64,000 nucleotides of DNA from an uncultured Methanolobus sp. (GTDB lineage: Archaea; Halobacteriota; Methanosarcinia; Methanosarcinales; Methanosarcinaceae): contig OY776215.1 of assembly GCA_963675495.1 (NCBI GenBank), forward strand, positions 1,632,001 through 1,696,000. The letters are read 5' to 3'. Shown here in pieces: positions 1-64,000 of this stretch. A program made the translations under genes and the position numbers. Below the pieces are notes generated by a model. The model had not been told where the DNA came from. It made no database searches and saw only the letters and a list, made by a program, of their open reading frames with translations. Positions within the stretch are counted from its first letter, which is position 1, and each line of letters opens with the position of its first letter.

Positions 1-813
1 AACCTCCTTGGAATCGATCTTTACAGGGCGGAAGATGTAGGATTCACAGGATATGAGAATTTAGCACTGGTCGACTGTTCAGTACCTGGTGCAAATAATT
101 CCCTGCCACCTGAAACACATGTAAATATAATAATTGATCACCATCCAATCCCGGATGCTGAAATTGATGCGGAATTCATAGACATTCGTCCGAATGTTGG
201 TGCTGCTGCGACTATACTGACAAAGTATCTGCAGGAACTCAACGTGGACATCAATAGTGATCTGGCAACTGCCCTGCTCTACGGTATAAGGACCGATACA
301 CTTGATTTTAAGAGAAACACAGATTCTGCCGATCTTTCGGCTGCTTCATATTTGTATCCCCTTTCTGACCACGACGTACTGGAACAGCTGGAACGTCCTT
401 CCATGTCCATAGAAACACTGGACGTGCTTGGTGAAGCCATAAACAGACGTCAGGTCGTTGGAAGTTACCTGCTTTCCAACGTGGGAAGTATACGCAACAG
501 GGATACATTACCACAGGCAGCAGACTATCTTCTTAACCTCGAAGGTATATCAACTTCCATTGTGTTTGGTGTCACTGAAGAAAAGATATACATTTCCGGA
601 CGCAGCAATGACATTAGGGTGAACCTTGGCGACATTATGAAACATGCATTCGGTGAAGATGCAGGAGGAGGACATGCAACTGCGGCAGCAGCACAAATTC
701 CCCTGGGAGTGTTTAGCGCTGCAAAGGATCGTCAGACCCTTCTGAGGCTTGTAAATGAAGCAGTTGTAAAAAGATTCTTAGCAGCTGTTGGTGTAGAAGA
801 GGCAGATGAATAA
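1..813 (+). CDS. DHH-family phosphoesterase (5'-truncated by window)
   Basis: Frame is open from base 1 and contains IIIDHHP, LLYGIRTDT and the C-terminal DHHA1 motif GGGH. Confidence 0.85.
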   Translation, partial: NLLGIDLYRAEDVGFTGYENLALVDCSVPGANNSLPPETHVNIIIDHHPIPDAEIDAEFIDIRPNVGAAATILTKYLQELNVDINSDLATALLYGIRTDTLDFKRNTDSADLSAASYLYPLSDHDVLEQLERPSMSIETLDVLGEAINRRQVVGSYLLSNVGSIRNRDTLPQAADYLLNLEGISTSIVFGVTEEKIYISGRSNDIRVNLGDIMKHAFGEDAGGGHATAAAAQIPLGVFSAAKDRQTLLRLVNEAVVKRFLAAVGVEEADE

Positions 814-870
814 ACTCTTCTAATCTTACTTTTTTGCATTAACAAATCCTTGATTTTGAGATAGCGGAAA

Positions 871-1581
871 ATGAACATCAGATTCAGAGATATCCTCATC
901 ATGCAGCTGGAAGAAGAGTTGCAAACTGCAAAACAGATAGATACCGATGAACTTGCAGATGAGATCCACAATATAGGATTTGATTGCCTGATGTGTGGGA
1001 AATGCTGCCGCCGGGAACATGGAGATAACCGGGTTGCTGTTGTCCCTGCTGAGATCCGCAGCATACAAAAAGGCAGTAACATTGAATGGAATAAAATAGC
1101 AGAGCCATTAAACATAGAAGCGGACTCTGGAGAAGAAGAATACAGCTTTCAAAAAGAGTCCGGCATGATAGATGAAGATGGCAATATCCATACATTCGGA
1201 TGGATGCTCCACAGGAAAAAAAACAGGGATTGCACCTTTATCCCGGATGAAAAAAAGGACAACCGATGTAGAATATATAAACAAAGGCCGCTCCTGTGCA
1301 GCACGTACCCTTTCTACATGGAAGGACTTGAACTCAAAACATCCGAATGTGATGGACTGGGAAGGGAAAGCACATGGCTGAAAAGTAAAGAAATTGCTGA
1401 GCAGGTGCTTAAAAGATACCTGTGTGAACTGCAGGACACTATCCTTACATATGAGAACTATAATGGGTTCACAAAAAGCGAAAACGGACAGATTATCGCA
1501 GAATCTAACATGAAGCAAGGCTACTTAAATTACGCCGTTCATAATAGTGAGGGAACCTGTAATATCACAAAAATGATTTGA
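871..1581 (+). CDS. YkgJ-family (Fe-S/Zn cysteine cluster) protein
   Basis: FDCLMCGKCC, CTF, CRIYKQRPLLCSTYPF and ECDG motifs. Confidence 0.85.
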   Translation: MNIRFRDILIMQLEEELQTAKQIDTDELADEIHNIGFDCLMCGKCCRREHGDNRVAVVPAEIRSIQKGSNIEWNKIAEPLNIEADSGEEEYSFQKESGMIDEDGNIHTFGWMLHRKKNRDCTFIPDEKKDNRCRIYKQRPLLCSTYPFYMEGLELKTSECDGLGRESTWLKSKEIAEQVLKRYLCELQDTILTYENYNGFTKSENGQIIAESNMKQGYLNYAVHNSEGTCNITKMI

Positions 1582-1633
1582 ATTTAAGCTTATCGATTGA
1601 TTTATAATGAATAAACATTATGCAGGAATAAAC

Positions 1634-2914
1634 ATGTCCACTAACAATGAACCTATGACGATCTCTGAGAAGATCTTTTCAAAGGCTGCCGGTAAAACGG
1701 TAAAAGCCGGAGAATTCGTAATGGCAAATATAGACAGGGCAATGACCCACGACATCACAGGACCTCTCGCTGTAGAAGGATTCTACGATATAATGAGGGA
1801 CAAGGAAGAAAAGAAAGTATGGGATCCAAGCAAGATAGTTATTCTTTTCGACCACCAGGTTCCTGCAGACTCACTTAATGCTGCAGCCAACCACACCATG
1901 CTCAGGAAATTTGCCAAAGAGCAGGGAATTATTAATTATGACGTTTTTGAAGGTGTCTGCCACCAGGTAATGCCTGAGAAGGGACACGTCAAACCCGGTG
2001 ACCTTGTAGTAGGCTCTGACTCCCACACCTGTGCCTATGGTTCACTTGGTGCATTCTCAACTGGTATCGGTTCAACCGATATGGCAGCTGTGTTCGCATC
2101 AGGAAAACTCTGGTTCAAAGTTCCTGAGACGATCAGGTTCGAAGTCGAAGGAAAGCTTCCAAAGCACGTCTATTCCAAGGACGTTATCCTCCACCTCATA
2201 GGAGACGTAGGTGCAGAAGGTGCAAGATACAAAGCAGCAGAATATGCAGGATCAACCATCAGGTCAATGCCAATATCCGAACGTATGACCGTTTCCAACA
2301 TGGCAATCGAAATGGGAGGAAAAGCAGGCATAATAGAAGCTGATGAGATTACCGAAAAATATCTCAGAGAACGCATACCTGACTATGAGTTCGATCCATA
2401 CTGGGCATCCGATGAGGGAGCAGAATGCGAACTTCATAAGTACGATGTCAGCAACCTTGAGCCACAGGTAGCATGTCCTCACAATGTGGATAACGTTAAA
2501 CCTGTAACAGAAGTTGAAGGCACAAAAGTAGATCAGGTATTCGTAGGATCCTGTACCAACGGACGTTTCGAAGATATTGAAATTGTTGCAAAGATGATGG
2601 GCGATGAGCCTGTTGCAAAGGGTGTAAGACTCCTTATCATCCCTGCATCAAGGACAGAATACATGAAAGTTCTCAGGGCAGGATACGTAGAACAATTCAT
2701 GGAAGCAGGGGCAATGGTAGAATCCCCATGCTGTGGTCCATGTATGGGTGGTTCTTTCGGACTTCTCGGTGACGGAGAAGTTGGACTTGCAACATCCAAC
2801 CGTAACTTCAAGGGACGAGAAGGAAGCCCACAATCCTTTGTATACCTGAGTTCACCTGCAACAGCAGCAGCGTCCGCACTCACCGGAGAGATAACAGATC
2901 CAAGGAAGATCTGA
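1634..2914 (+). CDS. 3-isopropylmalate dehydratase/homoaconitase large subunit (LeuC/HacA family)
   Basis: DHQVP, GVCHQ, GSDSHT, GSCTNGR, CGPCMG and TSNRNFKGR motifs; ATG at 1634 follows AGGA. Confidence 0.9.
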
Positions 2915-2942
2915 TATCTTTTTATTTTCAATGAGAGACCAC

Positions 2943-2955
2943 AAAAGATATATTA
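2943..2955 (+). promoter_or_regulatory. BRE/TATA-like promoter for the candidate sRNA
   Basis: AAAAG-ATATATTA, ending about 24 nt upstream of the hairpin start at 2979. Confidence 0.5.
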
Positions 2956-2978
2956 CTCAAATTTATATGATAGTTTCA

Positions 2979-3050
2979 GACGTTGGAATAACCAACACTA
3001 CCCCGTCATATTGTGTGTGGATTACAACCAACGTCACTAAGACTTTTTTT
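2979..3050 (+). ncRNA. Candidate intergenic small RNA (hairpin with C-rich loop, oligo-U end)
   Basis: GACGTTGG (2979-2986) pairs with CCAACGTC (3028-3035); inner imperfect stem; T7 run at 3044-3050; upstream TATA. Confidence 0.55.
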
Positions 3051-3127
3051 CAATATTTTTAACATTAATGGTGTCTTTGCACCATAAAGATGTAATATGA
3101 TTACCATATATTTGAAAAGGATAAATT

Positions 3128-3427
3128 ATGCCAGATACTGACCTCTCAATTTTTGACGAATTATATGGAATCATAAAAGACAGGAAAGAGAACCCTGTTG
3201 AGGATTCATACGTATGCTCCTTGCTCAACCACAGAAAAGGTATTGACAAAATACTGGAAAAAGTAGGAGAAGAATCAATTGAAACTATACTTGCTGTGAA
3301 AAGCGAAAAAAAAGAAGAGATCATATACGAATCATCAGATCTTCTTTTTCACCTCATGGTGATGTTTGTGGCAGAGGGAATAACTCTCGAAGAAATTGCC
3401 ACCGAGCTTCAGAAAAGAAGAAAATAG
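3128..3427 (+). CDS. hisE: Phosphoribosyl-ATP pyrophosphohydrolase
   Basis: [16 protein letters not shown] and [11 protein letters not shown] motifs. Confidence 0.95.
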
Positions 3428-3429
3428 TT

Positions 3430-4305
3430 TTAATAAACTATCAATTCGTGGAAGACATCCTTTTTGGACAGGACGCCTTTTGGCTCACCGTCGAACGAAA
3501 CCAGTAAAAAACCGATATCGTGTTCGTCAAAAACCTTCACGGCATCATAAAGCGAGGTTTCTGAATCTACAGTTATAAGATTGCGGGTCATTATTTCCTT
3601 GACCTTAGCAGTCATTTTACCTTTTGCTACAGCATCGCCTATATCCGTAAAGGTGACAATACCAATTACTTCACCATTGTCAATTACAGGTGCCCCATGT
3701 ATACTGTTATCTACAAGCAAGCGTGCAGTTTCCTGAATAGAGGCATTTCCGCTTATAGATATCATATTCAAACGGGCATAGTCCTTAACAGGCTTCTTTG
3801 GGAGAGAGATCATTTCATTTATAGAGAAGACAAGAGTGTTCTTTGTGTCATCCCTTCCCACTACCTCACCACGAACTATTAATTTGTTAACAGGTGTGGG
3901 ACCAATCTGAAAAAGGTCACCCTGTTCAAATCCCTTGATGTTGCCAAGAACCTTGATCATACCGTGGCAAAGATCCGGGTGTCTTACTGTAGTGAAACTT
4001 ATCTCAGCTACCGTTGCACCATCCACAAGGTTATCGTTCCTATAGATCGGCACTGCAGCCTCGTGATCCATTGCAGTGATACTTAAAGCTTCATAAGCAT
4101 CGCCTGTTGCTTTGTAGCCCCCTTTGGGACCGGGAACCCCTTCAACAAGACCAAGAACTTTCAAAGATTGCATCTGATTCCGAACAGTGCCAGGGTTACG
4201 GCTAATAAGCTCTGCAATCTCTTCGCCTTTAACAGCACGGTCTTTTTCTCTTTGTAAATTAATCAATGCAATCAAAATATCTTTTTGTATGGGAGTCAGT
4301 TCCAT
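3430..4305 (-). CDS. wHTH transcriptional regulator with tandem CBS domains (COG2524-like)
   Basis: N-terminal HTH (VKGEEIAELISRNPGTVRNQMQSL..GPKGGY) and a C-terminal CBS pair; start set at MELTPIQ. Confidence 0.85.
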   Translation of the reverse strand: MELTPIQKDILIALINLQREKDRAVKGEEIAELISRNPGTVRNQMQSLKVLGLVEGVPGPKGGYKATGDAYEALSITAMDHEAAVPIYRNDNLVDGATVAEISFTTVRHPDLCHGMIKVLGNIKGFEQGDLFQIGPTPVNKLIVRGEVVGRDDTKNTLVFSINEMISLPKKPVKDYARLNMISISGNASIQETARLLVDNSIHGAPVIDNGEVIGIVTFTDIGDAVAKGKMTAKVKEIMTRNLITVDSETSLYDAVKVFDEHDIGFLLVSFDGEPKGVLSKKDVFHELIVY

Positions 4306-4461
4306 AAAATCACCGGTCCATAAACTAAAATCTAGTTTATACATACTCAAAGAAGATATATAAAATATAGTATTACCCCCTAAGGATATAAGAACAGATT
4401 ACACTTATAAGGAACAGGAATTTATATCTTAAAGTGATTTGAGCCAACGACAGGAAGGAAT

Positions 4462-5457
4462 ATGATTTTTGAAAAAATAAATACAGTCCCTACATCGGAT
4501 GAATTGCTGGACAAATCGTTCAGAAGAGCCACTAGGGCAATGTCAGGAAAAACTATTACCGGAAGGAAGACCGCTCTTCAAGCGAACGAGTCTATGGTAC
4601 TGACAGCTGCTAACATACTTACAGATAACCTAAAGAATATAGTCAGAAGATTCCCTACTTTTGAGAACCTGCCCCCATTCTATTATGAACTTGCAGATGT
4701 AATGGTAGGCGTCGATGACATGAGACAATCCCTTAGCAGGCTTGATTGGGCCAGTGCAAAGATACACGAGGTTGCAAGGGATCACGTAGGAAAAATGAGA
4801 AAGACCAGAGACCCCATGCCTGTTAGAAAACAGTGTTTTGGACGTCTTTCATCCATCATAAACTCAATCGATAAGGACCTGCTTTTCCTGAATGAGGCCA
4901 GGAACAAACTCCGAAAACTTCCTTCAGTACATGACGAGCCAACCATTGTGGTTGCAGGATACCCCAACATAGGTAAATCAAGTTTTGTCACAAAGGTCAC
5001 AGGAGCAACGCCTGAGATAGCACCTTATCCATTTACCACCAAGGGTGTTTCGATCGGACATTTCTTTGTTGGAAATGACAGGTACCAGGTACTGGACACA
5101 CCTGGTCTTCTTGACAGGCCAATGTCAGATCGTAATGAAATTGAATTGCAGGCAATAACTGCACTAAAGAACCTGGACGCTGTGGTTCTTTTTATCATTG
5201 ATGCAAGTGAAACATGCGGATACGAGATCAAAGACCAGAAGCGTATGCTTGAAGAGGTCCGCAGTGAATTTAAATTACCGGTACTTGTTGTTGCGAACAA
5301 AGCGGATCTGCCACAATTCAGGGAACTTGATTATGTAGATATGAAAATGTCTACTGCAACAGATGAAGGTGTCAGTGAAGTAACCACAACCCTTATTGAG
5401 ATGGTTAAAAAAGAGATCAAAGAGAAAGAGAGAAGAAAAGAAGCTAATGACAGATGA
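4462..5457 (+). CDS. NOG1-family GTP-binding protein
   Basis: GYPNIGKSS, YPFTT, DTPGLLDR and NKAD motifs. Confidence 0.92.
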   Translation: MIFEKINTVPTSDELLDKSFRRATRAMSGKTITGRKTALQANESMVLTAANILTDNLKNIVRRFPTFENLPPFYYELADVMVGVDDMRQSLSRLDWASAKIHEVARDHVGKMRKTRDPMPVRKQCFGRLSSIINSIDKDLLFLNEARNKLRKLPSVHDEPTIVVAGYPNIGKSSFVTKVTGATPEIAPYPFTTKGVSIGHFFVGNDRYQVLDTPGLLDRPMSDRNEIELQAITALKNLDAVVLFIIDASETCGYEIKDQKRMLEEVRSEFKLPVLVVANKADLPQFRELDYVDMKMSTATDEGVSEVTTTLIEMVKKEIKEKERRKEANDR

Positions 5458-5472
5458 CCAGTAAGGTCATCA

Positions 5473-6594
5473 TCACAACACTTTTTTCATTATATCAAGC
5501 GCATTTTTTAGGTTGTCCATCGATGAAGCATATGAAAGGCGTATATGCCCTTCACCACGGTCACCAAATGCAGTTCCCGGAACAACAATAACACCATTGG
5601 ACACCAATTTTGATGCTATTTCTCCGGATTTTGAACCATCGGGAACTTCTGGGAAAGCATAGAATGCACCTTTTGGAGAAGCACAGTTCAAACCAATTAA
5701 GTTCAGGCCTTCCACAAGCATGTCCCTGCGGGCTTTGAACTCATCACGCATGGCAAAAACAGAGTCCATTGGCCCTTCGATAGCCGCAAGTGCAGCTTTC
5801 TGTGCAATGGAATTCGCGCATGCCTGTACATATTGGTGAACCTTGACCATCTGTTCGGTATATTCTTTTCTCGCCGCAACATAACCAATTCTCCACCCGG
5901 TCATGGAAAATGTCTTGGATACCGCGTTTACCGTGATTACATTATCAGAGAACTGCGCAGGACTGGCATGCTCACCCTCATAAATGAAATGCTCGTAAAC
6001 CTCGTCGGATATGATGGTGATTCCATAGTCATCTGCTATCTGAGCAAATGCTTTCATATCATCCTTACTTTGAACAGCACCGGTAGGATTTGCAGGAGAA
6101 TTAATTATCATTGCCTTTGTCTTTGGAGTTATTTTCTCCACGACATCTTCAGGACTTATTGTGAGGTCATCTGCAAGAGGAAGGGCCACTACACGACCAC
6201 CCATCAGGCTCACTAATGAGTTGTAGGAAACAAAACCAGGATTTGCCACCAATACCTCATCTCCCGGATCAACCAATGATGCAATTGCGATCTCAAGTGC
6301 CTCTGATGCACCTGAAGTAACAATGATCTCATCCGCAGAAGCGGCGAAACTATTCTCTTTTTGGAATTTGGAGCTTAAAGCCTGTCGAAGTTCAGGAATT
6401 CCCGGACCTGCCGTATAGCCCGTGAACCCTTCGTTAATAGCATCTATTGCAGCCTGCTTGATATGCTGCGGAGTGTCAAAATCAGGCTGTCCAAGACCAA
6501 GATTAATTGAATTCGGGCCTGCCCCCTCAAACATCTTCCTTATACCGGAGATGTCTATATCCAAAACCCTCTTTGCGAACTTCGATTCAGGCAT
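5473..6594 (-). CDS. PLP-dependent class I/II (aspartate-type) aminotransferase
   Basis: GQPDFDTP, NSPANPTG, SDEVY and SKTFSMTGWRIG motifs; start set at MPESKF. Confidence 0.92.
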   Translation of the reverse strand: MPESKFAKRVLDIDISGIRKMFEGAGPNSINLGLGQPDFDTPQHIKQAAIDAINEGFTGYTAGPGIPELRQALSSKFQKENSFAASADEIIVTSGASEALEIAIASLVDPGDEVLVANPGFVSYNSLVSLMGGRVVALPLADDLTISPEDVVEKITPKTKAMIINSPANPTGAVQSKDDMKAFAQIADDYGITIISDEVYEHFIYEGEHASPAQFSDNVITVNAVSKTFSMTGWRIGYVAARKEYTEQMVKVHQYVQACANSIAQKAALAAIEGPMDSVFAMRDEFKARRDMLVEGLNLIGLNCASPKGAFYAFPEVPDGSKSGEIASKLVSNGVIVVPGTAFGDRGEGHIRLSYASSMDNLKNALDIMKKVL

Positions 6595-6604
6595 AATTGT
6601 CCCT

Positions 6605-7213
6605 TCATTCAATATTAGTGTGCCTGGATTTAAGGTCCTCTTCAGAAGCACCTGTGATATAAATCAGCTCTGCGATAATAGCATCAAGGAACACGCTTGA
6701 GGATGTTTCAAAGGATGTCCCCAGTGGCGTAAGGTAGGTGTACTCACCACGCATGTGACGTTCAACATAGCCACCCACATCATCCTTATTCCTTCCAGGA
6801 AGAACAATTACAGTATCAGACAATTCGCCTAATTTGGAAGACTTATTGGAAGTAATTGTAACAAGTTTAGCGCCAATATCTTTAGCAACCTTTCCAAGAT
6901 CTGAAACTGAACGTGTCTGTCCTGAACCGGAAATAGCGATTACTATATCTTCCTTACTTACAGCAGGGGTTGTAGTCTCACCCACTACATGTGATGCAAA
7001 ACCAAGATGCATAAGCCTCATGGCAAATGCCCTTCCAACAAGACCGGAACGACCGGCGCCCATTACAAAGATGCGTCTTGCACCCGTTATGTCTACCAGC
7101 ATTTGCCGGACAGAATCCTTGTCAAGCTTTTCAGCCACATTTTCAAGATGCTCAGCCATTAATAAAATAGAAGATGTTAAAAATTTACATTCGGATAAAT
7201 GGATGTCTTTCAT
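6605..7213 (-). CDS. hxlB: 6-phospho-3-hexuloisomerase
   Basis: SIS domain: GAGRSG, FAMRLMHLG, ISGSGQT, PLGTSFE and C-terminal RHTNIE. Confidence 0.93.
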   Translation of the reverse strand: MKDIHLSECKFLTSSILLMAEHLENVAEKLDKDSVRQMLVDITGARRIFVMGAGRSGLVGRAFAMRLMHLGFASHVVGETTTPAVSKEDIVIAISGSGQTRSVSDLGKVAKDIGAKLVTITSNKSSKLGELSDTVIVLPGRNKDDVGGYVERHMRGEYTYLTPLGTSFETSSSVFLDAIIAELIYITGASEEDLKSRHTNIE

Positions 7214-7230
7214 CGGATTTCCTCATAGGG

Positions 7231-7764
7231 TCAATCGAAAATTATAGTACCATTATGTTTTTCTTTTGCATCGTCCTTATAATTGATGCTTTTTAGCTTC
7301 CAGCCTTCGATGTTGCTTAATTCCCCATACAAACGCATGATGTCAGAGTCATCTCCGGTCCAGTAGCAGTCTAAGATAGTGTCCTTATCTTTAAGTTCTT
7401 CGGTAATGGAACCTGCAAGATGGAAAAGAGCTTTTTTGCTGGAAAAAGGAACATTAAAAGTCGTTCTGTATCCATGCTTTGATTTTGCATAGGACACAAG
7501 TACATATCCATGGCTCTCATATTCCGTGATCTCCTCAAAATCACAGATAAATTCCAGTTCGTGGACTGCTGAGTGATCAATGTTAGAAATACCCAGAAGT
7601 ATCTGTCCGATCACAATATCCGGCACTTGCCTTCCAAACCATATGGATATTTTGCCGTATGTGCAGACTACATTCACATCATCCCTCCCCATCTCAAAGG
7701 AAGACAGGGAGAGATCAGGTGATATGAGGTTTTCTTGATTTTCTTTTTGTTCCATTTGCTTCAC
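7231..7764 (-). CDS. Hypothetical protein
   Basis: 177-aa ORF tightly packed in the operon; no family recognised. Confidence 0.7.
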   Translation of the reverse strand: MKQMEQKENQENLISPDLSLSSFEMGRDDVNVVCTYGKISIWFGRQVPDIVIGQILLGISNIDHSAVHELEFICDFEEITEYESHGYVLVSYAKSKHGYRTTFNVPFSSKKALFHLAGSITEELKDKDTILDCYWTGDDSDIMRLYGELSNIEGWKLKSINYKDDAKEKHNGTIIFD

Positions 7765-7769
7765 GCAAA

Positions 7770-8138
7770 TTATTTGTTCGCGGAAATAAGAGCACTTATC
7801 ATATTACGGTCCCTTCTAAGAGTCTTTAACTGATCGGCAGGTCCGATAACAGTGAGCCTTGACTTTAGGGTGTTCTTTTTAAGGATCTTACCTAAAAAAG
7901 AAGTATCCACTTCTGAAGGATAGCTTTCCATTTCTATACCTGAGAAGCCATCAGGTTCGATAAGGGTCATTGTCATCTCTATGAGGCTTGCTTCCTCTTC
8001 AGGACTCAGGCCTTTTTCAAGGACAAGTATCTTTCCGCTTTTCACTTCATCAATAATAAACCTGACCTTTTCAACCGGAGTCATTTCAGACAACCTGTGT
8101 TCTGATACAAGATCCATCTGGAAGCCCTGCATTGACAT
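7770..8138 (-). CDS. DUF2073/OapB-family protein
   Basis: ILVLEKGLSPEEEASLIEMTM, FSGIEMESYP and LTVIGPA motifs; lies downstream of an Era-like GTPase. Confidence 0.85.
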   Translation of the reverse strand: MSMQGFQMDLVSEHRLSEMTPVEKVRFIIDEVKSGKILVLEKGLSPEEEASLIEMTMTLIEPDGFSGIEMESYPSEVDTSFLGKILKKNTLKSRLTVIGPADQLKTLRRDRNMISALISANK

Positions 8139-8773
8139 CACCCGAACCTCTTTGCAAGTTCTTCATAGAATGTGTCTATATTCTTTCCTTCCAGAGCTGA
8201 AATTGAGACCATCGGATGTTGAGGGAAAGCATCCCTTATAGTTGACGGGGAAGCCTCTGCAAGATCAACCTTGTTGGCAACTATAAGAAGTGGAAGGCTT
8301 CTTGCTTCCATGTTACCAATAACAGTTACATTTACCTGGGTAAATGGATCTTCCGTGGCATCCATGACAAGAATAACACCATCGAGGTTCTCAAGCCACT
8401 TTACAGCTTCGATAACTCCTTCTGTTGCCTCTTTTGCACGTCTTTTTGATTCGGCTTCATCCATTCCCTGTTCCATGAATTCATGGAAATCGATCTTTGT
8501 AGCAAGTCCGGGAGTGTCGATAATATCAAGGGCTATGGAACTCCCATTTGTCTTGATGGTCACACCTTCCCTACGCCTTGCACGCCTTGTTTCATGAGCA
8601 ATGTGTGAAACAGAGCCCATGGCATCACCTGTCCAGTCCCTTACTATCCGGTTAGCAAGAGTGGTTTTCCCTGCATTTGGCGGTCCGTATATTCCTATTC
8701 GAGCATTTTGTTTTTTAAACATTCTCTTGAAAATGTCTGAAAAATTCTTTTTGAATTTTCTAATTACGCCCAT
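8138..8773 (-). CDS. Era-like GTP-binding protein (OapA family)
   Basis: GPPNAGKTT, HETR, DTPG and NKVD motifs. Confidence 0.9.
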   Translation of the reverse strand: MGVIRKFKKNFSDIFKRMFKKQNARIGIYGPPNAGKTTLANRIVRDWTGDAMGSVSHIAHETRRARRREGVTIKTNGSSIALDIIDTPGLATKIDFHEFMEQGMDEAESKRRAKEATEGVIEAVKWLENLDGVILVMDATEDPFTQVNVTVIGNMEARSLPLLIVANKVDLAEASPSTIRDAFPQHPMVSISALEGKNIDTFYEELAKRFG

Positions 8774-8885
8774 TCATTCCCTCCGTAAAGTATCATTATA
8801 TTAAATATTGGATAATTTTAGTAGTATAAACACTCATTAACATATATTTTTTATTATCCAAACCTGCAAATTGCTTATTAAAAGG

Positions 8886-9884
8886 TCATACATTCCGTGA
8901 CATTGCGCAATTTATTGCAATTTCTGCAATGTTGGAACCGTAGTCACCTGTTCGATCAATACTATCAACCACTGTACCAAGAGCAACAACTGATCCATAG
9001 GAATTTATATTCAAAATAGCTTCATTGAGTTTATGGATCATTGGAGACATCTTACTAACTCGGTCTATTACCTGATTAGCGAGCTCAACATCGAAATTAT
9101 ATAGAGCATCTATTGCATCCCGGACTATCTGTCTTGACATCTCAGAAGTCAATTCTATCATTTCCATGATATCGTCAGGAATTGGGGCATCAAGGGTAGT
9201 TGTGATCTTTGCAATCTTACGTGCGTGATCCGCTATACGCTCAATTGGACCGGCTGCCATTCTAAGATCATGGTATTCATCTATAGAGGTTTCCGCTGCA
9301 TCGGGCAACCTTGCCCCACGCAATATGGAACGGAACTGCTTTGCAATTAGCAGGAACAAACGATCTACATCATCATCCCTTTGATCAACATCCAAAGCAA
9401 GGTCCGCATCAAGGGTCTTAATAGCCTTTATTGCATCAATATGCATGGAATTCGAGATTAAGTACATCCTCCGAACACTCTTTTTTATGGAGATCTCATC
9501 GGGATTCAGAAGATCCTGGATTACTACCTTTTTTGCGGTTTCTTCTATAATTTCAGGGCCTATCAGTTTGTAACACATGCTGCGGATGACATTCTTCTGT
9601 TCGGCAAGTATCCTGTCAGCCTTTACTTCTATAATATCAGAACCTGCAAGGTACGCAGCTATCATGTCCCTTATAAGTGCATCACCCATTCTTCCTGTGA
9701 CATCTATCTGAATCTTCCTTACGGGAGGAGTGTCATGTATCGGATCAAGGACTAATTTACCATCCGGTTGAGGTTGCAAAGTCACTCTGCTGCCCGTTTT
9801 AATTCCAACCTTATCTGCCCAGGTTTTTGGAAGCGATATTATGTAAGTTGAACCACCTGTCTGCTGAACTTTTCTGGTTTCTAT
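8886..9884 (-). CDS. AbrB-PhoU phosphate uptake regulator; probable ATA start
   Basis: Frame continues 33 codons upstream of the listed ORF as (I)ETRKVQQTGGSTYIISLPKTWA (AbrB domain), followed by two PhoU repeats (DDDVDRL, ERIADHA, DRTGDY). Confidence 0.88.
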   Translation of the reverse strand: METRKVQQTGGSTYIISLPKTWADKVGIKTGSRVTLQPQPDGKLVLDPIHDTPPVRKIQIDVTGRMGDALIRDMIAAYLAGSDIIEVKADRILAEQKNVIRSMCYKLIGPEIIEETAKKVVIQDLLNPDEISIKKSVRRMYLISNSMHIDAIKAIKTLDADLALDVDQRDDDVDRLFLLIAKQFRSILRGARLPDAAETSIDEYHDLRMAAGPIERIADHARKIAKITTTLDAPIPDDIMEMIELTSEMSRQIVRDAIDALYNFDVELANQVIDRVSKMSPMIHKLNEAILNINSYGSVVALGTVVDSIDRTGDYGSNIAEIAINCAMSRNV

Positions 9885-9995
9885 TGAAATCCCTCATTTA
9901 TGATTAAAGACATCTAAATATATAGACTATAAAGCTCATATATAGGTGTTTCCTTGGACGAGAAATATATAAATATTTACATTCAATTTATGGAT

Positions 9996-10475
9996 ATGCA
10001 AGAGATGAAAATCACCCACCGCGATACAAACCTGCTAAGAAAGATAATGCCATTTATATGTCTGACCATACCCTGGGAAATCTATTTTTACTCAACCGGG
10101 TGGGGAATTAAGTTCTCAGTATTTTACGCAAACTTTGACATTACATATGGAACACTTTTTGTTAGCATTTTCAAGCAGATGACATTGCTTTCTTATGGAG
10201 GATTCCTGCCGTCGATAAGAAGCCTGGCATGGATTGCAGGAGCAATTCTCTGTTTATTGCTGGCGGTCTACGAACTTTTGAAGGAAGAAATGAAAAAAGA
10301 TTATGGAACCAGAACAACGGGTATTGCCCTCATTTCCTGTGGAATACTCACATTTGTCAGTTCTGTTGCAATATGGAATTCGGATTTCAAAACCTTGCCT
10401 GTGGCCCCTTTATTTTTTATAGCATTCGGATACCTGTTGATTCAGGCAGATAAAAGAGAAGAAAATACGGCATAA
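9996..10475 (+). CDS. Hypothetical membrane protein (about 4 TM)
   Basis: Several hydrophobic segments; start uncertain (ATG at 9990, 9996 or 10005). Confidence 0.7.
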   Translation: MQEMKITHRDTNLLRKIMPFICLTIPWEIYFYSTGWGIKFSVFYANFDITYGTLFVSIFKQMTLLSYGGFLPSIRSLAWIAGAILCLLLAVYELLKEEMKKDYGTRTTGIALISCGILTFVSSVAIWNSDFKTLPVAPLFFIAFGYLLIQADKREENTA

Positions 10476-10486
10476 ACCCATAAAGC

Positions 10487-10517
10487 AGTATTCATAAATG
10501 AATACTATACTTTTTTT
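10487..10517 (+). terminator. Hairpin plus oligo-T terminator
   Basis: AGTATTCAT-AA-ATGAATACT followed by T7. Confidence 0.6.
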
Positions 10518-10833
10518 GAATTACCATGCAGCTCTACATTTGCAAAAGAGGAAATGTATGAAGACATGCTATGTATTGCAACTGGTTTCCATTTGAGCTA
10601 AATACATGTTTTGTACCATATATAATTCAAGAATATAATTACTACTGGATGTATAATAGTAGTAGACAAAAATTATATATGGATAAATAATGATACGTAG
10701 ACATAATTATAGAAGTCAGCAGAATCTCTAGCTCAAAATGCTGAAAATTAGATTGAAGGATACAGGCAAAAGAAAATCCTTTTTTGAACTAAGTGCCTGA
10801 TTAGTTATATCTGTAGCATAATAGTAGTTCATT

Positions 10834-10849
10834 AGTATAACGTTATACT
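10834..10849. promoter_or_regulatory. Perfect 16-bp palindrome upstream of the UbiA gene
   Basis: AGTATAACGTTATACT is its own reverse complement. Confidence 0.5.
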
Positions 10850-10872
10850 TAAAAAATAATATCAGATAGCCA

Positions 10873-11814
10873 GTGACTTTTAATGGTATGAGTTCGAATT
10901 GCACCATTAACTATCCAGGTCATTCAACAAAGAAACACGAATATAAGTACAGTGAACTCGGTAGCAGTCTGGCACCAACGATCAATCTCTTAAAAAGTTC
11001 GGTACTGGTTTCTTTTTCCGGAGCCCTCAGAATACACATAGCATTTCTTCTTATGCATATTAGCTCGGTTTTTTACAACTGTCTTGCAGGTGGACTTATC
11101 ATTTATGCAGTCTACACCCTTGACCGAGCAATGGATGTAGAAGAAGATGCGGCCAATAGGCCTGAATTAAAAGGAGCGTCAAAGAAAACGGCCCTGATAG
11201 TTTCACTCATCTGTTTTTTAATAGGAGCTGCCATACTCAGCGCAAATGGATTGATCCTGATAGCTTTTCTTCCACTGGTAACCGGTTACCTCTATACCAA
11301 GGGCATTAAGATAGGAAAGTTCAATCTAAGACTCAAAGGTGGAATGGGGATGAAAAATCTTGTAGTGGGAATCACATGGGGAGCATTTATCGCAGGAATT
11401 GCAGGTATCTATGCTGCCAGCATCGTTGCACCACTAATAGTCTTCCTGTACTTTGGCATGAAACTGTTCATAAATTCTACAATATATGATTTTAAAGACG
11501 TAAAAGGAGATACACTAGCAGGAATAAAGACATTACCTGTAGTACTCGGAAAACAAAGAGCAAAGATACTTTTGTTCACTCTGCATTTGTTGGCTCACTC
11601 AATGCTGTTGATGTTTATAATAACAGAAATGATTGCTTTTGAACCAATAATACTGGGCTACAGCTTCATCATCGGATTATTATATATCAAAAACTTCGCA
11701 GAACAGGTCGAAGTAGAGACGAAAGAAAGGCTGACAAAGAGGCTATTCATGATAGACGGAGAATCGACCTCAATTGTCGGATTGAGAACCATTGTAAATG
11801 GTCTCATTGCCTGA
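10873..11814 (+). CDS. UbiA-family prenyltransferase
   Basis: YTLDRAMDVEEDAANRP and YDFKDVKGDTLAGIKTLPV Asp-rich motifs; multiple TM segments; start GTG 10873 or ATG 10888. Confidence 0.88.
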   Translation: MTFNGMSSNCTINYPGHSTKKHEYKYSELGSSLAPTINLLKSSVLVSFSGALRIHIAFLLMHISSVFYNCLAGGLIIYAVYTLDRAMDVEEDAANRPELKGASKKTALIVSLICFLIGAAILSANGLILIAFLPLVTGYLYTKGIKIGKFNLRLKGGMGMKNLVVGITWGAFIAGIAGIYAASIVAPLIVFLYFGMKLFINSTIYDFKDVKGDTLAGIKTLPVVLGKQRAKILLFTLHLLAHSMLLMFIITEMIAFEPIILGYSFIIGLLYIKNFAEQVEVETKERLTKRLFMIDGESTSIVGLRTIVNGLIA

Positions 11815-11820
11815 TCCATA

Positions 11821-12606
11821 TCAAATAGAAGTGATCTGACGAGACATTCCTTTGTAATGATCGAAAAGGTCACTTCCCCATTTAAGAGATGATTGATCAT
11901 AGCCAACCAGGTCATCCCGGGGATCGTATGTGTCAGGATTAAAGAAAAGGGACATTGAAAAGAAAACATCTGTAACTACAAACGCTACTTTGACATCAGC
12001 AACAACAAATAACTCCGTTTGAGAAGCATTCAAATAGTACTCAAGTTTCTCGCGATGTTCATCCCGAACCTTAGAAAACACCTTTTCAGTTAATATCAGA
12101 GATGTAGGCACATCCCTTTGAGCCATCCCCACTACAAAATCAGGGTATGTTGGAATGAATATGGATGATACACCTTTGAGGAAAGATGACTTTGAAATGT
12201 TTTCAGTGAAAGTCTTATGAGATTCATAGATATTCTCAATACTATCCGAGACCAGTTCACTGTTCTTCAGTTCCATGAGATTGTCGATCATGTTTTGTGG
12301 AATATCCCCAAGATAATGTTCTTTCCAAAATGATTCATTCTTTTCTATTGTCTCAATTATTTCCAGAAATGGCCTGAAGTGCTTGACCATAGCTAGGCCT
12401 ATAGGAGTGATATGATAGTGTTTATCAACTTTCTCTATTAGATTGTATTTCACCATTTCTTTAATCCGAGGAGATATTTCGGGAGAAGTTACATTGAAAT
12501 ATTCCCTTATATCGGATAGCGTGCAAGGCTTTCCCTCAAGTAAGAACAAAATGTCTTTCCTCTTTTCTGAAAAGGTCAGTATACTTAGAAGCCCCTTTGA
12601 TTTCAC
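11821..12606 (-). CDS. ArsR-like wHTH regulator with DUF1724-type C-terminal domain (Msr-like family)
   Basis: SEKRKDILFLL, FWKEHYLGDIP and WGSDLFDHY, typical of Methanosarcinales regulators; GTG start after AGGTGG. Confidence 0.82.
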   Translation of the reverse strand: MKSKGLLSILTFSEKRKDILFLLEGKPCTLSDIREYFNVTSPEISPRIKEMVKYNLIEKVDKHYHITPIGLAMVKHFRPFLEIIETIEKNESFWKEHYLGDIPQNMIDNLMELKNSELVSDSIENIYESHKTFTENISKSSFLKGVSSIFIPTYPDFVVGMAQRDVPTSLILTEKVFSKVRDEHREKLEYYLNASQTELFVVADVKVAFVVTDVFFSMSLFFNPDTYDPRDDLVGYDQSSLKWGSDLFDHYKGMSRQITSI

Positions 12607-12819
12607 AATTACCACCTAAACTACCCATGAATTATGAACTTAATCAGACCATAGAGTAGAACCAATTTAATAATATAAAAATCACTTAATGGGTAATAAG
12701 TGTTTTCTAATCAGCAACGGACGATGAAAAATAATCTATCATACCTGTTAAATTTCAAAGACAGTCAACTAAACTTCACTTGATTTGTTTAGTCTGAGCA
12801 AAATAAAAAAGAAAGCACT

Positions 12820-14436
12820 TCAATGCAAGAAGTGCCTCATTCCGGTGAATACCATAGATACAGCCAATCTGTTAGCTGTTTCAATGACTTCCTTGTCCCT
12901 TATAGAACCACCCGGAGATAGAATATACTTAATTCCATGTTCAGCTGAATGTACTACACTGTCATCGAATGGGAAAAAAGCATCCGATGCCATAGCACAT
13001 TTCGAAAAAACATCATTGCAGTATTCATCAAAAGAAACATCAGACATCTCCCGATCATATATGACCTGAAGGTTCTCACGGGCTTTTGTCACAGCAAGTT
13101 TTCTAATGGAATCAACCCTGTTCGGCTGCCCTGCACCCATTGAAAGCATCATGTAGCAACCGTCCTGATATTCATATCCAAGAGTTACTGCATTTGATTT
13201 TACACACTTGCATGCATGCATTGAAAATTCAGAAACCGCCCTCATATCCTCAGGATATTCAATATCTGTCACACATTCCCATTTATCATAGATACCTATA
13301 TTTCGGGACTGTTTCAGTATACCACCGTTAACATACTTGTAGGTGTCATCCATACTGAAAGGTTCATTGAACTCAGGAAGCTCAAGGATACGAAGGTTAG
13401 CACTCTTATTCTTCAGATATTCGAGGGCATCATGTTCAAAACCGGGAGCAAGAATGATCTCAACAAATTTCCCGTTCAAAAATTCTGCTGACTGTAGATC
13501 AAAGACAGTGTCAGTACAGATAATACTTCCATAAGCAGATATAGGATCACCATCCCATGCTGCCTGAAGTGCCTGTAATAATGTATTGCCGGTGGCAAGT
13601 CCACAGGGGTTGTTGTGTTTTACAATTGTCACGACAGGTTTGGAAGAAGATATCTCTTTGACTGTCTGGAGGGCATTATCAGCATCTATGTAGTTGTTAT
13701 AGGACAACTCTTTACCATGAAGCTGTTTTGCATTTGCAAGGGATGGGCCCTTGATGCCAGCCTCTTTATAGAATTTAGCTTCCTGATGCCAGTTCTCACC
13801 ATATCTGAGCGTGACACCATCAGTAAAGTTCAGGCGCAGTACATCCTGACCAAGCAACTCCTTGCTAAGGTAAGTGTCAATTGTTGCATCATAATCTGCC
13901 GTATGCCTGAAAGCCTTCACAGCAAGAAGTTCTCTGTTTTGTTGAGAAATAACACCAGCAGAACGAATCTCCTTTAGTATATGACCATAATCCAACGGAT
14001 CGCATACGACACTCACTGAACGATAGTTCTTGGCGGCCGAACGAAGCATGGCTGGCCCGCCAATATCAATATTTTCAATAGCTTCTTCAAGCAATACGCC
14101 TTCTTTCGAAACCGTGACCTCAAAAGGATAAAGGTTGACCACTACAAGGTCTATCATTTCTACATCTGTTTTTTGGGCCTCTCCCATATGATCATGATCA
14201 TCCCTTATACAAAGGATGCCGCCATGAATCTTAGGATGAAGAGTCTTTACTCTGCCGCCCATCATTTCGGGAAAACCTGTTACATCCGATACATCCGTGA
14301 CCTTAATATCTGCTTCACGAAGCATGCGGGCGGTTCCTCCGGTAGAAATAATCTGTATATCCAGTTTTTCGAGTCCACGAGCAAAATCTACAATTCCGGT
14401 TTTATCAGAAACGCTGAGCAGTGCTCTCTTTACCAA
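12820..14436 (-). CDS. purH: Bifunctional AICAR formyltransferase/IMP cyclohydrolase
   Basis: RALLSVSDKTG, GRVKTLHP, IDIGGP, KHNNPCG, SDAFFPF and RHFLH motifs; TTG start at 14436 after GGTGA. Confidence 0.95.
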   Translation of the reverse strand: MVKRALLSVSDKTGIVDFARGLEKLDIQIISTGGTARMLREADIKVTDVSDVTGFPEMMGGRVKTLHPKIHGGILCIRDDHDHMGEAQKTDVEMIDLVVVNLYPFEVTVSKEGVLLEEAIENIDIGGPAMLRSAAKNYRSVSVVCDPLDYGHILKEIRSAGVISQQNRELLAVKAFRHTADYDATIDTYLSKELLGQDVLRLNFTDGVTLRYGENWHQEAKFYKEAGIKGPSLANAKQLHGKELSYNNYIDADNALQTVKEISSSKPVVTIVKHNNPCGLATGNTLLQALQAAWDGDPISAYGSIICTDTVFDLQSAEFLNGKFVEIILAPGFEHDALEYLKNKSANLRILELPEFNEPFSMDDTYKYVNGGILKQSRNIGIYDKWECVTDIEYPEDMRAVSEFSMHACKCVKSNAVTLGYEYQDGCYMMLSMGAGQPNRVDSIRKLAVTKARENLQVIYDREMSDVSFDEYCNDVFSKCAMASDAFFPFDDSVVHSAEHGIKYILSPGGSIRDKEVIETANRLAVSMVFTGMRHFLH

Positions 14437-14488
14437 AAAATCACCGTATGCAATTGGGGAATCTACACTATAAGGCTTCTGGTCAGTA

Positions 14489-16393
14489 TCAGGAATTGAA
14501 TTTGACAACGGGGCAGACGTCGATGCATTTTCCACAATGTACACATCCTTCATTAATAATAGCAAGTCCTTTCTTCATTTTAATGGATCTGTGACTGCAA
14601 TTACCCACGCAGACACCACAACCACTGCAAAGCAGGGCTCTTCTTACAGAGAGTTCCACTTTTTTCATCAGTTTCCTTGCATCTTTGTCAGAATCACTTC
14701 TCGCAGTAACACTACCTGAGGCAAATATCTGTGCACGGTCCTCTTCGAGAGTTACCATAGCCACTCCTTCCATGTAAGAAGCCTTTCCTACTGCCGCCAG
14801 CATTCCTGTGTGCTCAAGTCGTCCCAGGTCAACAGGACCGTCAAAACCACCCTCTGCAGATATTCCTCCCTGTTTACATGGACGATAACCGGAAGTTACG
14901 ACAAAGTTCAGGCTATTTTCGTTACTGACTTTTGGAATGACATCTATTCCTTTTTTCTTTGCAATTTCCTTTAACTGAGGAGGAAGTTCTTTCCATCTCC
15001 AGAAACCATGTTTGACCCAGTCCTCTGACAGCCCCATGCGCTGGGCATAAGAGAGCAGGTAATCGTTCAGTCTCTTTTCCATATCAGGATGTGTTTCCTT
15101 AAGTCTCACAAGGTCAGCCAGTGAGCAGGAAGGACACAACCAGCACCCGATCCTATCAAAGCCATTCTCATACATTGGATTGTACAGAAGATCGTTCTTG
15201 AAGATATAAAGCCAGACATGCATTGCGGTCCAGCTCTGAATAGGAGCTGCAGCCACTTGATTTCCAACCCATGGGTTCTTCCAGACACGTTCACTTTTGG
15301 CTCTTGCACTGGATTCATATTTCCTCTGCCCTATGAAAGTGAGGCAACCATCATCATAATTTTCATTTATTATCTGGGTAATGGGTCCGAGTTTACATAC
15401 CTTGCAGCACCAGCGAACCTCCACACTGGGAGGACCGAAACTGTCAACCGAATCCCAAAAAGCGTCGCCTGAGCTAATAATATTCAGAGTTTTTCCATAA
15501 TGTTGCGTAACATCGTGGACATTTTTCACGGTTTCAGGGAACTCGATGCCGGTATCAGCAAAAAGAAGATCATAATCATCAAGACATTCACTAACAAGGT
15601 GAAGTACCGCAAGACTGTCCTTACCACCTGAATAGGATACAGTTGCCGGACGGTCCACAGAAGAAGCAACATTTTTGATGAATTTGTGGGACCGCTCGAC
15701 AAAGTCATTCATGTAATTCTCATTTGCCCTTACAACGTCATCCCAGGCCTGTCCGCCAGGGGGAATAGGAATAGCTTTGGGCTCTTCCTTAGAGCGCACT
15801 TTAACGGCAACACCTTTGCCCCTTTCACGCATTTTTTCCCCGGTCATACGGGAACGTCCTGTACCAAGAACTTTTCCATCATGGGTCAGGACCACTACCT
15901 CACTCAATTCCTTGATAGATGGGTCTGCATCTTTAACTCCAGGGGCAAGTAAACTTGCACCGCCGAGGATAAATTTTTCAGCACCTTCATCGACAGACAC
16001 CCAGCTTTTAAGGGTATTGTGATCAGTATTATCGAATATGCGACGCGCACCATTTAACCTCAGGAGCAGAACCCACTTCAAATGCTCGAGTTCAAAACGG
16101 ATAGTTCCTATGACCTCACCGTCAACAATTACCTCATCCATACGGTCATCATATGGAGATTTATTCATGACCACTACTCGCTCATCAGCTATCAGTGGTG
16201 CATTGAACTGTTCAATTGAGAGTTTATTGATAAGGTCTATATCATACTGAAAAGCAGGCCGAATATCACCAGGAGGAGTTATTGTCACCTGCCCCGTAGC
16301 AGTACCACAGGAACATTTTTTCCCAAGAACAGGAACATTGCATGAAGGACACCAGTAAAGGAGCAATTCACCGAGATAAAGAGCTTTTGACAT
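14489..16393 (-). CDS. PUA + PAPS-reductase-domain protein with C-terminal 2x[4Fe-4S] ferredoxin
   Basis: N-terminal Zn ribbon, PUA (GASLLAPGV), SYSGGKDS, RWCCKVCK, RIGCWLCP and two CxxCxxCxxxC motifs. Confidence 0.88.
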   Translation of the reverse strand: MSKALYLGELLLYWCPSCNVPVLGKKCSCGTATGQVTITPPGDIRPAFQYDIDLINKLSIEQFNAPLIADERVVVMNKSPYDDRMDEVIVDGEVIGTIRFELEHLKWVLLLRLNGARRIFDNTDHNTLKSWVSVDEGAEKFILGGASLLAPGVKDADPSIKELSEVVVLTHDGKVLGTGRSRMTGEKMRERGKGVAVKVRSKEEPKAIPIPPGGQAWDDVVRANENYMNDFVERSHKFIKNVASSVDRPATVSYSGGKDSLAVLHLVSECLDDYDLLFADTGIEFPETVKNVHDVTQHYGKTLNIISSGDAFWDSVDSFGPPSVEVRWCCKVCKLGPITQIINENYDDGCLTFIGQRKYESSARAKSERVWKNPWVGNQVAAAPIQSWTAMHVWLYIFKNDLLYNPMYENGFDRIGCWLCPSCSLADLVRLKETHPDMEKRLNDYLLSYAQRMGLSEDWVKHGFWRWKELPPQLKEIAKKKGIDVIPKVSNENSLNFVVTSGYRPCKQGGISAEGGFDGPVDLGRLEHTGMLAAVGKASYMEGVAMVTLEEDRAQIFASGSVTARSDSDKDARKLMKKVELSVRRALLCSGCGVCVGNCSHRSIKMKKGLAIINEGCVHCGKCIDVCPVVKFNS

Positions 16394-16442
16394 TGTGCAA
16401 CCTCGAGATTGAAGTATTAAATACTTTTTGGCAATCAAATAC

Positions 16443-17261
16443 TTAAAAGAATTTTGAAGCAAGAGATGATTTCACGTTACACATTTCAGAATAACTGCAA
16501 TCATCACAAAGAGAGCTTTCTTTTTTATCAGGCATACTGCCCTCTTTTATCTTCCTTACACGTCCGATTGCCTTTAGAACCTGTCTGCGATCATTTGCAT
16601 GGATGTTGACATTCCTGTAAAGACCTGACCTTGCATACAGAACAAAACCGGACTTGATAGTACCATCATGCATATCCTCAGCAAGCATTGCAAAAGATGT
16701 AAGGTGTAACCTGTCATTCGTCCACACACCATTTTCGGGGGCTTTACCTGTTTTAATGATCACCGGAACAAACGAACCCTCTATTTCTATCAATCTGTAC
16801 GGAATACCGGTTACATTGAGCTTTTCAGAATGAAGGAACGGCTCTTCATCTGAATCTGAAAGATTCTCAGCCAGAGCTGATAATTCAGGATCTTTTGCCT
16901 GTGCAGATAAGTTTTGTTGTATCTCGCTAAAGTGTGTCCTTATGGTCTGCGATGCTCCATCGACAATTTCTGCTGTAACTTTCCCCATTTCATCCGGATA
17001 GATCAGGTTTATGTTGTCAATTACCTGCGTAAGCAAACTTTCGAGGTCTACAAATGATACATCGTCTTTTGACGAAGAACACTTCAGGATGGAAGGATAT
17101 GACATGGCCATTTCCTTTAATATAAGGTGCTTCATATAGGATATCGTGGAAGGATATACCGGATTGTGGCCGCGGCATGAATAATATAATTTCCTTGCAC
17201 AGGAAAAATAAACGGATAATTCAGAAATCGTTATTTTTGTTTTTGCACTTTTGAGAAACAT
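16443..17261 (-). CDS. Solo Cas4/Dna2-like Fe-S protein with degenerate nuclease motifs
   Basis: ISELSVYFSCARKLYY, IIKTG and C-terminal CDDCSYSEMC; no CRISPR array nearby. Confidence 0.8.
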   Translation of the reverse strand: MFLKSAKTKITISELSVYFSCARKLYYSCRGHNPVYPSTISYMKHLILKEMAMSYPSILKCSSSKDDVSFVDLESLLTQVIDNINLIYPDEMGKVTAEIVDGASQTIRTHFSEIQQNLSAQAKDPELSALAENLSDSDEEPFLHSEKLNVTGIPYRLIEIEGSFVPVIIKTGKAPENGVWTNDRLHLTSFAMLAEDMHDGTIKSGFVLYARSGLYRNVNIHANDRRQVLKAIGRVRKIKEGSMPDKKESSLCDDCSYSEMCNVKSSLASKFF

Positions 17262-17329
17262 ATTTTTATATTATATATATAACATACTATAAATAAATAA
17301 ATGTTTTCAGACAAAATGAATCGACAATA

Positions 17330-17347
17330 AACGAACTTGTATTCGTT
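17330..17347. promoter_or_regulatory. Inverted repeat AACGAA-N6-TTCGTT abutting a TATA box
   Basis: Lies directly upstream of AAATATATA, ahead of the HTH/mevalonate operon. Confidence 0.45.
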
Positions 17348-17384
17348 AAATATATATGTTAATCTACCCTTAGGAATGTAAAGC

Positions 17385-18107
17385 ATGAATGAAGACGAAT
17401 CACATGGAATGGTTCGCCAGCGTCTTGCAGAAAAGATGGCAGGCGAGATAACATTATCTGAGAAACCTGGCGAGGCCTTGAAAAAATGGCGATTGAACTT
17501 TGAAATCGCACAGACCGACCTATCCGGTTATCTCAGTGTTTCACCTTCCGTCATTAGCGACTATGAAAGTGGCAGGAGGAAATCTCCAGGCACACTTATT
17601 GTGAGTAGAATAGTCGGAGCCCTTCTCGAAATAGATTCACAGAGAGGAGGACAGAAAATTCATGCTTACGAGGGGATACTTTTCGCAGATAAAACGTCAA
17701 AAGCCATTTACGCCACCTATGAATACACATTTCCCATGCAGGTTGCAAAACTTGCCAATATCATTCAGGCAGATATCGTTAACAAAGGAATCGAGAAACC
17801 ATTGTATGGTTTTACCGTGGTTGACAGTAAAAAAGCTATTCTTGAACTTTCATCCCATGAGTTTCAGAAGCTCTATGGTTGGAGTACAGAGCGTGCAATG
17901 ATATTCACCAAGGTCACAACCGGCAAGTCACCAATGGTAGCCATAAGGGTCACGAACCTGAAACCCGGTGCTGTTGTCATACATGGACTGCGTGGAAGTG
18001 AGGTTCATTTAATAGCGAAGAAAATGGCCGAAATTGACAGGATTCCCCTCCTTGCAACAACAATGGACATTGATGAGATGGTAGAAGCCCTGAAAAAGTA
18101 TAGCTGA
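17385..18107 (+). CDS. XRE-type HTH transcriptional regulator (COG1709-like)
   Basis: LKKWRLNFEIAQTDL, SVISDYESGRRKSPG and STERAMIFTKVTTGKSPMVAIRV motifs. Confidence 0.88.
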   Translation: MNEDESHGMVRQRLAEKMAGEITLSEKPGEALKKWRLNFEIAQTDLSGYLSVSPSVISDYESGRRKSPGTLIVSRIVGALLEIDSQRGGQKIHAYEGILFADKTSKAIYATYEYTFPMQVAKLANIIQADIVNKGIEKPLYGFTVVDSKKAILELSSHEFQKLYGWSTERAMIFTKVTTGKSPMVAIRVTNLKPGAVVIHGLRGSEVHLIAKKMAEIDRIPLLATTMDIDEMVEALKKYS

Positions 18108-18149
18108 TACCACAATGTCGAGTAAATATCATATTTGAACGGTGTTAAG

Positions 18150-19199
18150 ATGAGTGTAGGGATAGTCTCATATGGTGCCTATGTACCAAAATATAGAATT
18201 AAGATCGAAGAAATCGCCCGTGTATGGGGAGACGATGCAGAAATACTCAGATCAGGACTGATGGTCAACGAAAAAGCCGTTCCTGATGTTGATGAGGATG
18301 CAGCTACAATTGCAGTGGAGGCTGCAAGAGCCGCAGTTTTAAGATCAGATATAGATGCGCAGAGAATAGGTGCAGTTTACACTGGTTCAGAAAGCCATCC
18401 TTATGCTGTCAAACCTACCAGTACTATAGTTGCAGAAGCAACCGGAGCAACACCAGTGCTTACTGCTGCTGATTTTGAATTTGCATGCAAGGCAGGGACC
18501 GCAGCAGTCCAGGCATGCATGGGACTTGTTTCCTCAGGGATGATAGACCTCGGGCTTGCCATTGGCACTGATGTTGCCCAGGGTGCCCCGGGAGATGCTC
18601 TTGAATATACTGCCGCAGCAGGTGGTGTTGCTTACGTTATCGGGAACAAGGAATCAGAGCTTGTGGCTGTTATCGAGGATACATATTCCTTTACAACTGA
18701 CACTCCTGATTTCTGGAGACGTGAAGGCATGCCTTATCCTGAGCATGGAGGCAGATTCACAGGAGAACCAGGTTATTTCAAGCATGTTACAAACGCTGCA
18801 AAAGGACTTATGGCAAAAATAGATACAAAACCTGCTGATTATGATTATGCAGTATTCCACCAGCCAAACGGAAAATTCCCGACACGTGCAGCTAAAATGC
18901 TTGGATTCAGTAAGGAACAGATAAATCCCGGGCTTGTAGTTCCAAGACTTGGAAACACATACTCAGGCTCATGCATGATGGGAATTGCAGCAACTATTGA
19001 CCAGGCTAAACCGGGAGACCGTATATTTGCAACCGCATTCGGATCAGGAGCTGGCGGAGATGCGTTCAGCATAACTGTAACTGACAGGATAGAAGAGATA
19101 CGTGACAATGCACCTAAAGTGGAAGAACTTCTTGCAGACCCGATCTATATAGACTACGCCAAGTATGCCAAACATAAAGGAAAGATAAAGGTAGCATGA
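18150..19199 (+). CDS. Hydroxymethylglutaryl-CoA synthase (archaeal)
   Basis: [27 protein letters not shown] and GNTYSG motifs. Confidence 0.95.
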
Positions 19200-19209
19200 G
19201 GTGTGAAAA

Positions 19210-20382
19210 ATGAGAGATGTAGCAATCATAGGTGTTAAGAACACAAAATTTGGCGAGCAGTGGGACCGCTCCTTCAGGGACCTTGTTGTTGAAGCAGGAG
19301 TTGGCGCTGTTGAGGATGCTGGCGTTGTCGGTGGAAAAATAGACTCAATGTTCGTTGGGAACATGAGTGGCGGACAATTTGTCGAACAGGAACACATCGG
19401 AGCACTTATCGCTGATTATTCAGGTCTTGCAAAGGATATACACGTCCCTTCAACACGTGTTGAGGCAGCCTGCGCTTCAGGTGGGCTTGCACTGAGGCAG
19501 GGTATCTATGCTGTGGCTTCAGGAATGGATGATATTGTTATCGCCGCCGGAGCCGAGAAGATGACAGATGTGCCATCAGCAAAAGCATCATCAGCCCTGG
19601 CAGCAGCAGCTGACAGAGAATGGGAAGGCATCATGGGAGCAACTTTCCCAGGATTGTACGCAATGATAGCAAAGATGCACATGCACAAATATGGAACCAC
19701 AAGCGAACAATTAGCATCCGTGGCTGTGAAGAACCATCACAACGGACAGCACAACCCTATAGCTCAGTACAAGAGCCAGATCACTATTGAATCTGTCCTG
19801 AAATCCATAATGGTAGCAGATCCGCTTCATATATTCGATTGCTCACCTATTACCGATGGTGCATCTGCTGTGATACTTGCTCCAGCAGAGATAGCCCATG
19901 AGTTTACCGATACACCAATCTATGTGAAAGCGACCGCACAGGCATCTGATACCATTGCGCTGCATGACCGCAGGGACATAACAACTCTGGATGCGGCTGT
20001 AGCAGCCGGAAAAAGAGCATACCAGATGGCAAAGATGGAAGCAAAGGACATTGATCTTGCAGAGGTTCATGATTGTTTCACAATTGCGGAAATATGCGCT
20101 ATTGAAGACCTTGGTTTTGCAAAGAAAGGTGAGGGTGGAATAATGGCACAGAACGGAGAGACTGAAATTGGTGCAAAGATACCCATTAACACTTCAGGCG
20201 GACTCAAATCCTGTGGACATCCCGTAGGGGCAACCGGTGTTAAACAGGCTATTGAGATTGTTCAGCAGCTTCGCGGTGAAGCTGGAAAGCGTCAGGTTGA
20301 CGGAGCGGAGGTTGGAATGACCCACAATGTGGGAGGTTCCGGGGCAACTGCTGTTGTGCACATATTCTCGAGGGACAGGTGA
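19210..20382 (+). CDS. Acetoacetyl-CoA thiolase (archaeal)
   Basis: [21 protein letters not shown] and HNVGG motifs; follows HMG-CoA synthase. Confidence 0.93.
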
Positions 20383-20387
20383 TCATC

Positions 20388-20783
20388 ATGTCAGTACCAA
20401 GATTTTGGAGAAAACAGATAGCCAGGTACAATCTTGTAGGCACACACTGTCATAAATGTGATGAATATTTCTATCCACCACGCAACATGTGTCCTGCATG
20501 CAGACGTGAAGGTGAGATAGAAGACTTCAAATTCACAGGGAAAGGTGAGGTGGTAACATTTACTGTTATCCATACTGCTGCTGAAGGTTTTGAGAACCAG
20601 ACACCTTATGTTCTGGGAATTATCAAACTGGAAGAAGGACCAAGCCTTACAAGCCAGATAATATGTGATCCTAAAGACGTGTCTATCGGCATGAAAGTAA
20701 GTCCAGTATTCAGGAAGCTGGGACAGGACGGCGAACAAGGTATGATATACTATGGTACCAAATTCGTTCCAGAACAATGTTAG
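20388..20783 (+). CDS. DUF35 Zn-ribbon/OB-fold scaffold protein
   Basis: CHKC..YPPRNMCPAC and YGTKF motifs; third gene of the HMGCS-thiolase-DUF35 cluster. Confidence 0.92.
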   Translation: MSVPRFWRKQIARYNLVGTHCHKCDEYFYPPRNMCPACRREGEIEDFKFTGKGEVVTFTVIHTAAEGFENQTPYVLGIIKLEEGPSLTSQIICDPKDVSIGMKVSPVFRKLGQDGEQGMIYYGTKFVPEQC

Positions 20784-21307
20784 AAATTGAAGTCAAAACC
20801 CGTGCCTACCACCAGCAGGTAAAAGAACTGCTGGCAGACATGGGTGCTAATTTTATAGGTGTCCAGCATCACTGCGACACCTACTTTAATGCCCCCCACA
20901 GGGATTTTGTAAACACAGATGAAGCACTGAGGATACGCTCCGTCGACGGAAGGTCTGTGTTGACCTATAAAGGCAAAAAACTGGACACCGTATCCAAAAC
21001 ACGTGAGGAATTCGAAACTGATGTGGACGGTGGAAATACCCGCAGCATTCTTCTGGCTCTTGGATTCTATGAGGCAGGCATGGTCAAAAAGACAAGGGAG
21101 ATCTTCAAATTTGAAGGCATGACCATCTGTCTTGACAACGTAAGAAGTCTCGGCGAGTTTATTGAAGTCGAGATTACTGCTGATTCAGATATTGAAACTC
21201 ATAGTAAACAGATATTCTCATTTTTGAATAAATTGGGTATTGGAGAAGAGGATTCCATCAGGACATCCTATCTTGAAATGGTGCTTTCAAAAAGAGAAGA
21301 CAACTGA
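20777..21307 (+). CDS. CYTH-domain (CyaB-like) protein
   Basis: EIEVK, DTYF, ALRIR, TYKG, REEFE and FIEVE motifs. Confidence 0.9.
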   Translation: MLEIEVKTRAYHQQVKELLADMGANFIGVQHHCDTYFNAPHRDFVNTDEALRIRSVDGRSVLTYKGKKLDTVSKTREEFETDVDGGNTRSILLALGFYEAGMVKKTREIFKFEGMTICLDNVRSLGEFIEVEITADSDIETHSKQIFSFLNKLGIGEEDSIRTSYLEMVLSKREDN

Positions 21308-21336
21308 TACACTCATTCTAGTATCATATTTTGAAG

Positions 21337-23466
21337 TCATACTATTTTTTGTTCACCGCTTATGGGAAGTTCAAAATAGAATGTTGAACCATTGCCCATT
21401 TCACTCTCCAACCAGACTTTTCCCCCGTGCATTTCCACGAACTTCTTTACCAGAAAGAGTCCAAGACCTGTTCCTCCATAAAAGCGATTATGTGAAGAAT
21501 CCAATTGGGTGAAAGCCTGGAATATGCTATCATAATCTTCTTTGGCTATACCAGATCCATTATCCTTTACTGAGAACTGTGCCATATTATCACGTAATTC
21601 TACACTGACATCGATATTACCCCCTTCAGGTGTGAACTTAATAGCATTGCTTATCAGATTGTAAATAATCTGTTTGAATACCTGCCTGTCAGCGGTTATT
21701 ACCGAAAGTTTACTATCATTATGTATGTTCAGTGAAAGATCTTTCTTTGCAGTAAGTGGCATGATAATATTCTTAATATCCTCAAGTACTTCTGAAACAT
21801 TGAATATCTCGAGGTCCAATTCCACACCTTCTGATTCAATTTTCGATATATCAAGGATATTATTTATAATATCTAGCAAGCACTTTCCACTGGAGGAGAT
21901 ATTTTTGAGATAGGCATCCTGCTTTTCATTCAGGTCTCCTGTCATCCCTTCAAGCAAAATATCCGAGAAGCCTATGATAGAAGTCAGTGGTGTTCTCAAC
22001 TCATGACTCATGATGGAAATAAATTCACTTTTTGTTCGACTGGCCACTTCAGCTGCCAGCTTTGCGTCCAGCAAGGCCTTTTCTGAACGTTTCCTTTCAG
22101 TAATATCACGTATAATGGCCTGAAAGATAACTTTTTCATTATCTATTAGAGAAGAACTTACATCGGCATCCACAACATACCCATTAGACAGTTCCAGTTT
22201 TGTTTCTGAACTGAAGGAACCTTCACGGAATGTTTCTTCCTGAATTTCCTGTGTACTGGGTGAATACCCTTCCAGAGATAAGGAAGAAAAATTATGTTCA
22301 TGTAAAATAGATGATTCATATCCAAGCAATTCAGAAGCTTGTCCATTCGCATCAAGTATGTATCCATCTGAATCAAATATAAGAATGGCATCATTGGATT
22401 GTTCGAATAGAGAACGATACTTTCCTTCGTGTTCCTGGAGTGAGTCAAGCATGTAATTCACGTTATCAGCCATCCAGTTTAACCCATCATTGCCTTCCAG
22501 CTTGATCCTATAAGAAAGATCGCCACTTTTGCCTACATTCTCAAGACCGGAAACAAGGCTGCCTAATTTTGCACGCATAAATCTTGTTGCTATGAAGATA
22601 TGCGCAATATAGGCAACAGAGCTGATAAGTAAAAATGCAAGAGCCAGATAGAACAGCATCTTCCCATCTACAGTAGTTGTTAATCCTCCAGTATTCACAG
22701 AAAGCATTTTTCCAGGCTTGCCCATAATATCATACAATAGTACCTGACCTGCCAGACCCTCATTATCGGATAAATCAAGGAATACAGGCCCTGCAAATGT
22801 GTCAATTATTGCCTCATCGAAAACAAGCTGATCAACATCTCTATCCACAAAACTAGCAGAAAATATAGAGTTACCATATATTGTTCCTATTGTATCCGGG
22901 TCTAACTCTCTGTAAGCTATCAAGATAGAAGTATATCCTTCAGTTTCATCCTCTGGTATAAAAGACTCCATAGCAAGTAAAAGTGTCCTATCAGGAAGAA
23001 AAATCATTCCTGAGATACCTGTTTCTTCCAGTAATCTAGAAATAATTTTTGGATGAGAATCAATATATGCTTCAATATTACTGCTCTCCCCGGATGACTC
23101 TGAATTAAAAACAAAAGATTTTGATGAAATGTCATATATGAGGACACCATCAATATCGTGAACAGAATCCGTTTCCAAATGTTTGATGATCGTATTATAG
23201 ATATCTATGCCATTTGCATCCATACTAACTGATTCTGCATGTGAAGCCATGTAGGATGCACTTGAACTAAGAAAAGCCAGATCATCATTTATCGTGTGGA
23301 GTGCAAGATGAGTATTATCAAGAGTTTTTTCCTTTTCGAACTCAACAAAACTAGATGAAAAAATGACATAACTTGCCAATAACATTAAGATTATTGTCAG
23401 AAAAAAAGCAGCGCTATGCAAAATGCCATCTTTCTTAGCAAATTCTGTTTTTAAGGGCTTGGCCAT
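21337..23466 (-). CDS. Membrane sensor histidine kinase (CHASE4-like, HAMP, PAS, HisKA, HATPase)
   Basis: Two TM segments; MSHELRTPL, NLISNAIKFT, DNGSG and GGTGLGL motifs. Confidence 0.92.
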   Translation of the reverse strand: MAKPLKTEFAKKDGILHSAAFFLTIILMLLASYVIFSSSFVEFEKEKTLDNTHLALHTINDDLAFLSSSASYMASHAESVSMDANGIDIYNTIIKHLETDSVHDIDGVLIYDISSKSFVFNSESSGESSNIEAYIDSHPKIISRLLEETGISGMIFLPDRTLLLAMESFIPEDETEGYTSILIAYRELDPDTIGTIYGNSIFSASFVDRDVDQLVFDEAIIDTFAGPVFLDLSDNEGLAGQVLLYDIMGKPGKMLSVNTGGLTTTVDGKMLFYLALAFLLISSVAYIAHIFIATRFMRAKLGSLVSGLENVGKSGDLSYRIKLEGNDGLNWMADNVNYMLDSLQEHEGKYRSLFEQSNDAILIFDSDGYILDANGQASELLGYESSILHEHNFSSLSLEGYSPSTQEIQEETFREGSFSSETKLELSNGYVVDADVSSSLIDNEKVIFQAIIRDITERKRSEKALLDAKLAAEVASRTKSEFISIMSHELRTPLTSIIGFSDILLEGMTGDLNEKQDAYLKNISSSGKCLLDIINNILDISKIESEGVELDLEIFNVSEVLEDIKNIIMPLTAKKDLSLNIHNDSKLSVITADRQVFKQIIYNLISNAIKFTPEGGNIDVSVELRDNMAQFSVKDNGSGIAKEDYDSIFQAFTQLDSSHNRFYGGTGLGLFLVKKFVEMHGGKVWLESEMGNGSTFYFELPISGEQKIV

Positions 23467-23617
23467 ATTTGCACCACCTGACAAAAAGATTTAATAGCTC
23501 ATTTGAGACATCGTCCCTTAAGTAGTATGGAATCCAAATAATATATAATTATTGTAATATATAATATAGAAGATGACTACACTACAATGAGCTCTTTTTA
23601 ATAAAAACAGAATGATA

Positions 23618-23640
23618 CAGATACTTCATATTAGTATCTG
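23618..23640 (-). terminator. Hairpin after metG
   Basis: CAGATACT-N7-AGTATCTG, followed by a T-run on the minus strand. Confidence 0.5.
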
Positions 23641-23653
23641 CATAGCGAAAAAA

Positions 23654-25693
23654 TTACATTATACAAGAACCAGTTCCCATATCCTTATCTGTTGTCAGCA
23701 GGGAAACTCTTTCTCCTGCATCTGCTGCAAGGAGCATTCCCCGTGATTCCACACCACAAAGCTTCACAGGTTTGAGATTGACAAGCACGTTAACTGTCTT
23801 ACCAACCATCTCTTCAGGGTCATAGTGTTCCGCAAGACCTGCAACAACCTGTCTTGGCTCCTCATCACCGATATCAACCTGAAGACGCAGGAGTTTCTTT
23901 GATTTCTTGATCTTCTCAGCGGAAACTATCTTTCCAACCCTGATATCAAGCTTTGCAAAATCATCATATTCTATTTCATCTTTGAATTCCATTTTTTCTA
24001 CTTCCTTAATGCCTGCTTCCTTTGCCATTGCTGCCTTTACACGCTTGGAGGATATCTTTTCCATCTCCTCTATCTTGTCATCCTCCAGCTTGGTGAACAG
24101 TATCTCAGGCTTTGCCAGTTTAGTTCCGCTTAGCACAGGAACGGTTGCTTCATCATAGGTAACTGTGTGTATATCTGAATCCATGCCAATCTGTTTCCAG
24201 GCAGTTTCCATGCTTCCCGGAGTCATAGGCTCGAACAGCAACACAAGTGCCTTGGCCAGCTGTATGCAGTTCTTGACAACTTTGCCACATGCATCCTTAT
24301 CTTCTTTTATGAGTTTCCATGGCTCATTTGACTGGAAGTATGAATTACCATAAGATGCAAGGGCCATTGCAGTGTCAGCAGCTTTCTTGAACTCATAATC
24401 TGCATTCACCTTTGTAACCTCTTCTATGGTAGAAGTTATTTTCTCCATAACCTCAGGGTCGATATCTCCCTCAGGGATCTCTCCAAAGTTCTTGAAAGCA
24501 AAGAGCAGGTTCCTGTAGAGGAAATTACCAAATACTCCCACAAGCTCTGTGTTGATCTTGTCCTGGAATATCTTCCATGAGAAATTAACCTCTTTTGTGT
24601 GGGAGGTGTAACTTACAAGATAATACCTGAGAAGGTCCGGATGGAAACCATGATCAAGGTAATCTTCCTCAACCCAGACCACATAACCACGGCTCTTTGA
24701 GAAGGTCTTGTCTTGAATTTTCAACATACCCGATGCAACAACCGCAGATGGCTGGCTATAGTCAGCTCCTTTAAGCATTGCCGGCCAGAAGATACAGTGG
24801 TGGTAGATTATGTCTCCGCCAATGAAATGAATTATCGGACAATCGCCCTTCCAGAATTTTTCCCAGTCACCGCCAGTTGCTTCTGCCCACTGCTCTGTGA
24901 AAGCCATGTAACCGATAGGTGCATCCACCCAGACATAAACAACGAGGTCATCGTGACCGGGGAATCTGACACCCCATTCGAGGTTCCTTGTAATACACCA
25001 GTCCGTAAGCTCCTGTTTTATCCATCCCATGGCATAATTACGGGCATTAAGGGTTCCGCCAAGGTTTTCCAGGTGTTCCAGCAGGAAGTCCTTAAACTCG
25101 GAAAGTTTGAAGAAGAAGTGTTCCTGCTCCTTGTATTCTGCAGGGCCATTACAGATGGTACATACAGGTTCTTTGAGCTCTCCGGGCTCCAGATGTTTTC
25201 CACATCCCTGGTCACATTCATCACCACGTGCTTTCTCTCCACAGTGAGGACATGTCCCTGCGACATACCTGTCAGGCAGGAAGCGGTCACATTGAGGACA
25301 GTACGCGATCTCTATTACCTTAGGATAAACGTAATCTTTTTCAATGAGTTTCTCAACGATATTCAGCGTTCTGTCGTGATTTGTGTCATCATCAGTTGTC
25401 CCGAAAGCATCAAACATGACACCCATTTTCTTGAACACTTCATCGAAATGGACATGATATTTCTTTACAAGTTCCTTAGGCGTGGTTCCAAGTTCCTCAG
25501 CATTTACCACAATAGGAGTACCGTGGGTATCGGAACCGCAGACAAATGTTGTTTCCTGTGAGTTCTTTTTCAGTGATCTCACAAAGATATCTGCAGGAAT
25601 GTATGTTCTAAGGTGCCCGACGTGCGCTTTCCCATTAGCATATGGAAGACCGCATGTAACAAGCACGGCTTTATCAGAAGGAATGTTTGACAT
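23654..25693 (-). CDS. metG: Methionine--tRNA ligase
   Basis: [11 protein letters not shown], Zn knuckles, FSKSRG and a C-terminal tRNA-binding OB domain. Confidence 0.97.
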
Positions 25694-25830
25694 TTATTAA
25701 CTCCATTGGAAATTTATCAATAGCTCTGGTCTTGCATTGCGTGCAATTATAAAATATATTTCGCTCATACGGCATAAGGCAAGGTTTTTGAATGTTCACA
25801 TACATTTGATAAACGGGATGGAATCCAGAG

Positions 25831-27099
25831 ATGAACGGAGATAATTCAGATAGAAAAACAGAGGATGATGTCGAATATCATCGTTACCCGTATAGTTATG
25901 AAGAAGATAGAACGGATGACATCCAGAACAGCTTTGAATCTGATGACACAAAGTCAGAAGTGATAGAAACAGAAGAAACTCCTGTAACTAGCGAAGCTGC
26001 AGAGAAAACTGTAGAAGTTGATAATTACCAGACCACATCGGACAACATAACTAACGATGTTCCTGTTGCAGTACCAGTTGAAGGAAAGAAAGAGAAAACT
26101 GAGTATGAACAGGAAAAAACAGCAAGTGCAACAGCAACTCAAACAACAAATTATACCGAACCATCCCGGAAAGCTCCTGTTATTAAGAAGAAGAGCCGCA
26201 AATGGCAATACATTGCCATTGTTGCCGTTCTTGTATTCATAATTGGTGGGAGCTTTGCACTCATGTACCAGAGCTTTAACGGTGACCTCTACTCTTCAAA
26301 TGACAAAGTAGCAGTAATCTACGTCCAGGGAACCCTCATTACCAGCAGCATACCAGGCGGACTTGGTTACGTGAGTTCTGAGGAGATTTCAGATAATATT
26401 AGAAGAGCCCTCAGGGATGATCATGTAAAAGCCATTGTCCTGAGAGTAAATAGTGGAGGAGGGTCCTCAACTGCAGGAGAAGAGGTCTATACCGAGGTCA
26501 AAAAAGCTAGTGATAGTGGAATACCTGTTATAATCTCAATGGGAGATGTGGCAGCAAGTGCAGCCTATCACCTGTCAGCACCTGCAGACCTTATAGTGGC
26601 TAACCCTTCAACCATGACCGGAAGCATAGGAACTATATGGACATTCCAGAACCTGTCTGCCTTCTATAATGAAGAAGGAGTTGAATTCTACATCGTAAAA
26701 TCCGGAGAATTCAAAGATATGGGAGGAGCATGGAGAGGTCTTTCAGATGATGAAAAGGAATATGCCAACAAGGTTGTGGCAGAAGTTTACGGCAACTTTG
26801 TAAGGGATGTGGCAGAAGGCAGGGATATGAGTACCAGTGAAGTAAAAAGCCTTGCAGATGGCAGGATATACACTGGAAGAGAAGCAAAGAACCTGGGTCT
26901 TGTGGATGAATTCGGCAACCTTTATGATGCTATTGACATGGCAGCGGATATGGGAGATATCGACGGAGATCCAACTATCATTTACATGAACAAACCATCC
27001 ATTTCAAGCCTGCTCTTTGGTTCAGAATCCGAAGCTACGGTCACTGCGGAAGAATTCCTCCGTTACTATGAAGAAAGTCCCTACGGTCAGATAAGCTGA
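25831..27099 (+). CDS. sppA: Signal peptide peptidase SppA with acidic N-terminal extension
   Basis: RVNSGGG, AASAAY, TGSIG, KSGEFKD and DGRIYTG motifs; one TM segment near residues 127-145. Confidence 0.9.
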   Translation: MNGDNSDRKTEDDVEYHRYPYSYEEDRTDDIQNSFESDDTKSEVIETEETPVTSEAAEKTVEVDNYQTTSDNITNDVPVAVPVEGKKEKTEYEQEKTASATATQTTNYTEPSRKAPVIKKKSRKWQYIAIVAVLVFIIGGSFALMYQSFNGDLYSSNDKVAVIYVQGTLITSSIPGGLGYVSSEEISDNIRRALRDDHVKAIVLRVNSGGGSSTAGEEVYTEVKKASDSGIPVIISMGDVAASAAYHLSAPADLIVANPSTMTGSIGTIWTFQNLSAFYNEEGVEFYIVKSGEFKDMGGAWRGLSDDEKEYANKVVAEVYGNFVRDVAEGRDMSTSEVKSLADGRIYTGREAKNLGLVDEFGNLYDAIDMAADMGDIDGDPTIIYMNKPSISSLLFGSESEATVTAEEFLRYYEESPYGQIS

Positions 27100-27105
27100 T
27101 ATTGA

Positions 27106-27588
27106 ATGCCCTTTACACCATTCCATCTGGGACCGGCCTTTTTGCTCGGGGAGCTTTTCGAGAAAAAGGTCAACCTTATTTCCATCCTTCTGGGAAGCAT
27201 AGTTATCGATGTGAGAGCTGCCTATTGTCTCTTTACAGGTTGCATGCCCCTGCATGGACCACTTCATACTTTTTTAAGTGCAACAGTAATTGCGTTTCTA
27301 CTTGCATGGCTTTTATTTTCACAAAGGCGATGGTTGCGAAAGATAACTGAGAAATTAAAGATAGAACAGACATATTATTTCATGTCCGTAATGACAGGGG
27401 CAATTATAGGAACATGGAGCCATGTGCTGTTTGACTCTTTCCTTTACACTGATATCAGACCACTGTGGCCTCTGGAAAGCAACCCTTTTCTTGGACTGGT
27501 AGACTCAGAAACAATGTATTTAATGTGCCTTCTCTCATTTCTGCCTGCAACAGGAATCTACTGCTACAGGTACTGGAAGAGGAAATGA
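27106..27588 (+). CDS. Membrane metal-dependent hydrolase-like protein (DUF4184/YdjM-like)
   Basis: MPFTPFH, LHGPLHT and SHVLFD motifs. Confidence 0.75.
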   Translation: MPFTPFHLGPAFLLGELFEKKVNLISILLGSIVIDVRAAYCLFTGCMPLHGPLHTFLSATVIAFLLAWLLFSQRRWLRKITEKLKIEQTYYFMSVMTGAIIGTWSHVLFDSFLYTDIRPLWPLESNPFLGLVDSETMYLMCLLSFLPATGIYCYRYWKRK

Positions 27589-27681
27589 TTCCCGTTAACA
27601 GTGAAACAAAAAGTATAAGTTAGCCTGTGCTCAACTCATATTATAAAATATTAAAGTTGTATTGCTGGCGGGGGAGTTACA

Positions 27682-28905
27682 ATATTCAGTAAAAGATATT
27701 ATAGATTGTTTGCACTTGTAACAGTAGTCTTAATTTTATGTATTTCGAATCCGGCTCTTGGCCGGGACCAGGTTAGAACTGATAAACTGGACATACTTGC
27801 AGCAGAGATATCACCACAACCCGTAAGACCCGGACAGGAGCTGCTTGTTAAAGTGAGTGTGGCCAATTATGATGATACTACAGCCAGCAATGTCGTTCTT
27901 GAAGTCGAGAACCAGTTTCCCCTTATATTGAGATTCTCGGAGAAGGAATATGGTGTGAAAAGCATCTCCAACAACAGTTTCATAATTGACAGGATAAGCT
28001 CCAATGGGAATGTGGAGATCAACTATAACTTTCTCATCGATCCTGAAGCCAGGACAGGAACATACAATGTGACATTCAGGCTTTCTGACAGCAATGATGT
28101 GTTTGTTACAAAAACGATAACCATCAAAGTTGAAGGAACTCCGTCAATTACCCTGATGAACTCTTCTTTTTCACAATCCGGAATATCTCCCGGAGATACA
28201 TTTTACCTGTATACCACAGTTGCAAGCGTTGGAAGTGGCAATGCCAAGAACATACGTATCACTCTACTGATAGATGATGTCCCGTCCCTTGTGGCTATGA
28301 AAGATAATACCGCATTTATCCACACCCTTGATGCAGGGGAAGAAGAGCAGATAACGTTTGAGCTAAGCCTTGGAAAGGACGCAGATATAACATCATACAA
28401 CATACCCATCTCAGTAGCTGCAGTTGATGATACTGAAAATCTGAACATCAGTTCGGTAGAGACCATTGGTTTTGAGGCAAAAGGAAGGGCAATGATCGAT
28501 ATCGCAAACATAAAAAATGACCCTACTATGCCTGAAAAGGGTAAAGAGCTCACTCAGATGATAAGGATAGAGAATGTGGGGGAGGGAGAAGCAAGGTCAG
28601 TGAAAGTCAGCCTTGTGGAACTTGATATATCCGGAACCAGAGAGGCCTTTATCGGAAAACTTGATGCAAATGATGATGCTCCTGCTACGTTCTCCTTCAT
28701 TCCCCGCAAAAGCGGTGATCAAAAGTACATTGCACTCATCGAATACGAAGATGATTTCGGGAACCACTCAATTGAACACGAATTGACCATGAGTGTAAAA
28801 GGTACATCACCATATCGTCTTTTGTTTGGGGCCATAGTGCTGATTTTGCTGATCTTTGGCGCCTTCAACCTCAGAAAGCATTTCAAAAAAGAGACAGAGC
28901 AATGA
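27682..28905 (+). CDS. COG1361 S-layer-domain protein of an ABC exporter; probable ATA start
   Basis: Signal peptide, repeated Ig-like units (N.G..A..V), YEDDFG and a C-terminal TM with basic tail; listed TTG start is 27706. Confidence 0.8.
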   Translation: MFSKRYYRLFALVTVVLILCISNPALGRDQVRTDKLDILAAEISPQPVRPGQELLVKVSVANYDDTTASNVVLEVENQFPLILRFSEKEYGVKSISNNSFIIDRISSNGNVEINYNFLIDPEARTGTYNVTFRLSDSNDVFVTKTITIKVEGTPSITLMNSSFSQSGISPGDTFYLYTTVASVGSGNAKNIRITLLIDDVPSLVAMKDNTAFIHTLDAGEEEQITFELSLGKDADITSYNIPISVAAVDDTENLNISSVETIGFEAKGRAMIDIANIKNDPTMPEKGKELTQMIRIENVGEGEARSVKVSLVELDISGTREAFIGKLDANDDAPATFSFIPRKSGDQKYIALIEYEDDFGNHSIEHELTMSVKGTSPYRLLFGAIVLILLIFGAFNLRKHFKKETEQ

Positions 28906-28912
28906 GGGGAAC

Positions 28913-30115
28913 ATGTTTGAGAGAACGAAAGTCTCATTTTTTCTGGCATCAAGGTCGATACTTAGAGGAAACAAAGGTATCACTTTCTTTACTATCATAG
29001 TCCTGACACTTGTGTATCTCCAGCTTGTATTCTTTTCAAGTATGATAGGCGGAGTGACGATGAAGTTCAATGATGTACTTGTGGACTACCAGACAGGGGA
29101 CCTTGTTGTAGAACCCGGTCAGGATGAAATTTACATATCAAATGTTCATGCGCTTACAAAAAAGATAGAACACCTTCCTGAAGTGGTGGGTGTTTCCCCG
29201 CGTTTGCGACTCAAAAGTTCCATATCCTTCAAAGAAAAAGAGGTTGGTGCCACAGTTTACGGCATTGATGCAAACGAAGAGGAACTTGTCACCAAATTTC
29301 AATCGGCAATGGTTGAAGGGGAATTCATAAGCAAGCTGGACAGGGGAGAAATTGTACTTGGAAGAGAACTGTCAGGAGGATACGGCGCAGTAATGCAGAG
29401 CAGGTCCCTTGAAGACGTGTCCGTAGGTGACGTTGTTGCTGTCATCATAAACGGTCAGGCAAAGGAATTCAGGGTGAAGGGGATCTACAATACCTTGTTC
29501 TTCATGTCCGACTCCTCGGCTTTTGTGAACAAAGAAGACCTTGATGAAGCACTTGACGCTGAGAATAAGGCTCATGAAATTGTCATAAAGATAAAGGACG
29601 GAGCAGATGAGCAATCCGTAAGAGAAGAGATACTTTCCCTGGGAGTTCAGGAAGAAGTACGCACCTGGCAGGAATTTGCCGGCATCCTGAAAATAATCGA
29701 AGGCACACTTTCCATGATAAGGAACGTATTCACAGCAGTTGGTCTTATTGTAGCTTTTGTAATCATTTTTGTGGTCATCTTTGTCAACATCGTAAGCCAG
29801 AAACGACAAATCGGAGTCCAAAAAGCCATCGGTATAGAAGAGGAAGTGATTATTTCATCGTTCGTATTTCAGGCGATGTTCTACGCTTTTGTGGCAATGG
29901 CCATTGGATACAGCCTGATGCAGTTCATTTTCACACCTTATACTCAATCGCATCCCATCAGCGCACCAATTGGCAAGGTGAGTCTGGACCTCAGTAATAC
30001 GGAAGCTGCCATCCGTGCAATGATGCTGTTCATGGCGGCTGTCATAGGTTCTTTGATCCCTTCCTACAGGATGACAAAAAGAAGTCTGCTTGATCTTATA
30101 TGGGGTTCGAACTGA
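28913..30115 (+). CDS. MacB/LolC-E-type ABC permease
   Basis: N-terminal TM, periplasmic domain, RQIGVQKAIG and C-terminal TM segments. Confidence 0.9.
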   Translation: MFERTKVSFFLASRSILRGNKGITFFTIIVLTLVYLQLVFFSSMIGGVTMKFNDVLVDYQTGDLVVEPGQDEIYISNVHALTKKIEHLPEVVGVSPRLRLKSSISFKEKEVGATVYGIDANEEELVTKFQSAMVEGEFISKLDRGEIVLGRELSGGYGAVMQSRSLEDVSVGDVVAVIINGQAKEFRVKGIYNTLFFMSDSSAFVNKEDLDEALDAENKAHEIVIKIKDGADEQSVREEILSLGVQEEVRTWQEFAGILKIIEGTLSMIRNVFTAVGLIVAFVIIFVVIFVNIVSQKRQIGVQKAIGIEEEVIISSFVFQAMFYAFVAMAIGYSLMQFIFTPYTQSHPISAPIGKVSLDLSNTEAAIRAMMLFMAAVIGSLIPSYRMTKRSLLDLIWGSN

Positions 30116-30780
30116 TGATAGAGGCAAAAGATGTCACAAGAACCTTTCTCATGGGCAAGGTGGAAGTTAAGGCACTTCGAGGTATCAGTCTCAATATAAA
30201 TAAGGGAGAATTTGTTGCCATAGTAGGCTCAAGCGGCAGCGGTAAGACCACACTGCTCAACCAACTCGGACTATTGGATACACCAACATCCGGGCAGGTT
30301 TTCATTGACTCGACCAATTCATCAGAGCTTACTGACAAACAAAAAATAAGATTCCGACTGGACAATCTGGGATACGTGTTCCAGGATTATGCGCTTATCC
30401 CTACTCTAACGGGTCTTGAGAATGTTTACCTGCCTCTAATGATGCAGGGATTGAAAGAGGAGGATTTTATGAAAAAAGCGACTGGTACATTTGAAGCAGT
30501 GGGACTTGCTGACAGAATGCATCATCTGCCATCAGAAATGAGTGGAGGACAGCAACAGAGAGTCTCTATTGCCAGAGCGCTTGTACATGAACCAAAGATA
30601 CTTTTTGCCGACGAACCCTGTGCCAATCTTGACAGTGAAGCCTCCAGACAGATACTTGAACTGTTCAGCAGGTTCAATAAAGAAAAAAAGCAGACCATTG
30701 TGATGGTTACCCATGAGCAATGGCATCTTGATTATGTGGACAGGGTCATCAAATTAAAGGATGGGGTGATGGCTGATTGA
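30115..30780 (+). CDS. ABC ATP-binding protein (LolD-like)
   Basis: GSSGSGKT, MSGGQQQR, FADEP and VTH motifs; TGATG overlap with the permease. Confidence 0.93.
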   Translation: MIEAKDVTRTFLMGKVEVKALRGISLNINKGEFVAIVGSSGSGKTTLLNQLGLLDTPTSGQVFIDSTNSSELTDKQKIRFRLDNLGYVFQDYALIPTLTGLENVYLPLMMQGLKEEDFMKKATGTFEAVGLADRMHHLPSEMSGGQQQRVSIARALVHEPKILFADEPCANLDSEASRQILELFSRFNKEKKQTIVMVTHEQWHLDYVDRVIKLKDGVMAD

Positions 30781-30801
30781 ATGAAGATCGTTGTTAACTT
30801 T

Positions 30802-31377
30802 TCACAGAAGTTTTCTGCATTGCTCATGCCTGAAACACGTCACAACATGGTCATTGACCATGCCCATAGCCTGCATGAAGGCATATATTATGGTTGGCCC
30901 CACAAAGTTGAATCCTCGTTTCTTCATATCCTTGCTTATCTTTTCGGACAACTCTGTTTTTGCAGGCAGCTCTTCCATTGATTTCCATGAATTTTGTATT
31001 GCTTTTCCGTCTTCCAAAAATTCCCGAAGGTAATTGTCAAATGAACCAAACTCATTTCTGACCTCAATGAATGACTGTGCATTGCGAACTGCGGAACGCA
31101 CCTTCAATTTATTCCTGATGATGCCGCTGTCCTGTAAGAGTTCCTCTATCCTCTCTTCACCATAACCTGCAATTATCTCATAATCAAAATCATCAAAGGC
31201 TTTCCTGTAATTCTCCCTTCTTTTAAGGATCGTATCCCAGCTAAGTCCTGCCTGTGCTCCTTCAAGTACAAGGAATTCGAATAATTTACGGTCATCATGT
31301 TCAGGCACTCCCCACTCAGTGTCATGATACTCAATTTCAAGTTCATTGAGCCCAGCCCATTCACATCGTACTTTCAT
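30802..31377 (-). CDS. tag: DNA-3-methyladenine glycosylase I
   Basis: RCEWA, YHDTEWG, EGAQAGLSW, FVGPT and NDHVVTC motifs. Confidence 0.95.
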   Translation of the reverse strand: MKVRCEWAGLNELEIEYHDTEWGVPEHDDRKLFEFLVLEGAQAGLSWDTILKRRENYRKAFDDFDYEIIAGYGEERIEELLQDSGIIRNKLKVRSAVRNAQSFIEVRNEFGSFDNYLREFLEDGKAIQNSWKSMEELPAKTELSEKISKDMKKRGFNFVGPTIIYAFMQAMGMVNDHVVTCFRHEQCRKLL

Positions 31378-31492
31378 GAAAATAATTGTGTGACTGAGAA
31401 TTATTAAATCTTCCCTATAAACTGAGAATGGTAATTTCCAGAAGATGATAATTATATAAGAAGAGCTCATAATTTGTATTGGGGGCAATTAT

Positions 31493-33055
31493 ATGCAAGG
31501 GGACGTGAAATACCTCATCACATCTTTTACAGGCTTAGTGGTTACACTGGCAATTATCTTTGCACTTGTAACGGTATCAAGCGCAGAAAATGGCGCAGAG
31601 ATCATATACATATATTCTGCGGATACAACGGCAGAAACCTACGTATCGTTGCTTGAAGACAATGACTATAGGGTGAACATGATACCTTTAAGCAAGGTGG
31701 AGGGTACCGACCTTTCAGAGTACAATGTTATAATAGCAGGAACAGACACCACATGGAGTGACATTGATACCATAAATGCTGTCATTAAAAGCGGTCTACC
31801 GGTCATTGGGCTCGGAGAGGGAGGATATATCCTTTTCGGCCAGATTGGTCTTGTTTGCGGACACCCGAACGGGTGGCATGGCAGTGTAAACAGCATCTAT
31901 GTAGTTGATGCTGCACATACTGTTTTCCAGGAACCGAATGCTATAAGGATTCCAAGAGATGGCATATTACAGCTGTACTCTTCTACGAAACACATTGGTA
32001 TCTACATTCCTTCCACGGCGGAAGAATTATTGATGCTGGGCAGGGAACCAGATAATAAAGAACATTATCCTCTGCTGCTTGAAAATAACAGGTATTTGCT
32101 ATGGGGTTTTACCGCTTCTCCTAAAAGCATGACAGATAACGGGAAAGCACTTTTTATCAACACTGTAGCTTATATGAGCGAACTTGGAACGCGATCTGAG
32201 AAGCTCACAGGAATACAAAAACCGGCAGTTGAAGAACTTTCTTTTAGAAACCTGGAACTCAATAGAGTGCAGGTGATAGAAAAACCAGCACGTGTAGCCA
32301 CCCCAGTCAAGACTGTGGAAAAGAAGACCGGGGATATTTTTGACCTGGGTGATGGATATGTAATGCTCATAAGTGAGGTGAATGCAGCCGGAGAGGTCCA
32401 CATACAGGTGGAACAGGATGGAGATGTCATTGAGGAAAAAGTATTGCTGAAGGATGAGTACTATCTGCTGCCCAAAGCCACAGGAGAGAACATACACATC
32501 GTGGTAGAGGACATCAATATGGGCACTATGCCAACAGATACACATGCCATAATGCTTGTCGTGCCATATCTGCTTCTGACAGTAGTATCACAGCCATCTG
32601 GAGCTGAAATATTCATTGATGGAGAAATGGTGGATTCCAGTCCCAGTGAAGAAATTGTCCTTACGGATTTCGAAGAGCATGAAATACAATTGAAACTTGA
32701 GGGATACCGTGTTCATGAGGAGACCATAAGATTCACACCGGGAGAAGAGGCCCAGATAGAGAAAGAAATACTGCTTATCAGTTCCGAGACAGAGGAAAGT
32801 GAACTCATAATATCCGAAGAAGAAGAGCTAATTGGAGAGAATTCACAACTCACCAGTTCCGGGATGGAGGAGGAAGAGCAGCTGATCGAGGAAGACAATG
32901 ACCGGAAAAAAACAATAGCATCAACTGACATCGAGACTTCTGATGTTGCCAGCGATGCAGAGCCAAAGGAGGTGCCCGGGTTCCTGGCAGCCATCACTGT
33001 TGTGGCCGTGATCTGTGGATACAGCCTCATGAGGAAGAAAAAAAGACAGCTTTAA
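31493..33055 (+). CDS. Secreted PEGA-domain protein with PGF-CTERM sorting signal
   Basis: Signal peptide; PEGA (VVSQPSGAEIFIDGE..LEGY); acidic linker; VPGF, TM, RKKKR terminus. Confidence 0.82.
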   Translation: MQGDVKYLITSFTGLVVTLAIIFALVTVSSAENGAEIIYIYSADTTAETYVSLLEDNDYRVNMIPLSKVEGTDLSEYNVIIAGTDTTWSDIDTINAVIKSGLPVIGLGEGGYILFGQIGLVCGHPNGWHGSVNSIYVVDAAHTVFQEPNAIRIPRDGILQLYSSTKHIGIYIPSTAEELLMLGREPDNKEHYPLLLENNRYLLWGFTASPKSMTDNGKALFINTVAYMSELGTRSEKLTGIQKPAVEELSFRNLELNRVQVIEKPARVATPVKTVEKKTGDIFDLGDGYVMLISEVNAAGEVHIQVEQDGDVIEEKVLLKDEYYLLPKATGENIHIVVEDINMGTMPTDTHAIMLVVPYLLLTVVSQPSGAEIFIDGEMVDSSPSEEIVLTDFEEHEIQLKLEGYRVHEETIRFTPGEEAQIEKEILLISSETEESELIISEEEELIGENSQLTSSGMEEEEQLIEEDNDRKKTIASTDIETSDVASDAEPKEVPGFLAAITVVAVICGYSLMRKKKRQL

Positions 33056-33065
33056 CACGATATAT

Positions 33066-34169
33066 ATGTGGGCCAGGAATTTCTTTTGCAAATTTAGAGA
33101 AAATAGTCTTACTTACTCATTTGCAATAGCTCTGAGTGTATTCTCCGTGTATGTACTTATCTCTTCGGAGGTAAGGTTCCTGCATCTGACCTTCCATAAC
33201 CTGCTATCAATATCGGCCCTGAGCCTGTTGATAGGATACCAATTCGCAATAATAGTGTACCTCTTTTCTGGCGTGGAAGGTACCTTTGACCGTATAATAC
33301 CACTTTTTAAGGAAGAGGAGTTCACAGCTTTTCAGAGCCATCTGAAAACATGGCTTGGGGATGCAAGCGTTTTAAACCGTACGATCCTACTGTTAGTAAT
33401 ACCGTTCATGGCGCTGGAAATAATAAGATTCTGGCAATGGAGATATTCAGGTGGCGAGATACCTCTCTACTTTTCCCTTTTTGACCCGGGCAGCACCCTT
33501 GCTTTGCTGCTTGACGTGATAAACCACATCCTTGCATACCTTATGTACAGTATGCTGGCAATTATCGTGTGGTTCATGATCGGTCTTACAGACACCATTG
33601 CCTCACTTGGGAAAAAAAATGGCATTCTAACAGATGTTTTCCATGCTGACGGAATGGGCGGCCTCAAACCAGTACAACATTTCATGCTCATAGCCGTTAG
33701 TAATTATTTCATTATCATTGCTCTTGCGATGATAGCTTTCGTTTCACCCAGGTCCTTGGTGTCATACGAGACAATATTCCTGCTTATATTACTACTACTG
33801 GGAATACGACTATTCTTCATTACGATGAACACCACATGGTCACTGGTAAATAAAGGTGTAGGAACTGAGCTGGATAGAATCGATGACATGTACAGGATGA
33901 ACTACGAAAAACTGCTTGAAATGGGCTCTAAAAAAGAATACGAATGGGAAGAGGAAGAACTCGAAAAGATACAGCTTGTCCTTGATCTGCTGGAGAAGGA
34001 AGAGAAAAAGATAAGAGATGTACACGATAATAATTCGAGCAAAAAAGCCATATATGCTTTTACGGGTTCGTTCCTGATACCCTCAATAACCCTACTGGAA
34101 GACCTGACAGGCATAACAGTAACCGATATGCTGGAAAAGGTAGTGGGACTTATCGGCACCAAAATGTAG
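33066..34169 (+). CDS. Hypothetical polytopic membrane protein
   Basis: About 7 hydrophobic segments, an HADGMGGL motif and a charged coiled region. Confidence 0.75.
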   Translation: MWARNFFCKFRENSLTYSFAIALSVFSVYVLISSEVRFLHLTFHNLLSISALSLLIGYQFAIIVYLFSGVEGTFDRIIPLFKEEEFTAFQSHLKTWLGDASVLNRTILLLVIPFMALEIIRFWQWRYSGGEIPLYFSLFDPGSTLALLLDVINHILAYLMYSMLAIIVWFMIGLTDTIASLGKKNGILTDVFHADGMGGLKPVQHFMLIAVSNYFIIIALAMIAFVSPRSLVSYETIFLLILLLLGIRLFFITMNTTWSLVNKGVGTELDRIDDMYRMNYEKLLEMGSKKEYEWEEEELEKIQLVLDLLEKEEKKIRDVHDNNSSKKAIYAFTGSFLIPSITLLEDLTGITVTDMLEKVVGLIGTKM

Positions 34170-34231
34170 ATATTAAAATGAGAAAGGTGCCTCTACGAAA
34201 CGCATTCACAGAATAGTTACAGGTAACCTGA

Positions 34232-34885
34232 ATGAGAAGATATTTCGATCAGCACGCAAACGAATACGATGCCTGGTACGATAAGAACATGGCAATATTC
34301 AATTCGGAACTTTCTGCCATCATAAAAATACTTGCTAGTACGCAGTCGAACCCCAGAGGTATCGAGATAGGTGTGGGAACCGGAAGGTTCGCCAGCAAGT
34401 TGCATCTTGACTATGGATTGGATCCCTCGACTGGAATGCTTCAACTGGCTCGGCAGAGGAATATCAACTGTGTTAAGGCAGTGGCTGAAAAACTACCTTT
34501 CGGAGATGAAACTTTTGATATAGTCATTATGGTCACAGTAGTCTGCTTTTTGGATGATGTGCAGCAAGCTTTCAATGAAGCAACAAGAATACTGAGAGAT
34601 GGTGGTGTGATCGTGCTTGGAATGATCGACCGGAACAGCCATCTTGGAAAAGCCTACGGAGAAAAAGAAAAGAACAAAACTTCTCACAAGACTATGAACT
34701 TCAGGACAGTGGATGAAACGCTTACATTCCTTCATGAAGCAGGAGTCAGTGAGTACGGCATCTGCCAGACACTTTTCAGGCCACTGGAAGAGATTACAGT
34801 TCCAGAGCCAGTAATAGAAGGCCATGGTGAAGGTGGCTTTGTGGTGATAGGAGCACACAAGTACCTGAAGAAAAAAAATGAATAA
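34232..34885 (+). CDS. Class I SAM-dependent methyltransferase
   Basis: EIGVGTGRF and AEKLPF..ETFD motifs. Confidence 0.9.
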   Translation: MRRYFDQHANEYDAWYDKNMAIFNSELSAIIKILASTQSNPRGIEIGVGTGRFASKLHLDYGLDPSTGMLQLARQRNINCVKAVAEKLPFGDETFDIVIMVTVVCFLDDVQQAFNEATRILRDGGVIVLGMIDRNSHLGKAYGEKEKNKTSHKTMNFRTVDETLTFLHEAGVSEYGICQTLFRPLEEITVPEPVIEGHGEGGFVVIGAHKYLKKKNE

Positions 34886-34939
34886 AGAAAATCATAAATA
34901 ATTTAGATACTGAAATGAATATGTGTGCGGGGGAAAGAA

Positions 34940-35674
34940 ATGAAGGAAATTGGCAAAGAGTTCATGGAAAAGACACAGTATAGGTATCTTGACAGGTCAG
35001 ACCAGGCAATGGGGTATCCCCAGCCACCTCTTGAACTGGGAGCAAAGGATAACAACAGGCTCATAGACCTCCCGCAACCAAAAGAGATACATGTAAATGA
35101 TATCGGCCTGAGACAAGCCATAGAGAAGAGAACAAGTATCAGAAATTACAGCTCTGAGCCACTTTTGATCGAAGAACTTTCATACCTGCTCTGGTGCACA
35201 CAGGGAGTCAAGGAAGTTGTCCGTGATGTTGTCACTTTCAGGACAGTCCCCTCAGCAGGAGCAAGACATGCACTGGAAACCTATATTCTTGTAAATAATG
35301 TTCAGGGACTGGAAAAGGGTCTGTACAGGTTCCTTCCAATTGAACACAAACTTGTGGAAATTGACATGGGGAAGGATATCGCAGATAAGATAATGCGGGG
35401 ATGTCTTGATCAGGCATTCGTTAAGACCAGTGCTGTTACATTTGTCTGGACAGCCGTGCCCTACAGGATAGAATGGAGATATGGACAGAGAGGATACAGG
35501 TATCTTCATCTGGATGCGGGACATGCCTGCCAGAACCTCTACCTGAGTGCAGAGTCTGTAGGATGTGGAGTTTGTGCTATTGCGGCATTCATTGACGAGG
35601 AAATAAATCCCGCACTTGGAATTGACGGGGAGAATGAGTTTGTCATATATGTTGCAACTGTGGGTAAAAAATGA
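34940..35674 (+). CDS. SagB/ThcOx-family nitroreductase-like dehydrogenase
   Basis: RTSIRNY, RTVPSAGARH, RGYRY and DAGHACQN motifs. Confidence 0.9.
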   Translation: MKEIGKEFMEKTQYRYLDRSDQAMGYPQPPLELGAKDNNRLIDLPQPKEIHVNDIGLRQAIEKRTSIRNYSSEPLLIEELSYLLWCTQGVKEVVRDVVTFRTVPSAGARHALETYILVNNVQGLEKGLYRFLPIEHKLVEIDMGKDIADKIMRGCLDQAFVKTSAVTFVWTAVPYRIEWRYGQRGYRYLHLDAGHACQNLYLSAESVGCGVCAIAAFIDEEINPALGIDGENEFVIYVATVGKK

Positions 35675-35967
35675 CAATATCTGAAAAAGAAAAAGGATTG
35701 GAAGAACTAATGCAGATGCCAGGATTTGGTAGGAAATCGGCTGAACAACTGTGGGAACTTGGGATACATTCGATCGCACAGCTCAAAGGTAAAGACCCAG
35801 AGTTGATGTATCTTAAATTTACTGAATTGAAAGGCAGGCATGTGGACAGATGTGTATTGTATGGTTTCAGGGAAGCTGTTTACTACGCATCTCATAAAAA
35901 CCACGACCCGCAACTACTCAAATGGTGGAACTGGTCCGATAAGAATATGGAAAAAAGAAAGGGATGA
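35671..35967 (+). CDS. Helix-hairpin-helix protein (Cdd1-like)
   Basis: MPGFG, LGIHSIAQLKGKDP, DRCVLY and KWWNWSD motifs. Confidence 0.82.
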   Translation: MTISEKEKGLEELMQMPGFGRKSAEQLWELGIHSIAQLKGKDPELMYLKFTELKGRHVDRCVLYGFREAVYYASHKNHDPQLLKWWNWSDKNMEKRKG

Positions 35968-35970
35968 ACA

Positions 35971-36900
35971 TTAACTCTCATTTTCAACAAGTTCAAGTCC
36001 CAGATAATCTTTAATTACAGTGAAAGCCATAGCTGGCGGGAAAGCTCCTACTTCAGTGATTATCAAGTCGATGTACTCAGCCGGAGTCACATCAAACGCA
36101 GGGTTGCTGACCTTTACATTGGGAAGCTCACTGAGGATCTCAGAATCTATTACTTCATCGCTGGACCTATCCTCAATTTCAACCATCTCACCAAGAAGGG
36201 TTCTGGGACTGAATTTGTATGTTTCTGCAGCAACTATCACGTTCTTACGTGCTTCCTGTGCTGCCATTGCAAGCTGGGAAGTTCCAATCTTGTTTATGAG
36301 TGCACCGTTAACAGAAATGGAATCGGCACCAACCACAACAAGATCCACTTCTTTCATTGTCAGCCTCACAGCTGAGTCCACTATAAGAGTTGTGGGAATG
36401 CCGTAATCGTTCAATTCCCTGATTGTGATGAAACCCTGCCTTCTGGGTCGGGATTCGGTTGCGATGACAGATATGTTCTTGCCCTGGTCAAAAGCTGTTT
36501 TGATAATAGAAATTGCTGCATGGGAATTGCAGTGTGTCATGATGACATCACCATCGTGGATGCGCTGAGCACCTATCTTTCCTATTTTACCCAGTGCTTC
36601 CTCTGCATTTTTGATGAATTTCTCTGCATTTTCCGATATTTCATCAATGGCATCGTAGACATTTGTAGAGCTGTATCTTTTTGTGAGAGCAACAGCATTG
36701 GGAAGGGATACAGCAGTTGGTCGGGTGTCCACAAGTGTCTTTGCTGCCTCTTCGAGCTTAAGATCGAATTCATTTAAAGGAAGGGATTTCAATGACATTG
36801 CATAGTCCCTGAGTGCAGCTGATGCTGCTACTGCAATCCTTCCAGCCCCCCTGATATCCATCGTCCTTATCTTCTCTGCGGTAGTGTACAAATCATCCAT
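35971..36900 (-). CDS. Ribose-1,5-bisphosphate isomerase (eIF2B-like)
   Basis: IRGAGRIA, TRPTAVSL, MTHCNS, ESRPR, NKIGT and NPAFDVTP motifs. Confidence 0.92.
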   Translation of the reverse strand: MDDLYTTAEKIRTMDIRGAGRIAVAASAALRDYAMSLKSLPLNEFDLKLEEAAKTLVDTRPTAVSLPNAVALTKRYSSTNVYDAIDEISENAEKFIKNAEEALGKIGKIGAQRIHDGDVIMTHCNSHAAISIIKTAFDQGKNISVIATESRPRRQGFITIRELNDYGIPTTLIVDSAVRLTMKEVDLVVVGADSISVNGALINKIGTSQLAMAAQEARKNVIVAAETYKFSPRTLLGEMVEIEDRSSDEVIDSEILSELPNVKVSNPAFDVTPAEYIDLIITEVGAFPPAMAFTVIKDYLGLELVENES

Positions 36901-37016
36901 AATTATAAGTCGTATTTAAAGAATTTATATTTAGCCAGTCAATTAATATCAAAAAGCATTGACCGGAACAGATAATAAATAATCGGAACATTGGCCTTCT
37001 GGAGAATAGCTGAAAT

Positions 37017-38042
37017 ATGTACCAGCCGGATTTTTACTATAATGACAGAATGGTACGCCTGCTTGCAAGGATACAGGCAGCCAGGGAGATAATTCTCAAT
37101 ACCCACGTACCTCCTGCATGGGAAAGAAGGCTGCAGATCAACAACCTTTTCAGGCTCGCCTATCATGCAACCAGCCTTGATGAGAATGGACTTTCCATAA
37201 GACAGGTGACTAAACTTGTTAATGGACAGGATATATTCGGGGATGAAACGGATAAGAAACAGGTCCTTAATTTTCTGGAAATGAATGAGTATCTTCAGAA
37301 CCTTCAAACCGAGGAAATATCCGAGAACATGATACTCAAACTTCATAAAATTGCTATGAAAGGGATTGTTCCGGAAGATGAGATCGGTCGCTACCGAACA
37401 GCCGCAGTTGAAGGATTTATGGAACCTGAAAGAGTAAGATATTGTATTAGGGACCTGATCGATTGGATCTACAGTGACGAGGCTGCCGAAATGTTGCCAG
37501 CGCTAAAGGCAGGGATAGTTCACTATGAACTTTATCGAATGCATCCTTTTGAAAAAGCCAGCATTACAATTGCCATGAGTATATCTTCCTATATTCTGGG
37601 AAAGAACTTCAAGGAAGCAAAAGAACTGTTCAACATTGAGGAATTCTTCAACCAGAGAAAAAAGGACTATTTTGAGAGCATCGAAGGCAGCAATGGAAAC
37701 GAACCTGATATCAATGAATGGTTGGAGTACTATCTCTACGCTCTTGCATTAAAGGTCTCAAGGGTTGAGAATGCCGTACTTAACATAAACCGTGACCACG
37801 GGAATATAGGAAAATATCTTCAGATAGGATTGAAAGACAGACAGATCAAAGGAATAAAATTTGCACGTGAAATGGGAAAGATCACGAATAAAGAATACCA
37901 AAAACTTTGCGAACTGGGAGTTTCAACATCAAAACGGGATCTTCGGGAACTGGTAAATAAAAATATATTTGTGCAGGTTGGAAAAACCGGACGTGGGACC
38001 TATTATAAACTCAGGCACGACCACCTGGATGAGTTGATCTGA
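37017..38042 (+). CDS. Fic-domain protein with C-terminal wHTH; degenerate Fic motif
   Basis: HYELYRMHPFEKAS; C-terminal ITNKEYQ..KRDLRELV..GKTGRGTYY. Confidence 0.82.
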   Translation: MYQPDFYYNDRMVRLLARIQAAREIILNTHVPPAWERRLQINNLFRLAYHATSLDENGLSIRQVTKLVNGQDIFGDETDKKQVLNFLEMNEYLQNLQTEEISENMILKLHKIAMKGIVPEDEIGRYRTAAVEGFMEPERVRYCIRDLIDWIYSDEAAEMLPALKAGIVHYELYRMHPFEKASITIAMSISSYILGKNFKEAKELFNIEEFFNQRKKDYFESIEGSNGNEPDINEWLEYYLYALALKVSRVENAVLNINRDHGNIGKYLQIGLKDRQIKGIKFAREMGKITNKEYQKLCELGVSTSKRDLRELVNKNIFVQVGKTGRGTYYKLRHDHLDELI

Positions 38043-38072
38043 TAAATGGATAAGCAATTGGAAATCAGGGAA

Positions 38073-38480
38073 TTAATCCAGTCCGGAATCCCTGACAATA
38101 TTCGTGTATATCCTGTTCATCAAACCATAGTATCCTGAAAGTTCCTTGTATATCTCCTCTGCCACATCTTCATGGTATGTGTGAGTTGTCATGTTCCTGT
38201 CATCGGTCATGTAAAGAGCCTTCATACTTTCGCCCTCATTTAGGAGATGCATTTTGAAAGCTTCACGAAAGCATGATTTAGGAGAATTGCACACTATACC
38301 CTCTCTTTCAATAAGATACTCCTTGACGAGTTTCCAGATCGCCTCAAAAGTGTACTCAAATCGCTGGATTGCAGCATCCCTGATTATGACGGAGTATGGC
38401 TCATCCATTATCTCCTGCAGAGTATCCAGAGCCCTTTTTGCAACTCTTGCTTTCATTTGCAATTTAGACTGTCTTTCCAT
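38073..38480 (-). CDS. HEPN protein (HI0074-type nucleotidyltransferase partner)
   Basis: RDAAIQRFEYTFE, SPKSCFR and DRNMTTHTY motifs. Confidence 0.9.
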   Translation of the reverse strand: MERQSKLQMKARVAKRALDTLQEIMDEPYSVIIRDAAIQRFEYTFEAIWKLVKEYLIEREGIVCNSPKSCFREAFKMHLLNEGESMKALYMTDDRNMTTHTYHEDVAEEIYKELSGYYGLMNRIYTNIVRDSGLD

Positions 38481-38779
38481 ACTTCACCCTCATCAAGCAC
38501 TTTTTGTCTGAAATCTTCGGAAACTACGGACAGGTCTACCAAGTCCACTGTATAGGGAATGTTCATTTCCTCTAAGTCTGCTCTTAAGGCAGTTATCTTT
38601 TTTCTATCACACTTGCCAGATGGCAGAATGCCAATATCTATATCTGACGTGTAGTGGGCATTCCCTCTTGCTCTTGAACCAAAAAGAATTATCCTGACAT
38701 CCTCGCCTTTAAAAGCCTGAACAACTGCTGCTTTCACTTTCCGGATGGATGCTTCAAAAACAGATGATGTAGATCTCAT
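38453..38779 (-). CDS. Minimal nucleotidyltransferase (MNT antitoxin)
   Basis: LFGSRARG...SDIDI and VDLVDL motifs; start 38779 or 38791. Confidence 0.9.
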   Translation of the reverse strand: MRSTSSVFEASIRKVKAAVVQAFKGEDVRIILFGSRARGNAHYTSDIDIGILPSGKCDRKKITALRADLEEMNIPYTVDLVDLSVVSEDFRQKVLDEGEVWKDSLNCK

Positions 38780-38798
38780 AATGCCCACCATTCCAATA

Positions 38799-39146
38799 TT
38801 AATCAGCTCTGCCTTCAAGCAGAGCTTTTTGTACATGGTTTCGTAGATCATCAAGATTATTCTTGATTATATCCCAGACAATATCCATGTCAACTCCAAA
38901 ATATTCGTGAATTATAATATTCCTTAAGCCTACAATTTTTTTCCACTGAATCTGGGGATACATCTCTCTTATTTCTATCGGAATATTACCTGCTGCTCCA
39001 CCTATCACTTCAAGATTTCGTAAAACTGCATCGATTCTCATTTCATCTGTGGAAAAACTGTCATAGGATAAAGAATCAACATACTTTTTTATTTTATCAA
39101 TGGCAACGAGCATGTCATCTAAAAACACATAATAGTCCTTAGGCAT
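38799..39146 (-). CDS. HEPN/DUF86 toxin (HepT-like RNase)
   Basis: W..IVGLRNIIIHEYFGVD (RX4HXY motif). Confidence 0.92.
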   Translation of the reverse strand: MPKDYYVFLDDMLVAIDKIKKYVDSLSYDSFSTDEMRIDAVLRNLEVIGGAAGNIPIEIREMYPQIQWKKIVGLRNIIIHEYFGVDMDIVWDIIKNNLDDLRNHVQKALLEGRAD

Positions 39147-39423
39147 AAACAGCTCCCCTCATAATGTAATTCTTCAATCTGGGTTTAATAGCTGTTTCAA
39201 TTACCAAATCAACATCTCTTCCAAAAAGCTCTTCAAGATAGAATTTTAATTCCATGAAATTATCAAATGTTTTTTTGCCTTCATCAAACTCTACAAGCAC
39301 GTCTACATCGCTCTTATCCAGTGCTTCGCCTCTGGCAAATGAACCAAAAAGACCTATCCTCTTAACACCAAAACGCCCTTTGACAACGTTCTCATGCTGC
39401 TTCAAAAGCTTAAGAGCATCCAT
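39139..39423 (-). CDS. MNT antitoxin (MntA-like)
   Basis: FGSFARGE..SDVDVLVEF (GSX10DXD motif). Confidence 0.92.
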   Translation of the reverse strand: MDALKLLKQHENVVKGRFGVKRIGLFGSFARGEALDKSDVDVLVEFDEGKKTFDNFMELKFYLEELFGRDVDLVIETAIKPRLKNYIMRGAVYA

Positions 39424-39599
39424 ATTCAATACTGGTCCACAAAGTTTAAATCGTTAACCCCAAAAAAATGAGAATGAGATATCAATCAAGTAAAATACCA
39501 ATTTGCCGGGGTATGATGTAGAAGTATTTTAGAGAAAACAACATACAAGAATATAGAATAATAAAATAGTACCTTTATTCTTGCACAGGAACCACTAAT

Positions 39600-40031
39600 A
39601 TGTCTGGAAGATATCCAATTGCCGATGATCCAATACTCACTCGATGGATGAGACTGGAAATAGGAAAGCTGAACGACGGCATTGTTTCTGAGCGTAAGAG
39701 CCTTGCACAGCTTTTGACAGAAGAAAGGCCAGCTTCAAGGACAAAAGCAGGAAAAGAACACATCTTTGACACAACTGTGCTGTTAGACATCAGCAAAAAA
39801 CTGCCTCCAGAGTATCATGAGAAACTAAAGCTACCGATGATTTTCTTTTCGGACACAAAAGTTCCTGACAGTTGTTATCTCAATGACCCTCAAGCTCTTG
39901 AAGCATTACAAATACTTGGAGAACTCAGCAATATGCGCCGCATGCAGCAGGGAAAACTATGGGTTGGGAAGTCCATTGCTTATACTATCATGAAAAAGCA
40001 CCCTACTGTTGTACAGATTGCTATGAGATAA
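39600..40031 (+). CDS. DUF61-family protein
   Basis: EIGKLN..ERKSLAQLLTEERP and LKLP motifs. Confidence 0.75.
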   Translation: MSGRYPIADDPILTRWMRLEIGKLNDGIVSERKSLAQLLTEERPASRTKAGKEHIFDTTVLLDISKKLPPEYHEKLKLPMIFFSDTKVPDSCYLNDPQALEALQILGELSNMRRMQQGKLWVGKSIAYTIMKKHPTVVQIAMR

Positions 40032-40124
40032 TTAAATATTATAGAACAACTCTCACTTTTAAACGCAATCAATAATAGCAAATATGGGACAGTTCAATTA
40101 TATCATTGATTTCGAGGATTTATC

Positions 40125-41492
40125 ATGACCAGCATCTCATCCATTAACCCCGCAACAGGAAAAGCCATCGTTGAAGTAGAAATGCATACTGATGAGCAGG
40201 TAAATCAGATACTCAAGAGGTCTGCTGAGACTTTCAGGGAATGGAAAAGAACTGATGTTTCAGAGCGTAACGAGCTTTTGCGGAACTTTGCAGAGATATT
40301 GCGCAAGAACAAAGATCAATATGGGAAACTCATCACAACAGAGATGGGAAAGGTCATGAAGCAGGCTGTCCCTGAGGTCACTAAGTGTGCAACCATGTTC
40401 GATTATTTTGCAGACAATGCTGAAAAGATGCTTGAGCCTGAGCCTGCGGAAGACAACTCATGCGATTCCATGATACATTACGAACCAATCGGCACCGTGC
40501 TTGCTATCAAACCATGGAACTTCCCATTCTGGCAGGTACTCAGTGCAGCATCCCATGTGCTTGCAGGCGGGAATGTGATGGTACTGAAGCACTCAAGTTA
40601 TGTGCCAATGTGCGCACTGGAAATTGAGAACATATTTTTAGAGGCAGGATTTCCCGAAGGTGTCTTCCAGACGCTTATTGTGGACGGACCCACTGCATCC
40701 TCACTCATTTCAAGGGATGAGATCAAAGCAGTCTCCTTCACCGGAGGATATGATGCCGGCCAAAAGGTTGCAGAGCTTGCCGCTCACAACATGAAGAAGT
40801 TCGTACTGGAACTCGGCGGAAGTGATCCATTCCTTATCCTTGATGATGCCAATGTGGAAATGGCTGCAAAAGTAGGAGTTCCCAGCCGTTTTATCAATAC
40901 AGGACAAACTTGCATAGCAGCCAAACGTTTCATTGTTATGGAAGACGTGGCGGAGGAGTTCACTGAAAAGTTTGTCGAAGGAACACATAATCTGAAAATC
41001 GGTGACCCCATGGACCCTGACACAGACATCGGGCCGATGGTAAGGGAAGAGCAGGTACAAATACTTGAAAAACAGGTTCACGATGCAATATCAAAAGGTG
41101 CAAAAGCACTCATTCCCGGAGGAAGACTGGAAAGTGAGGGTTACATGTATTCACCAACTGTCCTCGGTAATATAAGCATGGACATGAAAGTCATGAGGGA
41201 AGAAACATTCGGACCGGTGGCTCCGATAATCACTGTGAAAGATGAAAAAGAAGCTATTGAACTTGCAAACGATTCAGAGTTCGGTCTGGGTGCCAGTGTA
41301 TGGAGTCAGGACCGTAAAAGAGCTATGAGAATTGCCGCTGAACTTGAAACGGGAATGATAGGAATCAACTCGTTCTGCACACCTCAGGCCTGCCTGCCTT
41401 TTGGCGGAGTTAAAAAAAGCGGTATGGGAAGAGAACTTTCAAAACATGGGTTCCTTGAATTCATGAACATCAAGTCGATAAAGATGATGTGA
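40125..41492 (+). CDS. NAD(P)-dependent aldehyde dehydrogenase, SSADH (GabD1/Sad-like), paralog 1
   Basis: PWNFPFWQ, LKH, ELGGSDP, GQTCIA, EETFGP and PFGGVK motifs. Confidence 0.92.
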   Translation: MTSISSINPATGKAIVEVEMHTDEQVNQILKRSAETFREWKRTDVSERNELLRNFAEILRKNKDQYGKLITTEMGKVMKQAVPEVTKCATMFDYFADNAEKMLEPEPAEDNSCDSMIHYEPIGTVLAIKPWNFPFWQVLSAASHVLAGGNVMVLKHSSYVPMCALEIENIFLEAGFPEGVFQTLIVDGPTASSLISRDEIKAVSFTGGYDAGQKVAELAAHNMKKFVLELGGSDPFLILDDANVEMAAKVGVPSRFINTGQTCIAAKRFIVMEDVAEEFTEKFVEGTHNLKIGDPMDPDTDIGPMVREEQVQILEKQVHDAISKGAKALIPGGRLESEGYMYSPTVLGNISMDMKVMREETFGPVAPIITVKDEKEAIELANDSEFGLGASVWSQDRKRAMRIAAELETGMIGINSFCTPQACLPFGGVKKSGMGRELSKHGFLEFMNIKSIKMM

Positions 41493-41603
41493 GAGATACT
41501 ATCAGAACCTGAATTATGCTAGTGGACTCATATTTCTTTTTCCATTGTGTAATTTATTAAAATTTGTACACATCAAACCTGAGACTTTCAGGAAATAGTC
41601 TAA

Positions 41604-42017
41604 TTATTTATCCTGCTGCTCACCACAACTGTAGCAACATCCTTTATGCACACAAATTGTGCCACCACATTTAGAACACGTCCACTTTGTTCTCTCATTT
41701 TCTAAAAATGCCGTGATACCAAGTTTTTGAATATTTTCAAGATTTTCGATCATACTCATATTGTATTTAGTTCGGTACCTTTTGTCCAGATGTTTTAGTT
41801 TATCACATGGAAAATCACTGCATTCAAAACAAAATTGTGCATCACTTTTTTTAAAAAAGGTACAGTTTTTGATCTTACATTTTGTACGGGTAACTGGTTT
41901 ATTAAGATTAGATTCCCGGCAACCATGACATTTGTTTTTTTCTCGCAGATATGCCATGCAAATACTACAATTCATCCCGCATGGAGCAATAAGCAATTTT
42001 TCATTAGATTTTGCCAT
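41604..42017 (-). CDS. DUF3795 Cys-rich protein
   Basis: APCGMNCSIC, CHGC, CFECSDFPC and C-terminal CSKC..CYSC motifs. Confidence 0.85.
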   Translation of the reverse strand: MAKSNEKLLIAPCGMNCSICMAYLREKNKCHGCRESNLNKPVTRTKCKIKNCTFFKKSDAQFCFECSDFPCDKLKHLDKRYRTKYNMSMIENLENIQKLGITAFLENERTKWTCSKCGGTICVHKGCCYSCGEQQDK

Positions 42018-42120
42018 AGCATATAACATATTATTTTCATTTTTCAAAGCTTTTCCGACAAACAACATTCTTTTTGGAAAAATCTTAAATCAATTATATA
42101 TCACATAAACTATTAAATAG

Positions 42121-42146
42121 AAGAAGGGAGCGTGAACTCCCATCTT
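42121..42146. promoter_or_regulatory. Inverted repeat GGGAG-N6-CTCCC just downstream of a TATA-like box
   Basis: AAGA-A-GGGAG CGTGAA CTCCC-A-TCTT after TATTAAATA. Confidence 0.45.
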
Positions 42147-42175
42147 TATTGCAAATAATCAAAGGGGAATTACAA

Positions 42176-43543
42176 TTGGTGAAAATAAGTTCTGTTAATC
42201 CTGCAACAGGGGAATTGAATGGAGAATTCAGTCTCTATTCTCAACAAGTGGTCGATCAAAAGATAGAGAACTCGAGAAAAGCATTAGCTGAATGGAAAAA
42301 AGAACTTATTGTTGAAAGAACGTTTTCCATTGAATGTGTAGCTGAAGTTCTAAGAAGCAGGGAACAGGAACTTGCGGAGATAATCACAAAGGAAATGGGT
42401 AAACCAATCAAAGAATCTCTTGCAGAGATCGAGAAATGTGCCTGGACATGCGATTATTTTGCAGAGAATGCAGATCAGTTCCTTGCAGCAGAATTTGTGG
42501 AAACCGATGCTGAAACATCTGGCTTTGTCTATGAACCTGCTGGTGTTGTCCTGAGCATCATGCCTTGGAACTTTCCTTTCTGGCAAGCACTGAGGTTTGG
42601 AATACCAGCTCTTGCAGGTGGAAATACAGTACTGTTAAAACATGCAAGCAACGTACCAATGTGTGCCCTTGAAATTGAGAAGATCTTTGCTGAAGCAGGA
42701 TTTCCTGAAGGAGTTTATCAGACACTGCTGGTAGATGGACCTACGGCATCCTCACTAATACCAAGAAACGAAATAAATGCTGTCACTTTTACAGGCAGCC
42801 GTCCTGCAGGGGAAAAGGTTGCAGAAGCCGCAGGCAGGAACATAAAAAAATTTGTTCTTGAGCTTGGGGGCAGTGATCCTTTGATCGTGCTGGAAGATGC
42901 AGATATCGAAAAAGTGGCAAAAGCAGCAGTTTCAGCCAGGTTCCAGAACTGTGGACAAAGCTGTATTGCAGCCAAACGTTTACTTGTTGATGAGAAAATT
43001 GCGGAAAGCTTCACAGACCTGTTCATAGACAATACAAGTAACCTAAATGTAGGAGATCCAATGGACCCGAAGACCGATATGGGACCCATGGTAAGCGAAA
43101 AGCAAAGGGAGTTCTTGAGCCAGCAGGTATCCGATACCCTGAAAATAGGAGCTAACGTACTGCTTGAAGGTGGTTCGAAAGATGGAGAAGGGGCATTCTA
43201 CATGCCAACAGTCCTCGATAATATAAACAAAGATGCTCCCGTTGTCCGGGATGAGACTTTTGGGCCAGTGGCACCTATTATTACTTTTAAGGACGAGGAA
43301 GAAGCTATTAAAATAGCTAACAGCACGGAATTCGGACTTGGTGCAAGTATCTGGAGCAGGGAAACTGAGAAAGCCATGGGGATGACAAGGTATATAGAAG
43401 CCGGCCTTATTACTATCAATAACATTGTGGGTTCAGATCCACGACTGCCATTTGGAGGTATGAAGAAAAGTGGCGTCGGAAGAGAACTATACCGTGTCGG
43501 AATGCTTGAGTTCATGAATGTTAAATCCATGAAGGTGTACTAA
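42176..43543 (+). CDS. NAD(P)-dependent aldehyde dehydrogenase, SSADH-like, paralog 2
   Basis: IMPWNFPFWQ, LKHAS, ELGGSDP, GQSCIA and SDPRLPFGG motifs; TTG/GTG start after GGGGA. Confidence 0.92.
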   Translation: MVKISSVNPATGELNGEFSLYSQQVVDQKIENSRKALAEWKKELIVERTFSIECVAEVLRSREQELAEIITKEMGKPIKESLAEIEKCAWTCDYFAENADQFLAAEFVETDAETSGFVYEPAGVVLSIMPWNFPFWQALRFGIPALAGGNTVLLKHASNVPMCALEIEKIFAEAGFPEGVYQTLLVDGPTASSLIPRNEINAVTFTGSRPAGEKVAEAAGRNIKKFVLELGGSDPLIVLEDADIEKVAKAAVSARFQNCGQSCIAAKRLLVDEKIAESFTDLFIDNTSNLNVGDPMDPKTDMGPMVSEKQREFLSQQVSDTLKIGANVLLEGGSKDGEGAFYMPTVLDNINKDAPVVRDETFGPVAPIITFKDEEEAIKIANSTEFGLGASIWSRETEKAMGMTRYIEAGLITINNIVGSDPRLPFGGMKKSGVGRELYRVGMLEFMNVKSMKVY

Positions 43544-43545
43544 GA

Positions 43546-45183
43546 ATGAAAGGTAGCGAGCTCTTTGTAAAATGTCTTGAGAATGAGGGTGTCGAATATA
43601 TATTCGGTGTACCAGGAGAGGAGACAATTGACCTTACAGAATCCCTCCGCAAATCCAGGATTAAATTCATCCCTACTAGGCATGAACAAAGTGCCGCTTT
43701 TATGGCAGATGTCTATGGAAGACTTACACACAGACCCGGTGTCTGCCTCGCAACACTGGGACCTGGTGCCACAAACCTGATCACAGGCGTTGCCGATGCA
43801 CAACTTGACAGAGCACCCCTTGTGGCTATCACAGGCCAGTCAGCACTTGAGAAAACCCATAAGGAATCGCATCAATATATCGACATTGTGACTGCTTTCA
43901 AACAGTTCACAACCTGGAATTCAAAAGTTACAAGACCTGATTTCATCCCTGAGATAATTCACAAGGCCTTTGATATTGCTTCTGATCGTCCTGGAGCTAC
44001 ACACATAGAGCTTCCTGAAGATGTGGCTAAGGAAGAAACAACAAAAGAACCGATTTCAAAAAAGGCATATCCACACATCAGTATTCATGATCAAAGAGAG
44101 CTCAAAAAAGCTGCAGATATGATCAAAGAAAGCTCAATGCCTGTTATTCTTGCAGGAAACGGTATCTTTAGGGGAGACGCTTCCACTGAACTTAGAAAAC
44201 TTGTTGAATTCACTGGTCTGCCGGTCGTAACCACATTTATGGGCAAGGGTGCATTGCCTGCTGATGATGAGCACTACCTTGGTTCAATGGGCATTAAAGA
44301 CCACGATCACATTATGTGTGGTTTTGAAATGGCTGACCTTATTATCTGCATAGGGTACGACTATGTGGAATACAGCCCCAGATTCTGGAACCCTGACAGC
44401 TCAAAGAAGATAATACATATTCATACAGATCACCCGGAGATAGATGAAAGTTACATTCCGGACATTATGCTTATCGGCAATATCAGGCAGGCACTTTTCA
44501 ATATGAGACAGCAATGTGATTTCAAAAGAGAGATACCTGATAGATTCTCTTACGTCCGCTCAAGGATGAAAGCAGAAATTGAGAATTACAGAGAGAATCT
44601 GTCGTTCCCCATGAAACCACAGAAGATAATCTATGATGTAAGAGAATCTCTTGAAAGGAGTGACCTGCTGATAAGCGATGTAGGTGCTCATAAATTATGG
44701 GTTGGAAGGCTTTTTCCTGCATATGAACCAAACACTGTATTTATGTCCAACGGACTTGCAACAATGGGATTTGCACTTCCCGGCGCCATTGTAGCAAGTA
44801 TGATAAAACCTGATAAGAAGGTTGTTGCCATTGCAGGAGATGGTGGTTTCCTCATGAATGTCCAGGATCTTGAAACAGCTGTTAGACTTGGGTGTAATTT
44901 CGTAGTCATTATTTTCAATGACTCAAAATACGGACTCATTGAATGGCATGAGAAGAAGACTTTCGACCAGACCATGGGTATTGACTTTACAAATCCTGAC
45001 TTTGTTATGCTGGCTCATAGCTTCGGTGCAAAAGGTGTGAAGATCGAAAGAGCAGAAGACTTAAAGCCAAAGCTAATTGAAGCACTTGACACAGGTGGTG
45101 TCTGGCTGCTCGATGTACCGGTAGATTACTCGGAGAACATCAAGCTGACTGAAAAATTGAAAAGCACTTTCTGTGAGATATGA
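43546..45183 (+). CDS. ThDP-dependent acetolactate-synthase-like enzyme (candidate 2-oxoglutarate decarboxylase)
   Basis: RHEQSAAFMA, TLGPGATN, ESHQY and GDGGFLMN motifs; begins 2 nt after the SSADH stop; no small-subunit gene. Confidence 0.88.
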   Translation: MKGSELFVKCLENEGVEYIFGVPGEETIDLTESLRKSRIKFIPTRHEQSAAFMADVYGRLTHRPGVCLATLGPGATNLITGVADAQLDRAPLVAITGQSALEKTHKESHQYIDIVTAFKQFTTWNSKVTRPDFIPEIIHKAFDIASDRPGATHIELPEDVAKEETTKEPISKKAYPHISIHDQRELKKAADMIKESSMPVILAGNGIFRGDASTELRKLVEFTGLPVVTTFMGKGALPADDEHYLGSMGIKDHDHIMCGFEMADLIICIGYDYVEYSPRFWNPDSSKKIIHIHTDHPEIDESYIPDIMLIGNIRQALFNMRQQCDFKREIPDRFSYVRSRMKAEIENYRENLSFPMKPQKIIYDVRESLERSDLLISDVGAHKLWVGRLFPAYEPNTVFMSNGLATMGFALPGAIVASMIKPDKKVVAIAGDGGFLMNVQDLETAVRLGCNFVVIIFNDSKYGLIEWHEKKTFDQTMGIDFTNPDFVMLAHSFGAKGVKIERAEDLKPKLIEALDTGGVWLLDVPVDYSENIKLTEKLKSTFCEI

Positions 45184-45192
45184 AAAAGAGGA

Positions 45193-45492
45193 TCAATCCC
45201 TCACATCTACATCTTTCCAGAATGCAACGTAGTTCCTGAAGTCCTTACCTACCTTTTCGGATGAACCCTCTTTTGGCTCAGGATAGTACCATGCAGCATC
45301 TGTGTTGACCTTTCCATCAACGACAACATCATAATAATTTGAAACTCCTTTCCAGGGGCACGTTGTATGATAGTCACTTTTTTTGAAGTATTCCATATTC
45401 ACCGAATCCGGTGGGAAATAATGGTTACCTTCAATCATAATCGTTTCACTGCTCTCTGCAAGAATAGTTTTGTTCCATGTAGCTTTTGCCAT
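45193..45492 (-). CDS. DUF427 protein
   Basis: EGNHYFP, CPWKG, AAWYYPEP and YVAFW motifs. Confidence 0.9.
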   Translation of the reverse strand: MAKATWNKTILAESSETIMIEGNHYFPPDSVNMEYFKKSDYHTTCPWKGVSNYYDVVVDGKVNTDAAWYYPEPKEGSSEKVGKDFRNYVAFWKDVDVRD

Positions 45493-45676
45493 AATGACCA
45501 CTCCTAAAATACCAATATGTAATTCATTTCATATAGTTTAAAAAATTAGTGTTCAGACCCTTAGCCAACTTCCTTCAAAATACATACATTTATAAAAAGT
45601 GGACTTAATCTATATTAAAGGGAAGTCGTGGTCGAAATACAGTTACAATAAAAAAGCGATTTCGGGGTGTTGAATT

Positions 45677-46588
45677 ATGAGAAAGACTATTTTAATATTA
45701 TTAGTTGTAATTATGGCTTTGTTTGCCAGTGGGTGCACAGATGAGCCTGCTGATGCTGAAGAAATGAAAGAAACTGTTGTGATAGGATCTAAACTATTCC
45801 AGGAGTCCTATATTCTGGCACATATGACAGCTCTTATGCTTGAGGATGCAGGATATGAAACAGATGTCAAACAGGGACTCGGCGGCACATTTGTTAATTA
45901 TGAAGCATTGAAAGCTGGTCAGATACACGTATATGCTGAATATACAGGTACTGCTTACAGCCAGATACTCGACCTGAGCCAGCTTGATGACTGGGACAGG
46001 CAGGTAGTTTATGACGCAACAGAAACTGGTCTTATGGAACAGGATGGAGTGATGGTAATTAGCAACCTTGGATTTGAGGATGCATATGCAATTGCGGTAA
46101 GAGAGGACTGGGCTGCCGAGAATAATGTCACGAAGGTAAGTGACCTTGAACCATATGCTGCAGAACTGACAATTGGAACTGACCCTGAATTTGCAACTCG
46201 TGAGGATGGTCTTCCACGCATAAATGATGTTTACGGCATTGAGTTCATGGATTACAAACAGGCAGTTGCCACTGTAATGTATGAAGCTATCAAGAGTGAT
46301 GAAGTAGAGGTCATTTCCGCTTACACAACTGATACAAGAAATGAAGTTTTTGAGCTCAGAGTGCTTGAAGATGACAAGAATGCTCTGCCACCTTACGATG
46401 CTATCCTTATAGTAACAGGGCAATTCGCAGAAGAGAATCCTGAAGCTGTTGCTGCAATGCAGAAACTCGACGGTGCTATAGACACCGATACCATGAGACA
46501 ATTGAACTACCAGTTCGACATTGAACAAAAAGAACCACGAGATATCGCATATCAGTTCCTTATTGATGAAGAACTAATAGAGGAATAA
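45677..46588 (+). CDS. Glycine betaine/choline (osmoprotectant) ABC substrate-binding lipoprotein
   Basis: Lipobox ASGC; GSKLFQE, EYTGT, F..REDG, YTTD and PPYDA motifs. Confidence 0.9.
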   Translation: MRKTILILLVVIMALFASGCTDEPADAEEMKETVVIGSKLFQESYILAHMTALMLEDAGYETDVKQGLGGTFVNYEALKAGQIHVYAEYTGTAYSQILDLSQLDDWDRQVVYDATETGLMEQDGVMVISNLGFEDAYAIAVREDWAAENNVTKVSDLEPYAAELTIGTDPEFATREDGLPRINDVYGIEFMDYKQAVATVMYEAIKSDEVEVISAYTTDTRNEVFELRVLEDDKNALPPYDAILIVTGQFAEENPEAVAAMQKLDGAIDTDTMRQLNYQFDIEQKEPRDIAYQFLIDEELIEE

Positions 46589-46646
46589 GGGAGATTACAT
46601 TCTTCCTTACTATTTTTAGAAATATAGAAATTCTTATGGTGCAGAT

Positions 46647-47774
46647 ATGCAAACTAAACGGCTATTTGACCGAATCGATTCTATCCAGTTCAAGGGGATC
46701 ACAAAAAAATACGGCTCTGGATTTGCAGTAAAAGACCTGGACCTGGAAATAAATGGCGGAGAACTGTTGATTCTTATCGGACCCAGCGGTTCGGGAAAAA
46801 CTACCACGCTGAGAATGATTAACCGGATGATAGAGCAGGATTCCGGAAGTGTCACCATCAATGATCTTGACACGCGGGAAACAGATCCGGTTCGCCTGCG
46901 TCGTAATATGGGCTATGTTATCCAGAATATCGGACTGTTCCCTCATATGACAATTGGGGAAAATATCGGCCTTGTTCCAAAACTTGAAGGCTGGGATAAG
47001 AAAAAGATAGAAGAGCGAGTACGGAAACTTCTGGATTTCGTATCTCTTCCACCTGAAATGTTTATGAACAGGTATCCAAGACAATTGAGTGGAGGACAGC
47101 AACAAAGGGTCGGACTTGCAAGGGCCATGGCAATGGACCCACCTCTGTTCCTGATGGACGAACCTTTTGGTGCACTGGACCCTATATTGCGCAAACAACT
47201 GCAAAAAGAGTTTCTGAAGGTCAAAAACGAAATCAACCGGACAATTGTGTTTGTGACCCATGACATTGAGGAAGCACTCATACTCGGTGACAGGATAGCC
47301 ATAATGGACCAGGCAAAACTTGTACAGGTAGGTCCCCCTGAAGAACTCATCTTTAATCCTGTAAACGATCTTGTTGCTGATATCGTCGATACCCAGCGTA
47401 AATTCAAACACATGGATACTCTTAACGTTAAAGATCTGATGTCTCCATTTGAGGAGAAATATACCTTTGAAGGAAAAATGGAAGCATGCGATGCCGTTGA
47501 GGAGATGACAAATAAAGATATCGAAAATGCATTCATATTTGATGGGAATGAACTCCTGGGACAGGTCACAATGATGGACCTTATGAAATGCAGGACTAAA
47601 TCTCAAAAGCTGGCTGATATAGCCAAACCCATGAAAACTTTCCAGCCACTGGATTCTGTTGCACTTGCGCTTTCCGAAATAAAGAAAAGTGGAGAACACC
47701 TTGCGATCGTCATGGATTCAAAACATCCTATTGGTATCCTTATATCTGACGAGGTACTGCTGAAACTTATCTGA
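46647..47774 (+). CDS. Osmoprotectant ABC ATPase with CBS domains
   Basis: GPSGSGKTT, LSGGQQQR and MDEPFGALD motifs; C-terminal CBS region. Confidence 0.92.
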   Translation: MQTKRLFDRIDSIQFKGITKKYGSGFAVKDLDLEINGGELLILIGPSGSGKTTTLRMINRMIEQDSGSVTINDLDTRETDPVRLRRNMGYVIQNIGLFPHMTIGENIGLVPKLEGWDKKKIEERVRKLLDFVSLPPEMFMNRYPRQLSGGQQQRVGLARAMAMDPPLFLMDEPFGALDPILRKQLQKEFLKVKNEINRTIVFVTHDIEEALILGDRIAIMDQAKLVQVGPPEELIFNPVNDLVADIVDTQRKFKHMDTLNVKDLMSPFEEKYTFEGKMEACDAVEEMTNKDIENAFIFDGNELLGQVTMMDLMKCRTKSQKLADIAKPMKTFQPLDSVALALSEIKKSGEHLAIVMDSKHPIGILISDEVLLKLI

Positions 47775-47784
47775 AGGAAAACTT

Positions 47785-48426
47785 ATGTCAACATTACAGA
47801 TCATAACGAATGTCTGGGATAAGCACCTTATGACAATGCGTACCATTGAACATTTGCAGATGTTCAGCATAGCTTTGCTGTTATCTATAATAATAGGCGT
47901 TACTGTTGGCGTCATTATATATATGAAGCCCAAGACTGCAAATCCCGTACTTAATTTCCTTAATATCGTGGAGACAATACCGGATCTGGCACTCATTGTA
48001 CTGCTTCTTCCAATACTCAAACTTGGTGCCGGCCCAACCATTGCCGCATGCGTACTGTATTCTATACTTCCAATTGCAAGGAACACTTACACAGGGCTGA
48101 AAGGTGTGGATGAGCAATACACCTACGTTGCTCACGCTATAGGTCTGTCTCCACGCGAAGCATTGTTCAAAGTGAGAATTCCCATGTCATTGCCACTAAT
48201 AGCAGGTGGTATCAGAATAGCACTTGTATTCTGCATGGGTGTCGTGACCCTTGGAGGACTGGTTGCTGCAGGAGGACTCGGAACAGTACTACAGAACGGG
48301 ATTCAGCTCTACCAGAAAGATGTTATCCTCATTGCAGGATTGTGGACAGGATTACTTGCAGTTTTTCTTGATGGTTTTGCAGGCATTGTTGAGAAAAAAC
48401 TTCATGAGAGGTATGGAACATGGTAA
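47785..48426 (+). CDS. Osmoprotectant ABC permease
   Basis: TIP.LA, LPIARNTYTG and GGLG motifs. Confidence 0.9.
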   Translation: MSTLQIITNVWDKHLMTMRTIEHLQMFSIALLLSIIIGVTVGVIIYMKPKTANPVLNFLNIVETIPDLALIVLLLPILKLGAGPTIAACVLYSILPIARNTYTGLKGVDEQYTYVAHAIGLSPREALFKVRIPMSLPLIAGGIRIALVFCMGVVTLGGLVAAGGLGTVLQNGIQLYQKDVILIAGLWTGLLAVFLDGFAGIVEKKLHERYGTW

Positions 48427-49034
48427 TCCTTGAAACAGTACTTGAGGCGACCTGGGAACACATTATCCTCGTATATACTACATTATTTGTGAGTATAGCC
48501 GTTTCAATTCCACTTGCCTTTGCAGCACTTTACAGTAAGAAACTGGAATTTGCTGTGATGAAATTTGCAAATCTGGTACAAGCGGTTCCCAGCTTTGCTG
48601 TTGTAGCAATTATGGTTCCGTTCCTTGGAATTGGTTTTACCCCTGCTGTGGTTGCTATAATGCTGCGTGCACTGCTTCCAATTATCAAAAATACTTACAT
48701 CGGTCTGAGCAATGTCGACCCTGCACTGATAGATTATGCGGAAGGTATCGGACTGAGTCAGTGGCAAATTAACATGCACATAAGACTTCCAAATGCATAT
48801 CCTGCAATGTTTGCGGGAATTAAATTTGCCGGTATCCTTGCGAACAGTATTGCGGTATTGACAGCTTTTATCGGAAGTGGTGGACTGGGAGAGATAATAT
48901 TCCAGGGACTCATTGGCTACAACACCCGTACTCTCCTGGCAGGTGCTATACCTGCGATCATGCTTGCGATACTAATTGATCTTTCTTTCACAATGCTTGA
49001 GAAAAAGGTCACTCCTGGATATATGAAAGAATAA
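48420..49034 (+). CDS. Osmoprotectant ABC permease
   Basis: QAVPSFA, LPIIKNTYIG and GSGGLG motifs. Confidence 0.9.
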   Translation: MVILETVLEATWEHIILVYTTLFVSIAVSIPLAFAALYSKKLEFAVMKFANLVQAVPSFAVVAIMVPFLGIGFTPAVVAIMLRALLPIIKNTYIGLSNVDPALIDYAEGIGLSQWQINMHIRLPNAYPAMFAGIKFAGILANSIAVLTAFIGSGGLGEIIFQGLIGYNTRTLLAGAIPAIMLAILIDLSFTMLEKKVTPGYMKE

Positions 49035-49095
49035 AAAAGACATACACCAATCCTTTTAATCCTTCGTTGCGTTAGAGCAAAAACGGACTGAAAAA

Positions 49096-49896
49096 ATGAG
49101 CCTTAAGGATGAACTGAAAGGGATTATACCTGAAAAGGAACTCGAACAGCTACCAAATCGTTTTGACATTGTAGGAGATATTGCCATTGTATCTGTTCCT
49201 GAAAATATGGAAAAATACAATAGTGTGATAGCTCAGGCTATAATGGGAAGAATGCAGAACATTAAGACTGTGCTGAACAAGGTCTCAAAACTTGAAGGGA
49301 ACAGAAGAGTTGCTGATTTTGAGATTATTGCTGGTCACAATACAGAGACCATTCACAAGGAATTCGGTTTTGCCTACAGGATTAACTTGAAACAGTCTTT
49401 TTTTAACGGCAGACTCGCTTTTGAAAGAAAAAGAGTGGCATCAATGGTAAAACCTGGTGAGGATGTACTTGTACCATTTTGTGGCGTTGGTCCCTTTGCA
49501 ATACCTGCTGCATCGGCCGGTGCGAAGGTAGTTGCAGTGGAAATGAATAGTGAAGCCTGTAAATCTTTTGTGCATAACTGTAAGCTCAATAAGGTTGAAG
49601 ATAACATCCACATAATCAATGCTGATGCAAACAGTATTCCCAACATGATCAAAAAACAATTTGACAGGGCTATCATACCAACACCCTATGGCATGGACCA
49701 TTTTCTTGAAAGCATTTCCTCACTTGTAAAAACAGGGGGACATATCCATTTCTATACTTTCAAACCCAAAGAGCAAATGCCGGAATTAATAGAAGAATAC
49801 GAAAAGATGGGATTTGAACTCCAGTTCCATCGAAGATGTGGTAATGTGGCACCCGGAATTAGCAGATGGGGGTTCGATCTTAAAACTGAGGTTTGA
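49096..49896 (+). CDS. Met-10+/Trm5-Taw2-family SAM-dependent tRNA-modifying enzyme
   Basis: FDIVGDIA, ETIHKEFG, RL..ER.RV and FCGVGPF motifs. Confidence 0.82.
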   Translation: MSLKDELKGIIPEKELEQLPNRFDIVGDIAIVSVPENMEKYNSVIAQAIMGRMQNIKTVLNKVSKLEGNRRVADFEIIAGHNTETIHKEFGFAYRINLKQSFFNGRLAFERKRVASMVKPGEDVLVPFCGVGPFAIPAASAGAKVVAVEMNSEACKSFVHNCKLNKVEDNIHIINADANSIPNMIKKQFDRAIIPTPYGMDHFLESISSLVKTGGHIHFYTFKPKEQMPELIEEYEKMGFELQFHRRCGNVAPGISRWGFDLKTEV

Positions 49897-49925
49897 AAGT
49901 TTTTCAAAAATAGACGTAATATACC

Positions 49926-50555
49926 TCACTCCTCCAGAGACCCCATAAGCAAATAGAAATACTGCGCTTCGTGTGTAACATACAACTGATACCATGCTTC
50001 GAGTGTCTGGGCCGAGAACACGTTAAGCTCTCTGAGAACTTCACGCGCGAACTCCAGAGGAGCAACACCTGATGCAGTGATCAGATTATCATCATGAACC
50101 ACAGATTTATGACGATAGAACTTATCTCCGGCGTAAGTAGGACAGACTGCTTTCAGATATCCTAAATCATTGCTGGTGTGAAGACGGTTGTCCACCAGTC
50201 CTGCTTTGGCAAGGCCCATTGTTGCACCACAAATAGCAGCCACAAGAACACCTGCATTCAGGAACTCTTTGACTTTATCCAGCATAGGAATATGGATATC
50301 CTCCAGCCAGGTATCACCACCAGATAGAATCAGCACTCCTGTATCATCAGTTGTGCACTCTTCAAGACTTATATCTGGTGTGATGCGCACTCCTCCCATG
50401 GTGACAACAGGTTCTTTTGTAATACCAACTGTCCTGACAATGTATTTTGTAGCATCCTTTTGGAAGTAGCGGCCCGTATTCATTTCAGCTATCAGAAAGC
50501 CTGGCTCCCAGTCGGCCATGGTGTTAAAGACATATAGATAAGCTATCTTGGTCAT
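49926..50555 (-). CDS. DJ-1/PfpI-family protein
   Basis: ADWE, GG..W, AAICGA, HTSN and ITASG motifs. Confidence 0.9.
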   Translation of the reverse strand: MTKIAYLYVFNTMADWEPGFLIAEMNTGRYFQKDATKYIVRTVGITKEPVVTMGGVRITPDISLEECTTDDTGVLILSGGDTWLEDIHIPMLDKVKEFLNAGVLVAAICGATMGLAKAGLVDNRLHTSNDLGYLKAVCPTYAGDKFYRHKSVVHDDNLITASGVAPLEFAREVLRELNVFSAQTLEAWYQLYVTHEAQYFYLLMGSLEE

Positions 50556-50611
50556 GGTAATTTTCCGGATTGTTGAAGTATATTAGCTTTGATGAATTAT
50601 ATTATGTTACT

Positions 50612-50720
50612 GTATAATAGTTATGAAATGATGAAAATAATTAAATCCAGACTACAAATTTCCAGACAGGCAATTCGAAACATCTTGTGGATTTAAATTA
50701 ATTATTTCATAACTTTATAC
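50612..50720. repeat. About 110-bp imperfect inverted repeat
   Basis: AGTTATGAAAT (50619-50629) pairs with ATTTCATAACT (50704-50714); TTAAATCCA (50641-50649) pairs with TGGATTTAA (50688-50696). Confidence 0.6.
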
Positions 50721-51382
50721 TGCACATGTAAGAAATCCTCTTTAAGCACTTCATGACCTAACATTTTGAGCATTTGTCCTGATTTTGTTACTTTTCCAAA
50801 AATAGTTTCACTACCATCCCCTACTATAACAGGAGCTATGATAAAATCGATTTTGTCAATTAAGCCTTCATCCAGCATTATGTCGCAAAGGGTAGTTCCA
50901 CTGTCTATGACAATTCTTTTGAAGCCGTATCTATTTGTGCAAATTTCCAACGCTTTTCTATAATCTACGTGTTCTTCTCCTGCAACAACATATTCATAAT
51001 TCCTTTCACGGAGATAGTTAATGTATGAAAGAGGTGTTTTTTCAGAGACTAACAATATTATGTCCTTACAGTACTCTGATCTTCTTAAAACATGCAGTAA
51101 GCCTTCAAGAGTTCCAGATGTGTCAACTATTATCCAGTAGGGATTGCAAAATGGACTCCCATCATTTGATTTTATCTGAGTTTTACTGAAGTCTGAATTC
51201 TCTTCTGGGGGTATTTCCCCTATGAAGATCTCAATTCCGGTTTTAGCTGTAACCGATCCCACCAGTGTTGCATCAGGGTTTAGTGAACTCAATATCTGAT
51301 AATGTAACTCCAGGTCAATATCAAATCCATTTATTGCTCCATCAAAACTTATTGTATTGTGCATTAGAATTTCCGGAAACAT
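50702..51382 (-). CDS. RibD C-terminal/dihydrofolate-reductase-family protein
   Basis: ISFDG, LVGSVT, IVDTSG, IDSG..L and IAPVIVG motifs. Confidence 0.85.
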   Translation of the reverse strand: MFPEILMHNTISFDGAINGFDIDLELHYQILSSLNPDATLVGSVTAKTGIEIFIGEIPPEENSDFSKTQIKSNDGSPFCNPYWIIVDTSGTLEGLLHVLRRSEYCKDIILLVSEKTPLSYINYLRERNYEYVVAGEEHVDYRKALEICTNRYGFKRIVIDSGTTLCDIMLDEGLIDKIDFIIAPVIVGDGSETIFGKVTKSGQMLKMLGHEVLKEDFLHVQYKVMK

Positions 51383-51626
51383 ATTATTCACATTTAATAA
51401 TATTATCTGATACTTATTAATGTTAAAGCATGCATGCTGAGAATTTTGGACTGGATTTTTCGGTAGAATCCAATTCTGTTTCTATATCAACAAAAATATT
51501 ATTCATAATAAATTGTTAGTTCAAAATAAGAAAAACATAGATAATAACTATGAGATTCATAAAAACTCATATCAATAATTCTTAACCCATAAAGTATGAA
51601 AATATAAAAAAGAAGTAAGTGCTAAA

Positions 51627-51653
51627 ATTGGGTTCAAAAAATATGAACCCAAT
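51627..51653 (-). terminator. Hairpin terminator after argS
   Basis: ATTGGGTTCA-N7-TGAACCCAAT, then T-rich sequence on the minus strand. Confidence 0.65.
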
Positions 51654-53356
51654 CACATCGATTCCGGTGCACCGATACCTAGTGTATCTAGAACACTTGC
51701 AAGAACTATTTTTGCACAGTTCACAAGAGCCAGCCTGCTTGCTCTTATATCATCCTCTTCAGCACTTACCACAGGCACGAACCTGTAGAACTGATTGAAG
51801 GAGTCAGCAAGTTCTCGGGCATAAGTTGCTATTGTATGTGGTTTCAGGTCTCTTGCACAAAGATCTATTATGCTGTCAAATGATGCCATTTTCTTGATAA
51901 GATCAATTTCAGTGTCCTCGGTAAGCAATGAGGGGTCGATCTTTTGGTCTGGATTCCACTTGCCTTCGTCCTCTGCTTTTTTCAGTATGTTACATGCCCT
52001 CGCATGGGAATACTGTATGAAGGGACCACCTTGTTTCTCAAAGTCAAGTGCCTCTTTCCAGTTGAACACCGTGGACTTCTCAGGGGAAACTTTCACAATA
52101 TCATACCTGACAGCACCAATTCCCACCATGTCAGAAACTTCTTTCTTGAAATCATCTGCCATTTCTGGTCTGCGTTTTTCGACTTCCGCATAAGCCTGCT
52201 GCTCTATCTGGTCAAGCAGGTCGTCAGCAGAGATGAATTTACCACGACGGGTACTCATGGAACCTTCAGGAAGTGAGACAAACTCGAATATTACAATTTC
52301 CGGCTCATGTTTGCCGATGGCATTTAGAGTTGCCTTGAGCTGACCGGATATGAGTTTATGGTCTGATCCAAGCACATCGATCATCCTGTCTGCACGTTCT
52401 CCTTTCCACTCATGGTAGGCAAGGTCACGTGTCGTGTAAAGGGATGTTCCGTCGCTGCGCTGTATGACCAGGGTCTTTTCAAAACCATAGTCAGAAAGGT
52501 CAACTACCAAAGCACCATTATCATCTTCGGTTCTTCCGGTTGCCTTTATCTCATCAACGATCTTGGAAACAGCACCTGAGCGGATGAAACCCGATTCATG
52601 TGGGAAATTGTCATGGCTGACATTCATGCGTAAAAGCGTTTGCTTGATGCCTGTTACAGCAAATTCTACAGCTTTATCAAAGCTTTTGATCGTCTCTTCG
52701 TCGCCACTTTCCACAAGTTGCATGCGTTTATCGATCTCAGCGATCTTTTCCGGATCTTCATTGAGCAAAGCATTTGCCTTGATGTAAACATCCGCTATTG
52801 CATGATCTGATTTTCTTGAACTGTCAAACTCAAAAAGTGAGAGGGCCCATGAAACAATGGCTATCTGACGACCCATGTCATTAACATAGTACTGGGTTTC
52901 AACTTCATAACCTGCTTTTTTGAGTATACGCACAAGTGTATCGCCAATTATGGAATTGCGTATGTGTCCAACATGAAGAGGACCATTTGGGTTAGCTGAA
53001 GTGTGTTCCAGCAGTATTTTACCCTGACAGAAATTGCCACCAAATGCCTCTTTTTCATCAAGTATAGCAAGTACCGTATTGTCAACATAATTGCGTCCTG
53101 CAGTTATGTTTATGTAAGGACCAACTGTCTTGATATCACCTATCAGGGATTCATCGGGCAATTCAATAGCTGCGACTATTTTATCAGCAAGCTCTTTTGG
53201 ATTGCTCTTTGCCTGTGCAGCCAGCCTGAAAGCGACCTTTGAAGCAATATCCGCATGCTGTGAAGACTCAAGTCCCAGGTCATCTGTTTCAAAACCTAGG
53301 GATCCAAGGGCATTCTCAAGAGCTTCCGTAACCTGTTTTTTAAATTCAAGGAACAA
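51653..53356 (-). CDS. argS: Arginine--tRNA ligase
   Basis: EHTSANPNGPLHVGH, MSTRRG and QYSHAR motifs; TTG start after AGGTG. Confidence 0.97.
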   Translation of the reverse strand: MFLEFKKQVTEALENALGSLGFETDDLGLESSQHADIASKVAFRLAAQAKSNPKELADKIVAAIELPDESLIGDIKTVGPYINITAGRNYVDNTVLAILDEKEAFGGNFCQGKILLEHTSANPNGPLHVGHIRNSIIGDTLVRILKKAGYEVETQYYVNDMGRQIAIVSWALSLFEFDSSRKSDHAIADVYIKANALLNEDPEKIAEIDKRMQLVESGDEETIKSFDKAVEFAVTGIKQTLLRMNVSHDNFPHESGFIRSGAVSKIVDEIKATGRTEDDNGALVVDLSDYGFEKTLVIQRSDGTSLYTTRDLAYHEWKGERADRMIDVLGSDHKLISGQLKATLNAIGKHEPEIVIFEFVSLPEGSMSTRRGKFISADDLLDQIEQQAYAEVEKRRPEMADDFKKEVSDMVGIGAVRYDIVKVSPEKSTVFNWKEALDFEKQGGPFIQYSHARACNILKKAEDEGKWNPDQKIDPSLLTEDTEIDLIKKMASFDSIIDLCARDLKPHTIATYARELADSFNQFYRFVPVVSAEEDDIRASRLALVNCAKIVLASVLDTLGIGAPESM

Positions 53357-53384
53357 AGATAACACCTACATTATAATTAATAAA

Positions 53385-54629
53385 TCAGACACCGGTATTG
53401 AATCGCAATATGGCCACTATTCCACCAAAAGCATTCAGGAGCTGAGAACCTTCTTCAAAGTCGGTTGATATGAACTCGACCTCTGTTGCCATCTGGTCCG
53501 CGAGTTCTGAGAGTTCATCAACGATGTCTACTCTTTCAACTAGCTCAACGTTAGTTCCACAGACAGGACAGGCTCCACCAGAAGTATCCTGCTCCCCTGG
53601 TTTGAAATTGCGGGTGACCTTATCCTCGTAATCTCCATTGGGACATTTCAAAGTTAGTCTTTCTGCTCTTAGACCTTCAGATATCATCAAAATTTCCACT
53701 GCACCAATATCAAGGTTATTGCGAACCTGAACTTCACCATATGCAGCTTTCCCGGAGTCAGATACCAGTTCTGCAAGGAAACGCTGCATTAGCTTTTTCT
53801 CAACCATAAGATCGATATCTGCAAGCCTTTCACTGGCAGCATTGACAAGTTCTGAAAGTCCGGATTCATCGGTGTATGCAACATCAAAAAGTCCGAGCTG
53901 TTTTTTCAATAACTCATGGTGAAGGAATTCTCCCGACTCGAACTCTTCCTTTGTAGGAGACGGACCACCGATGAGAACACCCTGGAAGTCTTTATGATCC
54001 ACTGCCATGAAAACATCGCTCGCAGCATCACCTATTCGTTTGTAGAACTCATGGATGGCAATAAGCCTCAATTGCTGGAACCTGTGAGCACTCTGACCTC
54101 CTTTCCTCTGCTTCCCGGGAACTGTTGAGGTTAGGGTTCTAAAATGTTCTATGTGTTTTCCCACAAGAAGACCTACTGTTGCTTCTCTCCTGTCAAGGAC
54201 CAGCAGACCGTACGTCTTTACATCCCTTAACATCTCCTCAAGTGGCTCAAGGAAAAATGAGGAGTCGCAGTGATACCTGTATGTGACAATAGGCTGGGGT
54301 GGTTCGACTATGGTTGTTTCCATGCTAGTCTTGTTAGCACCTATATCCACAGCTCCTGTGAAAAAAACGATACCGTTCTCAGGAACTTCAACATACCTTA
54401 ATCTTGAAAGGAGGGATTCAAGAGCACCCTGTACGTTATCACGCGTCACCTTGGATTTGATGTTAGCAGCCTGGCCGTGTTCTCCTTTGAGCTGGGACGT
54501 AACATCAGATATGTGTTTTGAGGGAGGGATATACAAAGAAACTAGTTCGGTTCCACGTCCTTTTTTGACGCGTAGATTCTCTAATTTCTTTTTGAATTCA
54601 TATTTTGAATGAGCGGATTGTTCTGACAT
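53385..54629 (-). CDS. prf1: Archaeal peptide chain release factor aRF1
   Basis: NIKS, YHCDS.F and GGQS motifs. Confidence 0.97.
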   Translation of the reverse strand: MSEQSAHSKYEFKKKLENLRVKKGRGTELVSLYIPPSKHISDVTSQLKGEHGQAANIKSKVTRDNVQGALESLLSRLRYVEVPENGIVFFTGAVDIGANKTSMETTIVEPPQPIVTYRYHCDSSFFLEPLEEMLRDVKTYGLLVLDRREATVGLLVGKHIEHFRTLTSTVPGKQRKGGQSAHRFQQLRLIAIHEFYKRIGDAASDVFMAVDHKDFQGVLIGGPSPTKEEFESGEFLHHELLKKQLGLFDVAYTDESGLSELVNAASERLADIDLMVEKKLMQRFLAELVSDSGKAAYGEVQVRNNLDIGAVEILMISEGLRAERLTLKCPNGDYEDKVTRNFKPGEQDTSGGACPVCGTNVELVERVDIVDELSELADQMATEVEFISTDFEEGSQLLNAFGGIVAILRFNTGV

Positions 54630-54791
54630 TGTGTGAATACTCCGGTTAAAATGAAGAGATAATCTATATCTTCGATTATTTTTGTTGCCTATGTATACGT
54701 TGCTATAAATATAGATTGTGACAGAAGTTGTGGCAGGTGGGCATTGTAATTCTTTTACTGAAAAATAATATAAATCATGTAATATACTATA

Positions 54792-55730
54792 TTACATAAG
54801 ATGGGAAACAGAACCATCTTTAGAGAGCAAAACGACCCTGCTAACTTCTACGTCTTCTGCAACCTTGTAAGCAAGGTTTTCGGCCAGTTTTACTGAGAAA
54901 TCCATCACTTCATCATGGGAAGGCATTGCTTCACGAGGGAGCCTCTTTCTTGAAAAACCAAGATGCATGTACGCTTTAACCTCTATATAATCAGGTTCCG
55001 CCAGTTTAATTAGCTCCGCATAACCTTCTGAATCGAACATATTGACACCTTTGATCAGTGTTATACGTATGACAGTTCTTGTTTCCTTTGTTTTGAGCAC
55101 TTCAAGGGATTTGAGAATGTTATCCCATAGTGAAGGTGATTTTGGGAGACAGACCTTTTCATATGTTTCCCTATCAGGAGCATCAAGGCTCATGTATAAC
55201 TGGGAAGGGTTTATCTTTTCCATCATTTCAGGAACTGTACCGTTACTCACAACAAAAGTAGTCAATCCCTGTTCTTTGAATTCTTCTACCAGTTCGGGAA
55301 GATGTGGAAAAAGTGTAGGTTCCCCTGAAAGAGATATGGCCACATGCTTGGGATCCTTGCCTTCATTCCAGCGTTCAGGCGGGGCTGAGTCTCCAAACCC
55401 TGATATAAGTTTTCTCTGGGACTCTATTGAAGACCCCACTATTTCCACTGGAGAGTCCCATCCAACAGGCATGGGTACGTCCACTTCTGTGGGCCTCCAG
55501 CAGTGCAGACACTTCTGATTACACATGAGTGTTGGCGTCATCTGAAGACAGCGGTGTGAATGGATGCCATAGAAAACGGACTTGTAACATTCACCTTCAT
55601 CCTTGATAGACCTTCTAAGCCAAAGACATGTCTTGACAGCAGAATGACTTCCTGCAAGACTGTATCCCTGTTTCTTCAGCAGACTTTTAAAGTCTGTTAT
55701 ATCCTCAGTTTTTTGTTTTCTTCTGGTCAT
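54792..55730 (-). CDS. taw1: 4-demethylwyosine synthase (radical SAM, TYW1/Taw1)
   Basis: HSAVKTCLW, CYKS.FYGI.SHRC, CNQKCLHCWRP and SLSGEPT motifs. Confidence 0.95.
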   Translation of the reverse strand: MTRRKQKTEDITDFKSLLKKQGYSLAGSHSAVKTCLWLRRSIKDEGECYKSVFYGIHSHRCLQMTPTLMCNQKCLHCWRPTEVDVPMPVGWDSPVEIVGSSIESQRKLISGFGDSAPPERWNEGKDPKHVAISLSGEPTLFPHLPELVEEFKEQGLTTFVVSNGTVPEMMEKINPSQLYMSLDAPDRETYEKVCLPKSPSLWDNILKSLEVLKTKETRTVIRITLIKGVNMFDSEGYAELIKLAEPDYIEVKAYMHLGFSRKRLPREAMPSHDEVMDFSVKLAENLAYKVAEDVEVSRVVLLSKDGSVSHLM

Positions 55731-55828
55731 TTGATTTGTAGTTAATTTTCAGATATATATAATGAATGGAAAGGTCCTGAATGTGATTTACAGAAAAATG
55801 AACAGAGTGCCATTTAACAAAAATATAT

Positions 55829-56617
55829 ATGCATACGAGACTACTTTTAGGTATGAGCCTGCTGCGTAAACTCTATGATGATTCTCTCGATAAGAAAAAA
55901 ATAAGGAACACTGAAAAAAATGCTGTCGAAGCTTATAGCAAAGGACATGTACATCTCAAATTAGGATACTGTGAAGAAGCCATTGAATCTTACATCAAAG
56001 CTGAAGAACTGTGGAATTCCCTGGGAGATATATTTTCTGCGCAGGGAATGGATAAAGAAGCCTCAAGGGCATATACGCAGGCAGTTGATACATGGTTTGC
56101 CAGAAGTTTTGTACTTTATAAGATGGGGAAAAATGAAGAGGCATTGGAACTTATAGACAGAACCCTTGAAAAACATGCAACTAATCCTAAAATTTTTTGT
56201 AGTAAAGCACTGATTCTCTTTGAAAATGAAAAATATGAAGATGCTCTTAAATGCCTTGATAATGCTCTGGACCTGAATGTTGAAGACCCGGGTTCATGGT
56301 GCTACAAAGGTAACACTTTATGCAAACTTGGCAGATACGATGAGGCATTGGAAGCATATGATAGATCCATAGAATTGTCAAATCCTCAGACTTTTCAATT
56401 CCCCCGTTTCGCCTGGATATCAAAGAGTTCTTCCTCACAGATACTACCTGATTCTGCACAGGCATGGTATTGTAAAGGTGTTGCCCTTTTTGAACTTAAA
56501 AGATACGATGAAGCTCAAAGAGCACTCGGGAATCTACTGGAAATAGAACCGGAGTTTGAGGATGCAATAGAACTCAGGATATTTTGTTCCAAAAAATCAA
56601 AAATGGAATCAGATTGA
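55829..56617 (+). CDS. Tetratricopeptide repeat protein
   Basis: Repeated W..KG..L..LGRY.EA units; start may be ATG 55853. Confidence 0.88.
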   Translation: MHTRLLLGMSLLRKLYDDSLDKKKIRNTEKNAVEAYSKGHVHLKLGYCEEAIESYIKAEELWNSLGDIFSAQGMDKEASRAYTQAVDTWFARSFVLYKMGKNEEALELIDRTLEKHATNPKIFCSKALILFENEKYEDALKCLDNALDLNVEDPGSWCYKGNTLCKLGRYDEALEAYDRSIELSNPQTFQFPRFAWISKSSSSQILPDSAQAWYCKGVALFELKRYDEAQRALGNLLEIEPEFEDAIELRIFCSKKSKMESD

Positions 56618-56642
56618 AATAAAAAATAGTAATAGAAAATGA

Positions 56643-56667
56643 AAGGGAAAATTAGCTTTATTCCCTT
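56643..56667. terminator. Hairpin between the convergent TPR gene and mtbA
   Basis: AAGGGAA-N11-TTCCCTT with flanking A/T runs. Confidence 0.5.
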
Positions 56668-56691
56668 CCCATTATTTTTCTATATGTGATA

Positions 56692-57711
56692 TCAATATTT
56701 GTGGCTCTTTGCCATCTCGATCATTGCCTGGAGGTTCTCGGTAGGAGTCTTGCTCACAATACCGCATCCTGGTGCCAGCAGACCAATTCCTGCATCCAGA
56801 ACCTTCTGTGACTGTTCCTTGATCTCCTCAGGTGTCCTGTTCCAGAGCATGTTAACAGGATCAAGGTTACCAACGATGACAGCATTTTTCACATTTCCTA
56901 CAGCAGTTGCAGCATCTACATTCTGGTCAACACTTATACCATCCACACCGCATGTTTCCATGACTCCAAGACCCTGGGTGGTGTCACCACAGACGTGCAG
57001 TACTGTTGGAACATTAAGCTCACGCATAGCATCACAGACCTTCTTGTGGAAAGGTACCACGAACTTCTCGTAGAACTCATTACCGATAAGCTGTGGACTT
57101 GCGGTTGGGTCAATGATGACCATTGTGTCTGCACCGTTCTCTACCATCTTCTTTGCATATGCAACACTGAACTCAGTTGTGAATTCCATGAGTGCAAGAC
57201 CAAATTCCTCCTTTGTCATAATAGCCATGAACCACTCGTCACCATTGATGTGCTGAGCGAGGGAGAAAGGACCGATCATGCTGCCCATAATAGGAAGTTC
57301 GCCTCCATACTTGTCTGCAAGGATCTTGATAGCATCACATACGACGTTGATCCTGCCGTTGTCAAGGGTGTAGCCTTTGAGCTTCTCGATGTCTTCCATG
57401 CTACTTACAACGTGACCAATCACGGATGGCTGCTGTACATCTGTACCATCTTTGATCTCACAGCCAAAGAACTCAGCTTCTGCGGTGATATCAAAAGGTA
57501 CACGTACAGCTTCAAATCCAACTACAGTGTGACCTGCTTCGGCAAGGGTTGCCATCTTTTGAGCGTCATAGTTTGCTTCAGGCCAGAAAGCGCCACAGGC
57601 TTCCATCTGTTCTACTGTTCCGGTCTGAGTTACGGATACTGCAGGCATCCTGTCAACTGGCTGACCGGTTAATGCACGTGCTAATCTTTCTTTTGGGGTA
57701 TATTCTGCCAT
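56692..57711 (-). CDS. mtbA: Methylcobamide:CoM methyltransferase, methylamine-type (MT2-A)
   Basis: Closely resembles MtbA as I recall it ([42 protein letters not shown]); Zn ligands HVC and GC. Confidence 0.88.
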
Positions 57712-58393
57712 TATATTAAACTCCTATAGTGTAATATTGTCAAATGGTGTTCACTTAGATATATATTTTTCGATTACACACTCGACAAGTTTAAATATAT
57801 AGAGGAAACAAATCTGGCTGGAAAGACATAAATATGAGATAATGATCATTATTACAAAAGCTGCTTTTCAAAAAAGATAAAATAATAATGGCTTCTTTTG
57901 TATCTGTTTTTGAACCATCTGAGCAAAAGAAAGTAGCTCTGCGCAAACCCATACTTAAACAATATATTAAAAAATGATTAAAATTTAAGAAACTAATCTA
58001 AAAACTCAAAGATACATAAAATATAAATATGATATTTTGTGCATGTTTGGTTTAACGCCTTAATAAGAGAAAAAAAGGCACCTTCGTGAGAAGTACAAGA
58101 TGAAACCCTATAATTGAGATATCTAAAATTAAGCAAAAAATAATTGATTTGTCATCATGTTATTTTTTAAAAAGTTTTGTGCATTAAGAATTACTGTAAA
58201 ATAATGACTTGGGTGTCAAATCCAAATGTCTAAAATAATAGTAGCATGCTAATATAAAATACAAAATCAAGCACATACCATGGATTTACAGAAAAATATA
58301 AATATAAGAAACAAATCTGTTCTTTATTGTAAAACTGTAATGTATACCCTTTCACTTCTGATAGGGCTATTTTGTCTAACATAGGAGAATATC

Positions 58394-59767
58394 ATGCAAA
58401 ATATCTACAAATACCTCAAATATGCAATTGGGGGGGAAAAAAGAACAGAAAGGGAGCATGACATAAAAGTTTTCAAAAAATCAGAAGAATTAGCTCTTAA
58501 ATATGAGATAAAATATGATCCAAGAGTTTTTGTGCCTGATGATCTTGAAGCTGCAGATTCTGTATTTGAAGCCGGTATTGAACTTCTTCATTCTGTAGGG
58601 ATATTCTGTAGAAGCACCCAGAGAGTTATCAATATTGACGAAGAGGATATTTTGAAGGCTTTGAATACCACAAACCCTCTTGAAATTGGAAGACTTAAAG
58701 AAAAAGTAATAGTACCAAATCGTTATCCTATGGCTTCATTTCCACCTGTGGTCATTGGCGGTCCCATGGGAGGAAGCATATCAGAGGATAATTTCCTTTA
58801 CATTAACTTAAGCTCTGCACAGGAGAACGTTGTACAAGGGATCTACAGCGGAGCCATGAAACAATTTGGCGGAGAATATATACAACCAAAAAGCCCGTTG
58901 GAGATGCTTGCAGTTCTCAAAGCATCCAGAAATGAGAGACTGGCTACCAAAATAGCCGGTAGAGAAGGACTTGCTCTTATGGGTCCAAGCACCTCAACGC
59001 TTACAACATCATCTTTGCTTGTATCATCAGATGAACTTTATTCAAGTGCTGACCCCCAGGAAGTTTACATGGATGATTTGAAAGTGGACTATGAGACCCT
59101 GTCAAAATGCATTTATCATCAGGAACATGGTAATCACTACATATCAGGCCAGGTACCTGTTTTCGGAGGACCATGTATCGGTTCCCCTGAAGGACTTGCC
59201 ATCATAGATGTAGCTGAAACCCTGCAATCAAAAGTTCTGGCTCACTCCAGTATACACGCATCCGGTGCAGTACATTCTGAAACGGGCTCATCATCTGCCA
59301 AAGAGATACTGTGGGCATCAAATATGTCATCCCTTGCACTTTCCAGAAATATGAACTATTATACTGCAAGATACTACTGGAACTGTGCTGGCATCTGCAC
59401 GGACATGATGTTCTATGAGACTGCTGCACAGACTATTGGCGACACTGTATGCGGTAGGAACATACTGCTTGGACCTGCTGGCAGACTTGGAAGCGTCCCT
59501 GACCATTCATCCGGACTCGAATCTCGATTCATGGGTGAAATTGCCCAAATGGCAACCCACCTGACCCTCTCTGAAGCTAATAAACTCGTGGCAAAGATAT
59601 ATGCAAAATATGCTGATCGCCTCAAAACCCCACCACAAGGAAAATCCTTCGAAAAATGTTACAACATACGCTCTGAATACGATATGGAACCCACCGAGGA
59701 GTATCTGGCACTTTACAGGAGGATATCTTACGATATATTAGGAGACTTCCCTGGAGAACCGGTTTGA
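58394..59767 (+). CDS. mtmB: MtmB (monomethylamine:corrinoid methyltransferase)-family protein lacking pyrrolysine
   Basis: GGPMG..ISED, PKSP.E, AGREGLALMGP, Q.P.FGG, CAG.CT.M..E..AQ, G.ESR.MGE and GKSF.KCY motifs; no in-frame TAG. Confidence 0.88.
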   Translation: MQNIYKYLKYAIGGEKRTEREHDIKVFKKSEELALKYEIKYDPRVFVPDDLEAADSVFEAGIELLHSVGIFCRSTQRVINIDEEDILKALNTTNPLEIGRLKEKVIVPNRYPMASFPPVVIGGPMGGSISEDNFLYINLSSAQENVVQGIYSGAMKQFGGEYIQPKSPLEMLAVLKASRNERLATKIAGREGLALMGPSTSTLTTSSLLVSSDELYSSADPQEVYMDDLKVDYETLSKCIYHQEHGNHYISGQVPVFGGPCIGSPEGLAIIDVAETLQSKVLAHSSIHASGAVHSETGSSSAKEILWASNMSSLALSRNMNYYTARYYWNCAGICTDMMFYETAAQTIGDTVCGRNILLGPAGRLGSVPDHSSGLESRFMGEIAQMATHLTLSEANKLVAKIYAKYADRLKTPPQGKSFEKCYNIRSEYDMEPTEEYLALYRRISYDILGDFPGEPV

Positions 59768-59999
59768 TCTGATATTTAATGACCTTTTTTCTATCAGATT
59801 GTATTTTTGTCTCCTGCACCAAAATATGTTATTCAAAGATATATAAATGGTCTTTTGATTCTATTTCAACCAATAAGAGGGTCGTTGAATCAAGGACTAT
59901 TTATAAGTGTACAACCTTGTCTTTTCGGGGTTTATTTTCAGCATAAGTTTTTCTAGTAGGATCAAGGACCCTAGCAATAGCAAGTTTGGGAAAATACGC

Positions 60000-61055
60000 A
60001 TGGTTACATCAAATGAAAAAAGCTCTATGGAAAAATTGCTGTTTGGTATGGGTGAACCAATTGCAACCATTCAAAAAAGTATATCTGACTTTGAATCCGG
60101 TAAAAGAGTGAATATCGCCATATTAGCTCCCCCTTATGCAGGAAAATCTCAACTTGTGGATGAAATTGTCAAAATGTATTCACATAAAGTAACAAAAGTC
60201 AGTTTTTCATCTATAATCAATAACAAGAATGAGATACCTTTGACTGAAGAATCTGCTAAGATTAATATATTTGATAATTGCCACTACCTGTATACGAGAA
60301 GCATCGGTGGATTCGATGTTATCAAAGAGTTTCTCAATATTATACTTTCTTCTGATGAAAAAATCCACATAAGCACATGGAATATCCACTCGTGGAATTA
60401 CCTTGATCAGGTATTGGACATAGGCAGATATTTCCCAGTACAAATAACGATTCCACCACTTGATCCTGCAGAGATGAAGGAATTCTTGCTTTCAGCATAT
60501 AAAGATAATGAAATACAGTTTGTGAATGACAGTGATGTAAGTGAGAAAAAAATATTTACTGCAGTTAAAAAACCAATTACAGAAAAGATTACCCATCGTA
60601 CTATAAATCTATACAGTCTACAAATCAACCATGTTGCCCTTAAAGCACTTCTACATAACAGAAAAACAGATGAAACTCCGGAATCCATTATCTTTAAAGA
60701 GATTACAAAGGTCTCACACGGAAATCCAGGGGTTGCAAAGGAAATATGGGACAAATGGCTAGAATACCCTGTGATAAAAACAAGTGGCAAGAATAACGAC
60801 TTCGATGCCATAGATCTTGATGATACGGGAAGATTTGTCCTTTACATTATATTGTCAATGGGCCATATCACAAAAGAAGAAATGAACAAAATTCTGTATA
60901 AGAGTCATAATGTAGATGAGATCGTAATTAATAAAATATTATTTGAAATGCTTGATCAGGATCTAATAACTATAAATGATGATTATTACAGTATAAAAAC
61001 AGAAAAACTATATCATGTTATCAAATATTTAGAGAAAATCCGGTTGGTGTGGTAA
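60000..61055 (+). CDS. Uncharacterised P-loop ATPase (AAA/STAND-like) with C-terminal wHTH
   Basis: APPYAGKS, hhhhD (INIFDNCH) and SHGNPGVA..IW motifs. Confidence 0.75.
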   Translation: MVTSNEKSSMEKLLFGMGEPIATIQKSISDFESGKRVNIAILAPPYAGKSQLVDEIVKMYSHKVTKVSFSSIINNKNEIPLTEESAKINIFDNCHYLYTRSIGGFDVIKEFLNIILSSDEKIHISTWNIHSWNYLDQVLDIGRYFPVQITIPPLDPAEMKEFLLSAYKDNEIQFVNDSDVSEKKIFTAVKKPITEKITHRTINLYSLQINHVALKALLHNRKTDETPESIIFKEITKVSHGNPGVAKEIWDKWLEYPVIKTSGKNNDFDAIDLDDTGRFVLYIILSMGHITKEEMNKILYKSHNVDEIVINKILFEMLDQDLITINDDYYSIKTEKLYHVIKYLEKIRLVW

Positions 61056-61882
61056 TGGCTGAATTGGATGTTGAAACCATCGTCACGAATTTTGGGAACA
61101 TTGACACAAGTACTGTGCTTGTCTCTTTTGCCATCATAATCCTTGCCTACGTTCTTTCAAAGATAGTGGCATTTCTGCTGACAAAGTTTTCAGAAATGAC
61201 ATGGAAATACAGGTTACACTTAAAGAATATGATCTCTATTTCCAGGGTTCTCATTTATTCATTGGCTGTCTATTACATTTTAGCCTCTGTATTTGCACTG
61301 TCTTTGAACCAGCTGGTGATACTAAGTGGTTTTATTGGTGCTGTAATTGGATTTGGTCTGAGGAACCTTTTTGAGGATATTGCAGCAGGAATTATCATCG
61401 TAATGGAAAAACCATACCAAGTAGGAGACAGGATACAAATGGGTGACTACTACGGAGAAGTAAAGGATATAGGACTCAGAGCTACCCTTATTGTCACTCC
61501 TGATGATGATCTAGTGTCAGCCCCAAACAATCTTGTATTCACACAATGTGTGGCAAGCGGCAATTCAGGCAGTTCGGAAATGATGGCCACGCTGGACATC
61601 TATATAGAGAACAATTCTGATATCGAACTGGCAATGAAAATATTAAAAGAAGCCATTGTTACTTCAAGATTCGTATACATATCTCCCACCAGACCCGTTG
61701 TTATCCTTTTAAAGGATCACCCTTTCTACGTGAGTCTAAAAGCAAAGGCATACGTGAACGACCTCAGAGATGAATTCGTATTCAGATCAGATATAACCCA
61801 GAGAACCTGGAATGAATTCTATAAAAGAGGAATTAAACCACCTAAAGCAAATATTCTGAACTATGAGAATACAGCTGAATGA
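61055..61882 (+). CDS. MscS-family mechanosensitive channel
   Basis: Three TM segments; IGFGL..LFEDI.AG, KPYQVGDRI and GEV.DIGLR motifs; TAATG overlap with the ATPase. Confidence 0.92.
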   Translation: MAELDVETIVTNFGNIDTSTVLVSFAIIILAYVLSKIVAFLLTKFSEMTWKYRLHLKNMISISRVLIYSLAVYYILASVFALSLNQLVILSGFIGAVIGFGLRNLFEDIAAGIIIVMEKPYQVGDRIQMGDYYGEVKDIGLRATLIVTPDDDLVSAPNNLVFTQCVASGNSGSSEMMATLDIYIENNSDIELAMKILKEAIVTSRFVYISPTRPVVILLKDHPFYVSLKAKAYVNDLRDEFVFRSDITQRTWNEFYKRGIKPPKANILNYENTAE

Positions 61883-62059
61883 TGTAAGGAACAAAGAAGT
61901 AAGACATATTCTCTCTCTGTTCTTGGCTCTGAAAGAATCGTGCTCCCTGTACCAAAAATCCCTTTTTGAATATATTTTGTAATGGTGCGATAGTCACATC
62001 TTTTCTACATAGTACAATAACTATTATTACTTGCATAGACTATGATAATTGGGAAAATA

Positions 62060-64000
62060 ATGGCTGAGGATGATAATTTTTCAACTAACGCTCAAGAGCC
62101 TACTTTGCAGGAGCAAGTTCATGAACACAAAGTAGCCAAAGGCAAGCTTTTCGGTACCTTTGATGGTGTTTTCACACCAACAATGCTCACAATCCTGGGA
62201 GTGATAATGTACCTGAGAGAAGGATGGATAGTTGGAAATGCAGGTCTTCTGGGTGCCTGGCTCATTATTTTACTTTCATGTAGTATCACATTCCTAACGG
62301 GATTGTCACTCTCGTCAATCACAACAAATATCCGTATTGGTGCAGGTGGTGCTTTCTCTATAATATCTCAATCATTGGGACTTGAAGTAGGAGGAAGCAT
62401 CGGCATTCCACTTTATCTGGCACAAGCTCTTGCAGTGGCCATGTATATATTTGGATTCCGTACCGGCTGGCAATGGATCTTCCCAGACCATCCGGCAATT
62501 CTTATAGATCTTGGTACTTTTGCAGCTCTTTTCATCATTGCTTACATAAGTGCCACTCTTGCATTCAGGATCCAGTACGTAATTATGGCAATCATTGCCG
62601 GTTCCCTAATCTCCGTATTCTGGACGTTATATTCGGTCCCGTTGCAACAACCCATAACATGGTGGGGAACATTTCCGGGTTCTCCTGAGAACATGTTCAC
62701 AGGAATTGGGTTCTGGGCACTTTTTGCAGTGTTCTTCCCTGCAGCCACAGGTATAATGGCCGGAGCGAACATGTCAGGAGAACTGAAAAACCCACGTAAA
62801 AATATTCCTGTGGGTACCATGTCAGCGATTATATTAAGCACAATAATTTATCTTTTGCTGGCTTACTGGCTTATACGCTCTGCAACCCCAGGTGAACTTG
62901 TCAGCAATTACACTATAATGATAGACAAGGCCGCATGGGGTCCTATAGTTGTGGCAGGCCTACTTGGAGCAACATTTTCTTCTGCGCTATCTTCCATCGT
63001 TGGTGCACCAAGAATATTGCAAGCTCTTGGAGATAGCCAAATTCTTCCAAAAAGCAAATGGTTCTCTATAAGAACACAATCTGGCGAACCCAGAAACTCT
63101 ATAATATTCACAGGTATTATTGTACTTCTTGCATTGATGCTTCGAGACCTCAATGCTATTGCTCCTCTTATTACCATGTTCTTCCTGCTCACATATGCAA
63201 TGATCAATGTTGTGGTGTTCATGGAGCAAAGTCTGAACCTGGTAAGTTTCAGGCCTCTTTTCAGAATACCCCGGGCTGTATCATTCCTTGGAGCAGCAGG
63301 TTGTCTCTTTGTCATGTTCACAGTAAACTCTACATTCAGTCTTGTGGCAGTGGTAATTGTTGTATCTATACATAGTGTTCTTTTGCGCAAACATCTTAAA
63401 GCACCTTTTGGAGATGTGCGCAGCGGACTTTTTGTAGCACTGGCTGAATGGGCAGCAAAAAGAGTTAATGAGCTTACTGCATCCAGGGAAAGAGCATGGA
63501 GAGCAAACATATTGGTTCCTGTGGAAGACCCACAAGAACTAAGAGGTATGTTCAATCTGATAAGAGACATCGCCTATCCAAAAGGGTTTATCAAACTTTT
63601 AGGTCTGACTGGCAAAGTAGAAGACAAGGAACTATATTCAAGACTACCGGACATCACACAATCATTTCAGGATGAAGGTGTTTTCTCATCATGGACGATA
63701 ATAGATGTCCCAGCTTTTGAAGATAACCTTATTGCAGGTATGGAAGCTCTGGGGGGGGCATTTTTCCGCCCAAATATCATACTCCTGACACCACCATTAG
63801 CAAAAGAGCGAGAAGAGGACATTAGGATACTTGTACAAAAGGCATTGCAGAACCATATAGGTGCTGTGATATATGCAGCTCATCCGAAATCCGGCCTTGG
63901 AAGACATAAATCTATCAACCTCTGGATAGATGACAAAAGCCCGGACTGGGAGATCAGCATGAACCTCGGAAATATGGACCTTGCAATTCTAATAGCATAC
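62060..64000 (+). CDS. Cation-chloride cotransporter (SLC12-like) APC-family protein, 3'-truncated by window
   Basis: Read from DNA: FGTFDGVFTPTMLTILGVIMYLREGWIVG, GAGGAFSIISQSLG, FFPAATGIMAGANMSGEL, GAPRILQA; frame appears open to the window end. Confidence 0.88.
   Translation, partial: MAEDDNFSTNAQEPTLQEQVHEHKVAKGKLFGTFDGVFTPTMLTILGVIMYLREGWIVGNAGLLGAWLIILLSCSITFLTGLSLSSITTNIRIGAGGAFSIISQSLGLEVGGSIGIPLYLAQALAVAMYIFGFRTGWQWIFPDHPAILIDLGTFAALFIIAYISATLAFRIQYVIMAIIAGSLISVFWTLYSVPLQQPITWWGTFPGSPENMFTGIGFWALFAVFFPAATGIMAGANMSGELKNPRKNIPVGTMSAIILSTIIYLLLAYWLIRSATPGELVSNYTIMIDKAAWGPIVVAGLLGATFSSALSSIVGAPRILQALGDSQILPKSKWFSIRTQSGEPRNSIIFTGIIVLLALMLRDLNAIAPLITMFFLLTYAMINVVVFMEQSLNLVSFRPLFRIPRAVSFLGAAGCLFVMFTVNSTFSLVAVVIVVSIHSVLLRKHLKAPFGDVRSGLFVALAEWAAKRVNELTASRERAWRANILVPVEDPQELRGMFNLIRDIAYPKGFIKLLGLTGKVEDKELYSRLPDITQSFQDEGVFSSWTIIDVPAFEDNLIAGMEALGGAFFRPNIILLTPPLAKEREEDIRILVQKALQNHIGAVIYAAHPKSGLGRHKSINLWIDDKSPDWEISMNLGNMDLAILIAY

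Follow-up and report, generated by a model that had tools for sequence, protein, structure and literature searches.

What does a homologue of the monomethylamine methyltransferase MtmB do when it carries no pyrrolysine (Pyl)? The question is raised by a gene near the end of a 64,000-nucleotide stretch (the window) of contig OY776215.1 from an uncultured Methanolobus sp., whose product, here designated P0001, was described in an earlier note on this DNA as a full-length MtmB-family protein of 457 amino acids without an in-frame TAG codon. This description holds: the open reading frame and its translation contain neither internal stops nor an amber codon (Table 1), and the protein matches the Pfam MtmB family (PF05369) with 494 bits against a cut-off of 25 over residues 3-445, the only family recovered in the profile search. 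P0001 aligns with the solved MtmB chains 1L2Q and 1TV2 (E 2e-72), a search of the ESM Atlas returned MtmB clusters only, and the predicted model (pLDDT 96) superimposes on MtmB 1NTH with a TM of 0.95, a Z of 59 and an rmsd of 1.5 A across 450 residues. P0001 and the Methanosarcina barkeri MtmB represented by these structures thus share the entire fold, with 32% sequence identity.

The similarity does not extend to the pocket. In the alignment with 1L2Q/1TV2, with which the multiple alignments agree, Met196 occupies the column of Pyl202, and Ser199 and Gly252 are aligned with Glu205 and Glu259, so the earlier claim that Pyl is replaced by Met and the adjacent Glu by Ser is borne out. A further claim, that NQYY becomes ARYY, proved to be one residue out of register, the corresponding pairs being Asn332-Arg326, Gln333-Tyr327 and Tyr335-Trp329. 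Among the residues that reportedly constitute the pocket in the 2002 MtmB structure paper (Glu205, Glu229, Glu259, Gln333 and Tyr335), P0001 retains Glu229 only, and Val157 is replaced as well. Within the clade of P0001, the Pyl202 column holds Met in 35 of 45 sequences and Leu, Phe, Val or Ile in the remainder; the codons found there in 30 close relatives are 27 ATG and three Leu codons, with no TAG. Tyr151, Tyr327 and Trp329 are conserved at pocket-aligned columns and, judging from the alignment, make a candidate cage for a methylated amine, the roles of all these pocket residues being predicted. The absence of TAG, the replaced pocket and a separate position in the tree lead us to reject P0001 as a canonical Pyl-dependent MtmB, from which it also differs in that its gene is not in an operon with mtmC, although it lies in the same gene region and its product likely shares the same MtbA.

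Table 1. Features of the locus, in coordinates of the window
Feature	Position	Strand	Basis
mtbA, methylcobamide:CoM methyltransferase, 339 aa	56692..57711	-	NCBIfam equivalog NF041608, 666 bits vs cut-off 600
TATA-like element toward mtbA, putative promoter	57760..57770	-	invariant at most columns across 22 aligned spacers
Distal BRE/TATA-like element, 365 bp 5' of start codon, putative promoter	58018..58029	+	core kept in 22 spacers
Proximal BRE/TATA-like element, same sequence as distal, putative promoter	58293..58304	+	motif count; 22 spacers
AGGAGA, ribosome-binding-site-like, 5 bp 5' of ATG	58383..58388	+	sequence; relatives with similar purine-rich element
Pyl-free MtmB-family gene (P0001), 457 aa	58394..59767	+	ORF calls, alignment, Pfam, structure model
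Tyr151 (Val157 in MtmB)	58844..58846	+	invariant, 45/45 clade sequences
Met196 in Pyl202 column (ATG)	58979..58981	+	alignment to 1L2Q/1TV2; multiple alignments agree
Glu223 (= MtmB Glu229), sole pocket acid kept	59060..59062	+	40/45; Lys in 5
Gly252 (Glu259 in MtmB; Cys in MtqB-like proteins)	59147..59149	+	37/45
Tyr327-Tyr328-Trp329 (Gln333-Tyr334-Tyr335 in MtmB), candidate aromatic cage	59372..59380	+	Tyr327 43/45, Trp329 40/45

The clade is present in 60 of 177 genomes of the family and in 33 of the 36 Methanolobus genomes, and it also occurs amid Pyl-methylamine genes in a Desulfobacterales MAG (L140) and on a metagenome contig with a split bacterial-type pylS. It is under strong purifying selection: the median pairwise dN/dS in two sets, 0.042 (from 145 usable pairs among 435) and 0.066 (from 22 among 28), is far from the neutral value of 1 named in the earlier note. 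The tree of non-Pyl homologues suggested there places the clade apart, both from the methanogen Pyl MtmB proteins, in two trees, and from the proteins labelled MtqB-like; forced union was rejected with p-AU 2e-6 and 0.0003, respectively, for groups named after the first tree and with MtqB itself absent. The 14 rows first labelled MtqB-like include three placed elsewhere in the first tree and six omitted from the second tree and the AU test. One sub-branch of the clade, linked to BCCT genes, has an altered pocket, with Lys at position 229 in three of six sequences and His or Arg at 335 in four of six, which suggests that substrates vary within the clade. Since the BCCT link belongs to this sub-branch, it was dropped as support for P0001.

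The idea that an MtmB homologue without Pyl might serve a new substrate has lost its novelty, as MtqB (ACT9XH_RS04775) of Methanococcoides methylutens Q3c was described in 2026 as a Pyl-free tetramethylammonium/choline methyltransferase that methylates cob(I)alamin from both compounds and has a residual monomethylamine activity of 11 vs 37-42 nmol/min/mg (PMC13044021). The earlier proposal of an MtmB-family, Pyl-free methyltransferase for another substrate stands as the most likely interpretation, but not as the first such analogue. Both proteins are from Methanosarcinaceae, both have aromatic residues at 333/335, and MtqB, like the likely P0001 orthologue in Q3c, is produced on choline. P0001 is nevertheless only 28% identical to the MtqB-like proteins, a label that is itself inferred, and has Ser199 and Gly252 where L070, L071 and L072 carry Met205 and Cys259, which would be the conserved pocket Met and Cys of the MtqB paper. 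MtqB-like loci include a cognate corrinoid gene, which MtqB has directly upstream, and were found in 7 of 177 genomes, whereas the upstream neighbour of P0001 is a divergent mtbA. Identity, pocket, separate clade and gene context thus reject membership of P0001 in the MtqB clade. The analogy with MtgB drawn in the earlier note appears sound in principle: MtgB, MthB and their relatives in the non-Pyl MttB superfamily (COG5598; 2QNE, 9YCE) are TIM-barrel corrinoid methyltransferases that bind methylated amines without Pyl, in MtgB reportedly by aromatic residues. They differ in belonging to another sequence family (12-14% identity and Z about 24 to P0001 in structural alignments) and in that their known substrates are quaternary amines.

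The gene is located at the border of a methylamine/pyrrolysine region of about 55 kb, which contains elsewhere a second, 97.6% identical copy of mtbA. The adjacent copy is indeed head-to-head with the gene of P0001, as noted earlier, across a spacer of 682 bp. This arrangement was found in all 34 assessable loci with at least 75% identity and in none of the 29 below that level, so that conservation of the proposed MtbA link is confined to a single branch of the clade. In 21 of 36 loci with at least 75% identity, a Pyl mtmB lies tail-to-tail within 1.6 kb. The BRE/TATA-like sequence has two matches in the whole window, the distal and proximal elements of the spacer, against 0.03 expected by chance. 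Rfam gave no matches in the spacer, and a sigma-70 scan, with a bacterial-type model unsuited to archaea, remained at chance level. Four RNA-labelled runs were compared with the locus. In X4, contigs span mtbA and the gene of a relative, which is about 81% alike, with the spacer uncovered; in X1 mtbA alone is covered, and X2 and X3 may be DNA. As contigs give no transcription level, these runs are not counted as support. The reported absence of an adjacent corrinoid gene is correct inside the window, but Pyl mtmB and mtmC lie just beyond its end, 4.7 and 6.1 kb past the stop codon. No cognate corrinoid gene is adjacent in 63 of 65 loci tallied (corrinoid matches counted up to 1 kb upstream and 1.6 kb downstream, leaving out two mtmC genes that belong to an mtmCB operon on the opposite strand). 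In a few members a corrinoid gene does adjoin, 41 bp upstream and with an Asp-x-His-x-x-Gly motif in L104, and downstream in L106/L188 and L140, so that a genetic link to the CoM methylase in close loci and to a corrinoid gene in a few members is seen, as expected of the first methyltransferase in a three-component corrinoid system. Taken together, these observations support the view that P0001 is an MtmB paralogue without Pyl that is intact, conserved, under selection and linked to mtbA.

Condition-specific data are available for Q3c, where peg.1048 (456 aa) is the likely orthologue by length and gene order in the supplement of PMC13044021, being followed by genes of 393, 643, 267, 126, 184 and 148 aa in the same order as in the g8 loci. 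Proteins of the g8 group, the source of these data, have 8 of 10 pocket positions in common with P0001, and mtbA is not adjacent to the clade gene there. On choline, peg.1048 was detected in all four sheets (NSAF 1.5, 2.8, 1.7 and 2.5e-3), compared with two of four on tetramethylammonium (6.8e-5, 2.6e-4) and two of four on trimethylamine (7.5e-5, 4.3e-4) (PMC13044021). With non-detections set to zero, its mean is 26 times lower on tetramethylammonium and 17 times lower on trimethylamine (exact rank test of choline vs others, post hoc, p 0.002), although the lowest choline value is just 3.5 times the highest non-choline value. Since MtqB reaches high levels on tetramethylammonium as well as on choline, peg.1048 appears to track something choline-specific. 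The sheets hold 409 to 882 rows and have no methanol control, and growth was slowest on choline (0.036 vs 0.065 and 0.16 per hour; PMC13044021), which could account for the rise; co-induction of the neighbouring Cdc6-like peg.1049 could likewise indicate growth-state control. The Pyl-free gene does not figure in the data of a B1d proteome paper, and a start-site supplement for M. psychrophilus has no matches to it.

Some Methanococcoides take choline fully to ethanolamine, and MtqB is assigned to the first demethylation only; our literature search found no enzyme for the second and third, nor any report of Methanolobus growth on di- or monomethylethanolamine. According to a review, both compounds build up transiently from choline and are themselves Methanococcoides substrates. 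P0001 likely demethylates choline breakdown products, because its likely orthologue is abundant on choline and scarce on simple methylamines, the substrate being read from one proteome of another genus. Specifically, and at a little short of an even chance, we propose that P0001 is the first, substrate-specific methyltransferase for N,N-dimethylethanolamine and/or N-methylethanolamine and relies on MtbA and on a corrinoid protein borrowed from methylamine metabolism. Loss of the Pyl side chain, Glu205 and Glu259 would leave a cavity at the barrel centre, in which Tyr151, Tyr327, Trp329 and Met196 may hold the N-methyl ammonium group while Glu223 pairs with the amine or hydroxyl of the substrate; such binding would need no covalent Pyl adduct, as in MtgB. 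The methyl group would pass to Co(I) of MtmC, MtbC, MttC or an orphan corrinoid protein, from which MtbA would then methylate CoM; the predicted complex of P0001 with MtmC of the same genome was uninformative (score 0.01, mark 0.32). These ethanolamines are absent from the substrates suggested in the earlier note, of which choline is disfavoured, as is tetramethylammonium, and betaine, dimethylglycine and sarcosine are rejected for the main branch. Dimethylglycine is reportedly a non-substrate of M. seepicolus LLY, whose record carries a clade gene (L143), and neither dimethylglycine nor sarcosine is used by the Methanococcoides strains reviewed. No MtqB-like gene was found in the genome studied here, nor, with one query, a BCCT homologue, which points to reliance on an outside supply of amines.

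It is highly probable that P0001 catalyses methyl transfer from some donor. Less likely, though well worth considering, is that this donor is a different N-methyl amine, secondary or tertiary, or a sulfur compound bearing methyl groups, for instance dimethylsulfide, the choline induction being cross-talk or relief from methylamine repression. Structure, selection and context fit such a donor equally, substrates seem to vary within the clade, and Methanolobus is described as producing methane from dimethylsulfide without mtsAB, in a report that allows for unknown methyltransferases. Yet the sole condition-specific data favour choline, the conserved partner is the amine-specific MtbA, and the dimethylglycine and sarcosine observations tell against it as well. 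On choline Pyl-MttB is still abundant (NSAF 1.5e-2, replicate 1), so Pyl enzymes may themselves carry out the methylethanolamine steps.

A role outside catalysis is another option, with P0001 as an MtmB-like partner subunit or sensor that would bind an amine, associate with MtmB hexamers or control them, or relay a signal by way of the Cdc6-like neighbour. The scarcity of adjoining cognate corrinoid genes, the usual proximity of Pyl mtmB and a downstream Cdc6-like gene in 15 of 29 distant loci agree with this; it seems improbable, since peg.1048 is as abundant as Pyl-MtmB in the same choline samples (NSAF 1.5-4.5e-3) and yet nearly absent on trimethylamine and tetramethylammonium, where MtmB works, which ill suits an MtmB subunit, while Methanosarcina-type genomes (g15) have Pyl mtmB and lack the clade gene (0/59) and some clade members own a corrinoid gene. 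Still more doubtful is slow, Pyl-independent demethylation of monomethylamine under slow growth or a shortage of nitrogen or pyrrolysine: the gene does lie in the section of the cluster devoted to monomethylamine, MtqB retains some such activity, and peg.1048 is highest where growth is slowest, but it is scarce exactly during monomethylamine turnover, and the enlarged aromatic pocket would fit a bigger ligand. As a weak further point, the annotated rows, which are some of those in the first replicates, contain no P-II, ammonium transporter or nitrogenase, and glutamine synthetase in the trimethylamine sheet only. A broken copy in a relative (a 67%-complete assembly) and the lack of the gene in G028 and some other complete genomes would suit a decaying duplicate of mtmB, a reading largely refuted by the dN/dS of 0.04-0.07 and the detection of peg.1048 as translated protein, and given next to no credence in view of the 60 genomes and the separate, deep clade.

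If the ethanolamine assignment of P0001 is extended to its relatives, with somewhat more reserve, the clade may supply the methyltransferase that methanogens are missing for dimethyl- and monomethylethanolamine, in the form of a Pyl-free MtmB acting on a non-quaternary amine in most Methanolobus, Methanococcoides, related obligate methylotrophs and some Pyl-using bacteria. It would give them a so far overlooked way to methane from degradation products of choline and phospholipids that other microbes release. Acetogens release dimethylethanolamine from choline, which makes such cross-feeding plausible. A candidate carried by one in three genomes of the family would make the enzyme gap in the choline pathway directly testable. 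If true, the assignment would imply a range of substrates yet to be tried with the methylotrophic methanogens that dominate marine settings, and an enzyme that handles a tertiary or secondary amine without Pyl would bear on why simple methylamines need pyrrolysine. Whatever the true substrate, the proteins of the clade carry the database label of monomethylamine methyltransferase, and mtmB counts in environmental surveys are inflated accordingly.

P0001, the 457-aa pyrrolysine (Pyl)-free protein of the window, matches the Pfam MtmB profile along its length. Alignment with the solved Methanosarcina barkeri MtmB places Met196 in the column of Pyl202, Ser199 in that of Glu205, Gly252 at Glu259, Tyr327 at Gln333 and Trp329 at Tyr335, with Glu223 corresponding to Glu229; Glu205, Glu229, Glu259, Gln333 and Tyr335 are presumably active-site pocket residues. 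This agrees with the earlier note, which had described a full-length 457-aa ORF of the MtmB family with Met196 in the Pyl column, except that its register in the last segment (NQYY/ARYY) is one residue off. Pyl202 lies at the barrel centre of MtmB (PMC9842639). The AlphaFold model of P0001 (pLDDT 96) matches 1NTH with a TM-score of 0.95, a Z-score of 59 and an rmsd of 1.5 Å over 450 residues. P0001 is very probably a catalytic methyltransferase.

MtqB, a Pyl-free MtmB homologue for which tetramethylammonium and choline, and weakly monomethylamine, serve as methyl donors to cob(I)alamin, has been described along with several further Pyl-free mtmB genes of unknown function (PMC13044021), and the P0001 clade may already be in the tree of that paper among the latter. 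P0001 is 28% identical to the putative MtqB-like proteins of loci L070-L072 (459-461 aa, corrinoid-adjacent, Methanococcoides-type, with conserved Met and Cys), which serve as stand-ins for MtqB; such proteins are encoded in 7 of the 177 family genomes and in none of P0001's own genus. Both in FastTree (176 proteins) and in IQ-TREE (50 proteins), the starred P0001 clade stands apart from Pyl MtmB and MtqB-like proteins. Its forced union with the MtqB-like proteins is rejected (p-AU 0.0003), as is that with Pyl MtmB (p-AU 2e-6), in tests whose groups were defined once the first tree was known and which left out 6 of the 14 rows initially labelled MtqB-like. The separate clade and the rejected unions, combined with the low identity in one case and with Met196 in the Pyl202 column in the other, speak against P0001 being either MtqB or a canonical Pyl MtmB. 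A third Pyl-free clade (L034-L038, L074, L075, L077, L079; ~33% identity), related to the P0001 clade in both trees, is mostly found beside extra mttB, mtbB or corrinoid genes.

Counted by best match at E 1e-100 or better, the P0001 clade is present in 60 of 177 family genomes, distributed over seven genera of the survey: P0001's own (33/36), g8 (11/13), g10 (3/3), g11 (4/11, plus one contig-end fragment), g13 (6/11), g14 (2/3) and g4 (1/3). It was found neither in the remaining genera of the family, including all 59 genomes of g15, nor in 107 sampled genomes from other families of the order; we infer that g8 is Methanococcoides and g15 Methanosarcina. Since the named homologues that share 80-92% identity come mainly from Methanolobus, with a few from Methanomethylovorans, the source genome G000 very likely belongs to Methanolobus. 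Named records with the clade comprise Methanococcoides, Methanohalobium, Methanosalsum, Methanomethylovorans and one Desulfobacterales MAG. The clade members of L140 and L181 (66-69% identity), which are probably bacterial, lie among Pyl-methylamine genes, one adjoining split pylS and pylBC, which suggests gene transfer between domains. Median pairwise dN/dS is 0.042 (145 of 435 pairs, dS 0.05-1.5) and 0.066 (22 of 28 pairs) in two clade sets, not near 1, the value that the earlier note had named as refuting its reading; the 0.115 for Pyl mtmB (66/66 pairs) comes from a set not like-for-like with these.

G000 is a closed genome of 2.87 Mb that encodes tRNA-Pyl and carries a second mtbA along with two mtmB genes containing amber codons. 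The P0001 gene lies at the border of a ~55-kb region holding mtmBC, mtbBC, mttBCP, permeases and pyl genes, and its divergent neighbour is a true mtbA, as proposed earlier. The absence of an adjacent corrinoid gene holds inside the window, but a Pyl mtmB and mtmC follow 4.7 kb and 6.1 kb past the P0001 stop codon, both just beyond the window end. Three intervening genes (see table) are found in G000 and a few relatives, the P0001-type gene and mtmB directly adjoining in most relatives. Three corrinoid genes elsewhere in G000 that have no obvious methyltransferase B partner are candidate partners for P0001; one of them is 66% like MtmC and adjoins an MtbA-like gene. An MtqB-like gene was not found in G000, nor, with one query each, a second mttB-type gene or a BCCT transporter. 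The mtbA/P0001 spacer has no Rfam match and carries twin BRE/TATA-like 12-mers, the only two occurrences in the whole window (0.03 expected), which may point to promoters in tandem, to an extended leader or to a small RNA. Hydantoinase/oxoprolinase-like genes, with nine full-length matches in G000, repeatedly adjoin methylamine and methanol methyltransferase genes.

Features of the P0001 locus and of compared regions
Feature	Location	Strand	Remark
P0001 ORF, Pyl-free MtmB family, 457 aa	window 58394-59767	+	no internal stops
BRE/TATA-like 12-mer, distal	window 58018-58029	+	identical to proximal copy; conserved in relatives
BRE/TATA-like 12-mer, proximal	window 58293-58304	+	identical to distal copy; conserved in relatives
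382-aa P-loop-like protein, MscS, cation-chloride cotransporter	window 59907-64000 (G000:C1:1691907-1696303)		first without Pfam match; between P0001 gene and mtmB
58-codon mtbA remnant and second mtbA	G000:C1:1716879-1717052 and 1727511-1728530		second mtbA 97.6% identical to window copy; remnant by tRNA-Pyl
Partnerless corrinoid genes	G000:C1:2045896-2046567, 2612311-2613021, 2685517-2687386		
Distant clade member with Cdc6/Orc1-like gene	L043:10265-13424		

Of 36 loci at ≥75% identity, 34 have 800 bp or more of upstream sequence, and in every one of these mtbA is head-to-head with the clade gene; Pyl mtmB is tail-to-tail within 1.6 kb in 21 of the 36. The mtbA pairing described in the earlier note extends to close relatives but not to the 29 more distant loci (0/29), where a Cdc6-like gene is downstream in 15, a BCCT transporter head-to-head in 6 and a corrinoid gene adjoining in 2; at one clade locus a B12-binding gene lies 41 bp upstream. 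As the genomes are related, neither set of counts represents independent events. The Cdc6/Orc1-like gene, seen in either orientation (L043, L046, L051, L052, L104, L105), is possibly a dedicated regulator. The BCCT-linked sub-branch (L048, L099-L103; 53-55% identity) has pocket residues changed to Lys at position 229 or to His or Arg at position 335 and probably uses a different, perhaps carboxylated, substrate.

A substrate lead comes from the proteome of Methanococcoides methylutens Q3c (PMC13044021). Its peg.1048 is a 456-aa MtmB-family protein of 50,370 Da followed by genes for 393, 643, 267 (RpoD), 126, 184 and 148 aa; in g8 loci a 456-aa clade member (50,191-50,438 Da) precedes Cdc6-like (~393 aa) and hydantoinase-like (~643 aa) genes and then 267, 126, 184 and 148 aa. 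Because gene order, lengths and mass, rather than sequence, match, peg.1048 is very likely a P0001-clade orthologue. It was detected in 4/4 sheets on choline (NSAF 1.5-2.8e-3) and in 2/4 each on tetramethylammonium and trimethylamine (0.07-0.43e-3), with means 26-fold and 17-fold lower, respectively, when non-detections are set to zero; the narrowest gap between choline and other conditions is 3.5-fold. The two genes next downstream, likely the Cdc6-like and hydantoinase-like ones, increase alongside, and MtqB is abundant on both quaternary amines. A review reports conversion of choline to ethanolamine via di- and monomethylethanolamine, each also usable as a substrate (PMC7374477). Methylethanolamine is tentatively proposed as the P0001 substrate, at slightly less than an even chance.

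Several points weigh against this assignment. In the Q3c data choline was the slowest growth condition, with no methanol control, and sheet depth was uneven; the Cdc6-like gene was co-induced; Pyl-MttB is abundant on choline (PMC13044021) and might itself act on dimethylethanolamine; and expression was recorded in the g8 genus, where the clade gene does not adjoin mtbA. Literature searches retrieved no report of Methanolobus using either methylethanolamine. Nitrogen limitation might instead lie behind the induction, but the annotated proteome rows of PMC13044021 lend it no support, a weak argument. Dimethylglycine and sarcosine are disfavoured as substrates by PMC8547467 (L143 carrying the gene) and PMC7374477, and dimethylsulfide is a possible alternative (PMC10762971).

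The space vacated by Pyl and two glutamates would most likely form a pocket lined by Tyr151, Met196, Tyr327 and Trp329, with Glu223 as its sole acid, holding an N-methylethanolamine beneath the cobalt atom of a corrinoid protein borrowed from a methylamine system, from which MtbA would methylate CoM. The pocket is proposed by analogy with MtgB, in which aromatic residues hold the amine (PMC13080624), and every step beyond the fold is inferred. The proposed residues are conserved over 45 clade sequences, and 2 of 10 pocket positions differ between P0001 and the g8 proteins.

Literature searches with little coverage of subscription journals retrieved no paper on the P0001 clade or on a methylethanolamine methyltransferase, and passages of PMC12180501, PMC3639795 and PMC6331629 make no mention of a P0001-type gene. 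The uncharacterised P0001 clade is real and widespread, and its Pyl-free MtmB homologues are distinct from MtqB. The principle of a Pyl-free MtmB with a new substrate has already been published for MtqB; what is added here is a sharper, directly testable substrate prediction.
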